Source: Desulfonatronovibrionaceae bacterium
GTDB lineage: Bacteria; Desulfobacterota; Desulfovibrionia; Desulfovibrionales; Desulfonatronovibrionaceae
NCBI GenBank assembly: GCA_046539845.1
Contig: JBKHGE010000008.1
Coordinates: 1-64,000 of the forward strand
Reading direction: 5' to 3'
Length of the DNA: 64,000 nucleotides
Shown here: positions 1 through 64,000 of the stretch, one piece after another
Layout of the letters: each line of letters begins with the position of its first letter
Position numbering within the stretch: the stretch's first letter is position 1
The notes under the pieces: model-generated
What the model was told of the DNA's origin: nothing
Databases searched by the model: none
What the model saw: the letters and a program-made list of their open reading frames with translations, nothing else
Position numbers and translations under genes: made by a program

Positions 1-383
1 CATAGTAGATTGCCGAGGTGTACTGAAAGCCGCGGTCCAGGAAAGAGCCGCCCGAATCCGTGGGGTCGATTAGTTCCCAGAATCTGTTGAGTAACTGCTC
101 GTAGGATATTCGCTCCGGACTGAAGACGACTTTGACTGTTTCCCTGTGTCCGGTATCCCCGGAGCATACTTGCTTATAGCTCGGGTTCTTGACATGTCCG
201 CCACTGTATCCGGATATAACCTCGATTACTCCAGGCATTTTTTGAAAGGCATCTTCTTATTCCCCAGAAGCACCCGCCGGCGAAATAGGCCTCGTCAAAG
301 CTTTTTTCTCCCTGTGCCTCCGCCCTGGTCCCGGCTAGGGAAAAAGTCCCCATAAAAATAGTGAAAAGAATAGTGTAAAACAT
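1..383 (-). pseudogene. msrA: Exported peptide-methionine sulfoxide reductase MsrA with a +1 frameshift (pseudogene or sequencing error); 3' end runs off the window
   Basis: Signal-peptide-like N-terminus then AYFAGGCFWGI. Removing one base at 257/258 restores EDAFQKMPGVIEVISGYSGGHVKNPSYKQVCSGDTGHRETVKVVFSPERISYEQLLNRFWELIDPTDSGGSFLDRGFQYTSAIYY, a classic MsrA sequence. Confidence 0.85.
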
Positions 384-526
384 TTTAACCTCATTTTTAG
401 GGCTCTCCGACATAGCGGATGAAAACCACAACTAATGTCAAGGACCCACTTTTTAGTAATGGCTATTAGTATTAGTAAGTGCTTTTCTAGTTTTGGCAAG
501 GCAGGGTTTGGGGATTTGTTTTTTCG

Positions 527-1051
527 TTATCCGGAGCGACCTTTTTTCTGCCTGGCTATGGCCTGTTCAATGCTGTCGGCCACCTCCTGAGGGTTGAGTT
601 CCTCACCGTTTTCGACCCAGGCCAGGGTGACGTTTATCTCCCTCTGGATCTGGGGCTTGTGGATATTGAAATATGACTTCCAGGCCTCAACAGCCTGATC
701 CAGGGAGCCCTCCCTGGCGTGAGAGAGTCCGCGATACAAAACACAGAATTCGTCCTTGGGCCGGAGCCTCTCCGCCTCGTCCCAGTATTTGCGGGCCTCT
801 TCGGTACGCATGAGCCGCAGGCAGCAGTATCCGGCCATGCGCAGGGCCTGAATGTGCGCGGGTTCCTCTTCTAGAAACCGGTCGTAGCTCTCCCTGGCTC
901 GGGCGTAATCCTGGTTTTTGAGATGGTCATCCGCTTCCCGGAGCTTGGGGTGCAGCCCGGACATGTCCCCGGCCGACCACTCCCGGAAGCCCATTTTCTT
1001 GGCCACTCCCCGGAAAAAATCCCGCCGGCTTATTTTATCTTTTTGTCCCAT
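527..1051 (-). CDS. TPR-repeat protein
   Basis: TPR-like helical repeats (YARARESYDRFLEEEPAHIQALRMAGYC; YRGLSHAREGSLDQAVEAW). Confidence 0.75.
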   Translation of the reverse strand: MGQKDKISRRDFFRGVAKKMGFREWSAGDMSGLHPKLREADDHLKNQDYARARESYDRFLEEEPAHIQALRMAGYCCLRLMRTEEARKYWDEAERLRPKDEFCVLYRGLSHAREGSLDQAVEAWKSYFNIHKPQIQREINVTLAWVENGEELNPQEVADSIEQAIARQKKGRSG

Positions 1052-1124
1052 GTATAAAAATCCTTGAGGGTTTATTGTCTGAAAGTTTTCTGCAACTTTT
1101 ACCTATTTCCTACTGGGGCCGGCG

Positions 1125-1985
1125 TCAAGCCGCGGCTATGCAGAATATCCCGGCCAGCATACACGCAGACCCGGTTATCCGTTTTCCGAATTCCTTTTCC
1201 CGGAAGATGAATCCCCCGGCCAGGACACCCAGGAAGATGCTGGTCCTCTTGATCGCGATTACATACGGGACGATGCCAATATTGATGGCAGTCATCTGGG
1301 ACAAAAGTCCCAGGGCGGTAAAAAGTCCGATAAAGAAAAGCGGATATATGCTGCCTTTTTTAACGGAAGCTTTCTTGCGGCGAAAGAGCAGGGGCAGGGT
1401 GATCCCGGCCCCGATCACCGTCTGTACGCAGGCGGACCAGAAAAACGGAGAGGTCTCCCGGACACCGATTTTGTCCATGTTCGCGGCTATACTCCAGATA
1501 AAGGCCACTCCCAGCATCCAGCGCGGTCCGGGTCTGGCCACGAGGGCCAAAAGCGGAGCCAGAAATCCCCGGCCCTTGCCCAGCCCCAGGATATAGCTGC
1601 CGCAAACGATCAGCAGAATGCCCGCGTACCCGGGGATTCCCCCGGGGGACTCGTCTACCAGTAGCGGGGAGGTGATGAGCAAAAAAAGCGGAGTAAAGCT
1701 CAAAAGTGGCAGGGTCAGGGAGAGGTCATCCGTGTTTATGGCCCGGACATACATGAATGTGGCCGCTATATTCAAGCCGCCGCCCACGGCCAGGGCCAGC
1801 CAGAATTGCGGGGACAAAGTCTCCGGCCAGGGTATAAACAAAAGCACCGGCCACAAAAAGGGGAGGGACAAGACTTTCCAGGCCCAGGCGATTGTTGTTT
1901 CCCGCGTGTAGCCCAGGGAATACTTGCACAGTGTGTCCTTGGCCCCTTCGAAAAAGGCGGTAAAAAAGGCGAAGATTATCCACAT
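1125..1985 (-). CDS. EamA/DMT family transporter
   Basis: 286 aa, about 10 hydrophobic segments with two-fold internal repeat. Confidence 0.85.
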   Translation of the reverse strand: MWIIFAFFTAFFEGAKDTLCKYSLGYTRETTIAWAWKVLSLPFLWPVLLFIPWPETLSPQFWLALAVGGGLNIAATFMYVRAINTDDLSLTLPLLSFTPLFLLITSPLLVDESPGGIPGYAGILLIVCGSYILGLGKGRGFLAPLLALVARPGPRWMLGVAFIWSIAANMDKIGVRETSPFFWSACVQTVIGAGITLPLLFRRKKASVKKGSIYPLFFIGLFTALGLLSQMTAINIGIVPYVIAIKRTSIFLGVLAGGFIFREKEFGKRITGSACMLAGIFCIAAA

Positions 1986-2006
1986 GACCGGATAAGTTTT
2001 CGCTTT

Positions 2007-3125
2007 TTAGGCGAGATATGTCCGCTGGTTTTGGCCCAGCTGGCAAAAGACCTCATAGGAGATGGTCCCCCACCAGCCCGCGAGTTCATGCACGGACACG
2101 GACCACTTCCCATTGCCACCCAGGATGTAGGCCCGGTCTCCGGGTTCGGCCTCTGGGATATGGGAGACATCCACAGCAGTGAGCTGCATGCATACCCGGC
2201 CCAAAATCGGGGCCTTTTCCCCGCGTACAGCCATCCATCCCTTGTTGGACAGGCCGCGGGAATAGTTGTCTGCGTAGCCGCAGGCGACAATGGCCGCGCG
2301 CATCCTGCGCGGGGCGCGGTAAGTGCGGCCGTAGCTTATACTCTGCCCGGGACGGATATCCCTGATTTCCAGTACAGGTGCGCTTACATGCATGGCCTGG
2401 GTCAGAGCGGCCCCTTTCTCCGTCCACGGGTTGCCGTAAAAGGGGTTTCCTCCGTACAGAGAGATCCCCGGCCGTTGGGTATCCAGGTGCAGGTCCGGAT
2501 GGGCCAATACAGCCGCGGAATTGGCCAGGCTGATGCGGCATTTTAAGCCTTGTTCTCTCAGAGTGTTGTCTACCCCGAGCAGGGTCTCGGCCTGCAAAGC
2601 GGTGAATTTCTGTTCGCCGGGGTCATCGGCTGCGGCCAGGTGCGAGCAGAGATAGACCGGCTTCAGGTTTTTAAGCCCCTTCAGGGTTCGGGCCACTGTG
2701 TCTGCCTGGTCCGGCTCAAAACCCAGTCTGGACATCCCGGTATCGAATTTAAGGGCTATGGGCACTGTGCTCTTTCCCGCCTTTTCGCTCAGCCTGCGCA
2801 TATGTTCCAGGCTGCCGATAAACGGGACGAGGGAGTAATCCAGGATATCTTGGTAGTCGCGGTCCCGGATCGGTCCCAGAAGAGAGATTATTTCCCCCGC
2901 ATACGGAGTCAGACGCAGGGCTGCGCCTTCATTCGCCGTGCCCACGGCAAGAGAGTCGGCCCCGTGTTCGGCCAGGACTCTGGACACCGGAACAAGGCCG
3001 TGGCCGTATGCATTGGATTTTATGACCGGGATGGGGTTGCGGCATTTTTCTTTTAGCAGACGGAAATTGTGCTTCACGGCCTCGAGGTCGATTTCGGCCC
3101 GGACTTCGTTGTACCAGATGGACAT
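2007..3125 (-). CDS. alr: Alanine racemase
   Basis: VIKSNAYGHG PLP-lysine motif, KFDTGMSRLG, RPGISLYG, GRVCM, GTISYE. Confidence 0.97.
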   Translation of the reverse strand: MSIWYNEVRAEIDLEAVKHNFRLLKEKCRNPIPVIKSNAYGHGLVPVSRVLAEHGADSLAVGTANEGAALRLTPYAGEIISLLGPIRDRDYQDILDYSLVPFIGSLEHMRRLSEKAGKSTVPIALKFDTGMSRLGFEPDQADTVARTLKGLKNLKPVYLCSHLAAADDPGEQKFTALQAETLLGVDNTLREQGLKCRISLANSAAVLAHPDLHLDTQRPGISLYGGNPFYGNPWTEKGAALTQAMHVSAPVLEIRDIRPGQSISYGRTYRAPRRMRAAIVACGYADNYSRGLSNKGWMAVRGEKAPILGRVCMQLTAVDVSHIPEAEPGDRAYILGGNGKWSVSVHELAGWWGTISYEVFCQLGQNQRTYLA

Positions 3126-3178
3126 TATTTTCCTCCGTATAGGTGACGGTTTTCGGATTTGAATGCAGTCCTAGCGCA

Positions 3179-4177
3179 TTATCCGCCTATGGCGGACATG
3201 ATCTTTTGGCACACGCTTTCATTATTGTGTTGATGCTCGCGCAAGAGCTTGTAGCCGAGCGGCTTGCTTTTGCCCGCAAGTTCCAGGACCTTCGTGAATT
3301 TGGCCTGGCTTATCTTCGGGGAGCGGAGCAGGCCGCGCAACCGGTATTCCTTGTCCGAGAAAAGACAGGTGCGCAACCGGCCGTCCGGAGTTACCCGCAG
3401 CCGGTTGCATTCACTGCAGAAATGGTTGCTCAAGGGGGAGATGACCCCTAACCGGCCCTTGCCTTCCGGCAAAGAAAAGAGTTTGGCCGGTCCGCTGGTT
3501 TTATTCTTGGATGTTACCGGCTCAAGTGTAGTCAGATTTTTTGCTTCGGCCAAGATGTCTTTGCATGACCAGTGGAAGTCCTGGTTCCACATGGTTTTGC
3601 CCCCCACGGGCATGAACTCGATAAAGCGCACGTCCACGGGCTTTTCCAGGGCCATGCGCAGAAAGGAGGGTAGTTCGCCGTTGTTTATTCCCTTCAAAGC
3701 GACCGCATTGATCTTTACCCGGATCCCCAGCTCCAGGGCCTCGTCAATCGCCTCCAGAACCCGGGGGAAAAGATCGCGACCGGTGATTTTTTTGTATTTT
3801 TCCCGGTTCAGAGTGTCCAGAGATATATTTAAGTATTTCAGACCCTTGCGCTTTAGTCCGTCCATCTTCCCGGTAAGCAGGGTCGCATTCGTGGTCACCC
3901 GCAGGTCCATGTCCGGATGATCGGAGCGGATCATCTCGATAAAGCTCAAAAGCCCCTTCCGGGCAAAAGGCTCTCCACCGGTCAGCCTGATTTTGGCCAC
4001 CCCGGTTTTTTCGGCTGCAGAAACAATGCGCAGCATCTCCTCGTAGCGCAGAATCTTTTCATGGGGCAGAAACTTTATGCACCGGCTGTCCCGGCAGTAA
4101 AAACAGTTCAGGTTGCAGCGGTCGGTCACGCTTAAGCGCAGATAATTGACCCCCCGTCCGTAATTGTCCACTATCAT
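3179..4177 (-). CDS. moaA: GTP 3',8-cyclase (molybdenum cofactor biosynthesis, radical SAM)
   Basis: YLRLSVTDRCNLNCFYC, FCSECNRLR..C, C-terminal MSAIGG; start taken at MIVDNYGR. Confidence 0.97.
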   Translation of the reverse strand: MIVDNYGRGVNYLRLSVTDRCNLNCFYCRDSRCIKFLPHEKILRYEEMLRIVSAAEKTGVAKIRLTGGEPFARKGLLSFIEMIRSDHPDMDLRVTTNATLLTGKMDGLKRKGLKYLNISLDTLNREKYKKITGRDLFPRVLEAIDEALELGIRVKINAVALKGINNGELPSFLRMALEKPVDVRFIEFMPVGGKTMWNQDFHWSCKDILAEAKNLTTLEPVTSKNKTSGPAKLFSLPEGKGRLGVISPLSNHFCSECNRLRVTPDGRLRTCLFSDKEYRLRGLLRSPKISQAKFTKVLELAGKSKPLGYKLLREHQHNNESVCQKIMSAIGG

Positions 4178-4295
4178 TTGCAGGACTCCGTATTTACTGG
4201 TTTGTGCATAAAAAATCCATACGCTGTGTTCATGAGCCAAAAACAAGTTGTTCAGCAAAGAGAAAAGCAGTGTTTTCTTTTGCACTGGATCGGTC

Positions 4296-5510
4296 TCAGT
4301 CCCTGAGCATCCACTCCCTTTCCGAAAACACCCGGCCGGCTGTCTGTGTTTCGAGCGGGCCCGGCGGCTCCTCCTCCGGCCGGTGATAGGAAAGCAGACA
4401 GGACCTCAGCTGCCTTCTCGCCTCCTGCCGGGGATCAGTGCCGGAAAGCGGAGAGTAATAGGTCCCCAACCCGTCCAGATTAGACTGCAGGCAGAGTATG
4501 TCTCCGGGAAGCTCGTTCGATTTTCCGAGCAGAAAGCGGAGCACCTTTGGTTCGGCCAGAAGTCCGTGACACGCAAGATTGAAGCGGCATTTCCGGTCTT
4601 CCAGGCACGGGGCGCAGGCCGGTGTGGTCTGCAATATCCTGTGGCCCAAACCATAGGGTCCAGTCTCAAAGCACCAAGCCGAGGAAAAGAAAAAGGCCCA
4701 GACAGGGACGCCCAGGTGTGCAGCCAGATGCATGGGGCCGGTATCCGGGGTGAGCACTGCTGCAGCCTGCTCCAGGCGGTTTAGGAGCTGCGGCCATCCG
4801 GTGGCACCGGTGAGGTCCGTGGTTATGTCCGCATGTTTACGAGGTAGCGAGGCCGCTATTTCTCGGGCCTTGTCTTTGTCCTGCCGGCCGCCGAGGAAGA
4901 CTATAGAGGCGGCGGAGTACCTCTCGCTAAGGGCCCGGACGTAGCCGCAAAGGATGGAGGCGGGTATGGACCGTCTCTGACTGCGGCCGGAGACGATCAC
5001 GGCCAGCTCTCTGCCTCGGGGCACGGCCGGGGGATTGACCTGTTCCGGGGAGATCGGATCCGGGGCGTGCAGGGCCCACAGATCGACAAGATTTATTCCC
5101 GCCGCCGCCCGGGAACGGGTCAGGTTAAAGGTCATGCGCGTCCATTTGCTCTTCAGCTGTTGCCCGCTGCGGGTATAGTACCCGCGCATGATTTCCGGGG
5201 GAAACAGGCGGGAGAGTGCGAAATTGATACCTGAGAAATTGAGGTTAAAGACCAAGTCAAAATCGACGTCCGAGAGTTCGGCCACGGCTTTTTGGGTCGG
5301 ACTCAGGATTTCAAGCGGCTTATCCCCTTTGGCATGGGCCGGGATGGGGATTACTCGTGCTCGGGGGTAGATCAGCTTGGCCAGTTCGCAAACAGAGTCA
5401 TCCACAACAAGCCACACCCGGCCGGATTGCTCCAGGGACAGGACTAGGCGTTTGCTTTGAAGCAGGTCGCCCATTCTGGCCAGTTGGATAACCAGGTAGT
5501 CTTTTTGCAT
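4296..5510 (-). CDS. Glycosyltransferase family 9 (LPS heptosyltransferase-like)
   Basis: QLARMGDLLQ and TPDTGPMHLAAHLG GT9 motifs. Confidence 0.9.
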   Translation of the reverse strand: MQKDYLVIQLARMGDLLQSKRLVLSLEQSGRVWLVVDDSVCELAKLIYPRARVIPIPAHAKGDKPLEILSPTQKAVAELSDVDFDLVFNLNFSGINFALSRLFPPEIMRGYYTRSGQQLKSKWTRMTFNLTRSRAAAGINLVDLWALHAPDPISPEQVNPPAVPRGRELAVIVSGRSQRRSIPASILCGYVRALSERYSAASIVFLGGRQDKDKAREIAASLPRKHADITTDLTGATGWPQLLNRLEQAAAVLTPDTGPMHLAAHLGVPVWAFFFSSAWCFETGPYGLGHRILQTTPACAPCLEDRKCRFNLACHGLLAEPKVLRFLLGKSNELPGDILCLQSNLDGLGTYYSPLSGTDPRQEARRQLRSCLLSYHRPEEEPPGPLETQTAGRVFSEREWMLRD

Positions 5511-5797
5511 AGTTTTATTACGCTTTTGTCTGTCGTCTTTTTCTACGCCTGCTTACCTTTAATCGCAAGGATGCTTTTTGTCCGTCCGAAAGGGCAAGGC
5601 CGGCCTCCCGCCGTCGCCAAGAGTCCTTATTAAAAGTATTAAAAATGAACAGGGAAAAATCCACTTCAAGTTTTGAAGACTCCCTTGTTAAACGCCTGCG
5701 CAAGAAATACAGGCGGTTTGTCAAGGAGCGGCTGGAAAACGGCCGCCTATCCGGGAGTCTGGTTTACAGTCGGGCTCGGATCTAGTAGTTATTGCAA

Positions 5798-6478
5798 ATG
5801 GCTTATTTCCCTGTTTTTCTGGATATAACTTTCCGTTTTTGTCTGGTGGCCGGGGCCGGACGGGTGGGATTGAGGAAGATAAAGACCCTGTCCGCCTGTG
5901 GGGTGGGAGGAATAATAGTCCTGGACCCCAGCCCGGATATGGAAGGCATTTTGGCCGCCTCAGCCGAGGCCCAGGCCCGGCCGCGGATACTGCGGGAATA
6001 TTTTGCCCCCAAGCATTTGCAGGGTGTGAGCTTGGTATTTGCCTGTACTCCGGAAGAAGAGGAAAACGCGCGTATCGCTCGGATATGCACGGAACACCGA
6101 GTATTTTGCAATGTGGCCACCTGCGACGGGGGGGACATGATCCTGCCCGCCCTTTTGACCAGAGGGGAGCTGCAAATAGCCGTATCCACGGCCGGAGCAA
6201 GTCCGGCCCTGTCCAGGCGGGTGCGGGAAAAACTTGACCGGGAATTCGGGGAGGAATATGCACTTTTGGCCTCACTTTTGCGTTTTGTGCGCGGTCCAGT
6301 ATGTTCCCTGGGTCTGGAGCAGGAAAAAAACGCCGCTATATTCCGCCGCCTGACTGAGGAGGACGTTTTGGAGGCATTGCGGAATAAGGATCGACAGGGG
6401 CTTTTTGGGATTTTGGAAAATGTGCTTCCGGACGAGCTCGGGCCGGAAATAGGAGAAATGGTCCATGCCCTGGTTTAA
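5798..6478 (+). CDS. sirC: Precorrin-2 dehydrogenase / sirohydrochlorin ferrochelatase (SirC/Met8-like)
   Basis: Rossmann GAGRVG, IAVSTAGASPALSR; upstream of ccsA-hemA. Confidence 0.9.
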   Translation: MAYFPVFLDITFRFCLVAGAGRVGLRKIKTLSACGVGGIIVLDPSPDMEGILAASAEAQARPRILREYFAPKHLQGVSLVFACTPEEEENARIARICTEHRVFCNVATCDGGDMILPALLTRGELQIAVSTAGASPALSRRVREKLDREFGEEYALLASLLRFVRGPVCSLGLEQEKNAAIFRRLTEEDVLEALRNKDRQGLFGILENVLPDELGPEIGEMVHALV

Positions 6479-7292
6479 ACTGTTCGATTTGAGCATTGTC
6501 TTTATGTATTTTGCCGGTTCAGTCTTGTATCTGAGCGGATTCATGGCCGGCAGGAAAAAGGTCAAGAAAACTGCCGTGACCCTGGCTGTGATCGGCTTTG
6601 TCCTCCATTCCTTTGATCTGGCTGTAAAACTGTATCTCCCCTCTGCCCAGGCACTCACCCAGAATCAGTTCTATTTCAGTCTGTTGGCCTGGGTTTTTAT
6701 CCTGGTCTATTTTGCCCTGTGGTGGAGGATAAGACTGGAGTTCCTTGCTTTGACTGCGGCTCCGCTGGCCTTGGTCCTTTTCACTTCCTCCCTGTCGGTA
6801 AGCCAGGTCAAGCTGAATGTCCCGGATACCCTGAGCTGGCTGTGGTTCTGTCTGCATATCGGGTCCCTTTTTCTCAGCATGGGCCTTTTGGCTATGGCCT
6901 GCGGCGCGGGCATCGCCTATTTGTTTCTGGAGCGCAAGATCAAGACCAAATCCCCTCTTGGTGCTTTTTCCCGGGAGATGCCCTCTTTGAATGCCTTTGA
7001 CCTGGTAAACAGACTGGCGGTCCTGTGGGGATTCCCCCTTTTCACCCTGGGACTTTTGGCTGGATATACCTGGGCGGCCATAGCTTGGGACCGGGTCTTT
7101 TCCTGGGACCCCAAAGAAGTGGTTACCATCGGAGTCTGGTTTGTGTTCGGCTATCTTTTTCATCAGCGAATAGCCCTGGGCTGGCAGGGCAAGAAACCGG
7201 CTAAACTGGCCATTTTTTTGTTTGCAGTAAGTGTTGTTTCCCTTTTGGGCATTAATTATCTTTTACCCTCACACCATACTTTCAGGCCGTAA
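6465..7292 (+). CDS. CcsA/HemX-family cytochrome c assembly membrane protein
   Basis: WWD domain (WAAIAWDRVFSWDPKE), conserved His, about 8 TM segments. Confidence 0.9.
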   Translation: MPWFKLFDLSIVFMYFAGSVLYLSGFMAGRKKVKKTAVTLAVIGFVLHSFDLAVKLYLPSAQALTQNQFYFSLLAWVFILVYFALWWRIRLEFLALTAAPLALVLFTSSLSVSQVKLNVPDTLSWLWFCLHIGSLFLSMGLLAMACGAGIAYLFLERKIKTKSPLGAFSREMPSLNAFDLVNRLAVLWGFPLFTLGLLAGYTWAAIAWDRVFSWDPKEVVTIGVWFVFGYLFHQRIALGWQGKKPAKLAIFLFAVSVVSLLGINYLLPSHHTFRP

Positions 7293-8609
7293 ATGGACTA
7301 TAAGATATATCTGCTGGGCATTAATCATAATTGCGCGGATGTGGATATCCGGGAGAAATTCGCCCTTCCGGATATGGATCCGAACTTTCTTTTGCGTTCC
7401 CTTCCGGCAGTTCGCGAGGCCCTGGTTTTATCCACCTGCAACCGGGTGGAGCTGCTATGCGTTTCCGACAGAAACAAAGCCTTGCAAGTGTCCGAAATCC
7501 TGGAGACTTGGGCCGGACAGTGCGGGGAAGAAGCCGGCGTGCTCAAGGAGCATGCCTATGCCTTGGAGAACGGCCAGGCGGTGGAGCACCTTTTTTCCGT
7601 GGCCTCCAGCCTGGATTCCATGGTCCTGGGGGAACCGCAGATCCTGGGGCAGCTCAAGGACGCCTACCGCAAGGCGGTCTATCACCGTGCTCCCGGTCCG
7701 GTAATAAACCGCATGCTACACAAGTCTTTTTCCGTGGCCAAAAAGGTACGTACGGAAACCGCCGTGGCCTCGAGTGCTGTGTCCATAAGCTATGCTGCGG
7801 TAGAGCTGGCCAGAAAGATATTCGGGGAACTGGAGGGAAAAAAGGCCATGCTCGTGGGAGCAGGGGAGATGGCCGAGCTGGCTGCGGCGCATCTCCTGAA
7901 CTGCGGGATAGCGGAAATTCTGGTGGCCAACCGGACACTGCGGCGGGGACGGGAACTGGCGGATAGATTTGGCGGCCGCGCTGTGGGCTTCGAGGATATT
8001 CTGGACTGGCTGGGAGAGGTGGATATTGTGATAAGTTCCACCGGGGCCAGTTCTACGGTCATAAGCGCGGCCCAGGTGCGAAAGTTGCTTAAGAGGCGCA
8101 AAAATCGTCCCATGTTCTTCATTGATATAGCCGTACCCCGGGACATAGATCCGGACGTGAATATGCTGGACAATGTCTACTTGTACGATATTGACGACTT
8201 AAGGGAAGTGGTGGAGGAAAATCTGGCCGGGAGGCAGGAAGAGGCCCGCAAGGCCAGGGAGATAGTCAAAGGGGAGAGGGACAAATTCACCGCCTGGCTG
8301 AACGAGCTGGATCTCTCTCCGACCATTCAGGCCCTTTTAAACAGCGGAGAAGAGATCGCCCAACGCGAAGTGAACCGTACCCTGCGCTCTATCGGGGATT
8401 GTGACGAACATACTGTTCGGGCCTTGGAGACCATGGCTTCTTCCCTGGTGCGCAAGCTGTATAGGGAGCCTATAGTCTTTTTGAAACGTCGCGCCCAGGA
8501 AGAGGGTTCGGCCAGGGAGTTCATCCATTTGGCCCGGAGGATATTCAATCTGGACAAGGAGGATATCCCGCAGGGGGCGCACAAAAACCGCAAAAAAGAC
8601 AAGGAGTAA
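7293..8609 (+). CDS. hemA: Glutamyl-tRNA reductase
   Basis: LSTCNRVE, SLDSMVLGEPQILGQ, GAGEMA, DIAVPRDID. Confidence 0.98.
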   Translation: MDYKIYLLGINHNCADVDIREKFALPDMDPNFLLRSLPAVREALVLSTCNRVELLCVSDRNKALQVSEILETWAGQCGEEAGVLKEHAYALENGQAVEHLFSVASSLDSMVLGEPQILGQLKDAYRKAVYHRAPGPVINRMLHKSFSVAKKVRTETAVASSAVSISYAAVELARKIFGELEGKKAMLVGAGEMAELAAAHLLNCGIAEILVANRTLRRGRELADRFGGRAVGFEDILDWLGEVDIVISSTGASSTVISAAQVRKLLKRRKNRPMFFIDIAVPRDIDPDVNMLDNVYLYDIDDLREVVEENLAGRQEEARKAREIVKGERDKFTAWLNELDLSPTIQALLNSGEEIAQREVNRTLRSIGDCDEHTVRALETMASSLVRKLYREPIVFLKRRAQEEGSAREFIHLARRIFNLDKEDIPQGAHKNRKKDKE

Positions 8610-8612
8610 AAA

Positions 8613-8948
8613 TTGCGCTGCTACCTGGTGGACGAAATAAGACCTGAAGATATCCGCAAGCTCGAAGACAGGCTGTCCGAGATGCAGCTGGAAGGCGGGC
8701 TGCCCGGGGTGTACAAGCTCCCTGTCCCGGAGCGGATGCTGAGCGCAAAAAGAAGAGAGCACGCAGATACTTGCGCTCCGTACTACATGGCTATGGAGGT
8801 GGAAGGCGAGAGCATCAAACTCGAGTTTCTGGTTCGTTCGGAAGAAAAGATGCGCTGCCAATGTGTGGGATATGCCACCCCTGAACTACAGGCGCATATG
8901 ATGCAGTATATCGACGGATTGCTCTTTGAGCTGGGAATAAAGGCTTAG
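8613..8948 (+). CDS. Hypothetical protein
   Basis: 111-aa ORF tightly coupled to hemA with GGAG RBS; HxxxC and CxC residues. Confidence 0.7.
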   Translation: MRCYLVDEIRPEDIRKLEDRLSEMQLEGGLPGVYKLPVPERMLSAKRREHADTCAPYYMAMEVEGESIKLEFLVRSEEKMRCQCVGYATPELQAHMMQYIDGLLFELGIKA

Positions 8949-9112
8949 CTGAGCGCTGAAAAATCCTTTTTAATGCAATAGAGACACGGATCCTGAGTGC
9001 GGCGTTAAGAAGGTTTAGACCGAAGCGTACTTTTCAGTACTAACGATTTGAACTTTTTGCCACTTTGCTGCCTCCGGGAGATTTGGGACGGATTGTCAAT
9101 TCGCAGAAGAGA

Positions 9113-9136
9113 AAACAGCGCCGGGTAGCGCTGTTT
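9113..9136. terminator. Hairpin between convergent genes, possible bidirectional terminator
   Basis: AAACAGCGC-CGGGTA-GCGCTGTTT. Confidence 0.55.
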
Positions 9137-9203
9137 GAGCGATGCTGTAATCAAAGCGGCCAAAAGCCCCTGCCGGATCCGGCAAGGCCTTCTGGCCGTT
9201 ATT

Positions 9204-9665
9204 TTAATTGTTCTCTGGCCTGAGTTCCCCCTCCACCTCCTGGAGGAGTTCCATGGCCTGGGTAAGTTTTGTGCTCTGCTCCTCGCTGTTGAGCTGGGAG
9301 TTTATGGCCGATATCTGCTGGGCGGTTTCCTGCAGGGAACCGGCCAGGACCAGGTTGTGCGTGGTTTGGGGGAGATCGCGCAGTCCGTCTATTTCTTCCT
9401 CGAGCCCGGTCACCTTGTTGTCAATGGACTGGATTTGGTCCTGCACTCCGGACATTTCCTCGACCTTGCCGGACAGTCCCTCCAGATTCTGGTTCATGCT
9501 GAAAAAGAATACCACCAGTAAAAGGACCGAGAGGATGGAGATGACAATGGCCACCTTGCTCATGTCCTTTGGCGAGGCCGGGGGTAGTTTGGCCGAAGCC
9601 TTTTCCTTGCCTGTAGGTTCAGCTTCCTTTTCCTCGTGTAGCGGCTTGACCTTTTCTGCGCTCAT
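9204..9665 (-). CDS. Single-TM coiled-coil hypothetical protein
   Basis: AGGAGG RBS, one TM (VAIVISILSVLLLVVFFF), heptad-rich C-terminus. Confidence 0.75.
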   Translation of the reverse strand: MSAEKVKPLHEEKEAEPTGKEKASAKLPPASPKDMSKVAIVISILSVLLLVVFFFSMNQNLEGLSGKVEEMSGVQDQIQSIDNKVTGLEEEIDGLRDLPQTTHNLVLAGSLQETAQQISAINSQLNSEEQSTKLTQAMELLQEVEGELRPENN

Positions 9666-9762
9666 ATTCCTGCGACCTCCTTATTGTGTTCATGTTTCAG
9701 TTCGCCAATGTTAACTGTTAACTGTTACTAAAAATACCAAGATCAGATGTTAGGCGCAAGGG

Positions 9763-11133
9763 CTAATTGGTCATGCTTTGCACCGGGGCCGGAACAAGAC
9801 CGCCGCGACGGATGAATTCTGAGCAGTCCCCGTCTTTGATGGCCATGATCCGGGACTCACCCAGAAGGCCCCCAAACCACACTTTGTCCCCGGCCTTTTT
9901 ATCCGGTACCGGGATCAGGCGGCAGGCGGTGGTCTTTTTATTTATGACTCCGATGGCCATTTCATCGGCAATAAGCGCGGAGATGGTCCCGGCCGGAGTG
10001 TCTCCCGGGAGCGGAACCATATCCAGACCGACTGAACAGACAGCGGTCATTGCTTCCAGTTTTTCCAGGCTCAGGTGGCCCTTTTCCGCTGCTTCGGCTA
10101 TGTTTAAGTCTTCGCTGACAGGGATGAACGCGCCGCTGAGCCCGCCTACATAGGAGCTGGCGAAAGCGCCGCCTTTTTTGACTGCATCGTTGAGCATGGC
10201 CAGGATGGCCGTGCTCCCGGGTAGTCCAATCGATTCCAGGCCCAGGGACTGGAATATCTCGCCCACGCTGTCCCCGACATTCGGGGTCGGGGCCAGGGAC
10301 AGGTCCACTATCCCGAATCTTACCCCCAGTCTTTGCGCCACTTCCCGACCGATTAGCTCTCCCACCCGGGTGACCTTGAAGGCGGTCCTTTTTATGGTCT
10401 CGGAGATAGCTCCCAAGTCCGCCTCTGGGTTGGCCTCCAGAGTACGGTCCACAGCCTTTCGGACTACTCCGGGACCGCTTACACCCATGTTGATCACAGC
10501 GTCCGTTTCTCCTGCGCCCAGGTAGGCCCCGGCCATGAACGGGACATCCTGAGGGATATTGGCGAACACGCACAGTTTGGCGCAGGCCAGGCCGTCCTGA
10601 TCCGCGGAGAGGCGGGCCGCTTCCCGGATGGTTTCGCCCATAAGTCCTACTGCGTCCATGTTTATCCCGGCCCGGCTCGAGGCCAGGTTCACAGAACTGC
10701 AAACCCGGGAAGTCCGGGAGAGGGCCCGGGGAAGGGAGCTTATCAGAGCCTCGTCCCCAGAGGCCATTCCCTTTTCCACCAGGGCGGAAAAACCGCCGAT
10801 AAAGTCTATGCCCACTTCTTCCGCCGCCCGATCCATGGTCTCGGCCAGCCGAACCATTTCCGAGGCATCAAACGGCGCGGCCACTAGGGCTATAGGGCTG
10901 ACCGCGATTCTTTTGTTCACCACCGGGATACCGTATTTGTTCCCGGTTTCATCGCAGATGCGAACCAGAGGCCGGGCCAGGCGGACAATCTTGTTGTAGA
11001 TATTGTCCCGGAGGCGGCCCGGGTCGTCAGATACGCAATCGAACAGGGATATCCCCAGGGTCACGGTGCGTACGTCCAAATGCTCGTTTTTGACCATTTC
11101 GTATGTAGAAAGGATTTCGCGCTCGGAAAGCAT
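9763..11133 (-). CDS. PFL-like family protein (DUF711/UPF0210)
   Basis: LDVRTVTLGISL, NKRIAVSPI, VGGLSGAFIPVSED, VCSVGLDM; downstream of an ACT protein. Confidence 0.9.
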   Translation of the reverse strand: MLSEREILSTYEMVKNEHLDVRTVTLGISLFDCVSDDPGRLRDNIYNKIVRLARPLVRICDETGNKYGIPVVNKRIAVSPIALVAAPFDASEMVRLAETMDRAAEEVGIDFIGGFSALVEKGMASGDEALISSLPRALSRTSRVCSSVNLASSRAGINMDAVGLMGETIREAARLSADQDGLACAKLCVFANIPQDVPFMAGAYLGAGETDAVINMGVSGPGVVRKAVDRTLEANPEADLGAISETIKRTAFKVTRVGELIGREVAQRLGVRFGIVDLSLAPTPNVGDSVGEIFQSLGLESIGLPGSTAILAMLNDAVKKGGAFASSYVGGLSGAFIPVSEDLNIAEAAEKGHLSLEKLEAMTAVCSVGLDMVPLPGDTPAGTISALIADEMAIGVINKKTTACRLIPVPDKKAGDKVWFGGLLGESRIMAIKDGDCSEFIRRGGLVPAPVQSMTN

Positions 11134-11142
11134 TTTTTCTCT

Positions 11143-11694
11143 CTATATGCGGTGGATGTTTTCGAAGATATCCCTGTGCTGAACTGAAAAGCTAAGCTGC
11201 ATATTTTCCGCGGCCTGGGCCACCGCCTTTTTCAATTCGTTTATATCTGTATGCAAAGGCACATCTATCTCAAATATCATGACTATTTTGTCCGGGTAGA
11301 GCTCGCTACGGTTTATAGCGTTTATTTTGGTGATATTGCAGTCAAAGTGCCGGATGGCCTCGGAAAGCAAAGCTATCTGTCCCACCCGGTCCTTCCCCTG
11401 GGTGGTGACCACAAAGGGCTGGAACGGTTTTTCGGCCAGGGACCGGGTCTGGATGGACTTAATATTCATATTCAGACCGAGCGGGTCCAAAGCCGCATCC
11501 AGGTCCTTTTCCAGGCTGGCGGGCGTGGATCCGTCCGGGGCGGTGAAGATTATGATCGCCGCGAATTCAGACTGCAGAATGGTCTGGGTCAGGTCCTCGA
11601 TATTGCATCCATTTTCGGCCAGAATTCTGGTCGCCAGGGCGACAATGCCCGGGCGGTCCTGGCCCAGGACGGAAAGGACAAACTTGTTTGGCAC
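11143..11694 (-). CDS. Tandem ACT-domain protein (GcvR-like)
   Basis: GQDRPGIVA and GKDRVGQIA ACT motifs; ends QHRDIFENIHRI. Confidence 0.85.
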   Translation of the reverse strand: MPNKFVLSVLGQDRPGIVALATRILAENGCNIEDLTQTILQSEFAAIIIFTAPDGSTPASLEKDLDAALDPLGLNMNIKSIQTRSLAEKPFQPFVVTTQGKDRVGQIALLSEAIRHFDCNITKINAINRSELYPDKIVMIFEIDVPLHTDINELKKAVAQAAENMQLSFSVQHRDIFENIHRI

Positions 11695-11750
11695 TGTTTT
11701 CTCCGCGGTTTTAATCTATTACCGCTATTGGAAGATTTAAGGGCGGTCTA

Positions 11751-12221
11751 CTAAGTCTCCCAGGAAGAAAGAATGGTCTTGATTTCGGATTCGGCCTTTA
11801 GGACAAAGGCATCGAATTTGTTCTGCAGGGTGCCGGTCATTTCCATGCCCCAGTCGATTTTTTCCGGTTCAATGCCGATCACAGTGAGTGTGGGCCGGTT
11901 TCCGAGCAGGTCGGCCATGCGCAGCGAGTCTAGAAGATCCACATCGTGCAGGGACAGGGCCTGTTTTTCGTTTTCCACCAAGTCCTTTTCCTCCATCCGG
12001 AATAAGGTCCCGGGAGCTCGTCCGGCCCTGACCACATCCAAAACCAGGACATGGTCGTACTTCTCAAACAGGTAGAACAGGTCCTGGGTAAAGGTCCCCC
12101 CGTCCAGGAACTCGACACTCGCCGGCCAGTCTTTGTCCCACAGTTCGCGTACCGCATGCACACCTATCCCTTCGTCCATCAAAAGGATATTACCCACTCC
12201 CAGAACAAGCAGTTTTTTCAT
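11751..12221 (-). CDS. Hydrogenase maturation protease (HyaD/HybD family)
   Basis: LGVGNILLMDEGIG, LDGGT, SLHD; directly downstream of the large subunit. Confidence 0.95.
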   Translation of the reverse strand: MKKLLVLGVGNILLMDEGIGVHAVRELWDKDWPASVEFLDGGTFTQDLFYLFEKYDHVLVLDVVRAGRAPGTLFRMEEKDLVENEKQALSLHDVDLLDSLRMADLLGNRPTLTVIGIEPEKIDWGMEMTGTLQNKFDAFVLKAESEIKTILSSWET

Positions 12222-12247
12222 GTCTGTTTTGCCCCCGGCTTGCATTT

Positions 12248-12282
12248 AAAAAAACAAAGGGCCGGAATTACCGGCCCTTTGT
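12248..12282 (-). terminator. Intrinsic terminator between large subunit and protease genes
   Basis: Minus strand ACAAAGGGCCGG-TAATT-CCGGCCCTTTGT followed by a T-run. Confidence 0.75.
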
Positions 12283-12323
12283 CGGGTAGTCAATACCCGG
12301 GTTTATAGATCTTGTCTGTTAAA

Positions 12324-13847
12324 CTATTCACAGATGTTGTCGATCTCGAATTCCTCACCGGTGTCTGCGTGCAGCACGTGCACGGCACAGCCCAGTCACG
12401 GGTCAAAGGAGCGGATCACCCGCCCCACGTTAACCGGTGATTTGGGATCCGGTACCGGAGTCCCGACGAGTGCCTGCTCTATGGGACCGAGCTGCCCCAT
12501 GTCATCGCGCGGGCAGGCGTTCCAGATAGTGGCGGCCACGATCTGGTACTTGTTGATCACGTAGTCCTTGACATCGATATAATGCAGCAGCGAGCCGCGC
12601 GGGGCCTCGGTAAGACCCAGTCCTTCGCCCTTTTCCGGGACCTCGGTCTGGGCATAGGTTTCAGCGCCCGGCTTTACCTCCTCCAGCCACTTGGAAACCG
12701 CTTTGGCTACTAGGAAGGCCTCCTCGGCCCGGGCCACGTGACGCCCGAGAATGGAGAATGCCTTGTCTCCAAGATCGCGCATGCGTTTGAAGCCAGCTTT
12801 CTGTGCGGCCGGGCTGAGTTCGGGGTTGGTGACCCACATCCGGGCCAGAGGACCGGCCTCATGCGGCTTGCCGTTGTAGCGCGGGGCCTTAATAAAGCTG
12901 TAGGCACCGTCTTTTTCCGGCTGGGGATGGGTCTCTCCCTCGCTGGGATGCTTGTTGCTGTCCGAATCCTTGAACCAGGAGTATTTAACAAATTCCCGGA
13001 TTTTGTCCGTATCCAGGGGGTAGTCCTTGCCTTCGGTGAAGACCCCTGGCTTGAGCAGGAACTCGTTCTCTGCATCGTCCAGAGGGAACACCCCGTAGGA
13101 CACACAGTTCTTGTATCCGCCCCCGGTCTCCAGGAGATCGCCGTACGCTCCAGCCAGGGTATAGATAAGCGGCAGGTATTCGTCCTCAATAAAGGACATG
13201 ACCTTTTTGAAGCGCCACAGGTAAGCCACGATCTGATCCGCGGACGGGATCTGCGTGGTTCCGCCCACAACCATACCGGCCACGTGCGGCATCTTCCCGC
13301 CGAGAAGGGCGACCATCTCGTGGCAGATGCGCCGGATTTCCAGGGCCTTTAAGTACTGATCTACCCCGATCTGATTGGTCTTTTTGTCCAGGCGGACGTC
13401 GTTGTTCTCATATCTGGGGATAAATGGGGCCATTTCCGGGCCGTTGACATAATCCAGGGCGGCCAGATGATAGAAGTGCAGGATATGCGACTGCAGGTAG
13501 TTGGCCCCCAGGATCAGGTTGCGGGCTATACGGCCGTTGGTGGTCAGCTTGACATCAAAGGCATCATCCAGGGCCCGGACCGATGCGGTAGCGTGCGCTG
13601 TCGGGCATACCCCGCATATACGCTGGGTTATCTGGGAGGCGTCCCGCGGGTCGCGATCCTTGAGGATTTGCTCAAATCCGCGGTACATCCCGCCGTGGAT
13701 GTGGGCGTCAGTGATCACCCCATCCTTGACTTCCACATCTACTTTTAGGTGCCCCTCGATCCTGGTTACCGGATCAACAGCCACCTTTATTTTTTTTCCG
13801 GCTGCGGCAGCCGCCGCCGGAGCCTGTTTAGCTCTGCATCCACTCAT
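12324..13847 (-). CDS. hysA: [NiFeSe] hydrogenase large subunit; selenocysteine at UGA 12398-12396
   Basis: L1 motif RICGVC; reading through TGA gives L2 motif SFDP-U-LGCAVH then VLHADTGEEFEIDNICE, stop TAG at 12326-12324. Confidence 0.97.
12361..12389 (-). promoter_or_regulatory. Bacterial SECIS element of hysA
   Basis: GUGCA-CGUGC-UGCAC stem-loop with extended lower stem; loop starts 17 nt after the UGA and has G at its second position. Confidence 0.8.
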
Positions 13848-13873
13848 AGATTTAATCCTCCTCTAGAGTTCAA

Positions 13874-14791
13874 TTAAACAGCCATGTAGAAAGGCGACAT
13901 ATTGTCCGGAAAACCCGGTTCCACACAGCCGATGCAGACCGCATTCTCCACGCACCAGTTGACACCGCCGTTCCAGCGGCGCTTCCAGCAATCGGAATTG
14001 GTGTACGGGCCTTTGCAGCCCAGCTCGTAGCGGCAGCCTTCTTTTTCAGTGAAGGTGGGACTCATCTCACCCTCTTCGTAGAAGCTGCGATACGGACAGT
14101 TGTCGTGGATGTTGCGGCCGAAAAACATGACCGGACGGCCGTCTTTGTCCAGCTCCGGAACTCCGTACATCAGCACGTGGGCCAGTGTCCCGACCATCCA
14201 GTCCGGATGAGGCGGACATCCAGGCACGTTTATTACCGGAGTCTTGATGCCGTCGGCGTCGAATACTTTGTTCACCGAGGAGGCCTGAGTTACGTTGCCC
14301 GCGGCGCCGGGGATGCCGGCATCAAAGGTGGCGCAGGCCCCAACCGCTACAGTAGCGGCCGCCTTTTTGCCCAGTTCCCTGGTCAGTTCATGCATGGTGA
14401 TTTCCTCGTGGCCGATCTCTCCTACCCGGCAGTACAACCCTTTGTCCGCAGTAGGGATGGCCCCTTCCACGATAAGGTAGAATTTGCCCTTGTACTCGTC
14501 AGCGATGGAGTACATATTCTCCAAGGCCATTTCGCCTTCAGCGGTCATGACCGTGGGATGGTATTCCAGGCTGATGATCTTGATAAGGACTTCCTTGATG
14601 CTGGGATGCACTGAATTGAGTAGGGACACGGAGCAACCCGTACAACCCTGCCCCTGGATCCAGATGACCGGGGCTTTCTGGGCAGCGTCTCCCATGGCCT
14701 TGACAAGGCCGGGATTGAATACCTGGGAAATGCCCAGTCCGGCCACGGTGCCACCGCAGAGTTTGACGAATTCACGTCTAGTTAAACTCAT
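13874..14791 (-). CDS. hysB: [NiFeSe] hydrogenase small subunit with Tat signal
   Basis: TRREFVK twin-arginine motif, CTGC, GCPPHP, HDNC, CKGP, CIGC Fe-S ligands. Confidence 0.96.
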   Translation of the reverse strand: MSLTRREFVKLCGGTVAGLGISQVFNPGLVKAMGDAAQKAPVIWIQGQGCTGCSVSLLNSVHPSIKEVLIKIISLEYHPTVMTAEGEMALENMYSIADEYKGKFYLIVEGAIPTADKGLYCRVGEIGHEEITMHELTRELGKKAAATVAVGACATFDAGIPGAAGNVTQASSVNKVFDADGIKTPVINVPGCPPHPDWMVGTLAHVLMYGVPELDKDGRPVMFFGRNIHDNCPYRSFYEEGEMSPTFTEKEGCRYELGCKGPYTNSDCWKRRWNGGVNWCVENAVCIGCVEPGFPDNMSPFYMAV

Positions 14792-15179
14792 ACCCTCCTC
14801 CTGACAATGTTTGAGAGAAAAGGAGAGAATCTCCTTTTCAAAGTTTAACCAATAATTCTAGGATACATTAATCAAAATTTTTGATAGTTGGCAACCCAAA
14901 AAAATAAATTGCATACTTGTTTTTAAGAGTTATTCTCTTATGTATACCGTTGTAATTTTAGTGTCATTATGCCCGGGAAAATGATCATTCTCCCAGTCCG
15001 AATAATACCGGGTCGCATTTTTCCGGTTGCGGGTCCGGCTCTTTAAAGAGAGAGAAAAGGGATTCGTTCATGACTGGTTTCGCTCTTTTTAGTATTGAAG
15101 CCGCTTGGAAAATGGAATACCACAGGCCTTTATCCACAAAAACATTCCGGATCCGATTACAGAATATAAAGGAGATAGC

Positions 15180-16505
15180 ATGAAAGCCAAGTTGACCACA
15201 AATATTTTAATAGTTCTCACCGGGGTGCTGCTCTTAGGCGGCATCCTTATCTATATCCTGAACGCCGAGGGCGACAATCCAAGGCTTACCCTTTCCCCGG
15301 ACACTGTCTATACCAACGGCCGGGAGGATTTTGAGCTTGCGGCCGCTGATCCGGGCATGGGCATAAAATCTGTGAACATAAAAGTCATCCAGGGCGATAC
15401 AGAGACAGAGGTTTTGTCCGAAGAGATGGACAAGGACGTGCACCGTGCGGATTTTGAATTCGAACTTCCCCTGAAGGAAATGCAGCAGGGTAATTTCACG
15501 GTTGTGGCCGTGTGCACGGACAATTCCTGGAGCAATTGGAAAAAGGGCAACAGCCGAGTCCTGGAAAAAGAGATGGTTTTGGACACCAAGCCGCCCATGG
15601 TCTCCATGGTCAGCACCAAGCACAATCTGAACCAGGGCGGCAGCGGGCTGGCGGTATTCGATGTCTCCGAAGATGCAAAAAGGTGCGGAGTCAAGATCGG
15701 GGAGAGATTTTTCCCCGCCTATTCTGGTGACAATGGGCATTATTACTGCCTTTTCTCCTTTCCCTATGACGCAGACCCGGACCAAGATGTCCCTCGGGTG
15801 GTGGCAGAGGACCGGGCCGGAAATGAGTACAGCGCCGGGTTTTACTATTATGTGAATGCTAAAACCTTTAAGCCCGACCGGATCAATATCCCGGACAGTT
15901 TTCTGCGGGCCAAGATGCCCCAGTTCCAGGGCGATTTCCCTGAAGAGAAGGACCTGCTGGAGCTTTTTTTGAAGGTCAATCGGGAATTGAGGCGGGAAAA
16001 TCGGGAAAGATTGCACAGCATAGGCCTGGAAACCGCCAGCAGTCTGGCCATTGACGGGCCGTTTATCCGCCAGCGCGGGTCAACGCGGGCTGATTTTGCG
16101 GACAAGAGAACCTATTTTTATCAGCAGGAGGAAATAGACAAACAGACACACCTGGGAGTGGATCTGGCTTCAGTGGCCCAGGCCCAGGTCCCGGCCGCCA
16201 ACTCCGGAGAAGTGGTATTTGCCGGATTTATGGGCATATACGGAAATGCGGTGATAATTGATCACGGCCTCGGCCTGCAGAGCCTGTACGCCCATTTGAG
16301 CGCGATCGGCGTGGAAAGGGGGCAGGAGGTGAAAAAAGGCCGGATAATCGGTAGAAGCGGCGCCACCGGGCTGGCCGGAGGGGATCACCTTCATTTTGGG
16401 GTGCTCGTGTCCGGGACTCCGGTAAATCCGGTGGAATGGTGGGATCGGACGTGGATAGAAAACAATATTTTGAACAAATTAGACAGGTTTTCCTCTGACA
16501 GTTGA
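15180..16505 (+). CDS. M23 family metallopeptidase (membrane-anchored)
   Basis: HLGVD, YGNAVIIDHG, SLYAHLS, HLHF motifs; N-terminal TM; AGGAG RBS before ATG 15180. Confidence 0.92.
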   Translation: MKAKLTTNILIVLTGVLLLGGILIYILNAEGDNPRLTLSPDTVYTNGREDFELAAADPGMGIKSVNIKVIQGDTETEVLSEEMDKDVHRADFEFELPLKEMQQGNFTVVAVCTDNSWSNWKKGNSRVLEKEMVLDTKPPMVSMVSTKHNLNQGGSGLAVFDVSEDAKRCGVKIGERFFPAYSGDNGHYYCLFSFPYDADPDQDVPRVVAEDRAGNEYSAGFYYYVNAKTFKPDRINIPDSFLRAKMPQFQGDFPEEKDLLELFLKVNRELRRENRERLHSIGLETASSLAIDGPFIRQRGSTRADFADKRTYFYQQEEIDKQTHLGVDLASVAQAQVPAANSGEVVFAGFMGIYGNAVIIDHGLGLQSLYAHLSAIGVERGQEVKKGRIIGRSGATGLAGGDHLHFGVLVSGTPVNPVEWWDRTWIENNILNKLDRFSSDS

Positions 16506-16709
16506 GGAATTGACTTACGCCGACGGCTTTTCAGGCGACAGCGGCAGGGCATAAACTTGGTCCAAGCAGGGGAGCGCGAGTGGGCTGGAGTACGCTGGTA
16601 ACCCTGGATTGCCGCGGATCTTATTTTTTTTATCTTTTCCCCTTTTATTTTTGTTGAAAATCAGGTAGTTTTGAATAGAGACTTACAGAGGGCTTTAGAC
16701 CGCTCTGAG

Positions 16710-16744
16710 GACAAGGTTTGTCGGTAAAAGGACAAAATTTGTCC
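16710..16744. promoter_or_regulatory. Paired palindromic sites, putative activator (enhancer) binding sites for pilA
   Basis: GACAAGGTTTGTC (16710-16722) and GACAAAATTTGTC (16731-16743), 21 bp apart. Confidence 0.65.
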
Positions 16745-16795
16745 GGCCATGCGAGGTATTTTGGCTTAACCCCCTGGTATTAAATGAAGCAAATA

Positions 16796-16812
16796 TTGGC
16801 ATTATTATTGAA
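16796..16812 (+). promoter_or_regulatory. Putative sigma54 -24/-12 promoter of pilA (GA variant at -12)
   Basis: TTGGCATTATTATTGAA = GG-N10-GA. Confidence 0.6.
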
Positions 16813-16869
16813 CCTGCATTTGACAAGTTAGGCAGGAAAACTTTAAACCATAAATTTGAGGAGGTTTTT

Positions 16870-17253
16870 ATGCGCAAAATGATGCAGAGTAAGGGTTTTA
16901 CCCTTATCGAACTGATGATCGTCGTGGCTATTATCGGGATTTTGGCGGCCATCGCCATCCCCAATTACATGAATTATCAATGCAAAGCCAAGCAGAGCGA
17001 GGCCAAGACCAATCTGGGGTCCATCCGGACTTCCCAGGAGGCATTCCGGGCTGAGCATGACAGTTTTACTACTGACCTGGGTGATATAGGTTTTACCGTT
17101 GAAGGGGATAAAGTTTATTCCTACGAGGTTGAGAGCGCGAACTCCACGAATTTCACTGCAGTGGCCAGGACGGGTGATCTGAACGGCGAGACTGACAGAT
17201 GGGAGATGTATGCCAACGGAACCCAGGAAAATTTAACTAATGCCTGTGAGTAA
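16870..17253 (+). CDS. pilA: Type IVa major pilin
   Basis: Prepilin site [32 protein letters not shown]; strong downstream terminator; 118-aa mature protein. Confidence 0.95.
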
Positions 17254-17287
17254 TCTGTTGAGCTGATAAAGACTCAATAGGTGTATA

Positions 17288-17327
17288 AGGGCCCCCTTAA
17301 ATGAGATATTAAGGGGGCCCTGTTTTT
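17288..17327 (+). terminator. Intrinsic terminator after pilA
   Basis: AGGGCCCCCTTAA-ATGAGATA-TTAAGGGGGCCCT then GTTTTT. Confidence 0.85.
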
Positions 17328-17338
17328 GTAGGAGAGCT

Positions 17339-18067
17339 ATGGCCGGGAAGCGTTTTTCCCTGATTTTTGTCCTTTTGGCTGCAGTGTGCGCAGCTGTTTT
17401 GCTCCAGGCCGGTTACGTGGATAAATATCGGCGCGTGGATAACGGTGGCGGTTGACCGGCTCCCTGCGAAAAGTTCCCCGGGGCCGGGGAGCTGTCCTAT
17501 ATCCCGGGGAGCGCGGAGGTGCTGCGGATATTTGTGCCCGCGGACAACGAGTTTATGGCCGACCTATTGTGGATGCAGTCCTGTTATTATTTTGGGGAGC
17601 ATTTTTTAACCGACCGCAAGTATGACCTCTTGGATGAATATCTGGAATTGATCATTGAGCTGGCCCCGAAGTGGAAGCGGCCCTATAGTTTTGCGGCCAT
17701 AATCTTTCCTCTGGAGGCCGGAGACGTTGACAAGGGGTTGGAGTTCCTGGATAAGGCCATAGAGCGCCACCCGGATGTCTGGCGCTTCCCGTTCTACAAG
17801 GGTGTCTATCTCATGCAGTATAAAGGGGATATGGAGCAGGCGGGCACTATTTTGCACAAGGCCGCTTCCCTGCCCGGCGCCCCCGAATATCTCTCCCGGC
17901 TGAGCGCCACCCTGGCCACAAAAGCGGGCCGGAGGCGTCTGGCCCGGCGTTTTCTGCGGGACGCCCTGGAGCGGGCCGGAGATCCAAAGCAGCGCAAAGC
18001 CATACAGATTAAACTCAAGGAACTTATGCAGGATGATGAACACGGCACTGCAGTGGAAGGACGTTAG
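17339..18067 (+). CDS. PilG/XapA-like TPR-containing pilus accessory protein with in-frame UGA at 17453-17455 (candidate selenoprotein)
   Basis: AGGAG RBS, ATG 17339, signal/anchor MAGKRFSLIFVLLAAVCAAVLLQAG, then GGG-[UGA]-PAPC, in frame with the 17519-18067 ORF (ADLLW, TPR-like KAIERHPDVWRFPFYKG); lies between pilA and the ABC genes. Confidence 0.75.
17472..17493 (+). promoter_or_regulatory. Candidate SECIS hairpin
   Basis: AGUUCCCCG-GGGC-CGGGGAGCU 9-bp stem; G-leading loop begins 25 nt after the UGA. Confidence 0.5.
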
Positions 18068-18959
18068 TTATTCCGTTCGCACCGGGTTCTGGCTGCGCAA
18101 AAAACGGATATTAAACAGGGTTTCCCTCACCCTGCCCCAAGGTGCGGCAGTGGGGCTGGTCGGGCCTAACGGGGCGGGCAAGACCACCACCATCAAGATC
18201 GGGGCTGGGCTGGTCGGGCCGGATTGCGGGCAGGTATTGGCAGCGGGCGGGAGGATCGCGGATATCTCCGTGCGCCGGAAAACAGGCCTTTTGACTGAGC
18301 TGCAGTATTTCTATCCCCATGTAACGGTTAAGGAATGGCTGCGTTTCCTAGTTTCCCTAACTGGCTTAAGTCCCGCGAATATAACGGACAAATTCTCTTT
18401 TTTTATCCGGGAGCTGCAACTCGAGCAGCTTTTGAACCGGCAGATGAAGACCCTGTCCAAAGGCCAGGCCCAGCGGGTGGGGCTGGTCCAGGCCATGGTC
18501 CACGGCCCAGACATCCTCCTTTTGGATGAGCCCATGAGCGGTCTGGATCCGTACTGGAGGTCCAAGATATTGCAGCTTTTGCGGGACTTCCGGGACCAGG
18601 GGGGGAGCATACTTTTCAGCTCGCATATAATCGCGGATGTGGAGGATTTGTGCGAGCGGATCGTACTTATGCAGGAGGGCAGGGTGCAGTGGGAGGGAGA
18701 TATACGAGATGTCCGCAGGCAGATAAGAGGGTACCGGGTTATCTGTACCTCGGCCTCGGCTGAAGACCTGGGAGATTGGCAAGAAAAAGCTGCAATTGAG
18801 ACCCTGCCGGACAAAGGGGTTTTGATTTATCTGGATCCGGAGAAAAAGGACGAGTTTTTGAATTTTGCCCTGTCCGAAGGGATTACTGTAGATGCGGTCA
18901 TCCCCCAGCTCTTGAAGCTTGAAGAAGTCCTTTTCGGGTTGAGGAAAAATGCGGATTAA
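18033..18959 (+). CDS. ABC transporter ATPase (PilH-like)
   Basis: GPNGAGKT, LSKGQ, LLLDEPMSGLD, SSH; pilA-linked. Confidence 0.92.
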   Translation: MMNTALQWKDVSYSVRTGFWLRKKRILNRVSLTLPQGAAVGLVGPNGAGKTTTIKIGAGLVGPDCGQVLAAGGRIADISVRRKTGLLTELQYFYPHVTVKEWLRFLVSLTGLSPANITDKFSFFIRELQLEQLLNRQMKTLSKGQAQRVGLVQAMVHGPDILLLDEPMSGLDPYWRSKILQLLRDFRDQGGSILFSSHIIADVEDLCERIVLMQEGRVQWEGDIRDVRRQIRGYRVICTSASAEDLGDWQEKAAIETLPDKGVLIYLDPEKKDEFLNFALSEGITVDAVIPQLLKLEEVLFGLRKNAD

Positions 18960-18980
18960 GTGCAAGCAAAAGGGCATAAC

Positions 18981-19754
18981 ATGATGCAGCGGCAGCTTTC
19001 GGCTTTTACAACCCTGGTCTTGAGGGAATCTTTACGGGACAGAGCAGCCCACATGCTCCTGGTTTCCGGGGTGGTGATGCTGTTTTTGTCCATAGTCCTG
19101 GGCAATATGGCCGTGGGCGAAGGGAAACGGGTCATCCAGAATATGGGTTTCTGGGTCTTGGGCCTGTGGGGCCTTTTCAGCCTTATGTATTTTGGGTCCA
19201 GGAATCTGAATATAGATCTGGAGAAAAAGACTATCTATCTGATCCTTTCCCGGCCAATAAAAAGACCTGTGTATTTGCTGGGGAAATACCTGGGCCTGAT
19301 AGCGGTTTTGGCCTGCTTGTTTGCGGTTTTGGCCCTGGTCTGGTTCGGGCTGCTTTTTTTGTGGCGGGTGCAGATAAGTGGGCTGCATTTCCTGGCTGCG
19401 TTGTTTATCTTCGGGGAATGGGTCCTTCTTGCCGCATTCAGCCTTTTTTTCTCCACCTTCACCACCCCGTTTACGCACAATTTTTTCTTGGCCGGGGTGT
19501 ATGTCTTGGGGCACTTGAGCAGTGACCTTCTTCGTTATGCCCGGATTACGGAAGTGGACTGGATGGGTACGCTTTTAACCGCAGTATATTATGTGTTCCC
19601 CAATCTGGAGGCCCTTAATTTCCGGGCATACGCCCTGTACAATGAACCGGTCGGTTTAGGCATGCCGTTGACCGCAACCGCGGTTTTGTTCGCCTGGGCG
19701 GGGGCAGCCTTTTTGGGGGCCAACGCAGTCTTTATGGGCAAGAAGATAAAGTGA
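18981..19754 (+). CDS. ABC-2 type permease (PilI-like)
   Basis: About 6 TM; KTIYLILSRPIKR..YLLGKYLG; YYVFPNLE. Confidence 0.88.
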   Translation: MMQRQLSAFTTLVLRESLRDRAAHMLLVSGVVMLFLSIVLGNMAVGEGKRVIQNMGFWVLGLWGLFSLMYFGSRNLNIDLEKKTIYLILSRPIKRPVYLLGKYLGLIAVLACLFAVLALVWFGLLFLWRVQISGLHFLAALFIFGEWVLLAAFSLFFSTFTTPFTHNFFLAGVYVLGHLSSDLLRYARITEVDWMGTLLTAVYYVFPNLEALNFRAYALYNEPVGLGMPLTATAVLFAWAGAAFLGANAVFMGKKIK

Positions 19755-19797
19755 GCCTTACCGGGATACCTGCCGGCAGTTAGGGTTCGGAGGAATA

Positions 19798-21957
19798 GTG
19801 ACAAGAAATATTTCGGTTCCAGCGAGCGGAGCTTCGGCCAGGAAGTGCACAGTCTTCTGGCTGATAGCCATCCTGATTTTTGTTGTTTATGCCAATACCA
19901 TAGATGACGAATTCCATTTTGACGATATTCCGAATATAGTCCGGGCCAAAAATGTCCACATAAAGTATCCCACCTTTAAGGAGCTTAAAAAGAGCACGAT
20001 CAAACAGAAAACAGAGAGGCTGTACCGGCCTGTAGCCAGGGTGAGCCTGGCTTTGAACTGGTATTTCGGGGGCAAAGATGTCACCGGCTATCATCTGGTA
20101 AATATAGCCGTGCACATTTTGGCCTGTTTTTTTCTGTACTTATCTATTCTGCTTATCCTTCAGGCCCCGCGCGCTTCGGATATTTCTCCAGAGTACCGGC
20201 AATTTATAGCCCTCTTGGCTGCAGTTCTCTGGGCGACAAATCCCATACAGACCCAGGCAGTTACCTATATAATCCAGAGAATGGCTTCTATGGCCGGTCT
20301 GTTTTATATTATGGGGATTTTCTTTTATCTGCGGGCAAGGCTGGGTACCAGCCGCATAAAAGAGGCTTTTCTATACTCAGGTGTTTTGTTTTGCTTTTTA
20401 TTCGCTGTGGGCAGCAAGGAAAACGCCATTGTCTTTCCCCTGGGCCTATTGCTCATTGAAGTTTGCTTTTTCCAGGATATGATCCGGATAAGGAACAAAA
20501 GATTTGCCCTGTACTCGTTGGCTTCGCTTGCGGGGCTGCTTTTGGCCGGTACGGCCCTGTTTTGGATAATGCGGGACAATCCCCTGCAGTATTTCGGGGA
20601 TCTGGCCGGGCAATACGAGGATAGGCCGTTTACCCTGGGCCAGAGGCTTTTGACCGAACCCAGGGTGGTCCTGTTCTATCTGTCCCAGATATTTTATCCC
20701 ATCGCCGATCGGCTGTCCCTGGTTCATGATTTTCCTCTCTCCACGTCGCTCTTTTCCCCTTGGACCACGTTTGTCTCCATATTGACGGTTTTCGGGGCAA
20801 TAATCTTCTGTCTGCTCACAATTACCAAGTTTCGCTTCCTCTCCTTTGCTGTCTTGTTCTTTTTTATAAATCATGCCGTGGAAGCAAGCATATTCCCTCT
20901 GGAGCTCGTTTTTGAACACCGCAACTATCTGCCGTCCATGTTTTTGTTTCTTCCGGTTGCCCTAGCCCTGGCCCGGGGGATAAATTATTATAAGACGCGA
21001 GGAAAGAAGCCCACGCAGTGGCTTCTGGTTAGCTTTGCGGCTTTGCTTATCTTTTTGTTCTCCACGGGGACATATGTGCGCAATATGGCCTGGGCTAACG
21101 ACAAAATCCTGTGGGAAGACGCGATTGAGAAAGCCCCGAACAGCGCAAGGCCGCATAACAACCTTGCTTTGCTGGTAAAGAAATATGACCCGAAGAGGGC
21201 TGAGAGTTTGTTTAAAATGGTAGAAAAAGGAACTCCAGTTAGAAAAGATAAAAATAAAATATTAGCATATACCAATCTGGCTTATATGTATTTGCAGGAA
21301 GGCAAATATGAACAATCTGAAGAATATTATAATAAGCTTCTTAAATACGATCCGGACTCAGAAAAAGGATGGATGGGGCTGATAAGCTGTTATCTGCAAG
21401 TTGGTGATTTGGGCAAGGCCTTGAGGCGTGCGGACATGGTCTTGGAAGACAATCCGGACCATCAAAGGGTGTTGGGACTTAAGAGTTTTATCCTCCTCAG
21501 GATGAACCGCCCGGACCAAGCCTATCCGGTGGTAAAGAAATATCTAGGTATGGTTCCGGATGATAAAAAGGCCCTTTTGAATATGGTGTGTGTTCTGCAT
21601 CGGCTTGAAAAATACAACCGGGCGAGGTCTTATCTTGACCGTTTGCTCCGGCTCTATCCTGGAGATCTGCCCGCCCGGCTTTTTGAGTTGGAAAGTCATC
21701 TGGCCGCAGGTGAAGAGGCAGAGGCCCGGACTTGTGCTGACCGGCTGCTCAAACAGTTTCCCCTAGCCAGGATAGGCGGATATTTTGCCGATATGGATAA
21801 AAAAGGCGGCATGGTCTGGCTGGTGGACAAAGGACTGCTCCTGCCCTTTCTGCAGCAGAGATTGAAAGGAAGAGGGGATGTTCTGTTAAGCGGCGGTAGC
21901 GCAAAAGGCCGGGGTTTTGATGCGGATATGGTGGAGGGAGCCTCCCCGGCATTTTAA
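19798..21957 (+). CDS. TMTC-like GT-C glycosyltransferase with C-terminal TPR repeats
   Basis: FHFDD first-loop acidic motif, YRP, YHLVNIAVH, PIQTQAVTYIIQR, SKENA, EHRNYLPS; polytopic N-half, TPRs in C-half. Confidence 0.82.
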   Translation: MTRNISVPASGASARKCTVFWLIAILIFVVYANTIDDEFHFDDIPNIVRAKNVHIKYPTFKELKKSTIKQKTERLYRPVARVSLALNWYFGGKDVTGYHLVNIAVHILACFFLYLSILLILQAPRASDISPEYRQFIALLAAVLWATNPIQTQAVTYIIQRMASMAGLFYIMGIFFYLRARLGTSRIKEAFLYSGVLFCFLFAVGSKENAIVFPLGLLLIEVCFFQDMIRIRNKRFALYSLASLAGLLLAGTALFWIMRDNPLQYFGDLAGQYEDRPFTLGQRLLTEPRVVLFYLSQIFYPIADRLSLVHDFPLSTSLFSPWTTFVSILTVFGAIIFCLLTITKFRFLSFAVLFFFINHAVEASIFPLELVFEHRNYLPSMFLFLPVALALARGINYYKTRGKKPTQWLLVSFAALLIFLFSTGTYVRNMAWANDKILWEDAIEKAPNSARPHNNLALLVKKYDPKRAESLFKMVEKGTPVRKDKNKILAYTNLAYMYLQEGKYEQSEEYYNKLLKYDPDSEKGWMGLISCYLQVGDLGKALRRADMVLEDNPDHQRVLGLKSFILLRMNRPDQAYPVVKKYLGMVPDDKKALLNMVCVLHRLEKYNRARSYLDRLLRLYPGDLPARLFELESHLAAGEEAEARTCADRLLKQFPLARIGGYFADMDKKGGMVWLVDKGLLLPFLQQRLKGRGDVLLSGGSAKGRGFDADMVEGASPAF

Positions 21958-21979
21958 TTTTACTGATCAGGACTGACTT

Positions 21980-22933
21980 ATGCACCTTGCAGTGATAATC
22001 CCCTGCTTAAATGAAGAGGCAACCATTAAAAGCGTGCTCGCCGCCATTCCGGAGGAGATACCCGGGGTGGATAAAATGGACGTTATTGTTGTTGACGACG
22101 GGTCCACGGACTCTACTGTTCAGATAGCTGAAGAGCATGGCGCCTCAGTTGTCAGCCACGGCAAGAACCTGGGGGTGGGGGCCGCTTTTAATACCGGGAT
22201 TTCCGAAGCCATAAACAGGGGCTGCGATATTGTGGTCAATATGGACGGGGACGGCCAGTTCAACCCGGAAGACATTCCCTCCCTGGTGGAACCCATTCTG
22301 AGAAAGCAAGCGGATTTTGTGACCGCTTCCCGGTTTTGCGATTCCTCGCTTACCCCGGAGATGCCGCTTATTAAAAAGTACGGGAACAGGGCCATGTCCC
22401 GGCTGATAAGTATGCTGACCCGCCAGAGGTTTTATGATGTCTCCTGCGGTTTTAGGGCCTATTCCCGGGAAGCTCTGCTGCGGCTGAATCTCATGGGCCA
22501 GTTCACCTATACCCAGGAGACTTTTCTGGACCTGGCCTTTAAGGACCTGGTGATAATGGAGGTGCCCCTGGAAGTGAAAGGCGAGCGCGAATTCGGCTCT
22601 TCCCGGGTGGCCGGGAGCATCAGCAGGTATGCCTTTAATTCCGCAAAGATAATATTTCGGACCTTTAGGGACTATAAGCCCTTGCAATTTTTCGGCATTA
22701 TCGCCGCGGCTTTTCTGGCCGCTTCCTTTGTCCTGGGTGTATTCTTTCTGGCCCACTACTTTTATACCGGCCATTTTAGCGGCCACCTCTGGGCCGGGTT
22801 CACCTCCGGGTTCCTTTTTTCCATGGGCATAGTATTTCTGGCAGTCGGGCTTCTGGCGGACATGTTTGTCCGCATAAGGAAAAATCAGGAAAAACTTTTA
22901 TACTACCAGAAAAAGAAACAAAACAGCAAATAG
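21980..22933 (+). CDS. GT2 polyprenol-phosphate glycosyltransferase (DPM1/GtrB-like) with two C-terminal TM helices
   Basis: IPCLNEE, VDDGSTD, MDGDGQ, DVSCGFRAY. Confidence 0.9.
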   Translation: MHLAVIIPCLNEEATIKSVLAAIPEEIPGVDKMDVIVVDDGSTDSTVQIAEEHGASVVSHGKNLGVGAAFNTGISEAINRGCDIVVNMDGDGQFNPEDIPSLVEPILRKQADFVTASRFCDSSLTPEMPLIKKYGNRAMSRLISMLTRQRFYDVSCGFRAYSREALLRLNLMGQFTYTQETFLDLAFKDLVIMEVPLEVKGEREFGSSRVAGSISRYAFNSAKIIFRTFRDYKPLQFFGIIAAAFLAASFVLGVFFLAHYFYTGHFSGHLWAGFTSGFLFSMGIVFLAVGLLADMFVRIRKNQEKLLYYQKKKQNSK

Positions 22934-22951
22934 GATAGACAACGAAAAAGG

Positions 22952-23722
22952 ATGCCTGAGTTCAACGATGTTCCGGAGAAGATGTTTTTTATTCTTTCCA
23001 CCGGCCGAACCGGCACCCATTTCTTTGAGAAGTATATAAATTCTACCTGTGAGCGGCACATATGTCTGCATGAGCCCAAGCCCTCCAGAAGATTTAAGAT
23101 TCTATCCAATTTATATATTCAGGGTAAAATTTCCGATCAGTTTGTATTCTACAGGTATCTGCAAGCCAGAAAGAGATATTTTAAAGGAAATAAAGGTTGC
23201 AGCTTTGTAGAGTCGAACAATTTTATGTTTGGCTGCATACCGGCGATCAGCAAATATTTAAATAACGTAAATGTGATTCATATAGTCAGGCATCCGGTTT
23301 CTTATATTATCTCGCATTTGAATCACGGCTTTTGGAGGGGTAGAAAGAAGGTAATCGCCAAGTATATGCCATACTGGCTGGAAGACATTGGGAGAAAAGA
23401 TGATCCGGTGCGTATCCTGGCGAGAAGATGGGGCTATGTTAATGAGCGTATAAACAGTTACAACCCCTTACTAAGGTATATGTGTATAAGGTTTGAGGAC
23501 TTGTTTGATAGGGATGAACAAGGGGCCTTATCGGCGATCAATAGCGTAAGACGATTTTTGGGATGTCCTGAATTAAGCGATTCACTAAATTACAAATTTA
23601 TAAAAAAACCTACCAATGTATCCCGGGGCAAACAGGGTTTAACTGATTTGCATCCCAGAGACATTGATTATGTTAATACCCAATTGGGCCCTTTGATGAA
23701 AAAATTCGGTTACTGGAATTGA
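22952..23722 (+). CDS. Sulfotransferase family protein
   Basis: 5'-PSB-like STGRTGT, HEP, 3'-PB-like HIVRHP..S, RFEDL. Confidence 0.75.
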   Translation: MPEFNDVPEKMFFILSTGRTGTHFFEKYINSTCERHICLHEPKPSRRFKILSNLYIQGKISDQFVFYRYLQARKRYFKGNKGCSFVESNNFMFGCIPAISKYLNNVNVIHIVRHPVSYIISHLNHGFWRGRKKVIAKYMPYWLEDIGRKDDPVRILARRWGYVNERINSYNPLLRYMCIRFEDLFDRDEQGALSAINSVRRFLGCPELSDSLNYKFIKKPTNVSRGKQGLTDLHPRDIDYVNTQLGPLMKKFGYWN

Positions 23723-23729
23723 GTCGAAT

Positions 23730-24683
23730 ATGAAGGTTTTTATTTGTGGTGTAGGGCGTTCCGGGACAACTTATCTAAAAGAACTGCTCAATTCCCACCC
23801 TGATGTCTTTATTCCTACCGAGTCTTTGTTTTTAGTGGATTATTTGCGATATCAACACAAAATCCCCATTGGTTATCTGAGTTTTTTATTCTTCAAAGAG
23901 CCTCAACTGAGATCCTGGTACAAAGGACGGCCTTTTTCCTTTAATTGCATAGAGGAGGCGATTGACCAAGTCCATAAACAGGCCATGGAGGACAAAGGGG
24001 CCAGTTTTTGGGGGCAAAAAACCCCGCGCTTTATTCGTCATGTCGAACTCTTAAACTCGGCATACGATGATCTAAAATGGGTTTTTATTTACCGCGATCC
24101 CCGGGCAGTAGTAGCTTCCATGCTGGCCTCCAAAAGGCATACTTACAGCGTTAAAAGGGCCTGCAAAAGATGGTTGAAGGACAATGCCCCTATTGTCAGC
24201 CGCCTGGAAAACAGGTGCGGCAAAAACGAAAAGATAATAAAATATGAAGAATTTGTCCGGGACTTTGAAGAGCAGTTAGAAGAGCTCCTTGCCTATTTGA
24301 ATCTGAAGCCTGTTTCGGTTGAAGGGCTTGAGGAAAATTTTTCCCCGACAATATATGTGTATTCCAATGCAAAATTTAAGGTCAATACTGTAAGAAACGG
24401 GTTGAGGCCGGATAAAAGCAGGATTTTTTCATTTCAAAATAGGCTTAATAGATGGCAGATGAGGCTAGTTGAGTTTTATTGCAAAAACTTAATGGCAAGA
24501 ATGGGATATGCATGTCAATACGAGAGTGATAGTATATCTAAGCTTGACAAAGTAAGGGATTGGGTTGCTGGTCTAAAAGACATCTTGATACTTTTTCAGT
24601 ATCTATTGAAATGGCCTTCATATTTGGTTGTCACCTTTATACGTAAATCTTCTTTTTTCTTACTGTCCAGGATCACAAGGTGA
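23730..24683 (+). CDS. Sulfotransferase (Sulfotransfer_3-like)
   Basis: GVGRSGTT..ELLNSHP, WGQKTP, IYRDPRAVVAS, KYEE. Confidence 0.88.
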   Translation: MKVFICGVGRSGTTYLKELLNSHPDVFIPTESLFLVDYLRYQHKIPIGYLSFLFFKEPQLRSWYKGRPFSFNCIEEAIDQVHKQAMEDKGASFWGQKTPRFIRHVELLNSAYDDLKWVFIYRDPRAVVASMLASKRHTYSVKRACKRWLKDNAPIVSRLENRCGKNEKIIKYEEFVRDFEEQLEELLAYLNLKPVSVEGLEENFSPTIYVYSNAKFKVNTVRNGLRPDKSRIFSFQNRLNRWQMRLVEFYCKNLMARMGYACQYESDSISKLDKVRDWVAGLKDILILFQYLLKWPSYLVVTFIRKSSFFLLSRITR

Positions 24684-25600
24684 TGCTAAAAGTCAAAAAG
24701 TTTTGTTTTGCTTTACTGCAATATTTGCCGTTTATAGCGATATTGTTCGTATTTATTAAGTATTATGGTTATCGCGAGCTGTCACTGCCTCAAATTGAAA
24801 GCTGGCCTTTTTTTTTGTGTTCGCTCCTTTCGCTGTTTTTTGTCTTTTTTATGCGGAGTGTGATCTGGATGTATGTCCTTCTGATCTGTGGCTTGCGTAT
24901 AAATCTCAAGCTGGCCTTTGTGAGCAAAAATATCGCTTTGCTTATGAAGTATATCCCCGGAAAAGTATGGGCTCATGCGGGTACGGCCGGATTTTTATGG
25001 AAAAAGGGTTTTGCGCCGGACAGGGTCTTCTTGCTCTCCTTATTTACTCAAATCCTGACCATTATTTCCGGTCTGCTTGCCGGATGCTTCGGCATGTTCT
25101 TTCTGGATAAAAATATTCTGGAATGGGAAAAAAGTATTTTTATACTGCTGCCTTTAGCAGTTGTTTTTGCAGTTATTTATCTTTGTCGAAATAAACTGCT
25201 TGAGAAGATGGGGCCTTTTTGGGCCCTCTTTAGATCTTTTAGTATTTTCCGGCTGGTTTTCATATTCGTTTTTTATTTTGTCCATTGGCTGGTCCTGGGT
25301 TTTTCCTACCTCCTTTTATTTAACTCCCTGGGTTTTTCCCTTTCGGGTGCAGTGATTTTTCTGCAGCCCTTGGCCAATAATATCGGGATGCTCGCGATGT
25401 TTGTCCCCAGCGGAATGGGAGTGCGGGAGGGGATGATGGCTTTGTACCTGGACCAGCTAGGCCTCGGGCTGGCCATTGGGACCTATCTGGCGATTATAAG
25501 CCGGATTTGGTTCCTTTTGGTCGAAGTAATCCTCTTTTTTGTGTCCTGGATTCTTGAGCTGCAGTCCAGGCTTGGCTCCGGAGCTATTGCCCGACGGTGA
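24680..25600 (+). CDS. Lysylphosphatidylglycerol-synthase-TM / UPF0104 flippase-like membrane protein
   Basis: KYIPGKVW and FVPSGMGVREG motifs, about 8 TM. Confidence 0.8.
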   Translation: MMLKVKKFCFALLQYLPFIAILFVFIKYYGYRELSLPQIESWPFFLCSLLSLFFVFFMRSVIWMYVLLICGLRINLKLAFVSKNIALLMKYIPGKVWAHAGTAGFLWKKGFAPDRVFLLSLFTQILTIISGLLAGCFGMFFLDKNILEWEKSIFILLPLAVVFAVIYLCRNKLLEKMGPFWALFRSFSIFRLVFIFVFYFVHWLVLGFSYLLLFNSLGFSLSGAVIFLQPLANNIGMLAMFVPSGMGVREGMMALYLDQLGLGLAIGTYLAIISRIWFLLVEVILFFVSWILELQSRLGSGAIARR

Positions 25601-25619
25601 CCCCCGGAGCCGGGCCGTA

Positions 25620-27305
25620 TTACCTGGTCAGCTTGCGGTATTTTATCCTCTGCGGGATGTCTGCGTTTTTGCCCAGTCTTTTGCGTTTGTCTTGCATGTA
25701 TTCGGAGAAGTTGCCGTTAAACCACATGACCTGGCTGTTGCCCTCAAAGGCCAGGATGTGCGTGGCCACCCGGTCCAAAAACCAGCGGTCATGGCTTATG
25801 ATCAGCGCGGAGCCGGCAAAATTGAGGAGCGCCTCCTCCAGGGAGCGCATGGTGTTTACATCCAGGTCGTTGGTGGGCTCATCCAGAAGCAGGAGATTGG
25901 CCCCCTGCTTGACCATCATGGCCAGATGCACCCGGTTGCGGATTCCCCCGGACAGCTCGGAGACCTTTTTCTGCTGTTCCTGACCGGCTATGTTGAATTT
26001 GGCGATGTATGCCCGGGCGTTTATCTCCCTGCCCCCGAGGTTGACTGTCTCCTTTCCTTCGCTTACCGCTTCAAACACGGTTTTATCCCCTTCAAGGGCC
26101 TCCCGGTTCTGTTCCACGTAAGCGGGGCGGACGCTGCTGCCTATTTTAAGAGTGCCGCTGTCCGGCTCATCCTCCCCGGTAATCATCTTGAACAGGGTGG
26201 TTTTTCCCGCTCCATTGGGGCCGATTATGCCCACTATCGCTCCCGGGGGGACGGTGAAATTCATGTCCTCCATCAAGAGGATGTCCTCAAAGGCCTTGTT
26301 CACACCCTCGGTCCGGACCACCTCGTCACCCAGCCGCGGTCCCGGGGGTATGTATATCTCCAGGTCGTTTATCTTTTCCTTTGCATCCTGGTTTAATAGC
26401 TGGCTGTAATTCTTTATCCTCTGCGCGGTCTTTTCATGCTGGCCGTGCGCGCCCATGCCGATCCATTCCAGTTCCCGCTCCAGGGTTTTTTTCCAGACGG
26501 AGTCGGCTTTTTTGCTTTGCTGCAGCCTCTTTTGTTTCTGCTTCAGCCAGGAGGAGTAATTCCCTTTCCAGGGGACTCCGTGCCCCCGGTCCAGCTCCAG
26601 GATCCATCCGGCCACGTTGTTTAAAAAGAACCGGTCATGGGTGACCGCTATGACCGTTCCTTCGTACTGCTGCAGGTGGTGCTCCAGCCAGGCCACGGTT
26701 TCCGCGTCCAGGTGATTGGTGGGCTCATCCAAGAGCAGGATGTCCGGCTTCTTAAGAAGCAGGCGGCAAAGAGCCACTCTGCGGCGTTCCCCCCCGGAAA
26801 TTATTTTGATCGGAGTGTCCTTGGGCGGGCAGCGCAGGGCGTCCATGGCCATTTCCAGCTGGCTGTCCACTTCCCAGGCCCCGGCGGCATCCAGCTTTTC
26901 CTGCACCGCGGCCTGACGGTCCAGGAGCTTTTGCATCTCATCATCGTCCATGGGCTCGGCGAATGCGGCGTTTATCTCCTCGAATTCCTGCAAGAGATCA
27001 AAAGTCTCTTTAAGCCCCTCGGCGACCACGTCCCGCACTGTCTTGGAGTCGTCCAGCTCCGGCTCCTGCTCCAAGTAGCCAACGGTATAGCCGGGAGCCA
27101 GATGGGTCTCGCCCTGAAAATTTTGGTCTACTCCGGCCATTATGCGCAAAAGCGTGCTTTTCCCGGAGGCGTTCAGACCGATGACCCCGATCTTGGCCCC
27201 GTAGAAGTAGGAGAGGGAGATATCCTTTATCACCGGGCGATCGTTATATGTCTTGGCCACCTTGACCATGGAATAGATTATTTTATTCGGCTCGTCTTGA
27301 CTCAT
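25620..27305 (-). CDS. ettA: Energy-dependent translational throttle ABC-F protein
   Basis: DISLSYFYGAKIGVIGLN, two ABC domains, ELDRG..PWKGNYSSWL, ends RIKYRKLTR. Confidence 0.95.
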   Translation of the reverse strand: MSQDEPNKIIYSMVKVAKTYNDRPVIKDISLSYFYGAKIGVIGLNASGKSTLLRIMAGVDQNFQGETHLAPGYTVGYLEQEPELDDSKTVRDVVAEGLKETFDLLQEFEEINAAFAEPMDDDEMQKLLDRQAAVQEKLDAAGAWEVDSQLEMAMDALRCPPKDTPIKIISGGERRRVALCRLLLKKPDILLLDEPTNHLDAETVAWLEHHLQQYEGTVIAVTHDRFFLNNVAGWILELDRGHGVPWKGNYSSWLKQKQKRLQQSKKADSVWKKTLERELEWIGMGAHGQHEKTAQRIKNYSQLLNQDAKEKINDLEIYIPPGPRLGDEVVRTEGVNKAFEDILLMEDMNFTVPPGAIVGIIGPNGAGKTTLFKMITGEDEPDSGTLKIGSSVRPAYVEQNREALEGDKTVFEAVSEGKETVNLGGREINARAYIAKFNIAGQEQQKKVSELSGGIRNRVHLAMMVKQGANLLLLDEPTNDLDVNTMRSLEEALLNFAGSALIISHDRWFLDRVATHILAFEGNSQVMWFNGNFSEYMQDKRKRLGKNADIPQRIKYRKLTR

Positions 27306-27531
27306 TTTATCCTCGATTTTTTGTTGTTCTGTTGTGCATGGGGTATGTCCCGGTAAAAAGGGCAAAGTCCGAACTCAAAAGTGTCCTTTGGCCGGAAAGG
27401 GTTGGTTGATTTTACTCATGAAATCCGCTCAGAAAAAATAAAAAAGTTTGTACCCCCAATACGCCAAGGACGCAAAGTTGAAGGCGCGAGGCATTGCTTG
27501 CTTTCCTTAGCGATCTTTGTCTCATGAGCCT

Positions 27532-27554
27532 GGCACTCAGGATGCCTGAGTGCC
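27532..27554. repeat. REP-like palindrome
   Basis: GGCACTCAGG-ATG-CCTGAGTGCC; the GGCACTCAGG word recurs at 61817-61826. Confidence 0.5.
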
Positions 27555-27701
27555 GGATCGTCGGTTAATATTTTTTTCTTGGGTTGCGGACAAAGCTCGC
27601 CTTAGTAGGACTAAAGGACAATATCTTGGGGCGGCTCCTGTCTTGTTGTGGATACAAAACCAGTCTGCAGGTGTCCAGCGGTGATTTTAAGGGGCGGACA
27701 A

Positions 27702-27731
27702 AGAAAGTCGGGGCCTGAGCCCCGACTTTCT
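27702..27731 (-). terminator. Terminator of the split-Soret cytochrome gene
   Basis: AGAAAGTCGGGGC-CTGA-GCCCCGACTTTCT 13-bp perfect stem. Confidence 0.75.
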
Positions 27732-27767
27732 GTTCGAGGAGGAGAGCAGTTAGCCCCCGGATCGGAG

Positions 27768-28619
27768 CTAATTGTCAGGGTGGTGCGGATCCACCATGGA
27801 GGATTCGCCCTTAATATGGCAGCCGCTGCAGTCCATTTTGCCCCGACTCCAGCCGCCAACTTCATATGATTTGTCCTTACTGTGACAGGCCCGACAGGAG
27901 TGTGCAAGATCGGATTCTGAGTATTGGGCCTGGAAAGACCCGGAGTGATAAGCGTTTAAAATCTCGACCGTCTTGGCCGCTACATCCCCGACCATTCTGG
28001 CGCAGCGTTCGCTCCGGTCCGAGCAGCCGGACCCGCATCCGTTTTCCTTGCACCATTTGCATACACTGACATGGCACAAAGGGGATTTGGACACGGTCTG
28101 CTCTAACACCTTGGTCGACTTATTGATCTTAAAAGCTTTATTTTTGGCCAGTTCATTGCTCTTTTCGCTCGGGAAAGGGGTCTCACAATACCAGGCGACC
28201 AGCTCACTGGAGAGCTTGTAAAAATCCTCAGAGGTAAGAGAGATGGCGGCGCAGGCACCGTTCAGTGCGCCGCACAGAGTACACCATCCGGCCACACCGC
28301 CCCCGCCGAATCCCATGATCTGCACTGGCAGACATGTGTACGGCTTGCCGATTTTTTCCTGCAGCTCGGAGACAATGGCGTACAGTGCGCCCTGGGAACA
28401 GTCCCCGTCATAGTACCCGTCATGACCCTTAATACGCACTTTCTCAGGATCCAGTTTAACATAAGGCCACGGCCATTCAAACTCTTCGTTGACTGCTGCA
28501 GATGATTGAGGGGCGAAAAAAAGACCATGCCCGATAAATGCGGCCGTGGTTCCGGCCAAGGCAGTTCCAGCACCGCTAAGGAATTTTCTGCGCGAAATAC
28601 TGTTTTGGTCTTGACTCAT
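27768..28619 (-). CDS. Split-Soret cytochrome c-like protein (C-GCAxxG-C-C family, diheme, Tat signal)
   Basis: SRRKFL Tat motif, WPYVKLDP, CSQG, LCGALNG, LCHVSV, ERCAR, C-terminal CRACH and CSGCH. Confidence 0.88.
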   Translation of the reverse strand: MSQDQNSISRRKFLSGAGTALAGTTAAFIGHGLFFAPQSSAAVNEEFEWPWPYVKLDPEKVRIKGHDGYYDGDCSQGALYAIVSELQEKIGKPYTCLPVQIMGFGGGGVAGWCTLCGALNGACAAISLTSEDFYKLSSELVAWYCETPFPSEKSNELAKNKAFKINKSTKVLEQTVSKSPLCHVSVCKWCKENGCGSGCSDRSERCARMVGDVAAKTVEILNAYHSGSFQAQYSESDLAHSCRACHSKDKSYEVGGWSRGKMDCSGCHIKGESSMVDPHHPDN

Positions 28620-28678
28620 TTTCTTCTCCTTTGAGGTTTATCTTGATAAATTTTTTTACGATATTTTTGTGTATGTTC

Positions 28679-28695
28679 AGCAACAGCTGTGCCGG
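28679..28695 (-). promoter_or_regulatory. Sigma54 -24/-12 promoter of the cytochrome gene
   Basis: Minus strand CCGGCACAGCTGTTGCT = GG-N10-GC, 60 bp upstream of ATG. Confidence 0.85.
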
Positions 28696-28756
28696 AAAAT
28701 ATATTTTTCATCTCTTTGATTTCTTTGTATTTTGATTTGGGCGCGAATCTGCTTTT

Positions 28757-28801
28757 TTGCATTTTGCATTATTTTTCTTGTTTTTCTCTTGCACTTTGCA
28801 A
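28757..28801. promoter_or_regulatory. Paired TTGCA-N3-TGCA palindromes, putative enhancer sites
   Basis: TTGCATTTTGCAT (28757-28769) and TTGCACTTTGCAA (28789-28801), 32 bp apart. Confidence 0.65.
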
Positions 28802-28849
28802 AAAGAAAGGTTTATAATCAAAGCGATTTCCATTTAGAATTAATGAGGG

Positions 28850-30196
28850 GTGATTATGGCTGAGCAAATCTCGAATATGCATCATAATATAATTCTGGAT
28901 TCCATTAACGAGGGCGTGTTTACGGTTGACTTGAACTGGAACCTGCAGGAATTAAACGCGGCCGCTAAGAAGATTACCGGTAGAAACAGGGAATGGGCTC
29001 GGGGTCGAAAATGCTTTGATGTCTTTCAAAGCAGATTGTGCGGGGAAGAGTGCCCTATCAAGCAGACTTTGGCCACCGGAGAGCCGGTGGTTAACCGCAG
29101 GACCTTTATTTTGGATTCAAAGGAGCAGTGTGTGCCGGTACGCGTTTCCACGGCAGTCCTGCACGATGCAGAGGGGAAAATCATAGGCGGGGTGGAAACT
29201 TTTCAGGACCTGTCCGAGGTGGAGCGGCTGTGCAAGGAGCTCAAGTCGCATTATACTTTTGATGATATTGTCGGCCGTAGCTCGGCCATGCAGGATATAT
29301 TCGAAACTTTGCCCTTGATCGCCAAAAGTGACAGTACCGTGCTCATTGAAGGGGAGAGTGGTACAGGGAAAGAGCTTTTCGCCCGGACCTTGCACAACCG
29401 TTCCCTACGTTGCCGGGGGAGGTTCGTCCCAGTTAATTGTGCCGCCCTTCCGGATACCCTGCTTGAGTCCGAGTTTTTCGGGTATGAGCCTGGGGCATTT
29501 ACCGATGCCAAACGTTCCAGGTCGGGCCGGTTTGAACTGGCTCATTGCGGTACGATTTTTTTGGATGAAATAAGTGATATATCCCCGGCCCTGCAGGTCC
29601 GGCTGCTTCGGGTGCTCCAGGAGCGATCCGTGGAGCCGCTGGGCAGTGAGAGAAGCAAAAACGTGGATGTCCGGGTCCTGGCGGCTACCAATCAGGACTT
29701 GGGCAAAATGGTGGAAAAGGATCAGTTTCGAAAGGATCTTTACTATCGCATCCGTGTTGTCCGGCTGAAGATCCCGCCCTTGCGGGAGAGACGGGATGAT
29801 ATCCCTCTTTTGGTTAATCATTTTATTAATAAATTCAACCACCTGCAGGGTAAGGACATCGCCGGGGTCACTGATTCAGTAATGGACCGATTGACCGAAT
29901 ATGACTACCCGGGAAATGTTCGGGAGCTGGAAAACATTGTGGAGCGGGCCTTTGTCTTTTGTCGGGGCGGGCTTATAGAAATGCGTCATCTGCCGAGTGA
30001 GCTTCGCGATCCCTCCACTTCCATCCTGGAGACCGAGCAGGGCATGACTTTGAGGGAGATGGAAAAGGCCCTTATTGTAAAGGCCCTGCGCCGCAACAGC
30101 GGGAACAGGCAAAAGACCGCCCGGACATTAGGTATAAATGTCAGTACCCTATACAGGAAAATAAAAAAAATGGACATTGATTTGGCCGCGCAATAA
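28850..30196 (+). CDS. PAS-domain sigma54-dependent activator (OrpR-like, CX8CX3C)
   Basis: PAS with CFDVFQSRLCGEEC, GESGTGKE, GAFTDA, FLDEI, YPGNVREL, Fis HTH; start may be 28856. Confidence 0.93.
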   Translation: MIMAEQISNMHHNIILDSINEGVFTVDLNWNLQELNAAAKKITGRNREWARGRKCFDVFQSRLCGEECPIKQTLATGEPVVNRRTFILDSKEQCVPVRVSTAVLHDAEGKIIGGVETFQDLSEVERLCKELKSHYTFDDIVGRSSAMQDIFETLPLIAKSDSTVLIEGESGTGKELFARTLHNRSLRCRGRFVPVNCAALPDTLLESEFFGYEPGAFTDAKRSRSGRFELAHCGTIFLDEISDISPALQVRLLRVLQERSVEPLGSERSKNVDVRVLAATNQDLGKMVEKDQFRKDLYYRIRVVRLKIPPLRERRDDIPLLVNHFINKFNHLQGKDIAGVTDSVMDRLTEYDYPGNVRELENIVERAFVFCRGGLIEMRHLPSELRDPSTSILETEQGMTLREMEKALIVKALRRNSGNRQKTARTLGINVSTLYRKIKKMDIDLAAQ

Positions 30197-30213
30197 TTTT
30201 TGTCTGCCAAGAG

Positions 30214-32403
30214 CTATTGCGGGCAGCCGGGGCGGCACTCCCTGTCCGGATTGCCGGCAAAGAACTGGGCATGGGTATTTTTGCCTTCATCTCCTTGGAT
30301 GAACTTTTGGATCAAAAATTCCAGTTCCCGGACCTTGTCCTTTACATAACCCAGGGACTGCGTGGATCTGCCCATCTCTTCGGATGTCTCTCCGGCAGCC
30401 TTTTCCACGGTGTGCATGGAGGAAAACACCTGCTCCAGCACTGAGCCCTGGGAGGCGGACAATTCCTGGATTCGTCCGATCTCATCGCGCACTTCTTCTA
30501 TTACCGAATTTATCTGTTTCAGCGAATCCTTGGTTTCCCGGCTTAGAGAATGGGTCTTTTCCACTTTCTCAAAGGTGCAGTCCAACTGGTAATTGTTTCT
30601 GGATACCGCGTCCTGAATCAGTTTGACGCTCTTTTCCACCCTGCCGGTGGCGCTCATAGTTTTGGTGGCCAGTTTTCGTACCTCATCGGCCACAACTGCG
30701 AATCCCCGCCCGGCATCACCGGCCCGGGCCGCTTCAATGGCTGCGTTTAAGGCCAGCAGATTGGTCTGGTCCGTGATGTCGTTGATTAGGGAGATAATTT
30801 CCCCGATGTCCTTGGTGTAGGAGTCCAGCTGGGAGAAATCCTGTTTGAGATTGCGCATCATGTCGTCCACTATATTCATTATTTCCGAGGTCTCCTGGCT
30901 TTTTTTCGTCCCCTCCCCAACCCTGGAGCGGATTTGTGAATAGGCCTGTTCAAACTTCTGCGTCCAGCGTCCCACCTCCAGCACAGTATAGTTCATTTCT
31001 TCCATGGCCTGCTTGGTCTGTACCGTGGCCTCCATCTGGCTTGCGCACTTGGATTCAATCTGCTTGAGCTCAACTTTGAGGTTTTCCGTCTGATAGTCCA
31101 CCTCCGAGGAAGACTGGTTGGCGGTTGCGGCTATTTTTTGAAATTCCGCGAGCATCTCCTGCAGCTCTTTTTCCTGCTTCTTGCTCCTTTCCAGGGCCTC
31201 GTTGGTTTTAAGGGCGCTTTTCTGGGCCGTGTGTGCGTAGCTCTTGCTTTCATCTATTTTCTCCTTGATCCGGGAAACCATTATGGACATTGAATCCTTG
31301 AGGCGATCCAGCTCCGGGAGAAATGTACGTTCGATCCTTGCCTCCAGGTCGCCTGCGGTCACCTTGTCCGCGAATTCCTGCAAAAGGACAAAGGGTTTTA
31401 ATATCAGCCTGCGGCAAAATATCTGGGAGCCGACAAGGATCAAGAAAAGGACAACAAACCCGAATACAGCCACGTGTTCACTCATCCGGGTAATGGGCTG
31501 CAAGGCCTTGGCCTTGCTGAACTTATCCACCAGAAGCCAGTCAAGTCCGGAGGCTTTAAGCCGGGTGTAGGCCACCAAATGATCCTCCTTGTTGACAAAG
31601 CCCCGTTCATTTTTTTGCCCCAGAGCAATCAGTTCTTGTAAAAAATCATTTTTTTCATCTATTTTTGGTGTATTGCGCGGCCTAAGATCCCGGGAGCCGA
31701 TTATGAATGTCTTGCCTTTATCCTGTATATCCCCCTGCAAATTCAAGAGTTCGTTTATTTTGGATACAGGCAGGGCCAGTATCAAAGCACCGGCCACTTC
31801 CGAGTTATGGTCATATATTGGAGCCCCGGCAAAGCCGGTAATGCGTTCCTGGAGAGGGCCGTAGGGCTTAAAATCCCCAAATGTCTGCCGGCCGTTCATG
31901 GCTGATTTCCAGACCCGTCCCAAAGGGCTGTCCGTGAACGGCCCGTTTTTCAAATCCTGTCCCAAGTCTTTATTTTTCTGCATGGAGAAGAGCACCCGGC
32001 CGTAGTCATCAACGATAAACATGTCCGGATATCCCATTTCCCGGATATATTTTTCCATCTGGGGCCGTACGTATTCGTGTAATTCCCTGTACTCGTCCGT
32101 GGAGACTTCGGCCCGGCCGCCTTTCTCCAGCTCCTGGTCCATAAAATAATCCTGAAAGAGCATAATGGAATTGTATATTTCCTTGGTTCCGGCGACTACC
32201 GTGGCCTCACTGGCCCAAGTTTCAAACTGTCTTTTGACCGCCTTTTTCTGGATGTCGCGCATGGATTCCAGTCTGGAGATTGTTTCCGCAGTCAAGGTAT
32301 TGCGGGAGACTTTTTGAGAGTAGAAACCGATTATAAGCAGCGGAATGGCAGCGAAAAACAGGGTGAAAAGAAAAAAAGATTTTTTAAGAGATAAGTGAGG
32401 CAT
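30214..32403 (-). CDS. Methyl-accepting chemotaxis protein (Cache sensor + HAMP)
   Basis: Two TM, periplasmic domain, [34 protein letters not shown]. Confidence 0.95.
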
Positions 32404-32714
32404 TGGATTTCTCCGGGCATTGCGTTTTTTAAAAACAGGCAAACTGTCTGCGTTAATATTAATGATTATCAGCTGGCGTGCATGACGTCTTGGTGACAAT
32501 GAAAGGACAATTAGGTTAAGCTTTTTACTTCCTTCGCTCTGGATACGGAGCCACTACATATTCAAAGGCTTGGCGAAAGTCAGGTTCCATATACGGGCAA
32601 ATCGGAGTTTCCCTTGTTGCTGATTTGGGGCAAACTATGTATTGATTTTGGGACTTCAGCTGGTATTTTAAATTTGTTTGTTTCAGTTTCCATAAATACT
32701 GAGGGGAGGCCTTC

Positions 32715-33392
32715 ATGTCCGGGCTGCTCACAATCAAGGAAATCGCTCATAAACTGGATATACCGGAGAGCAATATCCGCTATTATCGGGATAAGTTTGA
32801 AGCCTATCTGCCTTACGAGGGAGAAGGGAGAAAGCGCCGCTACCGGCCGGAAGCCATGGATATATTCGCGTATATTGCCGAACAATATGCCAAAAACCGC
32901 AGCAGTGAGGATATAGAAAAGGATCTGGCCTCCCGCTACGTGGTAAACGCGCGGCCGAGCGCTTCCGGCACGCACGCGGAGGTGGCCCCGGCCCGGGAGG
33001 ACGCTGGCACCCCGGAGCATGTCCAGGCCTTGATTCTTCAGAGCCGTGCCCTGCAGCAGATGTCCGAGGTCATCCACGAGGGCCGCTCGGAAAAGAAGCG
33101 GCTGGAGCGGATGGAGGAGCAGGGGGCCAGGATGAAGCGCGCCCTTTATCTCTTGTGGCGGGAACAGAAAAAGCTTCGGAGCCTTCCCACCGGACAGAAT
33201 CAAGAGGAGAGTAGGCTGAGCGATTTAGAGGACAGGGTAGAAGACCTGGCCCGGCAACAGGAGGAGATGCGGCGCAAATTTGATGAACAGATGGAGAAAC
33301 TGCAGGAGTGCATGAACAGATGTCAGTTCTGGACCAAGAGGATCATGCTTCAGTACGCCCCGGAGGAAGCGGATCGATTCGAGAAGACATAA
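32715..33392 (+). CDS. MerR-type HTH protein with coiled-coil C-terminus
   Basis: LTIKEIAHKLDIPESNIRYY..GRKRRY; GGAGG RBS. Confidence 0.85.
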   Translation: MSGLLTIKEIAHKLDIPESNIRYYRDKFEAYLPYEGEGRKRRYRPEAMDIFAYIAEQYAKNRSSEDIEKDLASRYVVNARPSASGTHAEVAPAREDAGTPEHVQALILQSRALQQMSEVIHEGRSEKKRLERMEEQGARMKRALYLLWREQKKLRSLPTGQNQEESRLSDLEDRVEDLARQQEEMRRKFDEQMEKLQECMNRCQFWTKRIMLQYAPEEADRFEKT

Positions 33393-33486
33393 CCCCAACA
33401 AACAAGGTGCGCCTGAAAATATTACCCAGCCCGCAGTCTTACGCCCGGCGGCTGTATCCGAGATAATTCCCCTCTGCTTTCCCTTC

Positions 33487-33528
33487 CTGTAACATAAAAT
33501 TGTTTCCCGGGTCACAATCCTGTAACAT
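33487..33528 (+). promoter_or_regulatory. Pho box-like direct repeats upstream of pstS
   Basis: TGTAACA (33488), GGTCACA (33510), TGTAACA (33521): 22 and 11 bp spacing. Confidence 0.7.
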
Positions 33529-33596
33529 AGTCTGAGTAGACCCATCATCAAGCCGATTGCGGCGACTTTTTCAACCAAGTCAAATGGAGGTTTGAG

Positions 33597-34406
33597 ATGA
33601 AAAGACATGTACTGGTTTTGACCCTGATGGTCGGACTTTTGTGTAGCGTTCCTGCCTGGGCGGGAAAAGTGGTGGTCAAGGGATCAACCACGGTTTTACC
33701 CATAGCCCAGAAGGTGGCTGAGTCCTTTACCCAGGAGACCGGGATCAAGGTCTCCGTGTCCGGCGGGGGATCGGGTAACGGGATAAAGGCGCTTATAGAC
33801 GGGAGCACGGATGTAGCGGACGCTTCCCGGTTTATCAAGCAGAAGGAAGTAAAACGGGCCGTGGACAACGGGCACTATCCGGTTCCCTTTGGTGTTGCCT
33901 ATGACAGCATCATCCCTGTTGTCCACCCCAGCAATTCCATATCTGACCTGTCCACAGAGGAGCTGAAAAAAATTTACAAAGGCGAGATCACGAACTGGTC
34001 CGAAGTGGGCGGACCGGACAGGAAGGTTGTGGTCATCTCCCGGGATACTTCCTCCGGGACCTATGAGACCTGGGACAAGAAAGTGATGGGCAAGGATCGC
34101 GTCTTTTCCGGCGCTTCGCTTCAGGCCTCGAACGGTGCGGTTTCCCAGGCTGTGTCCAAGAACAAGAACGCTATCGGTTACGTGGGCATCGGCTATCTGA
34201 ACGATGACCTCAAGGGCCTGACCGTGGAGGGAATCGAAGGGACCAAGGCCACCACTTTGAGCGGGGAGTTCCCGGTCTCCAGGACTCTGTTCATGTTCAC
34301 CGACGGATGGCCTGAGGGCGATACCCTGGAGTTCATAAACTATGTAATGCACCCGGACAAGGGGCAGAAGTTTGTGGACGAGGTCGGCTACGTATCCATC
34401 TATTAA
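33597..34406 (+). CDS. pstS: Phosphate ABC transporter substrate-binding protein
   Basis: KGSTTV, GGGSGNG, ASR, SRDTSSGT; signal peptide. Confidence 0.95.
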   Translation: MKRHVLVLTLMVGLLCSVPAWAGKVVVKGSTTVLPIAQKVAESFTQETGIKVSVSGGGSGNGIKALIDGSTDVADASRFIKQKEVKRAVDNGHYPVPFGVAYDSIIPVVHPSNSISDLSTEELKKIYKGEITNWSEVGGPDRKVVVISRDTSSGTYETWDKKVMGKDRVFSGASLQASNGAVSQAVSKNKNAIGYVGIGYLNDDLKGLTVEGIEGTKATTLSGEFPVSRTLFMFTDGWPEGDTLEFINYVMHPDKGQKFVDEVGYVSIY

Positions 34407-34427
34407 AGGGCTATGCCGCCTGTTGTA

Positions 34428-34465
34428 GGGGCCGGGAGCGGATTTTCCCGCCCCGGCCCTCTTTT
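34428..34465 (+). terminator. Hairpin after pstS (terminator or mRNA stabiliser)
   Basis: GGGCCGGGAGCGG..CCGCCCCGGCCC followed by TCTTTT. Confidence 0.6.
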
Positions 34466-34572
34466 CGAACCGATATCGCGGGCGGCCTGGACAATCCTAA
34501 ATGGGGCAAGTACATCGTGGAAACAATCCTCATAAAACCATGTTGCAGAAGCTCTATACAGGTGAGTAGCGT

Positions 34573-35466
34573 ATGCTTATAAGTCGGCAGAAAAAAGAAT
34601 TTTTCATGCGTATGCTGTTTACCCTGCTCGGGGCGACCGGACTAATAATTCTGACTTTGATAATGGTTTTTTTGGTCATGGAGGGACTGCCCATATTTTC
34701 CGAGGTATCCTTGGTGGATTTTATTTTTGGAAAAGAGTGGTACCCGACCTATGATCCTCCGGATTTTGGCATCCTGCCGCTTATAGCCGGCACCTTCAGC
34801 GTAACGATCATTTCTTCACTTATAGCGGTCCCCCTGGGGGTGATGACCGCCGTGTATCTGGCAGAGGTGGCTTCACCCGGGATACGCAAGGTGGTTAAGC
34901 CGGTGGTGGAGCTTATCGAGGGACTGCCCACCGTGGTGATTGGCTTTTTTGGCATGGTCGTGGTCGCACCTTTCCTGCAGAGCATTTTTGATATGCCTAC
35001 CGGACTCAACCTGTTCAATGCCTCGATAATGCTGGCCTTTATGTCTGTACCCACTATCTGCAGCGTGTCCGAGGATGCCATTTATTCCGTCCCCCAGGAG
35101 CTGAAAGAGGCCTCTTTGGCTCTGGGGGCCACGCATTTGGAAACCATTTTGCGGGTCATACTGCCTGCTTCCCTGTCCGGCATATCCACCGGGGTTATTT
35201 TGGGCGTGTCCAGGGCGGTGGGGGAGACAATGGTGGTTTTGATGGTCGCCGGTGGGGCGGCCATGATACCCGGGTCGCTATTCGATCCGATCCGGCCCAT
35301 GCCGGCCAGTATAGCCGCAGAAATGGCCGAGGCCCCGTATCAGAGCGAACACTACTACGCCCTTTTTGCCATCGGGCTGGTCCTTTTTGTGTTTACCTTT
35401 GCTTTTAACATGCTGGCCGATTATCTGGCCCATAAACACAGACAGGTCGGAGCGGCCACGCTTTAG
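34573..35466 (+). CDS. pstC: Phosphate ABC permease
   Basis: WYP..FGILPLIAGT, SRAVGETMVVLMVAG. Confidence 0.95.
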   Translation: MLISRQKKEFFMRMLFTLLGATGLIILTLIMVFLVMEGLPIFSEVSLVDFIFGKEWYPTYDPPDFGILPLIAGTFSVTIISSLIAVPLGVMTAVYLAEVASPGIRKVVKPVVELIEGLPTVVIGFFGMVVVAPFLQSIFDMPTGLNLFNASIMLAFMSVPTICSVSEDAIYSVPQELKEASLALGATHLETILRVILPASLSGISTGVILGVSRAVGETMVVLMVAGGAAMIPGSLFDPIRPMPASIAAEMAEAPYQSEHYYALFAIGLVLFVFTFAFNMLADYLAHKHRQVGAATL

Positions 35467-35494
35467 GGCGCTGAACGGATAAAAGGGGGAAGAG

Positions 35495-36358
35495 TTGAAT
35501 CAGGCTACGATTAAGTCCCGCAGGAGAAAGCAGACGGTCCTGTTCTGGCTGCTCCGGGTGGCGGCGATGATAAACGGGCTGGCCCTTTTCGTGATCCTGT
35601 TCTTTATCTTTATAAACGGGATCACGGCCATCAACTGGGAATTTTTGACCCAGCCGCCGCGCAATTCCATGACCGAGGGCGGAATACTGCCCTGTATCAT
35701 AGGCACCTTCCTTTTGAGCTTCGGCTCCCTGCTGGTGGCTTTTCCCTGGGGGGTGGCTACGGCCATATACTTAAGCGAATACGCCCGCCCCGGGCCCTGG
35801 ATGCGGATAGTCAGACTGGGCATAAATAATCTGGCCGGGGTGCCCTCGGTTGTTTACGGTCTTTTCGGGCTGGCCCTTTTTGTCACCGTCATGGGTATGG
35901 GCGTGAGCCTTTTGGCCGGGATGTTTACCCTGGGCGCGTTTATTTTGCCCCTTATAATCGGCACGGCAGAGGAGGCTTTGCGCTCGGTGCCCCAGACCTA
36001 TCGCGAGGCATCTCTGGGCTTGGGCGCGACCAAGTGGCAGACAGTCTACCGGGTGGTGTTGCCGGCGGCCTTCCCCAAGATGCTTACCGGCCTTATCCTG
36101 GGGCTGTCCCGGGTAGCCGGGGAGACCGCTCCCATTATGTTCACCGCCGCGGTCTTTTACACCCCGGAAATGCCGGATTCCATATTTTCCGATGTCATGG
36201 CCCTGCCGTATCATATATACGTCCTGGCCACGGCCGGGACCAACATAGAAGAAACCAGGCATCTCCAGTACGGGACCGCCCTGGTTCTCATGGCCCTGGT
36301 CTTTGGGATGAACATCTTCTCCATCTGGTATCGCTCCCGGATTCAGAAAAGGACCTGA
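35495..36358 (+). CDS. pstA: Phosphate ABC permease
   Basis: GGILPCIIGT, NLAGVPSVVYGLFG, RVAGETAPI. Confidence 0.95.
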   Translation: MNQATIKSRRRKQTVLFWLLRVAAMINGLALFVILFFIFINGITAINWEFLTQPPRNSMTEGGILPCIIGTFLLSFGSLLVAFPWGVATAIYLSEYARPGPWMRIVRLGINNLAGVPSVVYGLFGLALFVTVMGMGVSLLAGMFTLGAFILPLIIGTAEEALRSVPQTYREASLGLGATKWQTVYRVVLPAAFPKMLTGLILGLSRVAGETAPIMFTAAVFYTPEMPDSIFSDVMALPYHIYVLATAGTNIEETRHLQYGTALVLMALVFGMNIFSIWYRSRIQKRT

Positions 36359-36365
36359 ATGGATT

Positions 36366-37052
36366 ATGTACAAAGTACTTATTGTCGAGGATGAACTGGA
36401 TATCGGCAATCTTCTGGCCATCAACCTGGAGGCCGAGGGCTACAAGGCGCTGCAGGCGGTTAATGGGGAGGAAGGTCTGGAAACGGCCCGAAGAGAGAAG
36501 CCGGATTTCATCGTTCTGGATCTCATGCTCCCGGGCATGGACGGTCTCAAAGTATGCAAGGCCCTCAAGGCGGAGAGCAGTACCGCGGCCATTCCTGTAC
36601 TTATGCTTACTGCCCGTGGTGAAGAGGTGGACCGGGTGGTCGGATTCGAACTTGGAGCGGACGACTATGTGGTCAAACCCTTCAGCGTCCGTGAAGTCCT
36701 GCTCCGGATAAGGGCCATTTTGAACAGGAAAACTGACCAAGCCGAAGGGGCGTATACGGTATATCAGGGACTCAGCGTGGATACCGAAGCCATGCTGGCC
36801 ACTGTGGACGGAAAGGATATGCAGCTTACTGCCACGGAATTCAGGCTTCTTGCCCATCTGATTCAAAACAAGGGCCGGGTCCTTTCCCGGGAGCATCTTT
36901 TGGATCGGGTCTGGGGATATGAGTTCGAGGGCTATGCCCGCACAGTGGACACCCATGTCCGCAGGCTGCGGGTTAAGCTGGGACCGTATGCCGGGTTCAT
37001 CCATACAGTCCGGGGCATCGGATACCGTTTCAGCCCGGAGGAAGACAATTGA
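36366..37052 (+). CDS. phoB: OmpR-family response regulator, PhoB
   Basis: VEDE, LDLMLP, GADDYVVKPF, RTVDTHVRRLR; within the pst operon. Confidence 0.88.
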   Translation: MYKVLIVEDELDIGNLLAINLEAEGYKALQAVNGEEGLETARREKPDFIVLDLMLPGMDGLKVCKALKAESSTAAIPVLMLTARGEEVDRVVGFELGADDYVVKPFSVREVLLRIRAILNRKTDQAEGAYTVYQGLSVDTEAMLATVDGKDMQLTATEFRLLAHLIQNKGRVLSREHLLDRVWGYEFEGYARTVDTHVRRLRVKLGPYAGFIHTVRGIGYRFSPEEDN

Positions 37053-38851
37053 TAGACAGCAAAAGATTTTCCCTGCGGAGCAAGCTGACTTTGTCCATGT
37101 GGGCGGTCATGCTCCTACTGGCCGTTTTGCCGGTGTATCTTATCTTCAGCTCGCTGGAGGGCGAGGTACGCAAGGAAGCGGCGTACCGGGCCGAAGGGAT
37201 ATGCGATGCCCTTGTTCTGGCCCTGAAGGCTGACTGGCCCGGGGAAGGTTGGTCCGGTCTGCAGGAATTTGCCGAGCGCAGCGGCAGGGAACTCGACCTG
37301 AGGGTCACTTTTGTGGACAAAGACGGCCAAGTCCGTGCGGATTCCGAGGTACAACGCAGCAGACTCAAGGACCTGGACAATCACATAAACCGCCCGGAGA
37401 TAAGGTCAGCTTTGCGTTCCGGGACCGGGAGCAGTATCCGCTACAGCCGAACCATACAGGATACCCTGCTGTATTTTGCCCGCAAAATCGGGGACGATAC
37501 TCTGCCGGAAGGCTATCTGCGTATCTCCATGCCCTATTCCCGGGTTCAGAAGGCCCTGGACAGGATGACTGCGGATATCTGGGCCATTGTGGGGCTCAGT
37601 TTTATCGGCTCCGGGGTGATCATCTTTGTTATCATCCGTCAGCTGACCGGGTCCATAAGGGAGTTATCCGCGGCCGCGGCCGCCATAGGCCAGGGCGACT
37701 ATTCCCGCCGGGTGCATGCGGTCCCCGCTCCGGAGTTCAGGCCTTTGGCCCGCTCTCTGAACGAGATGGCCGACGATGTGGAAAGGAATTTAGAGCTTAT
37801 TTCCGGACAGAAGATAGAGCTGGAGGCCATCCTGAACAGCATGAAAGACGGGGTCCTAGCCCTGGATCGGGAAGGCAGGATCCAGAACTGCAACAGACAT
37901 TTCAAAAAGATGTTCGGAGTTGAGGGGACGTGCACGGGCAAAAGACCGCTGGAGATAATAATGCACTCCGAGCTGCAGAAGGCCTGCGACAGTACGTTGT
38001 CCGGCAGCAGGGATCAGGCCTTTGATCTTTTGGTCCAGGTCGAAGACAGATTCTTCAGCGTCAGCGTGGTCGCCACTCCCGGGGCCGGAGAGCTAGCCGC
38101 CATTGTGGTCTTCCACGATATTACCGAACTGAAGCGGGTGGAAAACATGCGCAAGGACTTTGTGTCCAACGCCTCGCACGAACTGCGCACGCCTTTGACC
38201 TCGATCAAGGGCTATACAGAAACCCTTTTGGGCAATGAGAAGGTCCTCAGGGAGAAAGGCCCGGAAATGCTGGAGGTCATCCACAAAAATGCCAACTCCA
38301 TGATGCGTCTCCTGGAGGATATTTTGCAGCTGTCCAGGATCGAATCGGAAAGGGAGGTCCTGGATATGGATGTGGTGGATATGCAGGAGGTGGTTTCCCG
38401 GGCCTGGAACGAATGCTTTTCCCTTGCTCAAGACAAAAGGATTGATTTTCAAGGCGAGGTGGACCACCCCTGTCTGAAGGTTCGGGGAGATACTTCAGGC
38501 CTTGTCCAGGTGGTGCGTAATCTCTTTGAGAATTGCATCAAGCATGTGCCTGAGGGCAGCGGGCAAATAAGGCTCTTGTGTGCGGACAAGGGAAACGAGG
38601 TTTGGATCGGGGTGAAAGACAACGGCCCCGGTATACCGGTGAGTGCACAGGAGCGGGTCTTTGAGCGTTTCTATCGTCTGGAGGGGCATCGCAGTGCCCA
38701 ACAAACCAGGGGGACCGGCCTGGGCCTGTCCATTTGCAGAAATATTTTGCGCCGCATAAGCGGCCGGATATGGGTGGAGAGCCCTCTCCCGGGAGCGGAT
38801 TCCGGGACTATTGTCTGGATGGCCCTTTTGAAGGCGGATTCTGAGGAATGA
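37049..38851 (+). CDS. phoR: Sensor histidine kinase PhoR (HAMP, PAS)
   Basis: RKDFVSNASHELRTPLTSIKG, DNGPG, FERFYR, GTGLGL. Confidence 0.9.
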   Translation: MIDSKRFSLRSKLTLSMWAVMLLLAVLPVYLIFSSLEGEVRKEAAYRAEGICDALVLALKADWPGEGWSGLQEFAERSGRELDLRVTFVDKDGQVRADSEVQRSRLKDLDNHINRPEIRSALRSGTGSSIRYSRTIQDTLLYFARKIGDDTLPEGYLRISMPYSRVQKALDRMTADIWAIVGLSFIGSGVIIFVIIRQLTGSIRELSAAAAAIGQGDYSRRVHAVPAPEFRPLARSLNEMADDVERNLELISGQKIELEAILNSMKDGVLALDREGRIQNCNRHFKKMFGVEGTCTGKRPLEIIMHSELQKACDSTLSGSRDQAFDLLVQVEDRFFSVSVVATPGAGELAAIVVFHDITELKRVENMRKDFVSNASHELRTPLTSIKGYTETLLGNEKVLREKGPEMLEVIHKNANSMMRLLEDILQLSRIESEREVLDMDVVDMQEVVSRAWNECFSLAQDKRIDFQGEVDHPCLKVRGDTSGLVQVVRNLFENCIKHVPEGSGQIRLLCADKGNEVWIGVKDNGPGIPVSAQERVFERFYRLEGHRSAQQTRGTGLGLSICRNILRRISGRIWVESPLPGADSGTIVWMALLKADSEE

Positions 38852-38904
38852 TCCGGGGCAGATTCCGCTCCGAAACAGAAAACAGAGCAAAGTGATTACA
38901 GACT

Positions 38905-39666
38905 ATGAAAGCCAACATAAAGCTCAGAACCGAGAATCTGGATTTTTATTATTCTGATTTCCAGGCCCTGCACGGGATAAGTATGGACATGCACGAAAAG
39001 GAGGTGACCGCTTTGATCGGTCCCTCCGGGTGCGGCAAGAGCACCTATCTGCGGTGCATTAACCGGATGAACGATCTCATTCCTGGCACCCGGGTATCCG
39101 GACGCCTCCTTCTGGACGAGAAGGATATATATTCCTCCAGGCTGGATGTGGTGGATTTGCGCCGTCGCGTGGGAATGGTCTTTCAAAAGCCCAATCCCTT
39201 TCCCAAGACCATATTCGAGAATGTAGCCTATGGTCTGCGGGTGAACGGAGTCCGGGACAAGGATTACATCGCCAACCGCGTGGAAGAGGGACTTAAAATG
39301 TCCGCCTTATGGGAAGAGGTCAGGGAGCGACTGCATTCTTCGGCCCTGGGGCTCTCCGGTGGACAGCAGCAGAGGCTGTGCATAGCCCGGGCCCTGGCAG
39401 TTGAGCCGGACGTGCTTTTGATGGATGAGCCGGCCTCCGCTTTGGATCCGATGGCCACCCAGAAAATCGAAGAGCTCATTTTCGAGTTGAAAAAGAAGTT
39501 CACCATAGTCATTGTCACCCACAACATGCAGCAGGCGGCACGGGTATCGGATGCCACTGCATTCTTTTATATGGGCAGACTGATTGAGATCGATTCCACG
39601 GACAAGATATTCACTCGACCCAAGGAAAAACAGACTGAAGAATATATAACCGGAAGATTCGGGTAG
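38905..39666 (+). CDS. pstB: Phosphate ABC ATPase
   Basis: [37 protein letters not shown]. Confidence 0.97.
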
Positions 39667-39677
39667 GAGAGAGAATT

Positions 39678-40349
39678 ATGCCCCAGACGCACTTATCCCG
39701 GGAGAGGGATCAGCTGAAGATGCTGGTTTTGGAAATGGTTTCCAAAACTACCGAAGCGGCCGGAGACAGCCTGGAGGCCTTTGCAGAGATGGATACTGAC
39801 AAGGCCCAGACAGTAATAGATTCGGACAACGAGATAAACGAGCTGGAAGTCAGTGTAGACGAAAAGTGCCTGCGGCTTTTGGCCCTGGAGGGGCCAGTGG
39901 CCGGGGATCTGCGATTTATACTGGGCTGTATGCGGGTCAGTATGGATCTGGAGCGGATCGGAGACGAGGCGGCCAATATCGCCCAGGATGTCGTGGTCCT
40001 CAGTCTCAAGCCGTCTCTGGATTTTTATCACCGTCTGACTACTATGGGTTATAAGGCCCTGGAGATGCTTAAACTGGCCGGGAAGGCCTTTGCTGAAGAG
40101 GATACCGACCAAGCAGTTCGGGTGTGCCGGATGGACAACGAAGTGGATGAGTTAAACTCCGCCTTTATTAAGCAAGTCATCGGGTACATGGGTGATCACG
40201 CCCCGGCCATAGAGCGTTCGGTGCGGTGCATAAATGTAGCCCGGCGCATGGAAAGGATCGGGGATCTGGCCACCAATATCGCGGAAAATACGGTTTTTAT
40301 TTCCAGAGGGGTGAACATCAAGCACTATTGTCAGTTTGACAACCGCTGA
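39678..40349 (+). CDS. phoU: Phosphate signalling protein PhoU
   Basis: Two LERIGD/MERIGD repeats, DLR. Confidence 0.95.
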   Translation: MPQTHLSRERDQLKMLVLEMVSKTTEAAGDSLEAFAEMDTDKAQTVIDSDNEINELEVSVDEKCLRLLALEGPVAGDLRFILGCMRVSMDLERIGDEAANIAQDVVVLSLKPSLDFYHRLTTMGYKALEMLKLAGKAFAEEDTDQAVRVCRMDNEVDELNSAFIKQVIGYMGDHAPAIERSVRCINVARRMERIGDLATNIAENTVFISRGVNIKHYCQFDNR

Positions 40350-40368
40350 GCCTGACGATCGGGTTCAA

Positions 40369-41109
40369 TTAAAGCGGGTTCTCGTATTCCCGGATGCTCT
40401 GTCTGGCCAGTTCGAGCCAGCCCTGATTGGCCCGGGGACTGGCCGGGCTGGGATGGGGCATCCCGCCGGTTTTAACCCCATTTCCCCGGCAGGCGATTTT
40501 AACCCGGCTTTCAGCGAACCTGCCTATGCCCAGGACCACTCCGGGGCGGATCAATTCCACGGCCCGGGCCAGGCTCCGGTCGCATACGTTGAAAAGCCTT
40601 TTTTTCTCTTCCGCCTTGAGTCTGTCCGGGGTCCTGTTCCGTCCGCTCTGTTCCAAAAAGGCCAGCGGACAGTAGTTGCCCACAAAGAAGCGGGAGAAAA
40701 ATTCTTCCGGGGTGCCGAAATCTCTTTGCGCCCAGCCCCAGAGGCGGCGGCCGCTTACCTCGGAGCGGGGGCAACGTGGTCCGTGTACCGGACGCGCCGG
40801 ATGCTCCGCAGGCGGGGGGAGTGGAACTGATTTTATCTGGAGCCAATTTCGGACCATGTCTGCGTCTCCGAAAGGGACGCCGGTCTGGACCATGCCCCAC
40901 GGCCCGGGGTTCATGCCCACCAGGAGAAAATCTACTCCCGGGCGGCAGAAGCTTAAGTACTCCTCGAACGGAGTGCGGGCATAAAGCAGGGGGTTATACA
41001 CATGAGATACCGGGGAAGAGAAACTGAGCCTGTTTGTCTCTTCGGCCAGACGGCGGTAGTTTTGCTTGAGCCCTTTAAGCATGCCCGGAATGTCAGCGGA
41101 CGAACTCAT
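40369..41109 (-). CDS. SMUG1-type (family 3) uracil-DNA glycosylase
   Basis: YNPL, GMNPGPWGMVQTGVPFG, SEVSGRR, NYCPL, HPSP. Confidence 0.92.
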   Translation of the reverse strand: MSSSADIPGMLKGLKQNYRRLAEETNRLSFSSPVSHVYNPLLYARTPFEEYLSFCRPGVDFLLVGMNPGPWGMVQTGVPFGDADMVRNWLQIKSVPLPPPAEHPARPVHGPRCPRSEVSGRRLWGWAQRDFGTPEEFFSRFFVGNYCPLAFLEQSGRNRTPDRLKAEEKKRLFNVCDRSLARAVELIRPGVVLGIGRFAESRVKIACRGNGVKTGGMPHPSPASPRANQGWLELARQSIREYENPL

Positions 41110-41362
41110 CCTTCACCGTCCCGTTGGGGTTGAAGACCAGCTCCATGGCCTCCGGGGTCACGCAGACCGTTTTTTCCCCAGGGTCCTTCCACTTGAGTAG
41201 TCTGTAGCCCATAAGCCCCGTGTCTGTCTCCGGGCTGTAGGCAACCTGCCCTCCGGCCAGGACAAACTCCAGTCTGTCCGCCTGCTGTGGAGTCAGAATC
41301 GCTTTTTTCTTTGTCTTTTGCCGGAAATCAGGCAAAAGATTTCCGGATGATTTTTTGTTCAT
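41093..41362 (-). CDS. Small hypothetical protein
   Basis: 89-aa ORF overlapping both neighbours in operon fashion. Confidence 0.6.
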   Translation of the reverse strand: MNKKSSGNLLPDFRQKTKKKAILTPQQADRLEFVLAGGQVAYSPETDTGLMGYRLLKWKDPGEKTVCVTPEAMELVFNPNGTVKDEFVR

Positions 41363-42489
41363 TGCTTGGCCTCCTTTGCTTCAGGCAGGATGTCTATGAT
41401 CACTATCTCCCTGCGGTGCGGGAACCTAGCGCTCGGCCCCCATGTGCCCGCCCCCCTGGTGACGATGAGCACGGTCCCTTTTTCGCGGTATTGTCCGTAT
41501 ATATGCGGGTAGGCGGTGCGGACCAACAGGTTGAAGGGAAAGAGCTGTCCGTTATGGGTGTGGCCGCTGAGCTGCAGGTCCACTCCGAGGTCCGCGGCCG
41601 GGAGTAGTCCTTCAGGACGGTGGGTGACGAGTATAGTGAACCGCTCCGGGTCTGCCCCGGCCAGGACCTCCTGCATGATCCGGGCGTAAAAGTCCTTATT
41701 GTCCCCGTGTCTGGCCGGGTCGTCGATTCCGGCGATCTGGACGGGCACGCCCGGAAGGGAGAAGACCGTATTGCGGACCGGACGGATCCCGGCCTTTTTC
41801 ATCAGTCGGACCGCTTTTTTCCGGCCGAAATAGACCTCGTGATTACCAAGTATCCCGTATTTGCCCCGGGGCAGATCAAGGTCGCGGAAAATTTTTAGGT
41901 GCTGGTCCAAAAAGCCAGGATGATCGTTGAATAGGTCCCCGGCGAACAAACATACCTCCGGTTTTTCCTGGTTCAGGATATAAGCGATGTCCTTTGTCTC
42001 CGACAGCCGGGTTTGGATACCCAGGTGGTTGTCTGCGACAAGGGCTAGGGTGAACGGTTTTTCCAGTTTTGGGGTGTGTACAGAGTAACGGGTGATCTCC
42101 GGCGGGGAAGCAGCCAGGTAGTACCCGGTACTGAGGAGGAGAAGTGAAATCGGTACAGAGGCTGTTCCCAGCCAGGTCTTTGCCTTGCAAAGCAGAGCGG
42201 GGCGCAAGACGCGCAACCCGGTCTCCAAGACCAGGGCTGTGGTTTGCACACTGAAGATGTACAGCACGAATCCGACCCAGAAGTAGGTGGTTTGCCATAC
42301 AGCGCGTATGGTCCAGGCCGGCCAGGTGTCCGGGACCAGATAGCCGTAGATTATACTCAGGGACAAGGGCAGACACAAAGCGGTCCCGAACCAGAAGATC
42401 CTCCAGGGGAAGTGTACCTGCCGTTGCAGCCGGGTCCAGGCGAACAGATGCATGCCCAGAAATACGGAGACAACTGTTAAAGCGAACAT
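41359..42489 (-). CDS. Membrane-anchored metallophosphoesterase (YkuE-like)
   Basis: DNH, GD, GNHE, HRP, SGHTHNGQ; N-terminal TMs. Confidence 0.9.
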   Translation of the reverse strand: MFALTVVSVFLGMHLFAWTRLQRQVHFPWRIFWFGTALCLPLSLSIIYGYLVPDTWPAWTIRAVWQTTYFWVGFVLYIFSVQTTALVLETGLRVLRPALLCKAKTWLGTASVPISLLLLSTGYYLAASPPEITRYSVHTPKLEKPFTLALVADNHLGIQTRLSETKDIAYILNQEKPEVCLFAGDLFNDHPGFLDQHLKIFRDLDLPRGKYGILGNHEVYFGRKKAVRLMKKAGIRPVRNTVFSLPGVPVQIAGIDDPARHGDNKDFYARIMQEVLAGADPERFTILVTHRPEGLLPAADLGVDLQLSGHTHNGQLFPFNLLVRTAYPHIYGQYREKGTVLIVTRGAGTWGPSARFPHRREIVIIDILPEAKEAKQ

Positions 42490-42498
42490 GGATCTTTT

Positions 42499-43296
42499 CT
42501 ACTCTGGCCAGAGCAGAAGTACAAACGGGGCCAAAGCCAGTCTGTACCAAGCGAACGGCCGGAGTGTGGCCGCGGACAAAAGGGCAATAAACCCCTTTAC
42601 CGCCAGCCACGCCGAGGCGAATGAGACCACAAAGCCGATGACCAGGGTTACAAAATCCGTGCGCGTCATTTCGCTCCAGCTGCCGCTGAGATCGAACCCG
42701 GAGGCCGCGATCATGATGGGCACGGCCGCGATAAACGAATACTCCGCAGACAGCTTCCTCCTGGCACCCAAAATCATTCCGCCCATGATTGTCGCGGCTG
42801 AGCGGGAGAATCCGGGCCATAGAGCCAGGCACTGAAAACAGCCTATATAAAGGGCGGTCTTGGAATCGATCTCATCCAGGGAAGCCATTTTGGGCGGGGT
42901 CTTTCTGCGTTCGACCACAAGAATGGCCAGGGCGCCCACACCCAGGGCCCAGGCCACGCTCACCGGATTGAAGAGCAGATCCTTTATCAAGGAATGGGTC
43001 AAAAGCCCGAGGACTGAGGCGGGGAGAGAAGTCAAAAACAAGAGCCACAATCCGTAAATCCCGGAAAATCGCCTTTTCTCTTGCGGCCGGATCAGACCCA
43101 GGAAAGTGGGCCAGTACATGACCACTACAGCCAGGATGGCCCCAAGCTGGATCACGACCTCAAAGGTGGATGCCTGCGGACCGGTAAAGCCCAGCAGATG
43201 TCCGACGATTATCAGATGTCCGGTGGAGGATACGGGCAAAAATTCGGTCAGACCCTCCACTATGCCCATTATGACAGCAATTATAAATACGTGCAT
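42499..43296 (-). CDS. uppP: Undecaprenyl-diphosphate phosphatase
   Basis: EGLTEFLPVSSTGHL, PGFSRS. Confidence 0.97.
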   Translation of the reverse strand: MHVFIIAVIMGIVEGLTEFLPVSSTGHLIIVGHLLGFTGPQASTFEVVIQLGAILAVVVMYWPTFLGLIRPQEKRRFSGIYGLWLLFLTSLPASVLGLLTHSLIKDLLFNPVSVAWALGVGALAILVVERRKTPPKMASLDEIDSKTALYIGCFQCLALWPGFSRSAATIMGGMILGARRKLSAEYSFIAAVPIMIAASGFDLSGSWSEMTRTDFVTLVIGFVVSFASAWLAVKGFIALLSAATLRPFAWYRLALAPFVLLLWPE

Positions 43297-43342
43297 GCCC
43301 GCTCCCGTGCCTTGGTTTTAAGGGCTTTGCAGCCTTTGTCTG

Positions 43343-44110
43343 CTAATCGGTTATTTTTTCCAGGAAATTCTTTATGCGCGGGTTGTCCAGCTTGTTGGAA
43401 AAGAAGTCCTGGGGAGTGCCTTCGGCAATAAATGAGCCGTCTTCCATAAAGATTATCTTGTCCGCCATATCCCGGGCAAAACTCATCTGGTGAGTGACCA
43501 TGAGCATGGTCATGCCCTCCCGAGCCAGGGTGCGGATGGCTTCGAACACCTCTCCGACCAGCTCCGGGTCCAGAGCGGAGGTGGGTTCGTCAAAGAGCAT
43601 AACCTTGGGTTTCATGGCCAGGGCCCGGGCAATGGCCACTCTTTGTTTCTGTCCTCCGGACAGGGTGGCCGGAAAGAAATTCTTTTTGTCCAGGAGCCCG
43701 ACCTTGCCCAGCATGTCCATTGCCGTGTCCAGGCACTCGTTTTTCGGTTTTTTGCGTACGGTAAGCGGCCCCTCCATGACATTTTCCAGTACGGTCATGT
43801 GCGGAAAAAGGTGGAAGTGCTGAAAAACCATGCCGATTTCCGAGCGCAAGGCGCAGATATTTTTGGGTTTGTCCAGGACCCTACGGCCGTGCTTTTGCAC
43901 ATAGCCGACTTCTTTGTTTTCAAAGAGGATCTGTCCGGAGTCAATGTTTTCCAGGAAATTTATGGCCCGAAGCAGTGTGGATTTTCCGGACCCGGAGGGA
44001 CCGATGATGGCTACTTTTTCCTGTTTGTGGATGATCAGGTCCACATGATCCACCGCGGTCAAGTCCCCGTATCGTTTGCATATCTGCTTGAGTTCAATAA
44101 GCGGTTGCAT
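43343..44110 (-). CDS. Polar amino-acid ABC ATPase
   Basis: GPSGSGKST, LSGGQKQRVAIARALAM, FDEPTSALDPE. Confidence 0.95.
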   Translation of the reverse strand: MQPLIELKQICKRYGDLTAVDHVDLIIHKQEKVAIIGPSGSGKSTLLRAINFLENIDSGQILFENKEVGYVQKHGRRVLDKPKNICALRSEIGMVFQHFHLFPHMTVLENVMEGPLTVRKKPKNECLDTAMDMLGKVGLLDKKNFFPATLSGGQKQRVAIARALAMKPKVMLFDEPTSALDPELVGEVFEAIRTLAREGMTMLMVTHQMSFARDMADKIIFMEDGSFIAEGTPQDFFSNKLDNPRIKNFLEKITD

Positions 44111-45133
44111 CTATCTGTTCTCGTACGCCCCGACTTTTTTCTCGATTTTTTCAAAGGCCACTGTGAATACCGAGGTGAACAGCAAATATATTATGGCTGC
44201 AAGGATCAGGACGGTTATGTTGAAATAGGCATTGAACAGCTGGTCCGCAGCCCGCATGAGCTCGACCATGGCAATGGTTGAGACTAGGGCGGTGTCTTTG
44301 ATCAGGGCGATGAATTCATTTCCGACCGGCGGCATGAGCCGTTTATAAGTCTGGGGGATTATAACCCGGCGCATGGCCTGACCATAGGTCATGCCCAGGG
44401 CCTTGGCCGCCTCCATCTGTCCGTAGTCTATGCTCTGGATCCCGCCGCGGATAATTTCGGCCAGATAGGCAGAATAGTTGAGCCCCAATCCGGTAAGGGC
44501 CGCGGTCATCGGGTCCAGGGTGATGCCCAGGGCCGGCAGGCCGTAATAGATGAAAAACAGCTGTAAAAGCAAAGGGGTGCCCCGGAAGAGCCAGATAAAG
44601 AACCAGCACAGAGCGGACAAAGGTTTTATTGTGCTGATACGGCCCAGGGCGACCAAAAGCCCGCCCAGAGGGGAAATGAGCATGGTGGAAAGGACCAGGA
44701 CCAGGGTCATGAGCGCACCCTTGGCCAGGGCGGGCAGAAAACGTTTTATATCGAGGAAAAATTGCTCCCAGGCCGGTCGGTTCTCGCGTTCAATTGAGGT
44801 CAAAAAGTTTCTGGCCTCACTATTGTCCGGGAACACGGCCAGGATCTCTTGGCATTTCTTTTCCGCCCGATCAAAGTCCTTGTTCCCAAAATAGAGCCGG
44901 GCCAGGGTCATCCTGCTCTTTACAAACGCACCCCCGTCGTCCTGTCCCTCCCGGGGGGGCTGGATGCGCAGAAAGAGTTCCCGGGCCTTTTCGATATTGC
45001 CCATGGCCAGCTCGTCCGCCCCCTTGCGGTACAGCGCAAGCGGGGATTCGGCGGCCGGAAGCTGCCAGGCCCCGGCAAAAAACAGCAAAAGCAGGAGCAC
45101 GCAAATGCCCCTGCTTTTATTTGTCGGTATCAA
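44111..45133 (-). CDS. Polar amino-acid ABC permease with N-terminal TPR-like extension
   Basis: C-half FRGTPLLLQL, SAYLAEIIRGG, EAAKALG; N-half signal peptide plus TPR-like helices; start uncertain. Confidence 0.88.
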   Translation of the reverse strand: MIPTNKSRGICVLLLLLFFAGAWQLPAAESPLALYRKGADELAMGNIEKARELFLRIQPPREGQDDGGAFVKSRMTLARLYFGNKDFDRAEKKCQEILAVFPDNSEARNFLTSIERENRPAWEQFFLDIKRFLPALAKGALMTLVLVLSTMLISPLGGLLVALGRISTIKPLSALCWFFIWLFRGTPLLLQLFFIYYGLPALGITLDPMTAALTGLGLNYSAYLAEIIRGGIQSIDYGQMEAAKALGMTYGQAMRRVIIPQTYKRLMPPVGNEFIALIKDTALVSTIAMVELMRAADQLFNAYFNITVLILAAIIYLLFTSVFTVAFEKIEKKVGAYENR

Positions 45134-45146
45134 TCAAGCAGCCTTT

Positions 45147-45938
45147 TTACCAGTCTTTGGGGTTAGTTATGTCCTCACCAAACCATTTTTGGGAAATGCG
45201 GCCCATGGTCCCGTCTGCAACCATCTCGTTCAATTCTTCCTGGATTTTTTTCCGGAGCATATCGTCTTCCTGGCGGAAGGCGACTCCAAAGGGTTCCTTG
45301 GTTATAAAGCCGGACAACGCCTTGAACTTTCCGGGCCGGTTGGCAATAACGTATCTGCCGGCGACATTGTCTATAACCACTGCGTCCAGGCGGCCGGACT
45401 CCAGGTCCAAGAGGGCCTTGGGATTGCTTTCATACTCCTTGACCTTGCCCGGCTCAACCGGCAGTTCCTCCACCGCTTCCAAAGCGGAGGAACCTTGCTG
45501 CACGCCGATTGTCTTGTCCTTGAGATCCCGGAATTTGTGAATGATATTGTTGGCCATCTGGATAACCACTATCTGCCCGTCCATGATGTACGGGTCTGTG
45601 AAATCCACTTTCTCCGCCCGTTCGTCGGTAATGGTCATCCCGTTCCAGATGCAGTCGAATTTACCCGAGTTCAAGGAATGGATCACTCCATCCCAGGCGG
45701 TTGGCTGCCATTTGATATCAATGCCCAGTCTGTCTCCCAGCTTTTCTGCGGCGTCAATATCAAAACCTATGAGCTCACCCTTGTCGTTACGAAAACCCAT
45801 GGGAGGAAAGGCGTCATCCAGCCCGATCCGTAGCTCCCCTTTTTCCTTGATCGTTTCCCAGGAATTGTCCTCTGCCGCTGCAGTGGAAGCCAGACCCAGG
45901 CAGAGCACCAGGGCCAGGATTCTTATTGCGGTTTTCAT
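45147..45938 (-). CDS. Polar amino-acid ABC substrate-binding protein
   Basis: Signal peptide, FPPMGF, GFDID, NGMTITDER; AGGAGG RBS. Confidence 0.93.
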   Translation of the reverse strand: MKTAIRILALVLCLGLASTAAAEDNSWETIKEKGELRIGLDDAFPPMGFRNDKGELIGFDIDAAEKLGDRLGIDIKWQPTAWDGVIHSLNSGKFDCIWNGMTITDERAEKVDFTDPYIMDGQIVVIQMANNIIHKFRDLKDKTIGVQQGSSALEAVEELPVEPGKVKEYESNPKALLDLESGRLDAVVIDNVAGRYVIANRPGKFKALSGFITKEPFGVAFRQEDDMLRKKIQEELNEMVADGTMGRISQKWFGEDITNPKDW

Positions 45939-46226
45939 GTAAAACCTCCTTGACTTAAATGCTGTGGTCCAAAATACCGCCGGATAAGCGAACACGGGCC
46001 GGGAGTGGAGGCCGGAGATCAGCCCGTAGTCCGCTGCGGAGCGCATCCCGGCATGCATTCAGCGGACTCCGTTCATCTATCTCAAGGCAATTCAAGTTGC
46101 AAGCAGGAATTGAATGTTGTAATTCGGTCAGAGCGCGCCCTGAGCAGCCCCGGGCGCGGACCGGGCCGCCGGATGAACCGGAAATTCGGTCTGGAACAGA
46201 CAATACCAGTCAGGAGGATTGGATCT

Positions 46227-46421
46227 ATGAGCACGATAATGCCGGACTCCAAAAAGGTTCGGGAGGCGATAGAATGGGTGGATTATGTATGCAGGGAAGG
46301 CCGTTCCCTGAAAAGTGCCCTGCAGGAAGTGGGCATGCGCTTCAACCTCGGGCCCAAAGACGAGAGGTTTGTCCGGGATTTTTTCTCCGGAAAGGGTGAG
46401 GGGGACGGCAGGAGCGGATGA
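46227..46421 (+). CDS. Small hypothetical protein
   Basis: AGGAGG RBS, 64 aa, stop overlaps lptF start (ATGA). Confidence 0.7.
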   Translation: MSTIMPDSKKVREAIEWVDYVCREGRSLKSALQEVGMRFNLGPKDERFVRDFFSGKGEGDGRSG

Positions 46422-47611
46422 CAATACTGCACCGGACCATGTTCAGGGAGATAGGGATTATCTTTTCCCTGTGCCTGGTCTCCGCTCTGACCCTGGTGGT
46501 GATTGGAAGGTTTTTGCAGCTCAAAGATCTGTTCATGGGTCAGAGCGTTTCTCTTTTGGATATCTTGAAGATATTCGTGTTCTTGAGTCCGAGCTTCCTT
46601 ACCCTGCTTATACCTATCGGGTGCATGCTGAGTATCTTTCTGTGTTTTCTGCGCATGGCCACAGACCGGGAGCTCACCGCGCTGCAAAGCGCCGGTTTGG
46701 GGATTAAAAGTTTTGTCCTCTCACCGCTAGTCTTTTCCTGCCTGTGTACCGGGCTGACTTTTTTGATCAGCTTCCAGGGCATTCCCTGGGGTATCGACAA
46801 TTTCCGGAACACGACTATGGAAATCCTGGAGACCAAGGCCAGGCTCGTGCTCCAGCCCGGGGTCTTCAACACCCAGTTCCCGGGCTTGACCATTTTTTCC
46901 AGGCAGGTGGAGCCTTCCACCCAGGAGCTCGAAGGGGTGTTTGTCCGGGATAAGAAGCAAACCGGCGAGGATACGGTGATTGTCGCTCCCCGGGGAGAAA
47001 TAAAGTCCAGCCCGCAAAGCGGAGAGCTTTTTTTTGTCCTTAAAAACGGCGAGATCTACCAAGTTCAGGACCAAGAATCCTCTGTGGTCGATTTCAGCGC
47101 CTACCGCCTGCGTCTGGATACCTCCAGTCTGGTCCGGGATATGGACATGGAGGACAGAAGACCCAAACACATGCACTGGCATGAACTCGTAACCGAACTC
47201 GAGGACGACTTGGTCCAGGGCCATGATCGGCGCAAGGTGATAATGGAGATGCACAAGAAGGTAGCCCTGCCCCTGGCCTGCCTTGTCCTGGGGATGTTCG
47301 CCGTACCCCTGGCCATGTCTCTGGAGGGTCTGGGCAGGCAGTACGGGTCTTTTTTGGCCCTTACGGCCTTTCTGGTTTATTATACCTTTTTCACGGTCTC
47401 CTACAGCCTGGGAGAGACGGGAGTGGTAAACCCGCATTACTGTGTGTGGGCTTCAAATATGTTTTTTGTCCTACTTACTGGAGCGGCCTTTTATATGACC
47501 GTCCGGGGCCGGGAGATTAATCTGCTGACTCGAGTGCACACCCTGGCCCTTTTGCTCGGGTGGAAAAAAGAGGGGGCGGACCGGACGGAAAGCGGCGGAA
47601 TCGGGTCATGA
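46418..47611 (+). CDS. lptF: LPS export ABC permease LptF
   Basis: 3+3 TM layout, RMATDRELTALQSAG, PGVFN. Confidence 0.88.
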   Translation: MTILHRTMFREIGIIFSLCLVSALTLVVIGRFLQLKDLFMGQSVSLLDILKIFVFLSPSFLTLLIPIGCMLSIFLCFLRMATDRELTALQSAGLGIKSFVLSPLVFSCLCTGLTFLISFQGIPWGIDNFRNTTMEILETKARLVLQPGVFNTQFPGLTIFSRQVEPSTQELEGVFVRDKKQTGEDTVIVAPRGEIKSSPQSGELFFVLKNGEIYQVQDQESSVVDFSAYRLRLDTSSLVRDMDMEDRRPKHMHWHELVTELEDDLVQGHDRRKVIMEMHKKVALPLACLVLGMFAVPLAMSLEGLGRQYGSFLALTAFLVYYTFFTVSYSLGETGVVNPHYCVWASNMFFVLLTGAAFYMTVRGREINLLTRVHTLALLLGWKKEGADRTESGGIGS

Positions 47612-48675
47612 GCAAAATACTGCACCGCTATCTGCTCCGGGAGAACCTGTATTACCTGGGACTAATTCTGGTCTCGGGCATATCCATATATCTGCTTATA
47701 GATTTTTTGGACCGGGCGGACGATTTTTTGTCCGCAGAGGTCGGGGTAGTAGTAATCCTCAAGTACTATGTGTATAAAACCCCGCTCATTATTTCCCAGA
47801 TACTGCCGGCGGTTTTTTTGCTCGCGGTGGTTTTGCAGCTCGGGATCATGATCCGCAACCGGGAGCTTCTGGCCCTGAATTCTAACAGTATTACCACCAA
47901 GACCATAGCGGGTTTTTTTGTCTTTTACGCCTTTTTCTGGGCCGGGGGCCAGCTTTTTTTCTCCCAGTATTTCGGCACCGCAGGGATGGAAAAGACCGAA
48001 ACCCTGTGGAAGGAAGAGGTCCGGAGCAAGGATCTCTCCCAAAGGACCCTGCATGACCTGTGGTTCCGCGAAGGGGACATGTTCGTATACCTGGACCGGG
48101 TCACTCCGGGGAAAAAGCAGGGCAGGGGTATAGAGATATACGAAGTCAAAAGCGACCGCAGCCTGACCAGGATCCTGCGGGCCAAGAATTTTTCCGTCTC
48201 CAAGAGTGGATGGGAGTTGAAAGAGGTGAGCATAATAAGCCCGCAAAAGTTTTCCGGGACCACGGCAAAGACAAAAACAGTAAATCTTGAAACCGATGTC
48301 CGTGATTTTCTGCGCGTGAGTTCGGAAATTCCCCCGGAGTCCCTTTCTTTATATCAGCTCGGGGGGTTGATTGACAAGCTGAGCAAAAGCGGCTCCAATG
48401 TGGAGAGACTGCGCACCTTATGGCACAGTAAGCTGTCCTATGCCGCGTCTCTGGTGGTTATGGCCCTTATCGGCGTGGCCCTGGTCACTCTGGCGGGGAA
48501 TATATATCTGCTGGTGGTTTTGAGCCTGGTCCTGGTTTTTGTCTATTACGCCGGTTTTGTGATCGGCACCGGGCTGGGCGAAACCGGGGTCCTGCATCCT
48601 TTGGCCGCGGCCTGGGCCTCGGATTTTGTACTCGCCCTGGCCGCGGCTGTTGTTGTCTGGTGGAAGGCGGATTGA
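47608..48675 (+). CDS. lptG: LPS export ABC permease LptG
   Basis: ILHRYL, NRELLAL, 3+3 TM; follows lptF. Confidence 0.88.
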   Translation: MSKILHRYLLRENLYYLGLILVSGISIYLLIDFLDRADDFLSAEVGVVVILKYYVYKTPLIISQILPAVFLLAVVLQLGIMIRNRELLALNSNSITTKTIAGFFVFYAFFWAGGQLFFSQYFGTAGMEKTETLWKEEVRSKDLSQRTLHDLWFREGDMFVYLDRVTPGKKQGRGIEIYEVKSDRSLTRILRAKNFSVSKSGWELKEVSIISPQKFSGTTAKTKTVNLETDVRDFLRVSSEIPPESLSLYQLGGLIDKLSKSGSNVERLRTLWHSKLSYAASLVVMALIGVALVTLAGNIYLLVVLSLVLVFVYYAGFVIGTGLGETGVLHPLAAAWASDFVLALAAAVVVWWKAD

Positions 48676-48707
48676 CCCCGGCGGGTCGGTCCCGCTTATG
48701 GCCTGCT

Positions 48708-49313
48708 CTACCCGGAGAAGGGGGCTCCGGAGCTTACCCCGGCCAGCTCCAGGATGCGCAGCCACAGCGCCTCCCGACCCCGGCCGGTTTTGGCGGAGAA
48801 AAGAATCGGCTCTCCGGCCTCCGGAAAGAGCCTTTTCCAGGCATTCAGGGCCCGGCTGCGTTCTTTTTGTCTGCTTTTGTCGCTTTTGGTCAGGACCAGA
48901 AGCAGATCAAAGCCGTACTGCTTTGCGAAAGAGGCTAATTCTACGTCCAAAGGCTGTGGTGTGAGCCTGGAATCGGTTATAAGCACCATGCCCCGGATGT
49001 GCGGAGAACCGGACAGATAGTCCTGCATGAGCCCGGCCCATTTGCCGCGCTCCTGTTTGGAACACTTGGCGTATCCATATCCCGGAAGATCGACCATAAA
49101 GAAGTCCCCGGGTTGGACGTGAAAGAAGTTTATGCTCCTGGTCTTGCCCGGTGTCGAGCTTGTCCGGGCCAGTTTGCCGCTTTGGGCCAAGCAGTTTATA
49201 AGCGAGGATTTCCCTGCATTGGAGCGGCCGGCCATGAGTACCTGCGGCCGGGTTTCGTTTGGCAGCTGGTCGCTGCGGTAAGCGGTATGCTTGAGATCAA
49301 ATCTGTGATTCAT
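48708..49313 (-). CDS. engB: Ribosome biogenesis GTPase YihA/EngB
   Basis: GRSNAGKSS, TPGKT, DLPGYGY, TKSD. Confidence 0.95.
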   Translation of the reverse strand: MNHRFDLKHTAYRSDQLPNETRPQVLMAGRSNAGKSSLINCLAQSGKLARTSSTPGKTRSINFFHVQPGDFFMVDLPGYGYAKCSKQERGKWAGLMQDYLSGSPHIRGMVLITDSRLTPQPLDVELASFAKQYGFDLLLVLTKSDKSRQKERSRALNAWKRLFPEAGEPILFSAKTGRGREALWLRILELAGVSSGAPFSG

Positions 49314-49500
49314 AAAGAAAAACGGTGGATAAATCGTTTTTTTTGGGTTAGGGAAAAGCAGGGTTCGGGTTTATTGGCCGGAGCTGTATTTTAGCCCGGA
49401 CCACCGGGATAAATATAGTATTCTGGCTGTAAGGGGTAAATCGCGGTCCGCTGATTTCCGGGATGGACCCAGGATCGGAAACCAACTTACGGAGTAAGGC

Positions 49501-50343
49501 ATGATTAGAAAATTGTCCATTATTTTGTGCATGTGTCTGTTCTTGTTTGCCTGCAAAGGGGATAAGCCTCTACCGGATTATTTCGGAAGCGACCAGCCGG
49601 CCCGGGAATTCGTGCAGAGCGAGGAGTTCTCCGTGACTCTTAGCCCAGAGGAACTGGCTCAGGAGAAGGTTTCCGGGGAAAAAGAGACCAGAGCCAAGCT
49701 ACGCGAGACCGCCCGGGATAAGGGGATGAAGCTCGTTTTGCGCGAATACGTGAACGATGCTTATCTCCTGGAGGGAGGGAACGATGATTCCATGCTTTCT
49801 ACCGACATAAATTATATGGATTTTTCCGGACGGATCGATCCCAAGGAAGCCCCGGTGACCGGGGATTTTTCTCAGAAGTTCAGGGTCCGGGCGAGGATGA
49901 CCCCGGACTGGAAGCTGGTCGGCAAGATCGTCAAACTGGAGGACGATCGCTATGTGGCCAGCTACGGGGACCGGTGCACTGTGGTCCCCATCGAGTTTTT
50001 CCCCTCCGAGGAGCCGGCCTATTTTCTGGTCGCTCGGCCGGTAAGGGAGATGAACAAGAGCCTGCTCCGGGTGATAGGCTCGGGCAAATTGATACATCCG
50101 GCCACCCGGGAACGGTCGGTAACCGTGGATCGTACCTATACCGGAAATATAGTCCAGGTCGAGCTTTTGGAGACCTCGGAAGAGATAATGAAAGGGGATG
50201 TGGTCATCTGGCTGCAGGCGGAGTTGACCGCCCTGCCGAATAAGGTGGCCGAAAGCGTCCCCACGGACACCCCGGATATGGAGGAAGTGATAGTGGAGCC
50301 GGAATTCCGGGAGACTGAAGAGGAACCCAAGGAGACCAAGTAG
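49501..50343 (+). CDS. Hypothetical lipoprotein
   Basis: Lipobox LFAC after a hydrophobic stretch; acidic C-terminus. Confidence 0.75.
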   Translation: MIRKLSIILCMCLFLFACKGDKPLPDYFGSDQPAREFVQSEEFSVTLSPEELAQEKVSGEKETRAKLRETARDKGMKLVLREYVNDAYLLEGGNDDSMLSTDINYMDFSGRIDPKEAPVTGDFSQKFRVRARMTPDWKLVGKIVKLEDDRYVASYGDRCTVVPIEFFPSEEPAYFLVARPVREMNKSLLRVIGSGKLIHPATRERSVTVDRTYTGNIVQVELLETSEEIMKGDVVIWLQAELTALPNKVAESVPTDTPDMEEVIVEPEFRETEEEPKETK

Positions 50344-50429
50344 CCGGTCCTTTTGAGTCCTTTGTGGTTATATATTGTCGCTAATATGGGTCTGCTGAAT
50401 AATATCGGTTTCAATACAGGAGCATTGTC

Positions 50430-50888
50430 TTGGACATTCTGGTCATAAACGGACCCAACCTGGGGGCCCTGGGCGAGAGACAACCCGGGATTTACGGTAG
50501 TCTGGGGATGGATGCGCTCCCGGGACTGGCCCGCAAAAACATCCCGGATTTTGACTCCCGGGCCGAGTTGCATTTTTTTCAGGCCAACGGGGAAGGCCAG
50601 CTCATAGACAGGCTGGAAGAGGCTCGGAAGCAGGGCCAGAACGGACTGGTGATCAATCCCGGGGCTTACACCCACACCAGTTTGGCCCTGGCCGATTGTC
50701 TGGCCTGGATCAATATCCCGTATGTGGAAGTGCATTTAAGTAATGTCCAGGCCCGGGACAGGATAAGGCGCGAAAGCCTTGTCGCGGCTAGCGCCCTGGG
50801 CACGGTTGCCGGATTCGGACTTATGAGTTATGTGCTCGGCCTTCAGGCCTTACTGGCTCATCTGGAAAAACCGAAAACGGAGGAATAA
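50430..50888 (+). CDS. aroQ: Type II 3-dehydroquinate dehydratase
   Basis: [30 protein letters not shown]. Confidence 0.96.
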
Positions 50889-51445
50889 TGCTGTCCACCA
50901 CTGATTTCAGGCGCGGGCTGAAGATAGAAATGGATGACAATCCATACGAGATAGTGGATTTTTTGCATGTAAAACCAGGCAAGGGCGGGGCGTTTGTCCG
51001 GTCCAAGCTGAAAAATATGCTTACCGGTTCTGTTACAGATCACACCTTCCGCTCCGGGGAAAAAATGAAAAAACCGGACCTGGAAACCAGGACCATGCAG
51101 TATCTGTATCACGATGGAAACAATCATGTGTTTATGGATATGACCAGCTACGAACAGTTGGAAGTGCCCGAGGAAACCCTGGGTGACAAGGGCGGGTTTT
51201 TAAAAGAGGGCCAGGAGCTTAAGGTCCTGGTCTACAACGGGCAGATAATCGATATCGATCTACCGGCCGGAGTGGTCCTGGAGGTCCGGGATACCGAGCC
51301 CGGCATAAAGGGGGATACGGTTTCCGGGGCCTCCAAACCAGCCACGCTGGAAACCGGTCTGGTGATCAACGTGCCTTTGTTTATAGAGGTCGGAGAAAAA
51401 ATAAAGATCGACACCAGGAACAAAGAATACCTAGGCAGGGGATAG
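50888..51445 (+). CDS. efp: Elongation factor P
   Basis: [27 protein letters not shown]. Confidence 0.98.
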
Positions 51446-51462
51446 CCGGGGAGCCAAGCCCG

Positions 51463-51497
51463 AAAAAGGCCATGAAGGCGGACTTCATGGCCTTTTT
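51463..51497 (+). terminator. Intrinsic terminator after efp
   Basis: AAAAAGGCCATGAAG-GCGGA-CTTCATGGCCTTTTT. Confidence 0.85.
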
Positions 51498-51584
51498 AGC
51501 TTGTTTTGTCTTTCCCTTGTCCCCGGCCGGAGACATGCCCGCAAACCGGCGCGGCAAGCACAAACCAAGGAGCAAACGGCGTTT

Positions 51585-53228
51585 ATGAAGACCAAATTTA
51601 TTTTTGTCACGGGGGGCGTGCTCTCCTCCCTGGGTAAAGGATTGGCTTCCGCTTCCCTGGGGGCGCTCCTCAAGGCGCGGGGACTGAAAGTGACCATCCA
51701 GAAGCTCGATCCGTATATCAATGTGGATCCCGGGACCATGAATCCCTTCCAGCACGGTGAGGTGTACGTAACCGACGACGGGGCCGAGACTGATCTGGAT
51801 CTGGGACATTATGAGCGCTACCTGGGCCAGTCACTCAGCCAGAATAACAACTTTACCTCCGGGAGCATATACAATGCGGTCATCGGCAAGGAGCGCCGGG
51901 GGGACTATCTGGGCGGGACCGTACAGGTTATCCCTCATGTGACCGATGAAATCAAAGATTGCGTGCGCAACGTGGTTCAGGACGAGGAGGACGTGGCCAT
52001 CATCGAGATCGGGGGTACGGTTGGGGACATCGAAGGCCTGCCTTTTCTGGAGGCTATCCGTCAACTGCGTTCGGATATGGGCAAGGAGAACGTGCTGTAT
52101 ATCCATCTGACCCTGCTCCCGTATATGCGGGCGGCCGGGGAGCTTAAGACCAAGCCCACTCAGCACAGTGTAAAGGAGCTGAGGAGTATCGGCATCCAGC
52201 CGGATATAATCCTCTGTCGATCGGAGGTGGATGTAAGCGAAGACATCAAGGGCAAAATCGCGCTTTTTTGCAATGTGGACAAGGACGCGGTGTTCACGGC
52301 CAGGGACGTGGACAATATATACGAACTGCCGCTTGCCTTTTACGAGGAGGGGTTGGATCAGAAAGTGGCTATCTTGCTCAAGCTACCGGCCAAGAATCCC
52401 TATCTCAAGGACTGGCACAACCTGGTCCGCCGCGTCCGCAATCCTCGGGGTGCCGCCCGGATAGCCATTGTCGGCAAGTATGTTGATCTGCGTGAATCCT
52501 ACAAGAGTTTGCATGAGGCCCTTGTCCACGGCGGCCTGGAGTACGAGTTAGGAGTTGACTTTACCTATGTGAACTCCGAGGATGTGGACGAGAACAACGT
52601 GGCCGCGATGCTTTCCGGAGCGGACGGGGTGCTTGTCCCCGGTGGATTCGGCTCTCGGGGGGTGGAGGGCAAGATTTTGGCCATAAAATATGCCCGGGAG
52701 AACAAGATCCCGTTTTTCGGGATCTGTCTGGGCATGCAGTGTGCAGTGATAGAATTCGCCCGCAATGTACTGGGGCTTCCCGGGGCCAATTCCGGAGAGT
52801 TTGATCCCAAGACTGAGTACCCGGTCATCTACCTGATGAAGGAATGGTTTGATTTCCGTACTCAGACCGTGCAGAAGAGATGCGAGGAGAGCGAAAAGGG
52901 CGGCACCATGCGCCTGGGTGCCTACCCCTGCGTGCTGCGCAAGGGCACGATGGCCTATGCAGCCTACGGGCAAGAGGAGCTCATGGAGCGGCACAGGCAC
53001 AGATATGAATTCAATAACAAGTTTGCCCAGGATTTGGAAAAGGCGGGGATGGTAGTGAGCGGGACTTCTCCGGACGGAACCCTGGTAGAGATAGTGGAGT
53101 GTTCGGATCATCCTTGGTTTGTGGGCTGCCAATTCCATCCCGAGTTCAGATCCAGGCCGATGTGTCCGCATCCGCTGTTTTCCGAATTCGTAAACGCGGC
53201 CATGAAATACCGGGAAGAGCAGAAGTGA
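51585..53228 (+). CDS. pyrG: CTP synthase
   Basis: [36 protein letters not shown]. Confidence 0.98.
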
Positions 53229-54034
53229 ATCAAATTTTTGAGCGCAGCCTCAAGGACTTGTTCTTTATCGCCGGGCCCTGCGTTTTGGAGAGCAGGGAAA
53301 CTGCTTTGCGCGCGGCTGATGAGCTGGCCAGGATCGCAGTCGAGCTGGATCTTTTTTTGGTATTCAAGAGTTCCTTTGACAAGGCCAACCGCACCTCGGT
53401 GGACAGCTTTCGGGGACCGGGGCTGGAAGCCGGGCTGAAATGGCTTTTGGAGGTCAAGGAGCGCTTTCAGCTGCCGGTTATTACCGATGTGCATCATCCG
53501 CGGCAGGCTGCAGCAGCGGCCGAGGTCGCCGATGTTTTGCAGATACCGGCCTTTTTATGCCGTCAGACCGACCTTTTGCTGGCTGCGGCAAAAACCGGCC
53601 GGGTGGTGAATGTAAAAAAGGGACAGTTTCTTGCCCCGTGGGACATGGAACAAGTGGCCCGCAAATTGTCCACATCCGGAAACAACGATATCTGGCTCAC
53701 TGAACGGGGCACTGCTTTTGGATACAACAACCTGGTGGTGGATTTCCGCTCCATCAAGATCATGCACGATCTGGGCTATCCCGTGGTTTTCGACGCCACC
53801 CACTCCGTGCAGTTGCCCGGGGGCAGGGGACTGTCCTCCGGCGGGAATCGGGAGTACGTTCCGCTTCTGGCCCGAAGCGCAGTGGCGGCCGGCTGCCAGG
53901 GAGTGTTTATGGAGGTCCATCCGGATCCGGATAAAGCATTGTGCGACGGCCCCAATTCCTGGCCCCTGTCCGGGGCCCGGGAGCTCATGATTTCCCTTAT
54001 GCGCATAAGGCGGGCTGTTTATGAAGGCGAGTGA
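53225..54034 (+). CDS. kdsA: KDO-8-phosphate synthase
   Basis: [37 protein letters not shown] start overlaps pyrG stop. Confidence 0.97.
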
Positions 54035-54548
54035 ACGGGCGGAGAAAATTGAACTTTTTGTCCTGGATGTAGACGGGGTGCTCACTGACGGCGGGCTTTA
54101 CTATGATTCCCGCGGCCGGGTGGCCAAGAGATTTGATGTCCAGGACGGGTTGGGGATCAAGCTGGCCCAGGCGGCCGGGATACACGTGGCCGCGATAAGC
54201 GGACTGGATTCCAGTGCCGTGGAATCCAGGGTCCAGGAATTGGGAATCAGGGAGTATCACGCCGGGCACCGGGAAAAAGTGCCCCTTTTAAAGGATATTT
54301 GCTTTCGACTGGGCGTGGCTCTGGAAAATACGGCCTATATCGGTGACGACTGGGTGGATGCCGGACCCATGCTAGCGGTGGGCCTGCCCATGGCCGTGGC
54401 CAACGCCAGACCGGAGATAAAAGGGATCTCCTGGTGGGTGTCCGCAAGCAGCGGCGGCTGCGGGGCGGTGCGCGAGGCGGTCATGTTCCTTCTCGAGTGT
54501 CAGGGTAAGACAGAAGGGCTGTGGAGGCAATGGGCCGGGAATGATTAA
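54021..54548 (+). CDS. kdsC: KDO-8-phosphate phosphatase
   Basis: DVDGVLTDG, FDVQDG, YIGDD. Confidence 0.95.
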   Translation: MKASERAEKIELFVLDVDGVLTDGGLYYDSRGRVAKRFDVQDGLGIKLAQAAGIHVAAISGLDSSAVESRVQELGIREYHAGHREKVPLLKDICFRLGVALENTAYIGDDWVDAGPMLAVGLPMAVANARPEIKGISWWVSASSGGCGAVREAVMFLLECQGKTEGLWRQWAGND

Positions 54549-55080
54549 AAAGGCCCTGCCCCTGCTGGGTATAGCTCTTTTGGCCGCCGTGATTGTCTGG
54601 GTATGGCTGAAGCGCGATGGCCCGGATGTCGATCCGGCCGGGGTTGAAGATATAAGCGCGGACCTGAGCCTGGAGGGAATCGAGCTCACCCAGGGCCGGG
54701 AGGGGCAGACCCTGTGGGAGCTACAGGCGGACAACGGTACTTATCGCAAGGATTCGCAGCTCATTCGGCTCCGGGAGCCGAAAATAACCTACTATAGAGA
54801 GGGCCGGGAGGAACCGGTCCTGGTTTCCGGCCCCCACGGCCGAGTTAACCAGGCCCGGGACAAGGCGGTAATATTTTCCGGGGTCGAGATGGAGCTCGGC
54901 GAGGATCTGGTGGTGATTGCAGATAATGCCACATATACCGGGGACAACAGGAAACTAGTTCTTCTGGGCAGGGTGCGGGCGACCAAAAAGACTTCCGAGC
55001 TTAACGCCAGCCGCATGATCTATTATCTGGACCAGGAGGTTTTGAAGGCCTTCGGCGGTGTCCGGGCCCGGATAGAGTGA
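54541..55080 (+). CDS. lptC: LPS export protein LptC
   Basis: Single N-terminal TM, beta-rich, position between kdsC and lptA. Confidence 0.8.
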   Translation: MIKKALPLLGIALLAAVIVWVWLKRDGPDVDPAGVEDISADLSLEGIELTQGREGQTLWELQADNGTYRKDSQLIRLREPKITYYREGREEPVLVSGPHGRVNQARDKAVIFSGVEMELGEDLVVIADNATYTGDNRKLVLLGRVRATKKTSELNASRMIYYLDQEVLKAFGGVRARIE

Positions 55081-55147
55081 AAACCGTTGCCTGCGGGAGC
55101 GGCTGTGGAAAAAACACCGGCTGCGGTCGGGAGACAGGATTTCGGGA

Positions 55148-55678
55148 ATGAAGATATTCAGACTGGGTGCGCTTGTTGTTTTGTTGTTGACTCTCTGTGC
55201 TGCGGTGCAGGCTGAACAGGACAGAGTGCCCACCCGCATCACCTCCGAAGACATGACCTATTCCGGAAAGGCCCGGGAGGTTGTGTTTGAAAAGGATGTG
55301 CATGCGGTGCGGCGCGATTTTGAACTGTGGTCGGACCGGCTGATCGTGCATTTATCCGAGGCCCCGCAGGGAAACGGGACCGGCGAGGGAAGACTGCCCG
55401 GCGGTGAAGACGCCGAGGTGGAGCGGATCGTGGCCCTGGACAACGTCCGCGTCAAGAGCGGTGAACGCAGGGGCAACTGCACCAAGCTGGTTTATGAGAC
55501 AGCGACTGAGATAATCACCATGACCGGAGACCCGGTGCTCATCCAGAAAGAGAACACGATCAGCGGGGACAAAATTGTCATAAATGTGCGCGAGGATACT
55601 TCCGAAGTGTTCAGCGGGGGAGAGAAACGCGTGCAGGCGGTCTTTTATTCCGACCCGGACGAAGAGGTTGACAGATAA
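55148..55678 (+). CDS. lptA: LPS transport periplasmic protein LptA
   Basis: Signal peptide, OstA-like beta pattern, upstream of lptB. Confidence 0.85.
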   Translation: MKIFRLGALVVLLLTLCAAVQAEQDRVPTRITSEDMTYSGKAREVVFEKDVHAVRRDFELWSDRLIVHLSEAPQGNGTGEGRLPGGEDAEVERIVALDNVRVKSGERRGNCTKLVYETATEIITMTGDPVLIQKENTISGDKIVINVREDTSEVFSGGEKRVQAVFYSDPDEEVDR

Positions 55679-56409
55679 TGACCGCGTTGAGTGTGCTCAG
55701 TTCCAAGGACCTGTACAAGCGCTACGGGATGAAGGAGGTGGTCCGCGGGATTTCTCTGGAGGTTTTGCAGGGGGAAATCGTGGGCCTGCTCGGGCCGAAC
55801 GGGGCCGGAAAAACAACCACTTTCTACATGCTGGTGGGGATTATAAGGCCCAGCCAGGGAAGAGTGTTTGTGGATTCCCGGGAGACCACCCGGCTTTCTT
55901 TGCCCAAAAGGGCCGGACTCGGGCTGAGTTATCTGCCCCAGGAGAGTTCGGTCTTTAAAAAGCTCTCTGTGCAGGACAACCTGCTTTTGATCTTGGAATA
56001 CACGGAGAAATCGCCCCGGGTGCGGAAGGAAAAGGCCCGGGAGCTCATGCACACCCTGGGTATAGAAAAACTGGCCGACCAGAAGGCCTCGTTTCTCTCC
56101 GGAGGGGAACGCCGGCGTCTGGAGATCGCCAGGGCGCTTATCAAGGACCCCAGATTCATCCTGTTGGACGAGCCTTTTGCTGGCATAGACCCCATTGCAG
56201 TGGACGAGATCCAGAAGGTAATCCAGCAACTAAAGGACAGAAATATAGGCGTGTTGATTTCCGACCACAACGTCCGGGAGACCCTGAAGATCTGCGACCG
56301 GGCCTATCTGGTGAGCGAGGGGCGAGTCATACTGAATGGCCCCCCGGAGGCGATCACTCAGGATCCCCATGCCCGCAGGATATATCTGGGGGAATCCTTT
56401 TCCCTGTAG
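55678..56409 (+). CDS. lptB: LPS export ABC ATPase LptB
   Basis: GPNGAGKTTTFY, YLPQESSVF, LSGGERRRLEIAR, DHNVRETL. Confidence 0.97.
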   Translation: MTALSVLSSKDLYKRYGMKEVVRGISLEVLQGEIVGLLGPNGAGKTTTFYMLVGIIRPSQGRVFVDSRETTRLSLPKRAGLGLSYLPQESSVFKKLSVQDNLLLILEYTEKSPRVRKEKARELMHTLGIEKLADQKASFLSGGERRRLEIARALIKDPRFILLDEPFAGIDPIAVDEIQKVIQQLKDRNIGVLISDHNVRETLKICDRAYLVSEGRVILNGPPEAITQDPHARRIYLGESFSL

Positions 56410-56503
56410 ACAGGGCTGTACCTCGCCCCGATTTCAAACGGGTCATCTCCTGAAAAAAGCGTTTTTTCAGAGTTTGCCGCAGGCCGAGACGCGGCCTGTC
56501 GCA

Positions 56504-56532
56504 TTGCCAGATGCTGGTTTCTCAGGTACAGT
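56504..56532 (+). promoter_or_regulatory. Putative sigma70 promoter of rpoN
   Basis: TTGCCA-17 bp-TACAGT. Confidence 0.45.
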
Positions 56533-56569
56533 GAATACTAAGTAAACAGAAGAATAAAACGAAAAGCAC

Positions 56570-58003
56570 ATGGGACTGGAACTCAGACAACAACTGAAAT
56601 TGAGCCAGCAGCTGGTCATGACCCCCCAGCTGCAGCAGGCCATAAAGCTCTTGCAGCTCTCCCGCCTCGAACTAAAGGAGGTTGTCCAGACCGAGCTCTT
56701 GGAGAACCCCCTTTTGGAAGAGTCTGAGACCGAGGCCGAGGAGACACCGGAAAACGAGGAGAGTTACGGGGAAGTCCCCTCGGACGAGAGGGATCTGCAA
56801 AAGACAGCGGATTGGGAAGATTACCTGGGCGAATTCTCCAGCACCGCCAAGCAGTCCCAGATGCGGGAATCCGAGATCCCGGAGGAGATGCAGGCCTTTG
56901 AGGCCAGGTACTCCAGCAAGCCCTCTCTGGAGGGTCATCTTTTGTGGCAGCTGCACCTTTCCGATTTCACCCCCCGGGAGGTGAAGATAGGCGAGCTGAT
57001 AATTGGGCATATCGACGACCGCGGTTATCTGAGTCTCGAGGTCCCGGAGCTGGCTGAGCTGGCTGAAGAGGAACAAGAAAAGGTACACAAGGTCCTGGAG
57101 AGGATCCATTTCTTTGACCCCGTGGGCGTGGGCGCTCGGGATCTTAGGGAGTGCCTCCTCCTTCAGCTCCGGGCAGCCGACCTGGAGGATCCGGTCCTGC
57201 AGAGCCTGGTCAGCGAGCACCTCGAGGATATCGAAAAAAAGAGATTTCAGCCCCTGCTGAAGAAATTCAAGCTTTCCAAAGAGCAGATGTGGGAATATCT
57301 CCTAACCCTGCAGAACCTTGATCCGTATCCGGGATCGGAGTTCGGATCCAGCCAGCCTGTTTATGTCAGCCCGGATATTTTTGTCTACAGCTATGAGGAC
57401 GAATTTGTGATCGTTTTGAACGACGACGGCCTGCCCAAACTGCAGCTGAGCCCCTTTTACGGAGAGGCACTCCACGCGGCCAAAAATAGGAAGGCCGGGA
57501 GCGGCGAGGACGAATATCTCCAGGACAAGATGCGCTCCGCTATGTGGCTGATGAAGAGCCTGCACCAAAGGCAGCGTACCCTATACAAGGTGGCCGAGAG
57601 CCTGGTCCGTTTTCAACGCGATTTCTTCTGGCACGGGGTGAGCCAACTCCGGCCCTTGATACTCAAGGACGTGGCCGAGGACATAGAAATGCACGAATCA
57701 ACGGTCAGCCGCATCACCACAAACAAGTACATGTCCACTCCGCACGGCATATTCGAGCTCAAGTTTTTCTTTAACAGCGGACTGGGCTCGTCCTCCGGGG
57801 GCGGGGATGTAGGCTCGGCCAGCGTCAAGGCCGCGATAAAGGAGATGATCGAAAACGAGGACAGCAAAAAGCCCCTGAGCGACGAGGTCATTGCCGAGCG
57901 CCTGGAAAAGTCCCTGGGCGTGAACATCGCCCGCAGGACCGTGGCCAAATACCGTTCCGCATTGGGCATTTCATCCTCGTCTAAGAGAAAGGAGTTCTTT
58001 TGA
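56570..58003 (+). CDS. rpoN: RNA polymerase sigma-54 factor
   Basis: QLVMTPQLQQAIKLLQ, HESTVSR, RpoN box ARRTVAKYR. Confidence 0.98.
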   Translation: MGLELRQQLKLSQQLVMTPQLQQAIKLLQLSRLELKEVVQTELLENPLLEESETEAEETPENEESYGEVPSDERDLQKTADWEDYLGEFSSTAKQSQMRESEIPEEMQAFEARYSSKPSLEGHLLWQLHLSDFTPREVKIGELIIGHIDDRGYLSLEVPELAELAEEEQEKVHKVLERIHFFDPVGVGARDLRECLLLQLRAADLEDPVLQSLVSEHLEDIEKKRFQPLLKKFKLSKEQMWEYLLTLQNLDPYPGSEFGSSQPVYVSPDIFVYSYEDEFVIVLNDDGLPKLQLSPFYGEALHAAKNRKAGSGEDEYLQDKMRSAMWLMKSLHQRQRTLYKVAESLVRFQRDFFWHGVSQLRPLILKDVAEDIEMHESTVSRITTNKYMSTPHGIFELKFFFNSGLGSSSGGGDVGSASVKAAIKEMIENEDSKKPLSDEVIAERLEKSLGVNIARRTVAKYRSALGISSSSKRKEFF

Positions 58004-58130
58004 ATCCTTTTTAAGAAAACGGGTTTAAAAACCGCACCGATTGGTGCATTATTTAATGCAGCTATGCAATGAGGCCGATTTCCGCAGGCGGAAATCCGGA
58101 GTTAATATCCACTAAATGAAGGGGGATTCA

Positions 58131-58679
58131 ATGAAAATCAAATTCAATTTCAAGAATTTCGAACCTTCGAATCACTTAAAGGAATACGCGCGGGAGCGCT
58201 TTATGAAGTTGGGCAAATATCTCCCGGACAGCGAGAATGCCGAGCTTCAGATAAATATGGAAGTGGAGAAATTCAGGCATATCGCCGACGTAACCCTTAC
58301 CGGCAAGGACGTACATCTGTCCGCTACCGAGGAGAGCGAGGATATGTACAGCTCGGTGGATTTGAGCCAGGACAAGCTCGAGGCCCAGCTGCGTAAGGTC
58401 CGGGACAAGATCAAGGACAAGCGCAAAAAGGGCAAGGGCAAGTCCGTGCGCATGGACGTGATCAGCTTCAGCGAGTCCGAAGGCGGGGAGCGGGAGCCGG
58501 TGGTGGAAAAGACCGACCACTACGAACCCAAGCCCATGTCCGTGGATGAGGCCGCTATGCAGCTCGACGCCCTGAATTACGAGTTTCTGGTCTTCATCAA
58601 CGCCGAGGTCGGGGAACGGGTAAACGTCATATACAGGAGAAAAAACGGGGATTTCGGTTTGATTGATCCCGGGATATAA
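58131..58679 (+). CDS. hpf: Long-form ribosome hibernation promoting factor
   Basis: DMYSSVD..KLEAQLRK; C-terminal KPMSVDEAAMQL..VIYRRKNGDFGLI. Confidence 0.93.
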   Translation: MKIKFNFKNFEPSNHLKEYARERFMKLGKYLPDSENAELQINMEVEKFRHIADVTLTGKDVHLSATEESEDMYSSVDLSQDKLEAQLRKVRDKIKDKRKKGKGKSVRMDVISFSESEGGEREPVVEKTDHYEPKPMSVDEAAMQLDALNYEFLVFINAEVGERVNVIYRRKNGDFGLIDPGI

Positions 58680-58685
58680 ACGCAG

Positions 58686-59132
58686 ATGAAACTGGCAAGT
58701 TATATAGATGACGATCTGGTGCTCCCGGACCTTTCAGCCGGGACCAAGGAAGGGGTCCTGGCTGAACTGGTCCGGCCTCTGGCGGAAAAATTGAACAGGG
58801 ACGGGAAAACCCTGTACGACATCCTTGTCAATCGGGAGAATCTGGGGACCACCGGGATAGGCGAAGGCGTAGCCATTCCCCATGGCAAGGCGGATTTCCT
58901 GGACGAGCTGTATTTGGTGGTGGGCCGGAGCAGAAACGGTGTGGATTTTGCCGCACTGGACCACAAACCTGTGTATATCATCTTTCTGCTTCTGGCCCCG
59001 GAAAAGAGTGCGGGCAAGCATTTGAAGCTTTTGGCCTTTATCTCCAAGCTGCTTCTGGATCAGGAATTCAGACGCGGGTTCATGGATGCCGCCGGCAGAC
59101 AGGAGCTGGCGGGATACTTAAAATCGGTGTAG
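58686..59132 (+). CDS. ptsN: PTS IIA(Ntr)
   Basis: RENLGTTGIGEGVAIPHG; in the rpoN operon. Confidence 0.92.
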   Translation: MKLASYIDDDLVLPDLSAGTKEGVLAELVRPLAEKLNRDGKTLYDILVNRENLGTTGIGEGVAIPHGKADFLDELYLVVGRSRNGVDFAALDHKPVYIIFLLLAPEKSAGKHLKLLAFISKLLLDQEFRRGFMDAAGRQELAGYLKSV

Positions 59133-59269
59133 CAGTCGGCTGAAAAATATCCTTGACCGGTTGGGTGGCAGAAGTTCAAGTATTTATTTCCGGACCACGC
59201 GCTTTGGCCTTGAACTCTTTTGCCCGGCTGCGGGACAAGATGTTTTCAACACTCAGTCAGGGAAGACGA

Positions 59270-60163
59270 ATGCACAGGGATCTGGACGGTGAGGAATTCC
59301 CCGTGGTGGTTGTTTCCGGGCTCTCCGGGGCAGGCAAGAGCACGGCTATAAATGTGTTCGAGGACATGGGGTTTTATTGTCTGGACGGTTTGCCGCTCGG
59401 ATTCCTGCCCGATGTGGTCCGCGAGCTTGTGACCGCCGGGTCCGGGCATTACCGGGGTCTGGCCGTGGGTCTGGATCTGCGCCAAAAGGGATTTGAACAG
59501 CAGTGGGCAGATGTCCGGGACCGTCTTCAGCTCCCGGGCGGCAGGCTGCACGTGGTCTTTCTGGAGGCCGAGCTGAGGGAGCTCGTCCACCGCTATGCCC
59601 AGACCAGGCGCCCTCATCCCTTGGAATCCGGAAAGCTGGGCCTTGAGCAGGCACTGGTCCGGGAAAAAGAGCGTTTAGCCGCTGTTCGGGATGAGGCGGA
59701 CTTGGTCCTGGATACCACTTCCTTTTCCATCCATGATCTGCGCCGCAAGCTGCAGGCCAAGTGGGAGGCGGTCGGTTTGCCTGATTCCGGCATGCGTCTG
59801 CATCTGATTTCCTTCGGGTTCAAGCACGGTGTGCCGCTGGAGGCGGATATGGTTTTGGACTTGCGTTTTTTGCCCAATCCCTTTTTCGAGTCTGAATTGC
59901 GCTTGCTCACAGGCGAGGACGAAAAAGTGCGTGCATATATCCTGGATCGGGAACCGGGCAGGACCTTTATCAGCAACTTGCGGCAGTTTTTGGAGTTTTT
60001 GATTCCCCTGTATGCCGAGGAAGGCAGATACCGCCTTACCCTGGCCCTGGGCTGTACGGGTGGTATGCATCGTTCCGTAGCGGTTTCCGGGATTGTGGCC
60101 GGGTTTCTGCGTGACCAGGGCTATGCCCTGTCTCTGGAACATCGGCATATGCACCTGGGATGA
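59270..60163 (+). CDS. rapZ: RNase adapter RapZ (YvcJ/YhbJ)
   Basis: GLSGAGKS, TRRPHPL, SFGFKHG, RFLPNP, GCTGGMHRSV. Confidence 0.95.
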   Translation: MHRDLDGEEFPVVVVSGLSGAGKSTAINVFEDMGFYCLDGLPLGFLPDVVRELVTAGSGHYRGLAVGLDLRQKGFEQQWADVRDRLQLPGGRLHVVFLEAELRELVHRYAQTRRPHPLESGKLGLEQALVREKERLAAVRDEADLVLDTTSFSIHDLRRKLQAKWEAVGLPDSGMRLHLISFGFKHGVPLEADMVLDLRFLPNPFFESELRLLTGEDEKVRAYILDREPGRTFISNLRQFLEFLIPLYAEEGRYRLTLALGCTGGMHRSVAVSGIVAGFLRDQGYALSLEHRHMHLG

Positions 60164-60186
60164 TCCGGAAAAGAATCGGAGGTGAG

Positions 60187-60630
60187 ATGACCGAAATAGT
60201 TCTGGTAACCCACGGCAACTTTGGACAAAGCCTTTTGGACACCGCCCGGACCATAGTCGGCGAGGAGGCCGAGGCCCGGGTGATTGGGGTGGACGTGTCC
60301 CGGCCAATGGACGATATCCTGGAGGAACTGCGCAAGGCCGTGGACAGCACCGATTCCAGCCACGGTGTTTTGGTCCTCACGGATATGTTTGGAGGCACCC
60401 CGACCAATATCAGCCTGTCGCTTCTGGGCAGCGGTAAGCTAGAAGTGGTCACCGGAGTCAATTTGCCCATGGTCATTAAGGCCCTGACCGCCAGAAACGA
60501 ATTGTTCGAGGACCTGGCCGCCGAGGTCAAGTCCGCAGGGAAACAAGGTATTCTAGTGGCCGGGGAGGTTTTGAAAAGGCCGGTTAAAGGCAAGGGAAAA
60601 GAAGCGGACCATGATGTGGGTCAGGATTGA
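60187..60630 (+). CDS. PTS mannose-class IIA component
   Basis: VTHG, LTDMFGGTPTN, TGVNLPM. Confidence 0.93.
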   Translation: MTEIVLVTHGNFGQSLLDTARTIVGEEAEARVIGVDVSRPMDDILEELRKAVDSTDSSHGVLVLTDMFGGTPTNISLSLLGSGKLEVVTGVNLPMVIKALTARNELFEDLAAEVKSAGKQGILVAGEVLKRPVKGKGKEADHDVGQD

Positions 60631-61069
60631 TAACCGCCTCGTTCACGGCCAGGTCATTGAGACCTGGCTCCCGTACACCCGCTCCGGTCATTTGTTCGTG
60701 GCCAACGACGAGCTGGCTGCAGATCCTGTACGCCAGGAGATAATGGCCCTGGCCATACCCGTGGGCATCACTGTGCACTATTCCGGGATTAGGGAGCTGC
60801 CGCGATGGATAAGCTCGGATGTGCGCGAGGATTCTTTTATCCTGTTTGCCAACTGCCCGGATGCCAGGGTCGCGTTCGAGTCCGGGTTGGACTTCAGTGT
60901 TCTCAATGTCGGTAATTTGCACTATGCCCCGGGCAAAAAACAGATCTGCGCCCATATAGCGGTAGGGCCAGAGGATATCTCCTGCCTGAAGTCTTTTGCG
61001 AGCAAAGGGGTGTCATTGGATTTCAGGTGTGTACCGCATAAATCAGTGCAGGTGGGCAAATGGCATTGA
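60611..61069 (+). CDS. PTS mannose-class IIB component
   Basis: RIDNRLVHGQV. Confidence 0.93.
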   Translation: MMWVRIDNRLVHGQVIETWLPYTRSGHLFVANDELAADPVRQEIMALAIPVGITVHYSGIRELPRWISSDVREDSFILFANCPDARVAFESGLDFSVLNVGNLHYAPGKKQICAHIAVGPEDISCLKSFASKGVSLDFRCVPHKSVQVGKWH

Positions 61070-61770
61070 CTTTGTGGGCATCCGAATGGACTATTTTGCT
61101 TTTGGCCGCGCTCTTTGCCTTCTTTTCTCTGTTTCGGTATTCGGTCAATCTGGGGTTTGTGGAGCGTCCCCTGGTGCAGGGGGTCATTTGGGGCCTTATT
61201 TTCGGCCGGCCGGATTTGGGTCTGAATATTGGCATTTTTTTCGAACTCTTGTGGCTGGATCTGTTCCCGGCCGGCACATTCATCCCCCCCCAATCGGTTT
61301 TCGCTGTGTTCGCTTCCGTGTCCTTGGGCCGGCTTACGGGTGTGTCCGCCCCGGAGCAGGTGTTTGCACTCATTTTGGCCTGTATCCCTCTGGCCTTTGC
61401 CGCCAGCTGGCTGGAGAACAAGCAGAGGGAGTGGCAGAACAAGAACTATAATCTGATTCTGCGCTGGGCCTCGCGTAAGCAACACCATGCCGGGCCGGAA
61501 AAAATGGTCCTTTTTTCCCTAGGGCAGCAGGTACTCGTAAACACCCTGTTCGCGGCCGCCTCCCTGTTTGTCCTTTTGTTCGCCGCTAGCTGGCTTTTGC
61601 CCTATGTGCCGAACATAGAGATCATTACCTGGCCCGTACTCTGGCTTGCGGCCGCAGTAGGCGGGATCATGTCCCTCAGGCTGCGCCGGGCGTATACCCT
61701 TTTTTTCTGTGGCTTGGCCGGGGCCGGAGGGATCATGCTTGCCGGCTGGCTGGATCTGCTCTCTGTTTGA
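61060..61770 (+). CDS. PTS mannose-class IIC-like membrane protein
   Basis: ERPLV, GIFFELLWL..PAGTFIPP. Confidence 0.82.
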   Translation: MALTLWASEWTILLLAALFAFFSLFRYSVNLGFVERPLVQGVIWGLIFGRPDLGLNIGIFFELLWLDLFPAGTFIPPQSVFAVFASVSLGRLTGVSAPEQVFALILACIPLAFAASWLENKQREWQNKNYNLILRWASRKQHHAGPEKMVLFSLGQQVLVNTLFAAASLFVLLFAASWLLPYVPNIEIITWPVLWLAAAVGGIMSLRLRRAYTLFFCGLAGAGGIMLAGWLDLLSV

Positions 61771-61804
61771 TAGCAACCCACAGGCCTGATAAGTCCCTAA
61801 AATT

Positions 61805-61845
61805 TGCACCTCCCCCGGCACTCAGGCAGTGCCGGGGGAGGTGCA
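61805..61845. terminator. Long GC-rich inverted repeat between convergent genes
   Basis: TGCACCTCCCCCGGCACT-CAGGC-AGTGCCGGGGGAGGTGCA, 18-bp perfect stem. Confidence 0.7.
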
Positions 61846-61873
61846 TTGTCAAAAGTACGCTTAGCACTCTCGA

Positions 61874-64000
61874 TCAAAGCACCGGGAACACGTTTTCCAG
61901 ATCCACACCGTCTTTTTGGGCCTGTTCTATTTTGGCCTGAGAACCAAGTATGGAGATCATCTCCCGGTCCATGACTCGATCCAGGGCAGCGGCGAATTCC
62001 CGAATGTCCTCCGGGGTACAGCCCAGGACCTGGTCCCGGATTTTTTGTCTTTGGGCGTTGTCGATTCCAGCCAGGTAACGGGTCAGGGCGGTAAAGCCCT
62101 TGGCGTCTGGGAGTTGATAGGCATCCAGAGCGCCAATGGTCCCAATGACCGCCTTTTCCAGCTCATCTCCGGACAAATCCGCATGCTTGAGTTCTTTGGC
62201 GCTGGAATCAAAAGCAGCCAGGGTTTCGGTCACATTCGGGTCCCGGTAGGAGAGAAAGCTCATCAGTCCGGACAAGTGGTCGAAATTGCAAAACGCTCCG
62301 TACGCCCCGCCCATAACCCGAATCTTTTCCCACAGGTAGCCGGTTCGCAAGTATTTGGAGGCCACCAGGGCAGCGGCATGGAAGTCGTATCCGCCCTCGT
62401 AGAGATCCACCGCCTTGCCCACGTAATTGACCTGGGCGGGCAGGGTGATACCCTCATGGCCCGGGAGGCAGCCCGGTCTCCAGGCCGCGGGTGATATATC
62501 CCTGTCCTCAAATCCGGAGACAAATCCTTTCAATCTCTCCACTGTCTCCTCCAGGTCCTTTTCCTCTGCGGTCACGTTAAAGATAAAGGCGTTTTTGTGC
62601 ACCAGGATGTGATGGATGTCCCGGAGGCAGTGCAGGACCTCGTCCCAATTGGATTCAATCCTGGTCAACAGGTGGCGCAGGAATATGAGATGGCTTATGC
62701 CGCTCATATGTTCCTGGACCCATCCGGCTTCGGTGAATCTTGCCTTGAGCCGCATGGCCACCACCTGGTGTCCGGCCGGGATGAGCATTTGTTCCAGGCC
62801 GGCCTTTTCCTCCAGGACGATCTGTCGGAACCGCTCTCGGTTGTCCAGTCGGGGCGAGGTCAATACATCGGTCAGGATGTCCAAGAGTTTGCCGGTCTGG
62901 CCGCCCAAAGCCTTGCCGCGTAAGAAGAGCCAGGAGGAGCTGTCTTTTTGCCCCTGTACCTGATGGGAGAACGGCATCGGGGAAAGGCCGCCGCATTCGC
63001 GCCGGATACGGGTGGTCAAGCGGACAAAATCCTCGCGATCGGTTCCGGTCTCCAAAAGGGCCCGGGCAAACAAGGGGATAAACGGGATGTATTTTTGGGG
63101 CAGCAGATGGGTATTCAGGCCCAGATCCAGGTAAACTATTCCCGATGTGGGCAGCTCGTGACCGAGGACCTTTACTCCTGCGGCCTCTTTGATCGCCGTA
63201 GGGATTTTCTTTATTTCTCTGTCCAGATCCTCGCGGTTCAGACGGGGGATTTTGGCCAGGTCCTCCGGCTTGTCCGGTGCGGACTGCATCTCCTGTAGAT
63301 CCCGGGTCCGGGTGAGCACCCGGCCCAGTTCGGAATCGTTCATTTCTTCTTTTATCCGGCTCAAACGTTCCTGCTCCTTTCGGAGCATCCTTTCCTCCAA
63401 TTCGGTATCCGGATGCAGTTCAAGTGTGGTCCGGTGCCCATTGTCCAAGAAGTATTCCCGAATCAAACCCTCAAAAAGGTCTTCCCGGTTCTTAATTCTG
63501 AGCTTTATTTCTTCCAGCTGAGGCTCGAAGTGTAGGATCTCGAACGGGGAGCCGTTATAGAGCCAGGTGGTCAGGCTGCGCAGCATGACCGCCAGACCAC
63601 GGGGGAAGGAGCCGGTATTGTTCTCCCGCAGGCTGAATTCCACTGTGTTCAGGGCGGCCTCGACTATCTCCGGGTCCAGGCCGGAGTCCGCCAGTTCCTG
63701 AAGCGTGGACATGACCACCTCTTCCACCTGGGGTGCATCCTCAGCTGCCAGACCTCTCAGGCCCACGGAGTAAAACATTTGTTTTAGCTCGGTTTCCAGG
63801 CCGAATCCGGCCAGGTCCTCGCCCAGGCCGGAGTCTATAAGCCTTTTGCGCAGCGGCGAGGCGGGCATCCCGATCAGGATATAGTTCAAAACGCGTAGGC
63901 AAAGATTGGTAAATATGTCCTCAGTATCCGGCAACAGCCAGTTCACCGTGGCCATGGTCCCTTTTTTGGCCTGTTCAGGGCTGGCGCTGTAATATTTTTT
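61874..64000 (-). CDS. M16C (presequence protease/insulinase family) metallopeptidase, 5' part outside the window
   Basis: EFSLRENNTGSFPRGL, YLWEKIRVMGGAYGA, SYRDPN. Confidence 0.92.
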   Translation of the reverse strand, partial: KKYYSASPEQAKKGTMATVNWLLPDTEDIFTNLCLRVLNYILIGMPASPLRKRLIDSGLGEDLAGFGLETELKQMFYSVGLRGLAAEDAPQVEEVVMSTLQELADSGLDPEIVEAALNTVEFSLRENNTGSFPRGLAVMLRSLTTWLYNGSPFEILHFEPQLEEIKLRIKNREDLFEGLIREYFLDNGHRTTLELHPDTELEERMLRKEQERLSRIKEEMNDSELGRVLTRTRDLQEMQSAPDKPEDLAKIPRLNREDLDREIKKIPTAIKEAAGVKVLGHELPTSGIVYLDLGLNTHLLPQKYIPFIPLFARALLETGTDREDFVRLTTRIRRECGGLSPMPFSHQVQGQKDSSSWLFLRGKALGGQTGKLLDILTDVLTSPRLDNRERFRQIVLEEKAGLEQMLIPAGHQVVAMRLKARFTEAGWVQEHMSGISHLIFLRHLLTRIESNWDEVLHCLRDIHHILVHKNAFIFNVTAEEKDLEETVERLKGFVSGFEDRDISPAAWRPGCLPGHEGITLPAQVNYVGKAVDLYEGGYDFHAAALVASKYLRTGYLWEKIRVMGGAYGAFCNFDHLSGLMSFLSYRDPNVTETLAAFDSSAKELKHADLSGDELEKAVIGTIGALDAYQLPDAKGFTALTRYLAGIDNAQRQKIRDQVLGCTPEDIREFAAALDRVMDREMISILGSQAKIEQAQKDGVDLENVFPVL

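What the first reader, a model, noticed from the sequence alone, without database searches (positions are those of the whole stretch)
17339..18067. Candidate new selenoprotein: pilus accessory PilG/XapA-like protein with an in-frame UGA in a U-x-x-x-C motif and a SECIS-like hairpin
Seen: the ORF track starts this gene at 17519, but an RBS plus ATG at 17339 opens the same frame with a signal/anchor helix and reads MAGKRFSLIFVLLAAVCAAVLLQAGYVDKYRRVDNGGG-[TGA 17453-17455]-PAPCEKFPGAGELSYIPGSAEVLRIF. It is the only interruption in a 242-codon frame. A Cys lies four residues after the UGA, and a 9-bp stem with a G-leading loop (17472-17493) has its loop 25 nt downstream, in the range described for bacterial SECIS elements. 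Established: the same window has a Sec-encoding [NiFeSe] hydrogenase, so the organism should decode UGA as Sec. Inference: a membrane-anchored, probably periplasmic, Sec/Cys redox motif in a type IV pilus assembly factor; I know of no such selenoprotein family. It could act on the pilin's only two cysteines (mature C29 and C117) or gate expression of the downstream genes on selenium.
Basis: partly seen in the sequence, partly recalled or inferred. Interest (0 to 1): 0.88.

Follow-up and report, generated by a model that had tools for sequence, protein, structure and literature searches.

The report
Likely selenocysteine in pilus accessory protein
A membrane-anchored helper protein encoded next to a type IV pilin gene has a UGA codon exactly where its relatives carry a conserved cysteine, followed by the RNA hairpin that directs selenocysteine insertion, so it is probably a previously undescribed selenoprotein rather than a broken gene.

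Summary
ATG 17339 opens a 242-codon frame whose only interruption is TGA 17453-17455, and a 9-bp hairpin (17472-17493, loop GGGC) starts its loop 25 nt after it.

Evidence for Sec:
- Full-length homologs have an N-terminal membrane helix and then a conserved C-x-W-C motif. The TGA aligns with the first Cys, and C43 aligns with the second.
- Both flanks of the TGA are homologous to the Cys forms.
- The hairpin meets all four published bacterial SECIS criteria. Comparable hairpins follow 17 of 4000 control TGAs and none of 23 Cys-form genes.
- It resembles the SECIS elements of the genome's own SelD, HdrA and NiFeSe hydrogenase genes.
- selA, selB, selD and tRNA-Sec are present.
- Four independent read assemblies show the same TGA.
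- All 14 closest relatives (48-73% identity) are annotated as N-terminally short. The window's gene nests among them in a tree, which points to a clade-wide TGA.

The main gap is that no relative's DNA could be fetched, so TGA conservation and hairpin covariation are untested. The motif spacing is U-x3-C, not C-x2-C. An internal GTG with a Shine-Dalgarno-like motif exists.

Verdict: probable new selenoprotein family (about 0.72) in a conserved pilin / accessory / ABC ATPase / permease cassette. Its chemistry is unknown.

The parts
17339..18067 (+). Full read-through gene of 242 codons. It comprises an N-terminal membrane helix, a flexible linker carrying U39-x3-C43, and a TPR-like helical domain.
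   Evidence: Translation with TGA=U. It matches full-length homolog P0007 over residues 1-231 at 44% identity. The AF2 model has helix 2-31, a low-confidence linker 32-58 and helices 59-236.
17330..17334 (+). Shine-Dalgarno-like AGGAG, 4 nt before ATG 17339.
   Evidence: Read directly from the sequence.
17354..17410 (+). Codons 6-24 (FSLIFVLLAAVCAAVLLQA), the predicted membrane anchor.
   Evidence: This is the most hydrophobic 19-residue window. A helix at the same place is present in the homologs.
17453..17455 (+). In-frame TGA (codon 39), proposed Sec codon.
   Evidence: It aligns with Cys1 of CxWC in homologs. The same letters are read in the contigs of four runs.
17465..17467 (+). TGC for Cys43, the partner cysteine. 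It aligns with Cys2 of CxWC after a one-residue insertion.
17472..17493 (+). SECIS-like hairpin with a 9-bp stem and loop GGGC (17481-17484).
   Evidence: Background frequency is 17 of 4000. No comparable hairpin occurs in 23 Cys-form loci. It meets the criteria quoted in PMC13188914.
17519..17521 (+). GTG where the gene call P0002 starts. GGGGAG lies 7 nt upstream, so this is a possible internal start (rival reading).
17534..17536 (+). GTG (V66) at the position where five related clusters have the Met of their called start 'MPAD/MPAN'.
17513..18046 (+). TPR-like all-helical domain, residues 59-236.
   Evidence: Weak Pfam TPR matches below the family cut-offs. AF2 pLDDT is mostly above 90. Foldseek returns generic TPR proteins only.
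16870..17253 (+). Type IV major pilin gene directly upstream.
   Evidence: Pfam N_methyl, Pilin_GH and Pilin_PilA. Translation.
17288..17327 (+). Terminator-like hairpin plus T-tract between the pilin gene and the candidate gene.
18033..18959 (+). ABC transporter ATPase (PilH-like position). Its start overlaps the end of the candidate gene.
   Evidence: Pfam ABC_tran, E = 7e-28. It is the downstream neighbour in 31 related loci.
18960..19754 (+). ABC-2 family permease (PilI-like position).
   Evidence: Pfam ABC2_membrane_2. Synteny.
12324..13847 (-). [NiFeSe] hydrogenase large subunit with Sec (TGA 12396-12398). It shows that the organism decodes UGA as Sec.
   Evidence: Pfam NiFeSe_Hases, E = 2e-131, on the read-through product. 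Motif 'SFDP-U-LGC'.

Best explanation
UGA at codon 39 is decoded as selenocysteine.

Inferred mechanism: SelB carrying Sec-tRNA(Sec) binds the hairpin at 17472-17493 while the ribosome sits on the UGA, and a 242-residue protein is made.

Protein architecture: an N-terminal membrane helix, then a flexible juxtamembrane linker carrying U39-P-A-P-C43, then a TPR-like domain.

Origin: the protein belongs to an unnamed family whose closest full-length members carry C-x-W-C at this spot. Sec has replaced the first Cys. This is the usual route by which new selenoproteins arise from thiol motifs.

Likely role: the protein is the accessory component of a conserved cassette of pilin, accessory protein, ABC ATPase and ABC-2 permease. 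The cassette has the same gene order as M. xanthus pilAGHI, which is needed for pilus biogenesis.

Shown here:
- the position of the TGA relative to Cys in homologs;
- homology of both flanks;
- the hairpin and its rarity;
- the Sec machinery;
- the read support;
- the synteny.

Inferred, not shown:
- actual Sec insertion;
- that the clade of closest relatives shares the TGA;
- that U39/C43 form a redox-active (selenenylsulfide) or metal-binding pair;
- the side of the membrane on which the pair sits.
For: 1. Position of the TGA. It aligns with Cys1 of a conserved CxWC, and C43 aligns with Cys2. This holds in 13 of 14 full-length rows of alignment A2 and in pairwise BLASTP with P0007. It also holds against an HMM built only from the N-termini of 34 Cys forms. 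The joined window N-terminus scores 31.5 bits, E = 3e-7 for 61,300 targets, with the TGA on the Cys column. In DNA of relatives, 25 of 27 unique subfamily loci have CxxC there.

2. Homology of both flanks. Scored separately against that HMM, the two stop-to-stop segments flanking the TGA rank 1st and 3rd of 61,300 six-frame segments of the genome.

3. The hairpin fits the published model. The bSECIS criteria quoted in PMC13188914 (Fig. 2 legend, passages read) are a 3-9 nt loop, a 4-16 bp stem, G in the first two loop positions, 16-37 nt spacing, and MFE of -7.5 or lower. The hairpin has a 4-nt GGGC loop, 9 bp, 25 nt spacing and -16.4 kcal/mol.

4. The hairpin is rare. Background is 17 of 4000. 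It is the 2nd strongest among 100 in-frame TGAs with coding-like flanks in the genome; the 1st looks like a terminator after a true stop. At the Cys1 codon of 23 unique Cys-form loci, the best hairpin is -8.4.

5. The genome's own Sec genes look similar. SelD, the HdrA-like protein, the NiFeSe hydrogenase and a CxxU protein have small G-containing apical loops starting 20-31 nt after the UGA. The candidate's loop starts at 28 (identities).

6. The Sec machinery is present. selB, selA and selD score over their cut-offs, and selD itself carries a TGA. One tRNA-SeC was found.

7. Read support. Contigs of four runs show the TGA.

8. The closest relatives are all called short. All 14 sequences of the five closest clusters (48-73% identity) are called at 121-176 aa, lacking the helix and motif, although several lie on contigs of 8-130 kb. 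In a maximum-likelihood tree they form one clade with the window nested inside: clade support 94/87, inner forks 94/91, 88/67 and 88/79. One shared in-frame TGA explains all of these calls.
Against: - No DNA of any close relative could be fetched. Conservation of the TGA and covariation of the hairpin, the decisive comparative tests, are therefore missing.
- A protein search for separately called N-terminal fragments found nothing.
- Cys codons TGC/TGT become TGA by one change, so a nonsense mutation would land at the same place.
- The motif is U-x3-C with the conserved Trp lost, not C-x-W-C.
- Three members of the subfamily lack both cysteines (P0009, L052, L053), so the motif is dispensable in some lineages.
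- GTG 17519 has GGGGAG 7 nt upstream. The residue before 'PAD' is Met in five related clusters and GTG here, so a shorter product from an internal start is conceivable.
- No Sec form was seen among 25 high-scoring subfamily members in 401 genomes of another order.
- The z-score of the whole 63-nt fold is only -1.89.
- Rfam has no match, although it holds no suitable model for this kind of element.
Confidence: 0.72

Rival explanations
1. A recent nonsense mutation turned the Cys1 codon (TGC or TGT) into TGA in this population. The gene would then be a pseudogene. Alternatively, it now yields only a soluble 177-182-residue TPR protein from GTG 17519 or 17534, and the hairpin is a chance product of the GC-rich codons for F-P-G-A-G-E.
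For: A single base change suffices. An SD-like GGGGAG lies 7 nt before GTG 17519. The motif is already altered (U-x3-C, Trp lost) and is dispensable in some relatives. All read data come from one study and one near-clonal population, so they say nothing about age.
Against: - It needs a 0.4% hairpin by coincidence at the right distance, one that is absent from 23 Cys forms.
- It does not explain why all 14 closest relatives are also called short, with the window nested among them.
- A soluble product would lack the membrane helix that nearly all listed homologs keep.
- There is no second lesion in the 242-codon frame.
Confidence: 0.15
2. The whole clade carries a conserved true stop and the gene is split. 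A 38-residue membrane peptide ends at the UGA, and a separate soluble TPR protein starts at the conserved Met/GTG of 'MPAD'. Both are functional and no Sec is inserted.
For: The residue before 'PAD' is Met in five related clusters and GTG in the window. It is never Met in the Cys forms seen. The short calls are then the true proteins.
Against: - The 26 codons between the TGA and that start still read like the Cys forms (C-E, Y-I-P, L-R-I-F). That segment is the top hit of 61,300 to the N-terminal HMM. This is not expected of an untranslated spacer, although the score alone is weak (E = 0.2).
- The hairpin and the exact coincidence with Cys1 are left unexplained.
- GGAGG lies 14 nt before GTG 17534, which is poor spacing.
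Confidence: 0.08
3. The UGA is read through at low level by a normal tRNA (near-cognate Trp or Cys) rather than by Sec-tRNA, giving some full-length protein without selenium.
For: The stop is followed by C. UGA-C is recalled as a leaky context in E. coli; this was not tested here.
Against: The organism has the full Sec system and a hairpin of the SelB-binding type sits at the right distance. Nothing in the data calls for this reading.
Confidence: 0.03

Closest known systems
Bacterial selenoproteins that arose from CxxC-type thiol motifs (UxxC / CxxU forms of thioredoxin-like, DsbA-like, HesB-like and similar families), as surveyed in PMC1794560 (passages read)
   Same: Sec replaces one Cys of a two-cysteine motif. 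Cys forms are widespread and Sec forms are rare and confined to a small clade. The host is an anaerobic, Sec-decoding bacterium of the former Deltaproteobacteria. A SECIS hairpin lies just downstream of the UGA inside the coding region.
   Different: The host protein is not a thioredoxin-fold enzyme. The motif sits in a flexible linker between a membrane helix and a TPR domain. The spacing is U-x3-C. No redox function is known for the family.
Myxococcus xanthus PilG, the accessory factor of the PilGHI ABC system (MXAN_5782; operon pilA-pilG-pilH-pilI; PMC3546991 and PMC3724824, passages read)
   Same: The gene order is the same: pilin, small accessory protein, ABC ATPase, ABC permease. Cys-form relatives keep this order: 31 loci have the accessory protein plus the ATPase, and 24 of them have a pilin upstream.
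   Different: NCBIfam gave no family for the protein. PilG is not reported as a selenoprotein. Whether PilG has the CxWC motif is unknown to me.
   Same: A gene after pilA is followed by ABC transporter genes. In the window these are followed by a glycosyltransferase and a sulfotransferase.
   Different: Not tested in any way here. This is a lead only.
TPR pilus or outer-membrane assembly factors such as PilF/PilW/Tgl
   Same: All-helical TPR fold. P. aeruginosa PilF (2ho1) appears at rank 35 of the Foldseek list.
   Different: Those are lipoproteins acting on the secretin. The match is generic TPR (TM about 0.4), and NCBIfam PilW or Tgl models did not match this protein.

Membership tests
Bacterial selenoprotein (Sec encoded by UGA) | In-frame UGA that aligns with Cys in homologs | tested here: met
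   CxxC is present in 25 of 27 unique subfamily loci.
Bacterial selenoprotein (Sec encoded by UGA) | bSECIS hairpin: 3-9 nt loop, 4-16 bp stem, G in the first two loop positions, 16-37 nt from the UGA, MFE of -7.5 kcal/mol or lower (PMC13188914) | tested here: met
   Loop GGGC, 9 bp, 25 nt spacing, -16.4 kcal/mol. Background 17 of 4000.
Bacterial selenoprotein (Sec encoded by UGA) | The genome carries selA, selB, selC and selD, and other selenoproteins | tested here: met
.
Bacterial selenoprotein (Sec encoded by UGA) | UGA and hairpin conserved (with covariation) in orthologs | tested here: inconclusive
   DNA of close relatives was not obtainable. The only evidence is indirect: all 14 closest relatives are called short, and the window nests among them.
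Bacterial selenoprotein (Sec encoded by UGA) | Selenium found in the protein product | not testable with these tools
   Needs 75Se labelling or mass spectrometry.
M. xanthus PilG-type ABC accessory factor | Encoded between the major pilin gene and the ABC ATPase and permease genes | tested here: met
   The operon order is taken from PMC3546991.
M. xanthus PilG-type ABC accessory factor | Sequence homology to MXAN_5782 | not tested
   No PilG sequence or model was at hand. NCBIfam returned no family.
M. xanthus PilG-type ABC accessory factor | Required for pilus biogenesis | not testable with these tools
   Needs genetics.
TPR repeat proteins (Pfam TPR clan) | Match to a TPR model over its gathering score | tested here: not met
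   The best matches (TPR_19 at 19.9 bits, TPR_6 at 18.3 bits) are below their cut-offs. The fold is nevertheless TPR-like.

The most novel reading that the evidence does not exclude
The U39/C43 pair is the active site of a dedicated, membrane-tethered selenoenzyme of the pilus pathway. One possibility is that it makes or breaks the single disulfide of the neighbouring pilin (mature C29-C117) as the PilH/PilI-like ABC system handles it. In that case pilus assembly in this hypersaline-mat sulfate reducer would depend on selenium. When Sec insertion fails, an internal start downstream would give only an unanchored form.
Probability: 0.12. Interest if true: 0.75.

Novelty: new member of a known kind. 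Interest (0 to 1): 0.58.

Why it matters
If confirmed, this adds a selenoprotein family that has no thioredoxin fold and sits in a type IV pilus gene cassette, a setting where selenium has not been reported. Two literature searches and the main text of a 2026 review gave nothing on it.

It also draws attention to a conserved C-x-W-C motif next to the membrane helix of a widespread but unnamed accessory protein of the pilin-linked ABC system. The role of that protein is still unclear decades after pilGHI were found. A Cys-to-Sec replacement is usually taken as a sign that the cysteine is chemically active rather than structural, so it gives a concrete residue to mutate.

Practically, gene callers truncate the gene in this clade: all 14 relatives are called short. 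Annotation of the clade is therefore probably wrong in public databases.

Tried and rejected
- **DNA of the close relatives.** A genome-contig scan with the protein alone found nothing. The two metagenome-contig scans, with A1 and with P0156, also found nothing. A genome-contig scan with alignment A3 gave 5 loci, all Cys forms. An alignment of 20 rows was too diverse for that tool (error), so a narrower one was made.
- **Separately called N-terminal fragments.** A protein search for fragments shorter than 133 aa found none at E up to 10.
- **Profile search for names.** It returned 7 proteins and no names.
- **Rfam on 17300-17650.** Only a chance lncRNA match at E = 6.9.
- **Same genus and family.** There is no close homolog in 3 same-genus or 23 other same-family genomes. 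Only distant ones appear (G027, G033, G084). The cassette is therefore patchy in this lineage.
- **Search of another order (of G403).** 70 of 401 genomes have a match and none has a TGA at the motif. G737 has 2 TAA, and G717 is a frameshifted copy of the non-Cys type.
- **Other in-frame TGAs in the genome.** The in-frame TGA after the ManC-like gene (C12) and the one after an exonuclease III-like C-terminus (C42) are ordinary stops.
- **AF2 model.** It gave no structural clue for the motif, since the linker has pLDDT below 50. Foldseek returned generic TPR only.
- **The idea that the genome lacks any periplasmic disulfide system.** This was dropped. DsbA and DsbB families were not found in a genome that is 98.9% complete, but a VKOR homolog is present.
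Full report
**1. The observation**

The sequence is as described. AGGAG (17330-17334) precedes ATG 17339. The frame runs 242 codons to TAG 18065-18067. Its one interruption is TGA 17453-17455 (codon 39), and TGC for Cys43 lies at 17465-17467. The table-11 ORF list begins the gene at GTG 17519, and this is also the public gene call (P0002, 182 aa).

Downstream of the TGA is a perfect 9-bp hairpin. Its arms are 17472-17480 and 17485-17493 and its loop is GGGC. The loop starts 25 nt after the UGA.

The TGA is not an assembly artefact. Logan contigs of four runs from one study (microbial mat and hypersaline lake metagenomes) all read TGA:
- X1 (depth 28) and X2 (depth 32) may be the source sample.
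- X3 (depth 6) is another sample.
- X4 (depth 2.7) covers only 17265-17481.

The only difference in 851 bases is a synonymous G>A at 17926 in X3. These data come from one near-clonal population, so they say nothing about how old the TGA is.

**2. The gene and its neighbours**

Upstream is a type IV major pilin (16870-17253; Pfam N_methyl and Pilin families). It has two cysteines, at mature positions 29 and 117. A terminator-like hairpin follows it (17288-17321 plus a T-tract).

Downstream are:
- an ABC ATPase (18033-18959, overlapping the end of the candidate gene);
- an ABC-2 permease (18960-19754);
- a 719-aa TPR protein;
- a GT2 glycosyltransferase;
- a sulfotransferase-like gene.

The candidate itself matches only TPR models, all below their cut-offs, and no NCBIfam model. 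AlphaFold2 with a 20-row alignment gives helix 2-31, a low-confidence linker 32-58 that holds U39 and C43, and a confident all-helical TPR-like domain 59-236 (mean pLDDT 87). Foldseek against the PDB returns generic TPR proteins only.

**3. Homologs**

A word-indexed search found only four proteins, all called short. The exhaustive search of 1.84 billion representatives found 1896 at E up to 0.001 and 9 at E up to 1e-30.

Most of the 150 listed are 210-310 aa with an N-terminal hydrophobic helix. The full-length proteins closest to the query share a motif about 25 residues before the conserved 'PAD..F.ADLLW' start of the TPR body. That motif is C-x-W-C, most often CPWC(E/D). It is seen in P0007, P0010-13, P0016, P0020, P0021, P0027, P0029, P0033, P0067 and others.

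In the 20-row alignment A2, the window's codon 39 falls on Cys1 and C43 on Cys2, with one inserted residue. 13 of the 14 full-length rows have the motif; P0009 lacks it.

An HMM built only from the N-terminal parts of 34 Cys forms aligns the joined window N-terminus at 31.5 bits (E = 3e-7 for 61,300 targets), with the TGA on the Cys column. Scored separately, the two stop-to-stop segments flanking the TGA rank 1st and 3rd among all 61,300 six-frame segments of the genome, although each alone is weak (E = 0.2 and 0.94).

In DNA:
- All 5 loci from GTDB species representatives carry Cys codons at the motif.
- In a 401-genome sample of the order of one of those genomes, 70 genomes have a match.
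- The 25 best rows have no internal stop, except one with two TAA.
- Over the 27 unique subfamily loci, 25 have CxxC and 2 (L052, L053) have no cysteine there.

So the motif is strongly but not universally conserved.

**4. Synteny**

tblastn of the window's four proteins against the fetched loci shows the accessory gene followed directly by the ABC ATPase in 31 loci. A pilin gene lies upstream in 24 of them, within the 1.5-3 kb of flank available.

This is the order of the M. xanthus pilA-pilG-pilH-pilI operon. [quoted passage not shown] The three genes are described as essential for getting pilin across the inner membrane (PMC3724824, passages citing Wu et al. 1998). I could not compare sequences with MXAN_5782, so 'PilG-like' is a statement about position, not tested homology.

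**5. Sec machinery and the genome's own SECIS elements**

selB, selA and selD score over their curated cut-offs, and selD itself has one TGA. ARAGORN finds one tRNA-SeC among 47 tRNAs.

A codon-usage screen of the whole genome listed 100 in-frame TGAs with coding-like sequence on both sides. Among them are:
- the NiFeSe hydrogenase ('SFDP-U-LGC');
- SelD ('AAG-U-ASKISPG');
- an HdrA-like flavoprotein ('NDCAM-U-IISPK');
- an uncharacterised signal-peptide protein with 'CPT-U-GG'.

[quoted passage not shown] The candidate's GGGC loop, starting at 28, fits this set.

It also meets each criterion of the consensus bacterial SECIS model as quoted in a 2026 review: a 3-9 nt loop, a 4-16 bp stem, G in the first two loop positions, 16-37 nt spacing, and MFE of -7.5 kcal/mol or lower (PMC13188914, Fig. 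2 legend).

**6. Is the hairpin more than chance?**

- With one fixed rule, a hairpin at least as stable follows 17 of 4000 sampled out-of-frame TGAs in long ORFs (0.4%).
- Among the 100 in-frame candidates it is the second strongest. The strongest follows a true stop and looks like a terminator.
- At the Cys1 codon of 23 unique Cys-form loci, the best value is -8.4 kcal/mol and five have none.
- The hairpin is encoded by F-P-G-A-G-E. In the Cys forms this stretch is usually acidic and variable, as would be expected if RNA structure shaped these codons (inference).
- Against this, the shuffle test on the whole 63-nt stretch is modest: z = -1.89, with 12 of 200 shuffles folding as well.

**7. 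The closest relatives**

The five nearest clusters contain 14 sequences at 48-73% identity: P0003 with 7 further members, P0004, P0005, P0006, and P0008 with 2 further members. All are called at 121-176 aa and start at or just after 'MPAD/MPAN'. Several lie on contigs of 8 to 130 kb, so contig ends are not the cause.

A maximum-likelihood tree of the TPR body was built from 28 rows: 10 of the short clade including the window, 12 CxxC forms and 6 without the motif. The rows were chosen by me from the top hits. The tree makes the short-called sequences one clade (94/87) with the window nested inside, as sister to the P0003 cluster (88/79). P0004+P0005 branch next (88/67), then P0008 (94/91), then P0006.

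The simplest reading is one ancestral event that makes gene callers stop short. The window, which still has helix, motif and linker in frame, shows what that event is: a TGA at Cys1. If so, the N-terminal 65 codons have stayed intact over about 0.8 changes per site of TPR-domain divergence, which requires that they are translated through the UGA.

This step is an inference. I could not fetch any of these contigs, and a search for separately called N-terminal peptides found none.

**8. What counts against Sec**

- A single base change converts a Cys codon to TGA.
- The motif is U-x3-C and lacks the Trp.
- The motif is absent from three subfamily members.
- GTG 17519 has GGGGAG 7 nt upstream.
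- The residue before 'PAD' is Met in five related clusters and GTG in the window, but is never Met in the Cys forms seen. That could mark a real internal start, or it could be one inherited substitution that gene callers seize on.
- No Sec form was found outside the small clade.

Weighing all this, I put Sec at about 0.72, a recent nonsense mutation at 0.15, a conserved split gene at 0.08, and other readings at the remainder.

**9. Mechanism and location**

How the Sec/Cys pair works is not shown. Over 35 N-termini, the flank before the helix has a net charge of about +2.8 (counting the amino terminus). The 15 residues after it have about +0.8. This weakly favours N-in / C-out, which would put the motif and the TPR domain in the periplasm.

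DsbA and DsbB families were not found in this genome, which is 98.9% complete, but a VKOR homolog is present. A redox role towards the pilin's two cysteines is therefore possible but not needed to explain anything seen. Replacement of the first Cys of a CxxC by Sec is the pattern reported for thiol oxidoreductase-derived selenoproteins (PMC1794560, passages). That is why I favour a chemically active site over a structural one.

**10. Novelty**

Two full-text searches found no paper on a pilus-linked or TPR selenoprotein. One used selenoprotein + selenocysteine + type IV pilus + UGA and returned one unrelated paper. The other used selenoprotein + tetratricopeptide + SECIS + Deltaproteobacteria and returned none.

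The 2026 review has no occurrence of pilus, pilin, TPR or tetratricopeptide in its main text. Its supplements were not read.

New bacterial selenoprotein families of the Cys-to-Sec kind are found regularly, so this is a new member of a known kind, not a new kind.

Noticed in passing
G000 contig C43:11352-12206 (+), locus L034 (outside the window): A 284-residue protein with a signal peptide has an in-frame TGA in 'RACPT-U-GGKTIGG' (a CxxU motif). A GGCCC-GGA-GGGCC hairpin has its loop starting 31 nt after the TGA. There is no Pfam family. It may be a second unannotated selenoprotein in this genome.
   Followed up: partly
window 17288-17327 (+): A strong terminator-like hairpin (13 pairs, 8 G-C) plus a T-tract lies between the pilin gene and ATG 17339. 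Expression of the accessory and ABC genes may therefore depend on read-through from the pilin promoter.
   Followed up: no
window 17457-17466 with 17503-17512 (+): In the minimum-energy fold, an outer stem encloses the SECIS-like hairpin and pairs with the GGGGAG that could serve as a ribosome-binding site for GTG 17519. Whether this links Sec insertion and internal initiation is unknown.
   Followed up: no
window 19798-23722 (+): After the ABC genes come a 719-aa TPR protein, a GT2 glycosyltransferase and a sulfotransferase-like gene. This suggests a surface polysaccharide or glycosylation module linked to the pilin cassette.
   Followed up: no
G000 versus its relatives: None of 3 same-genus and 23 other same-family genomes has a close homolog of the accessory gene. 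The nearest full-length forms are in Desulfobacterales-type MAGs. The cassette is patchy and may have been acquired laterally.
   Followed up: partly
G000 contig C4:7110-7442 (-): A VKOR-family homolog lies in a 375-codon open frame, while DsbA and DsbB families were not found in the 98.9%-complete genome.
   Followed up: no
loci L052 and L053 (genomes G459, G800): Two high-scoring subfamily members have lost both cysteines of the CxWC motif while keeping the helix, the linker and the ABC neighbour. These are natural controls for what the motif is needed for.
   Followed up: no
G000 contig C4:49922-50788 and 65982-66848 (-): Two matches to the SelB model have identical scores and identical 398-codon open frames. 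They are most likely duplicated EF-Tu genes.
   Followed up: no
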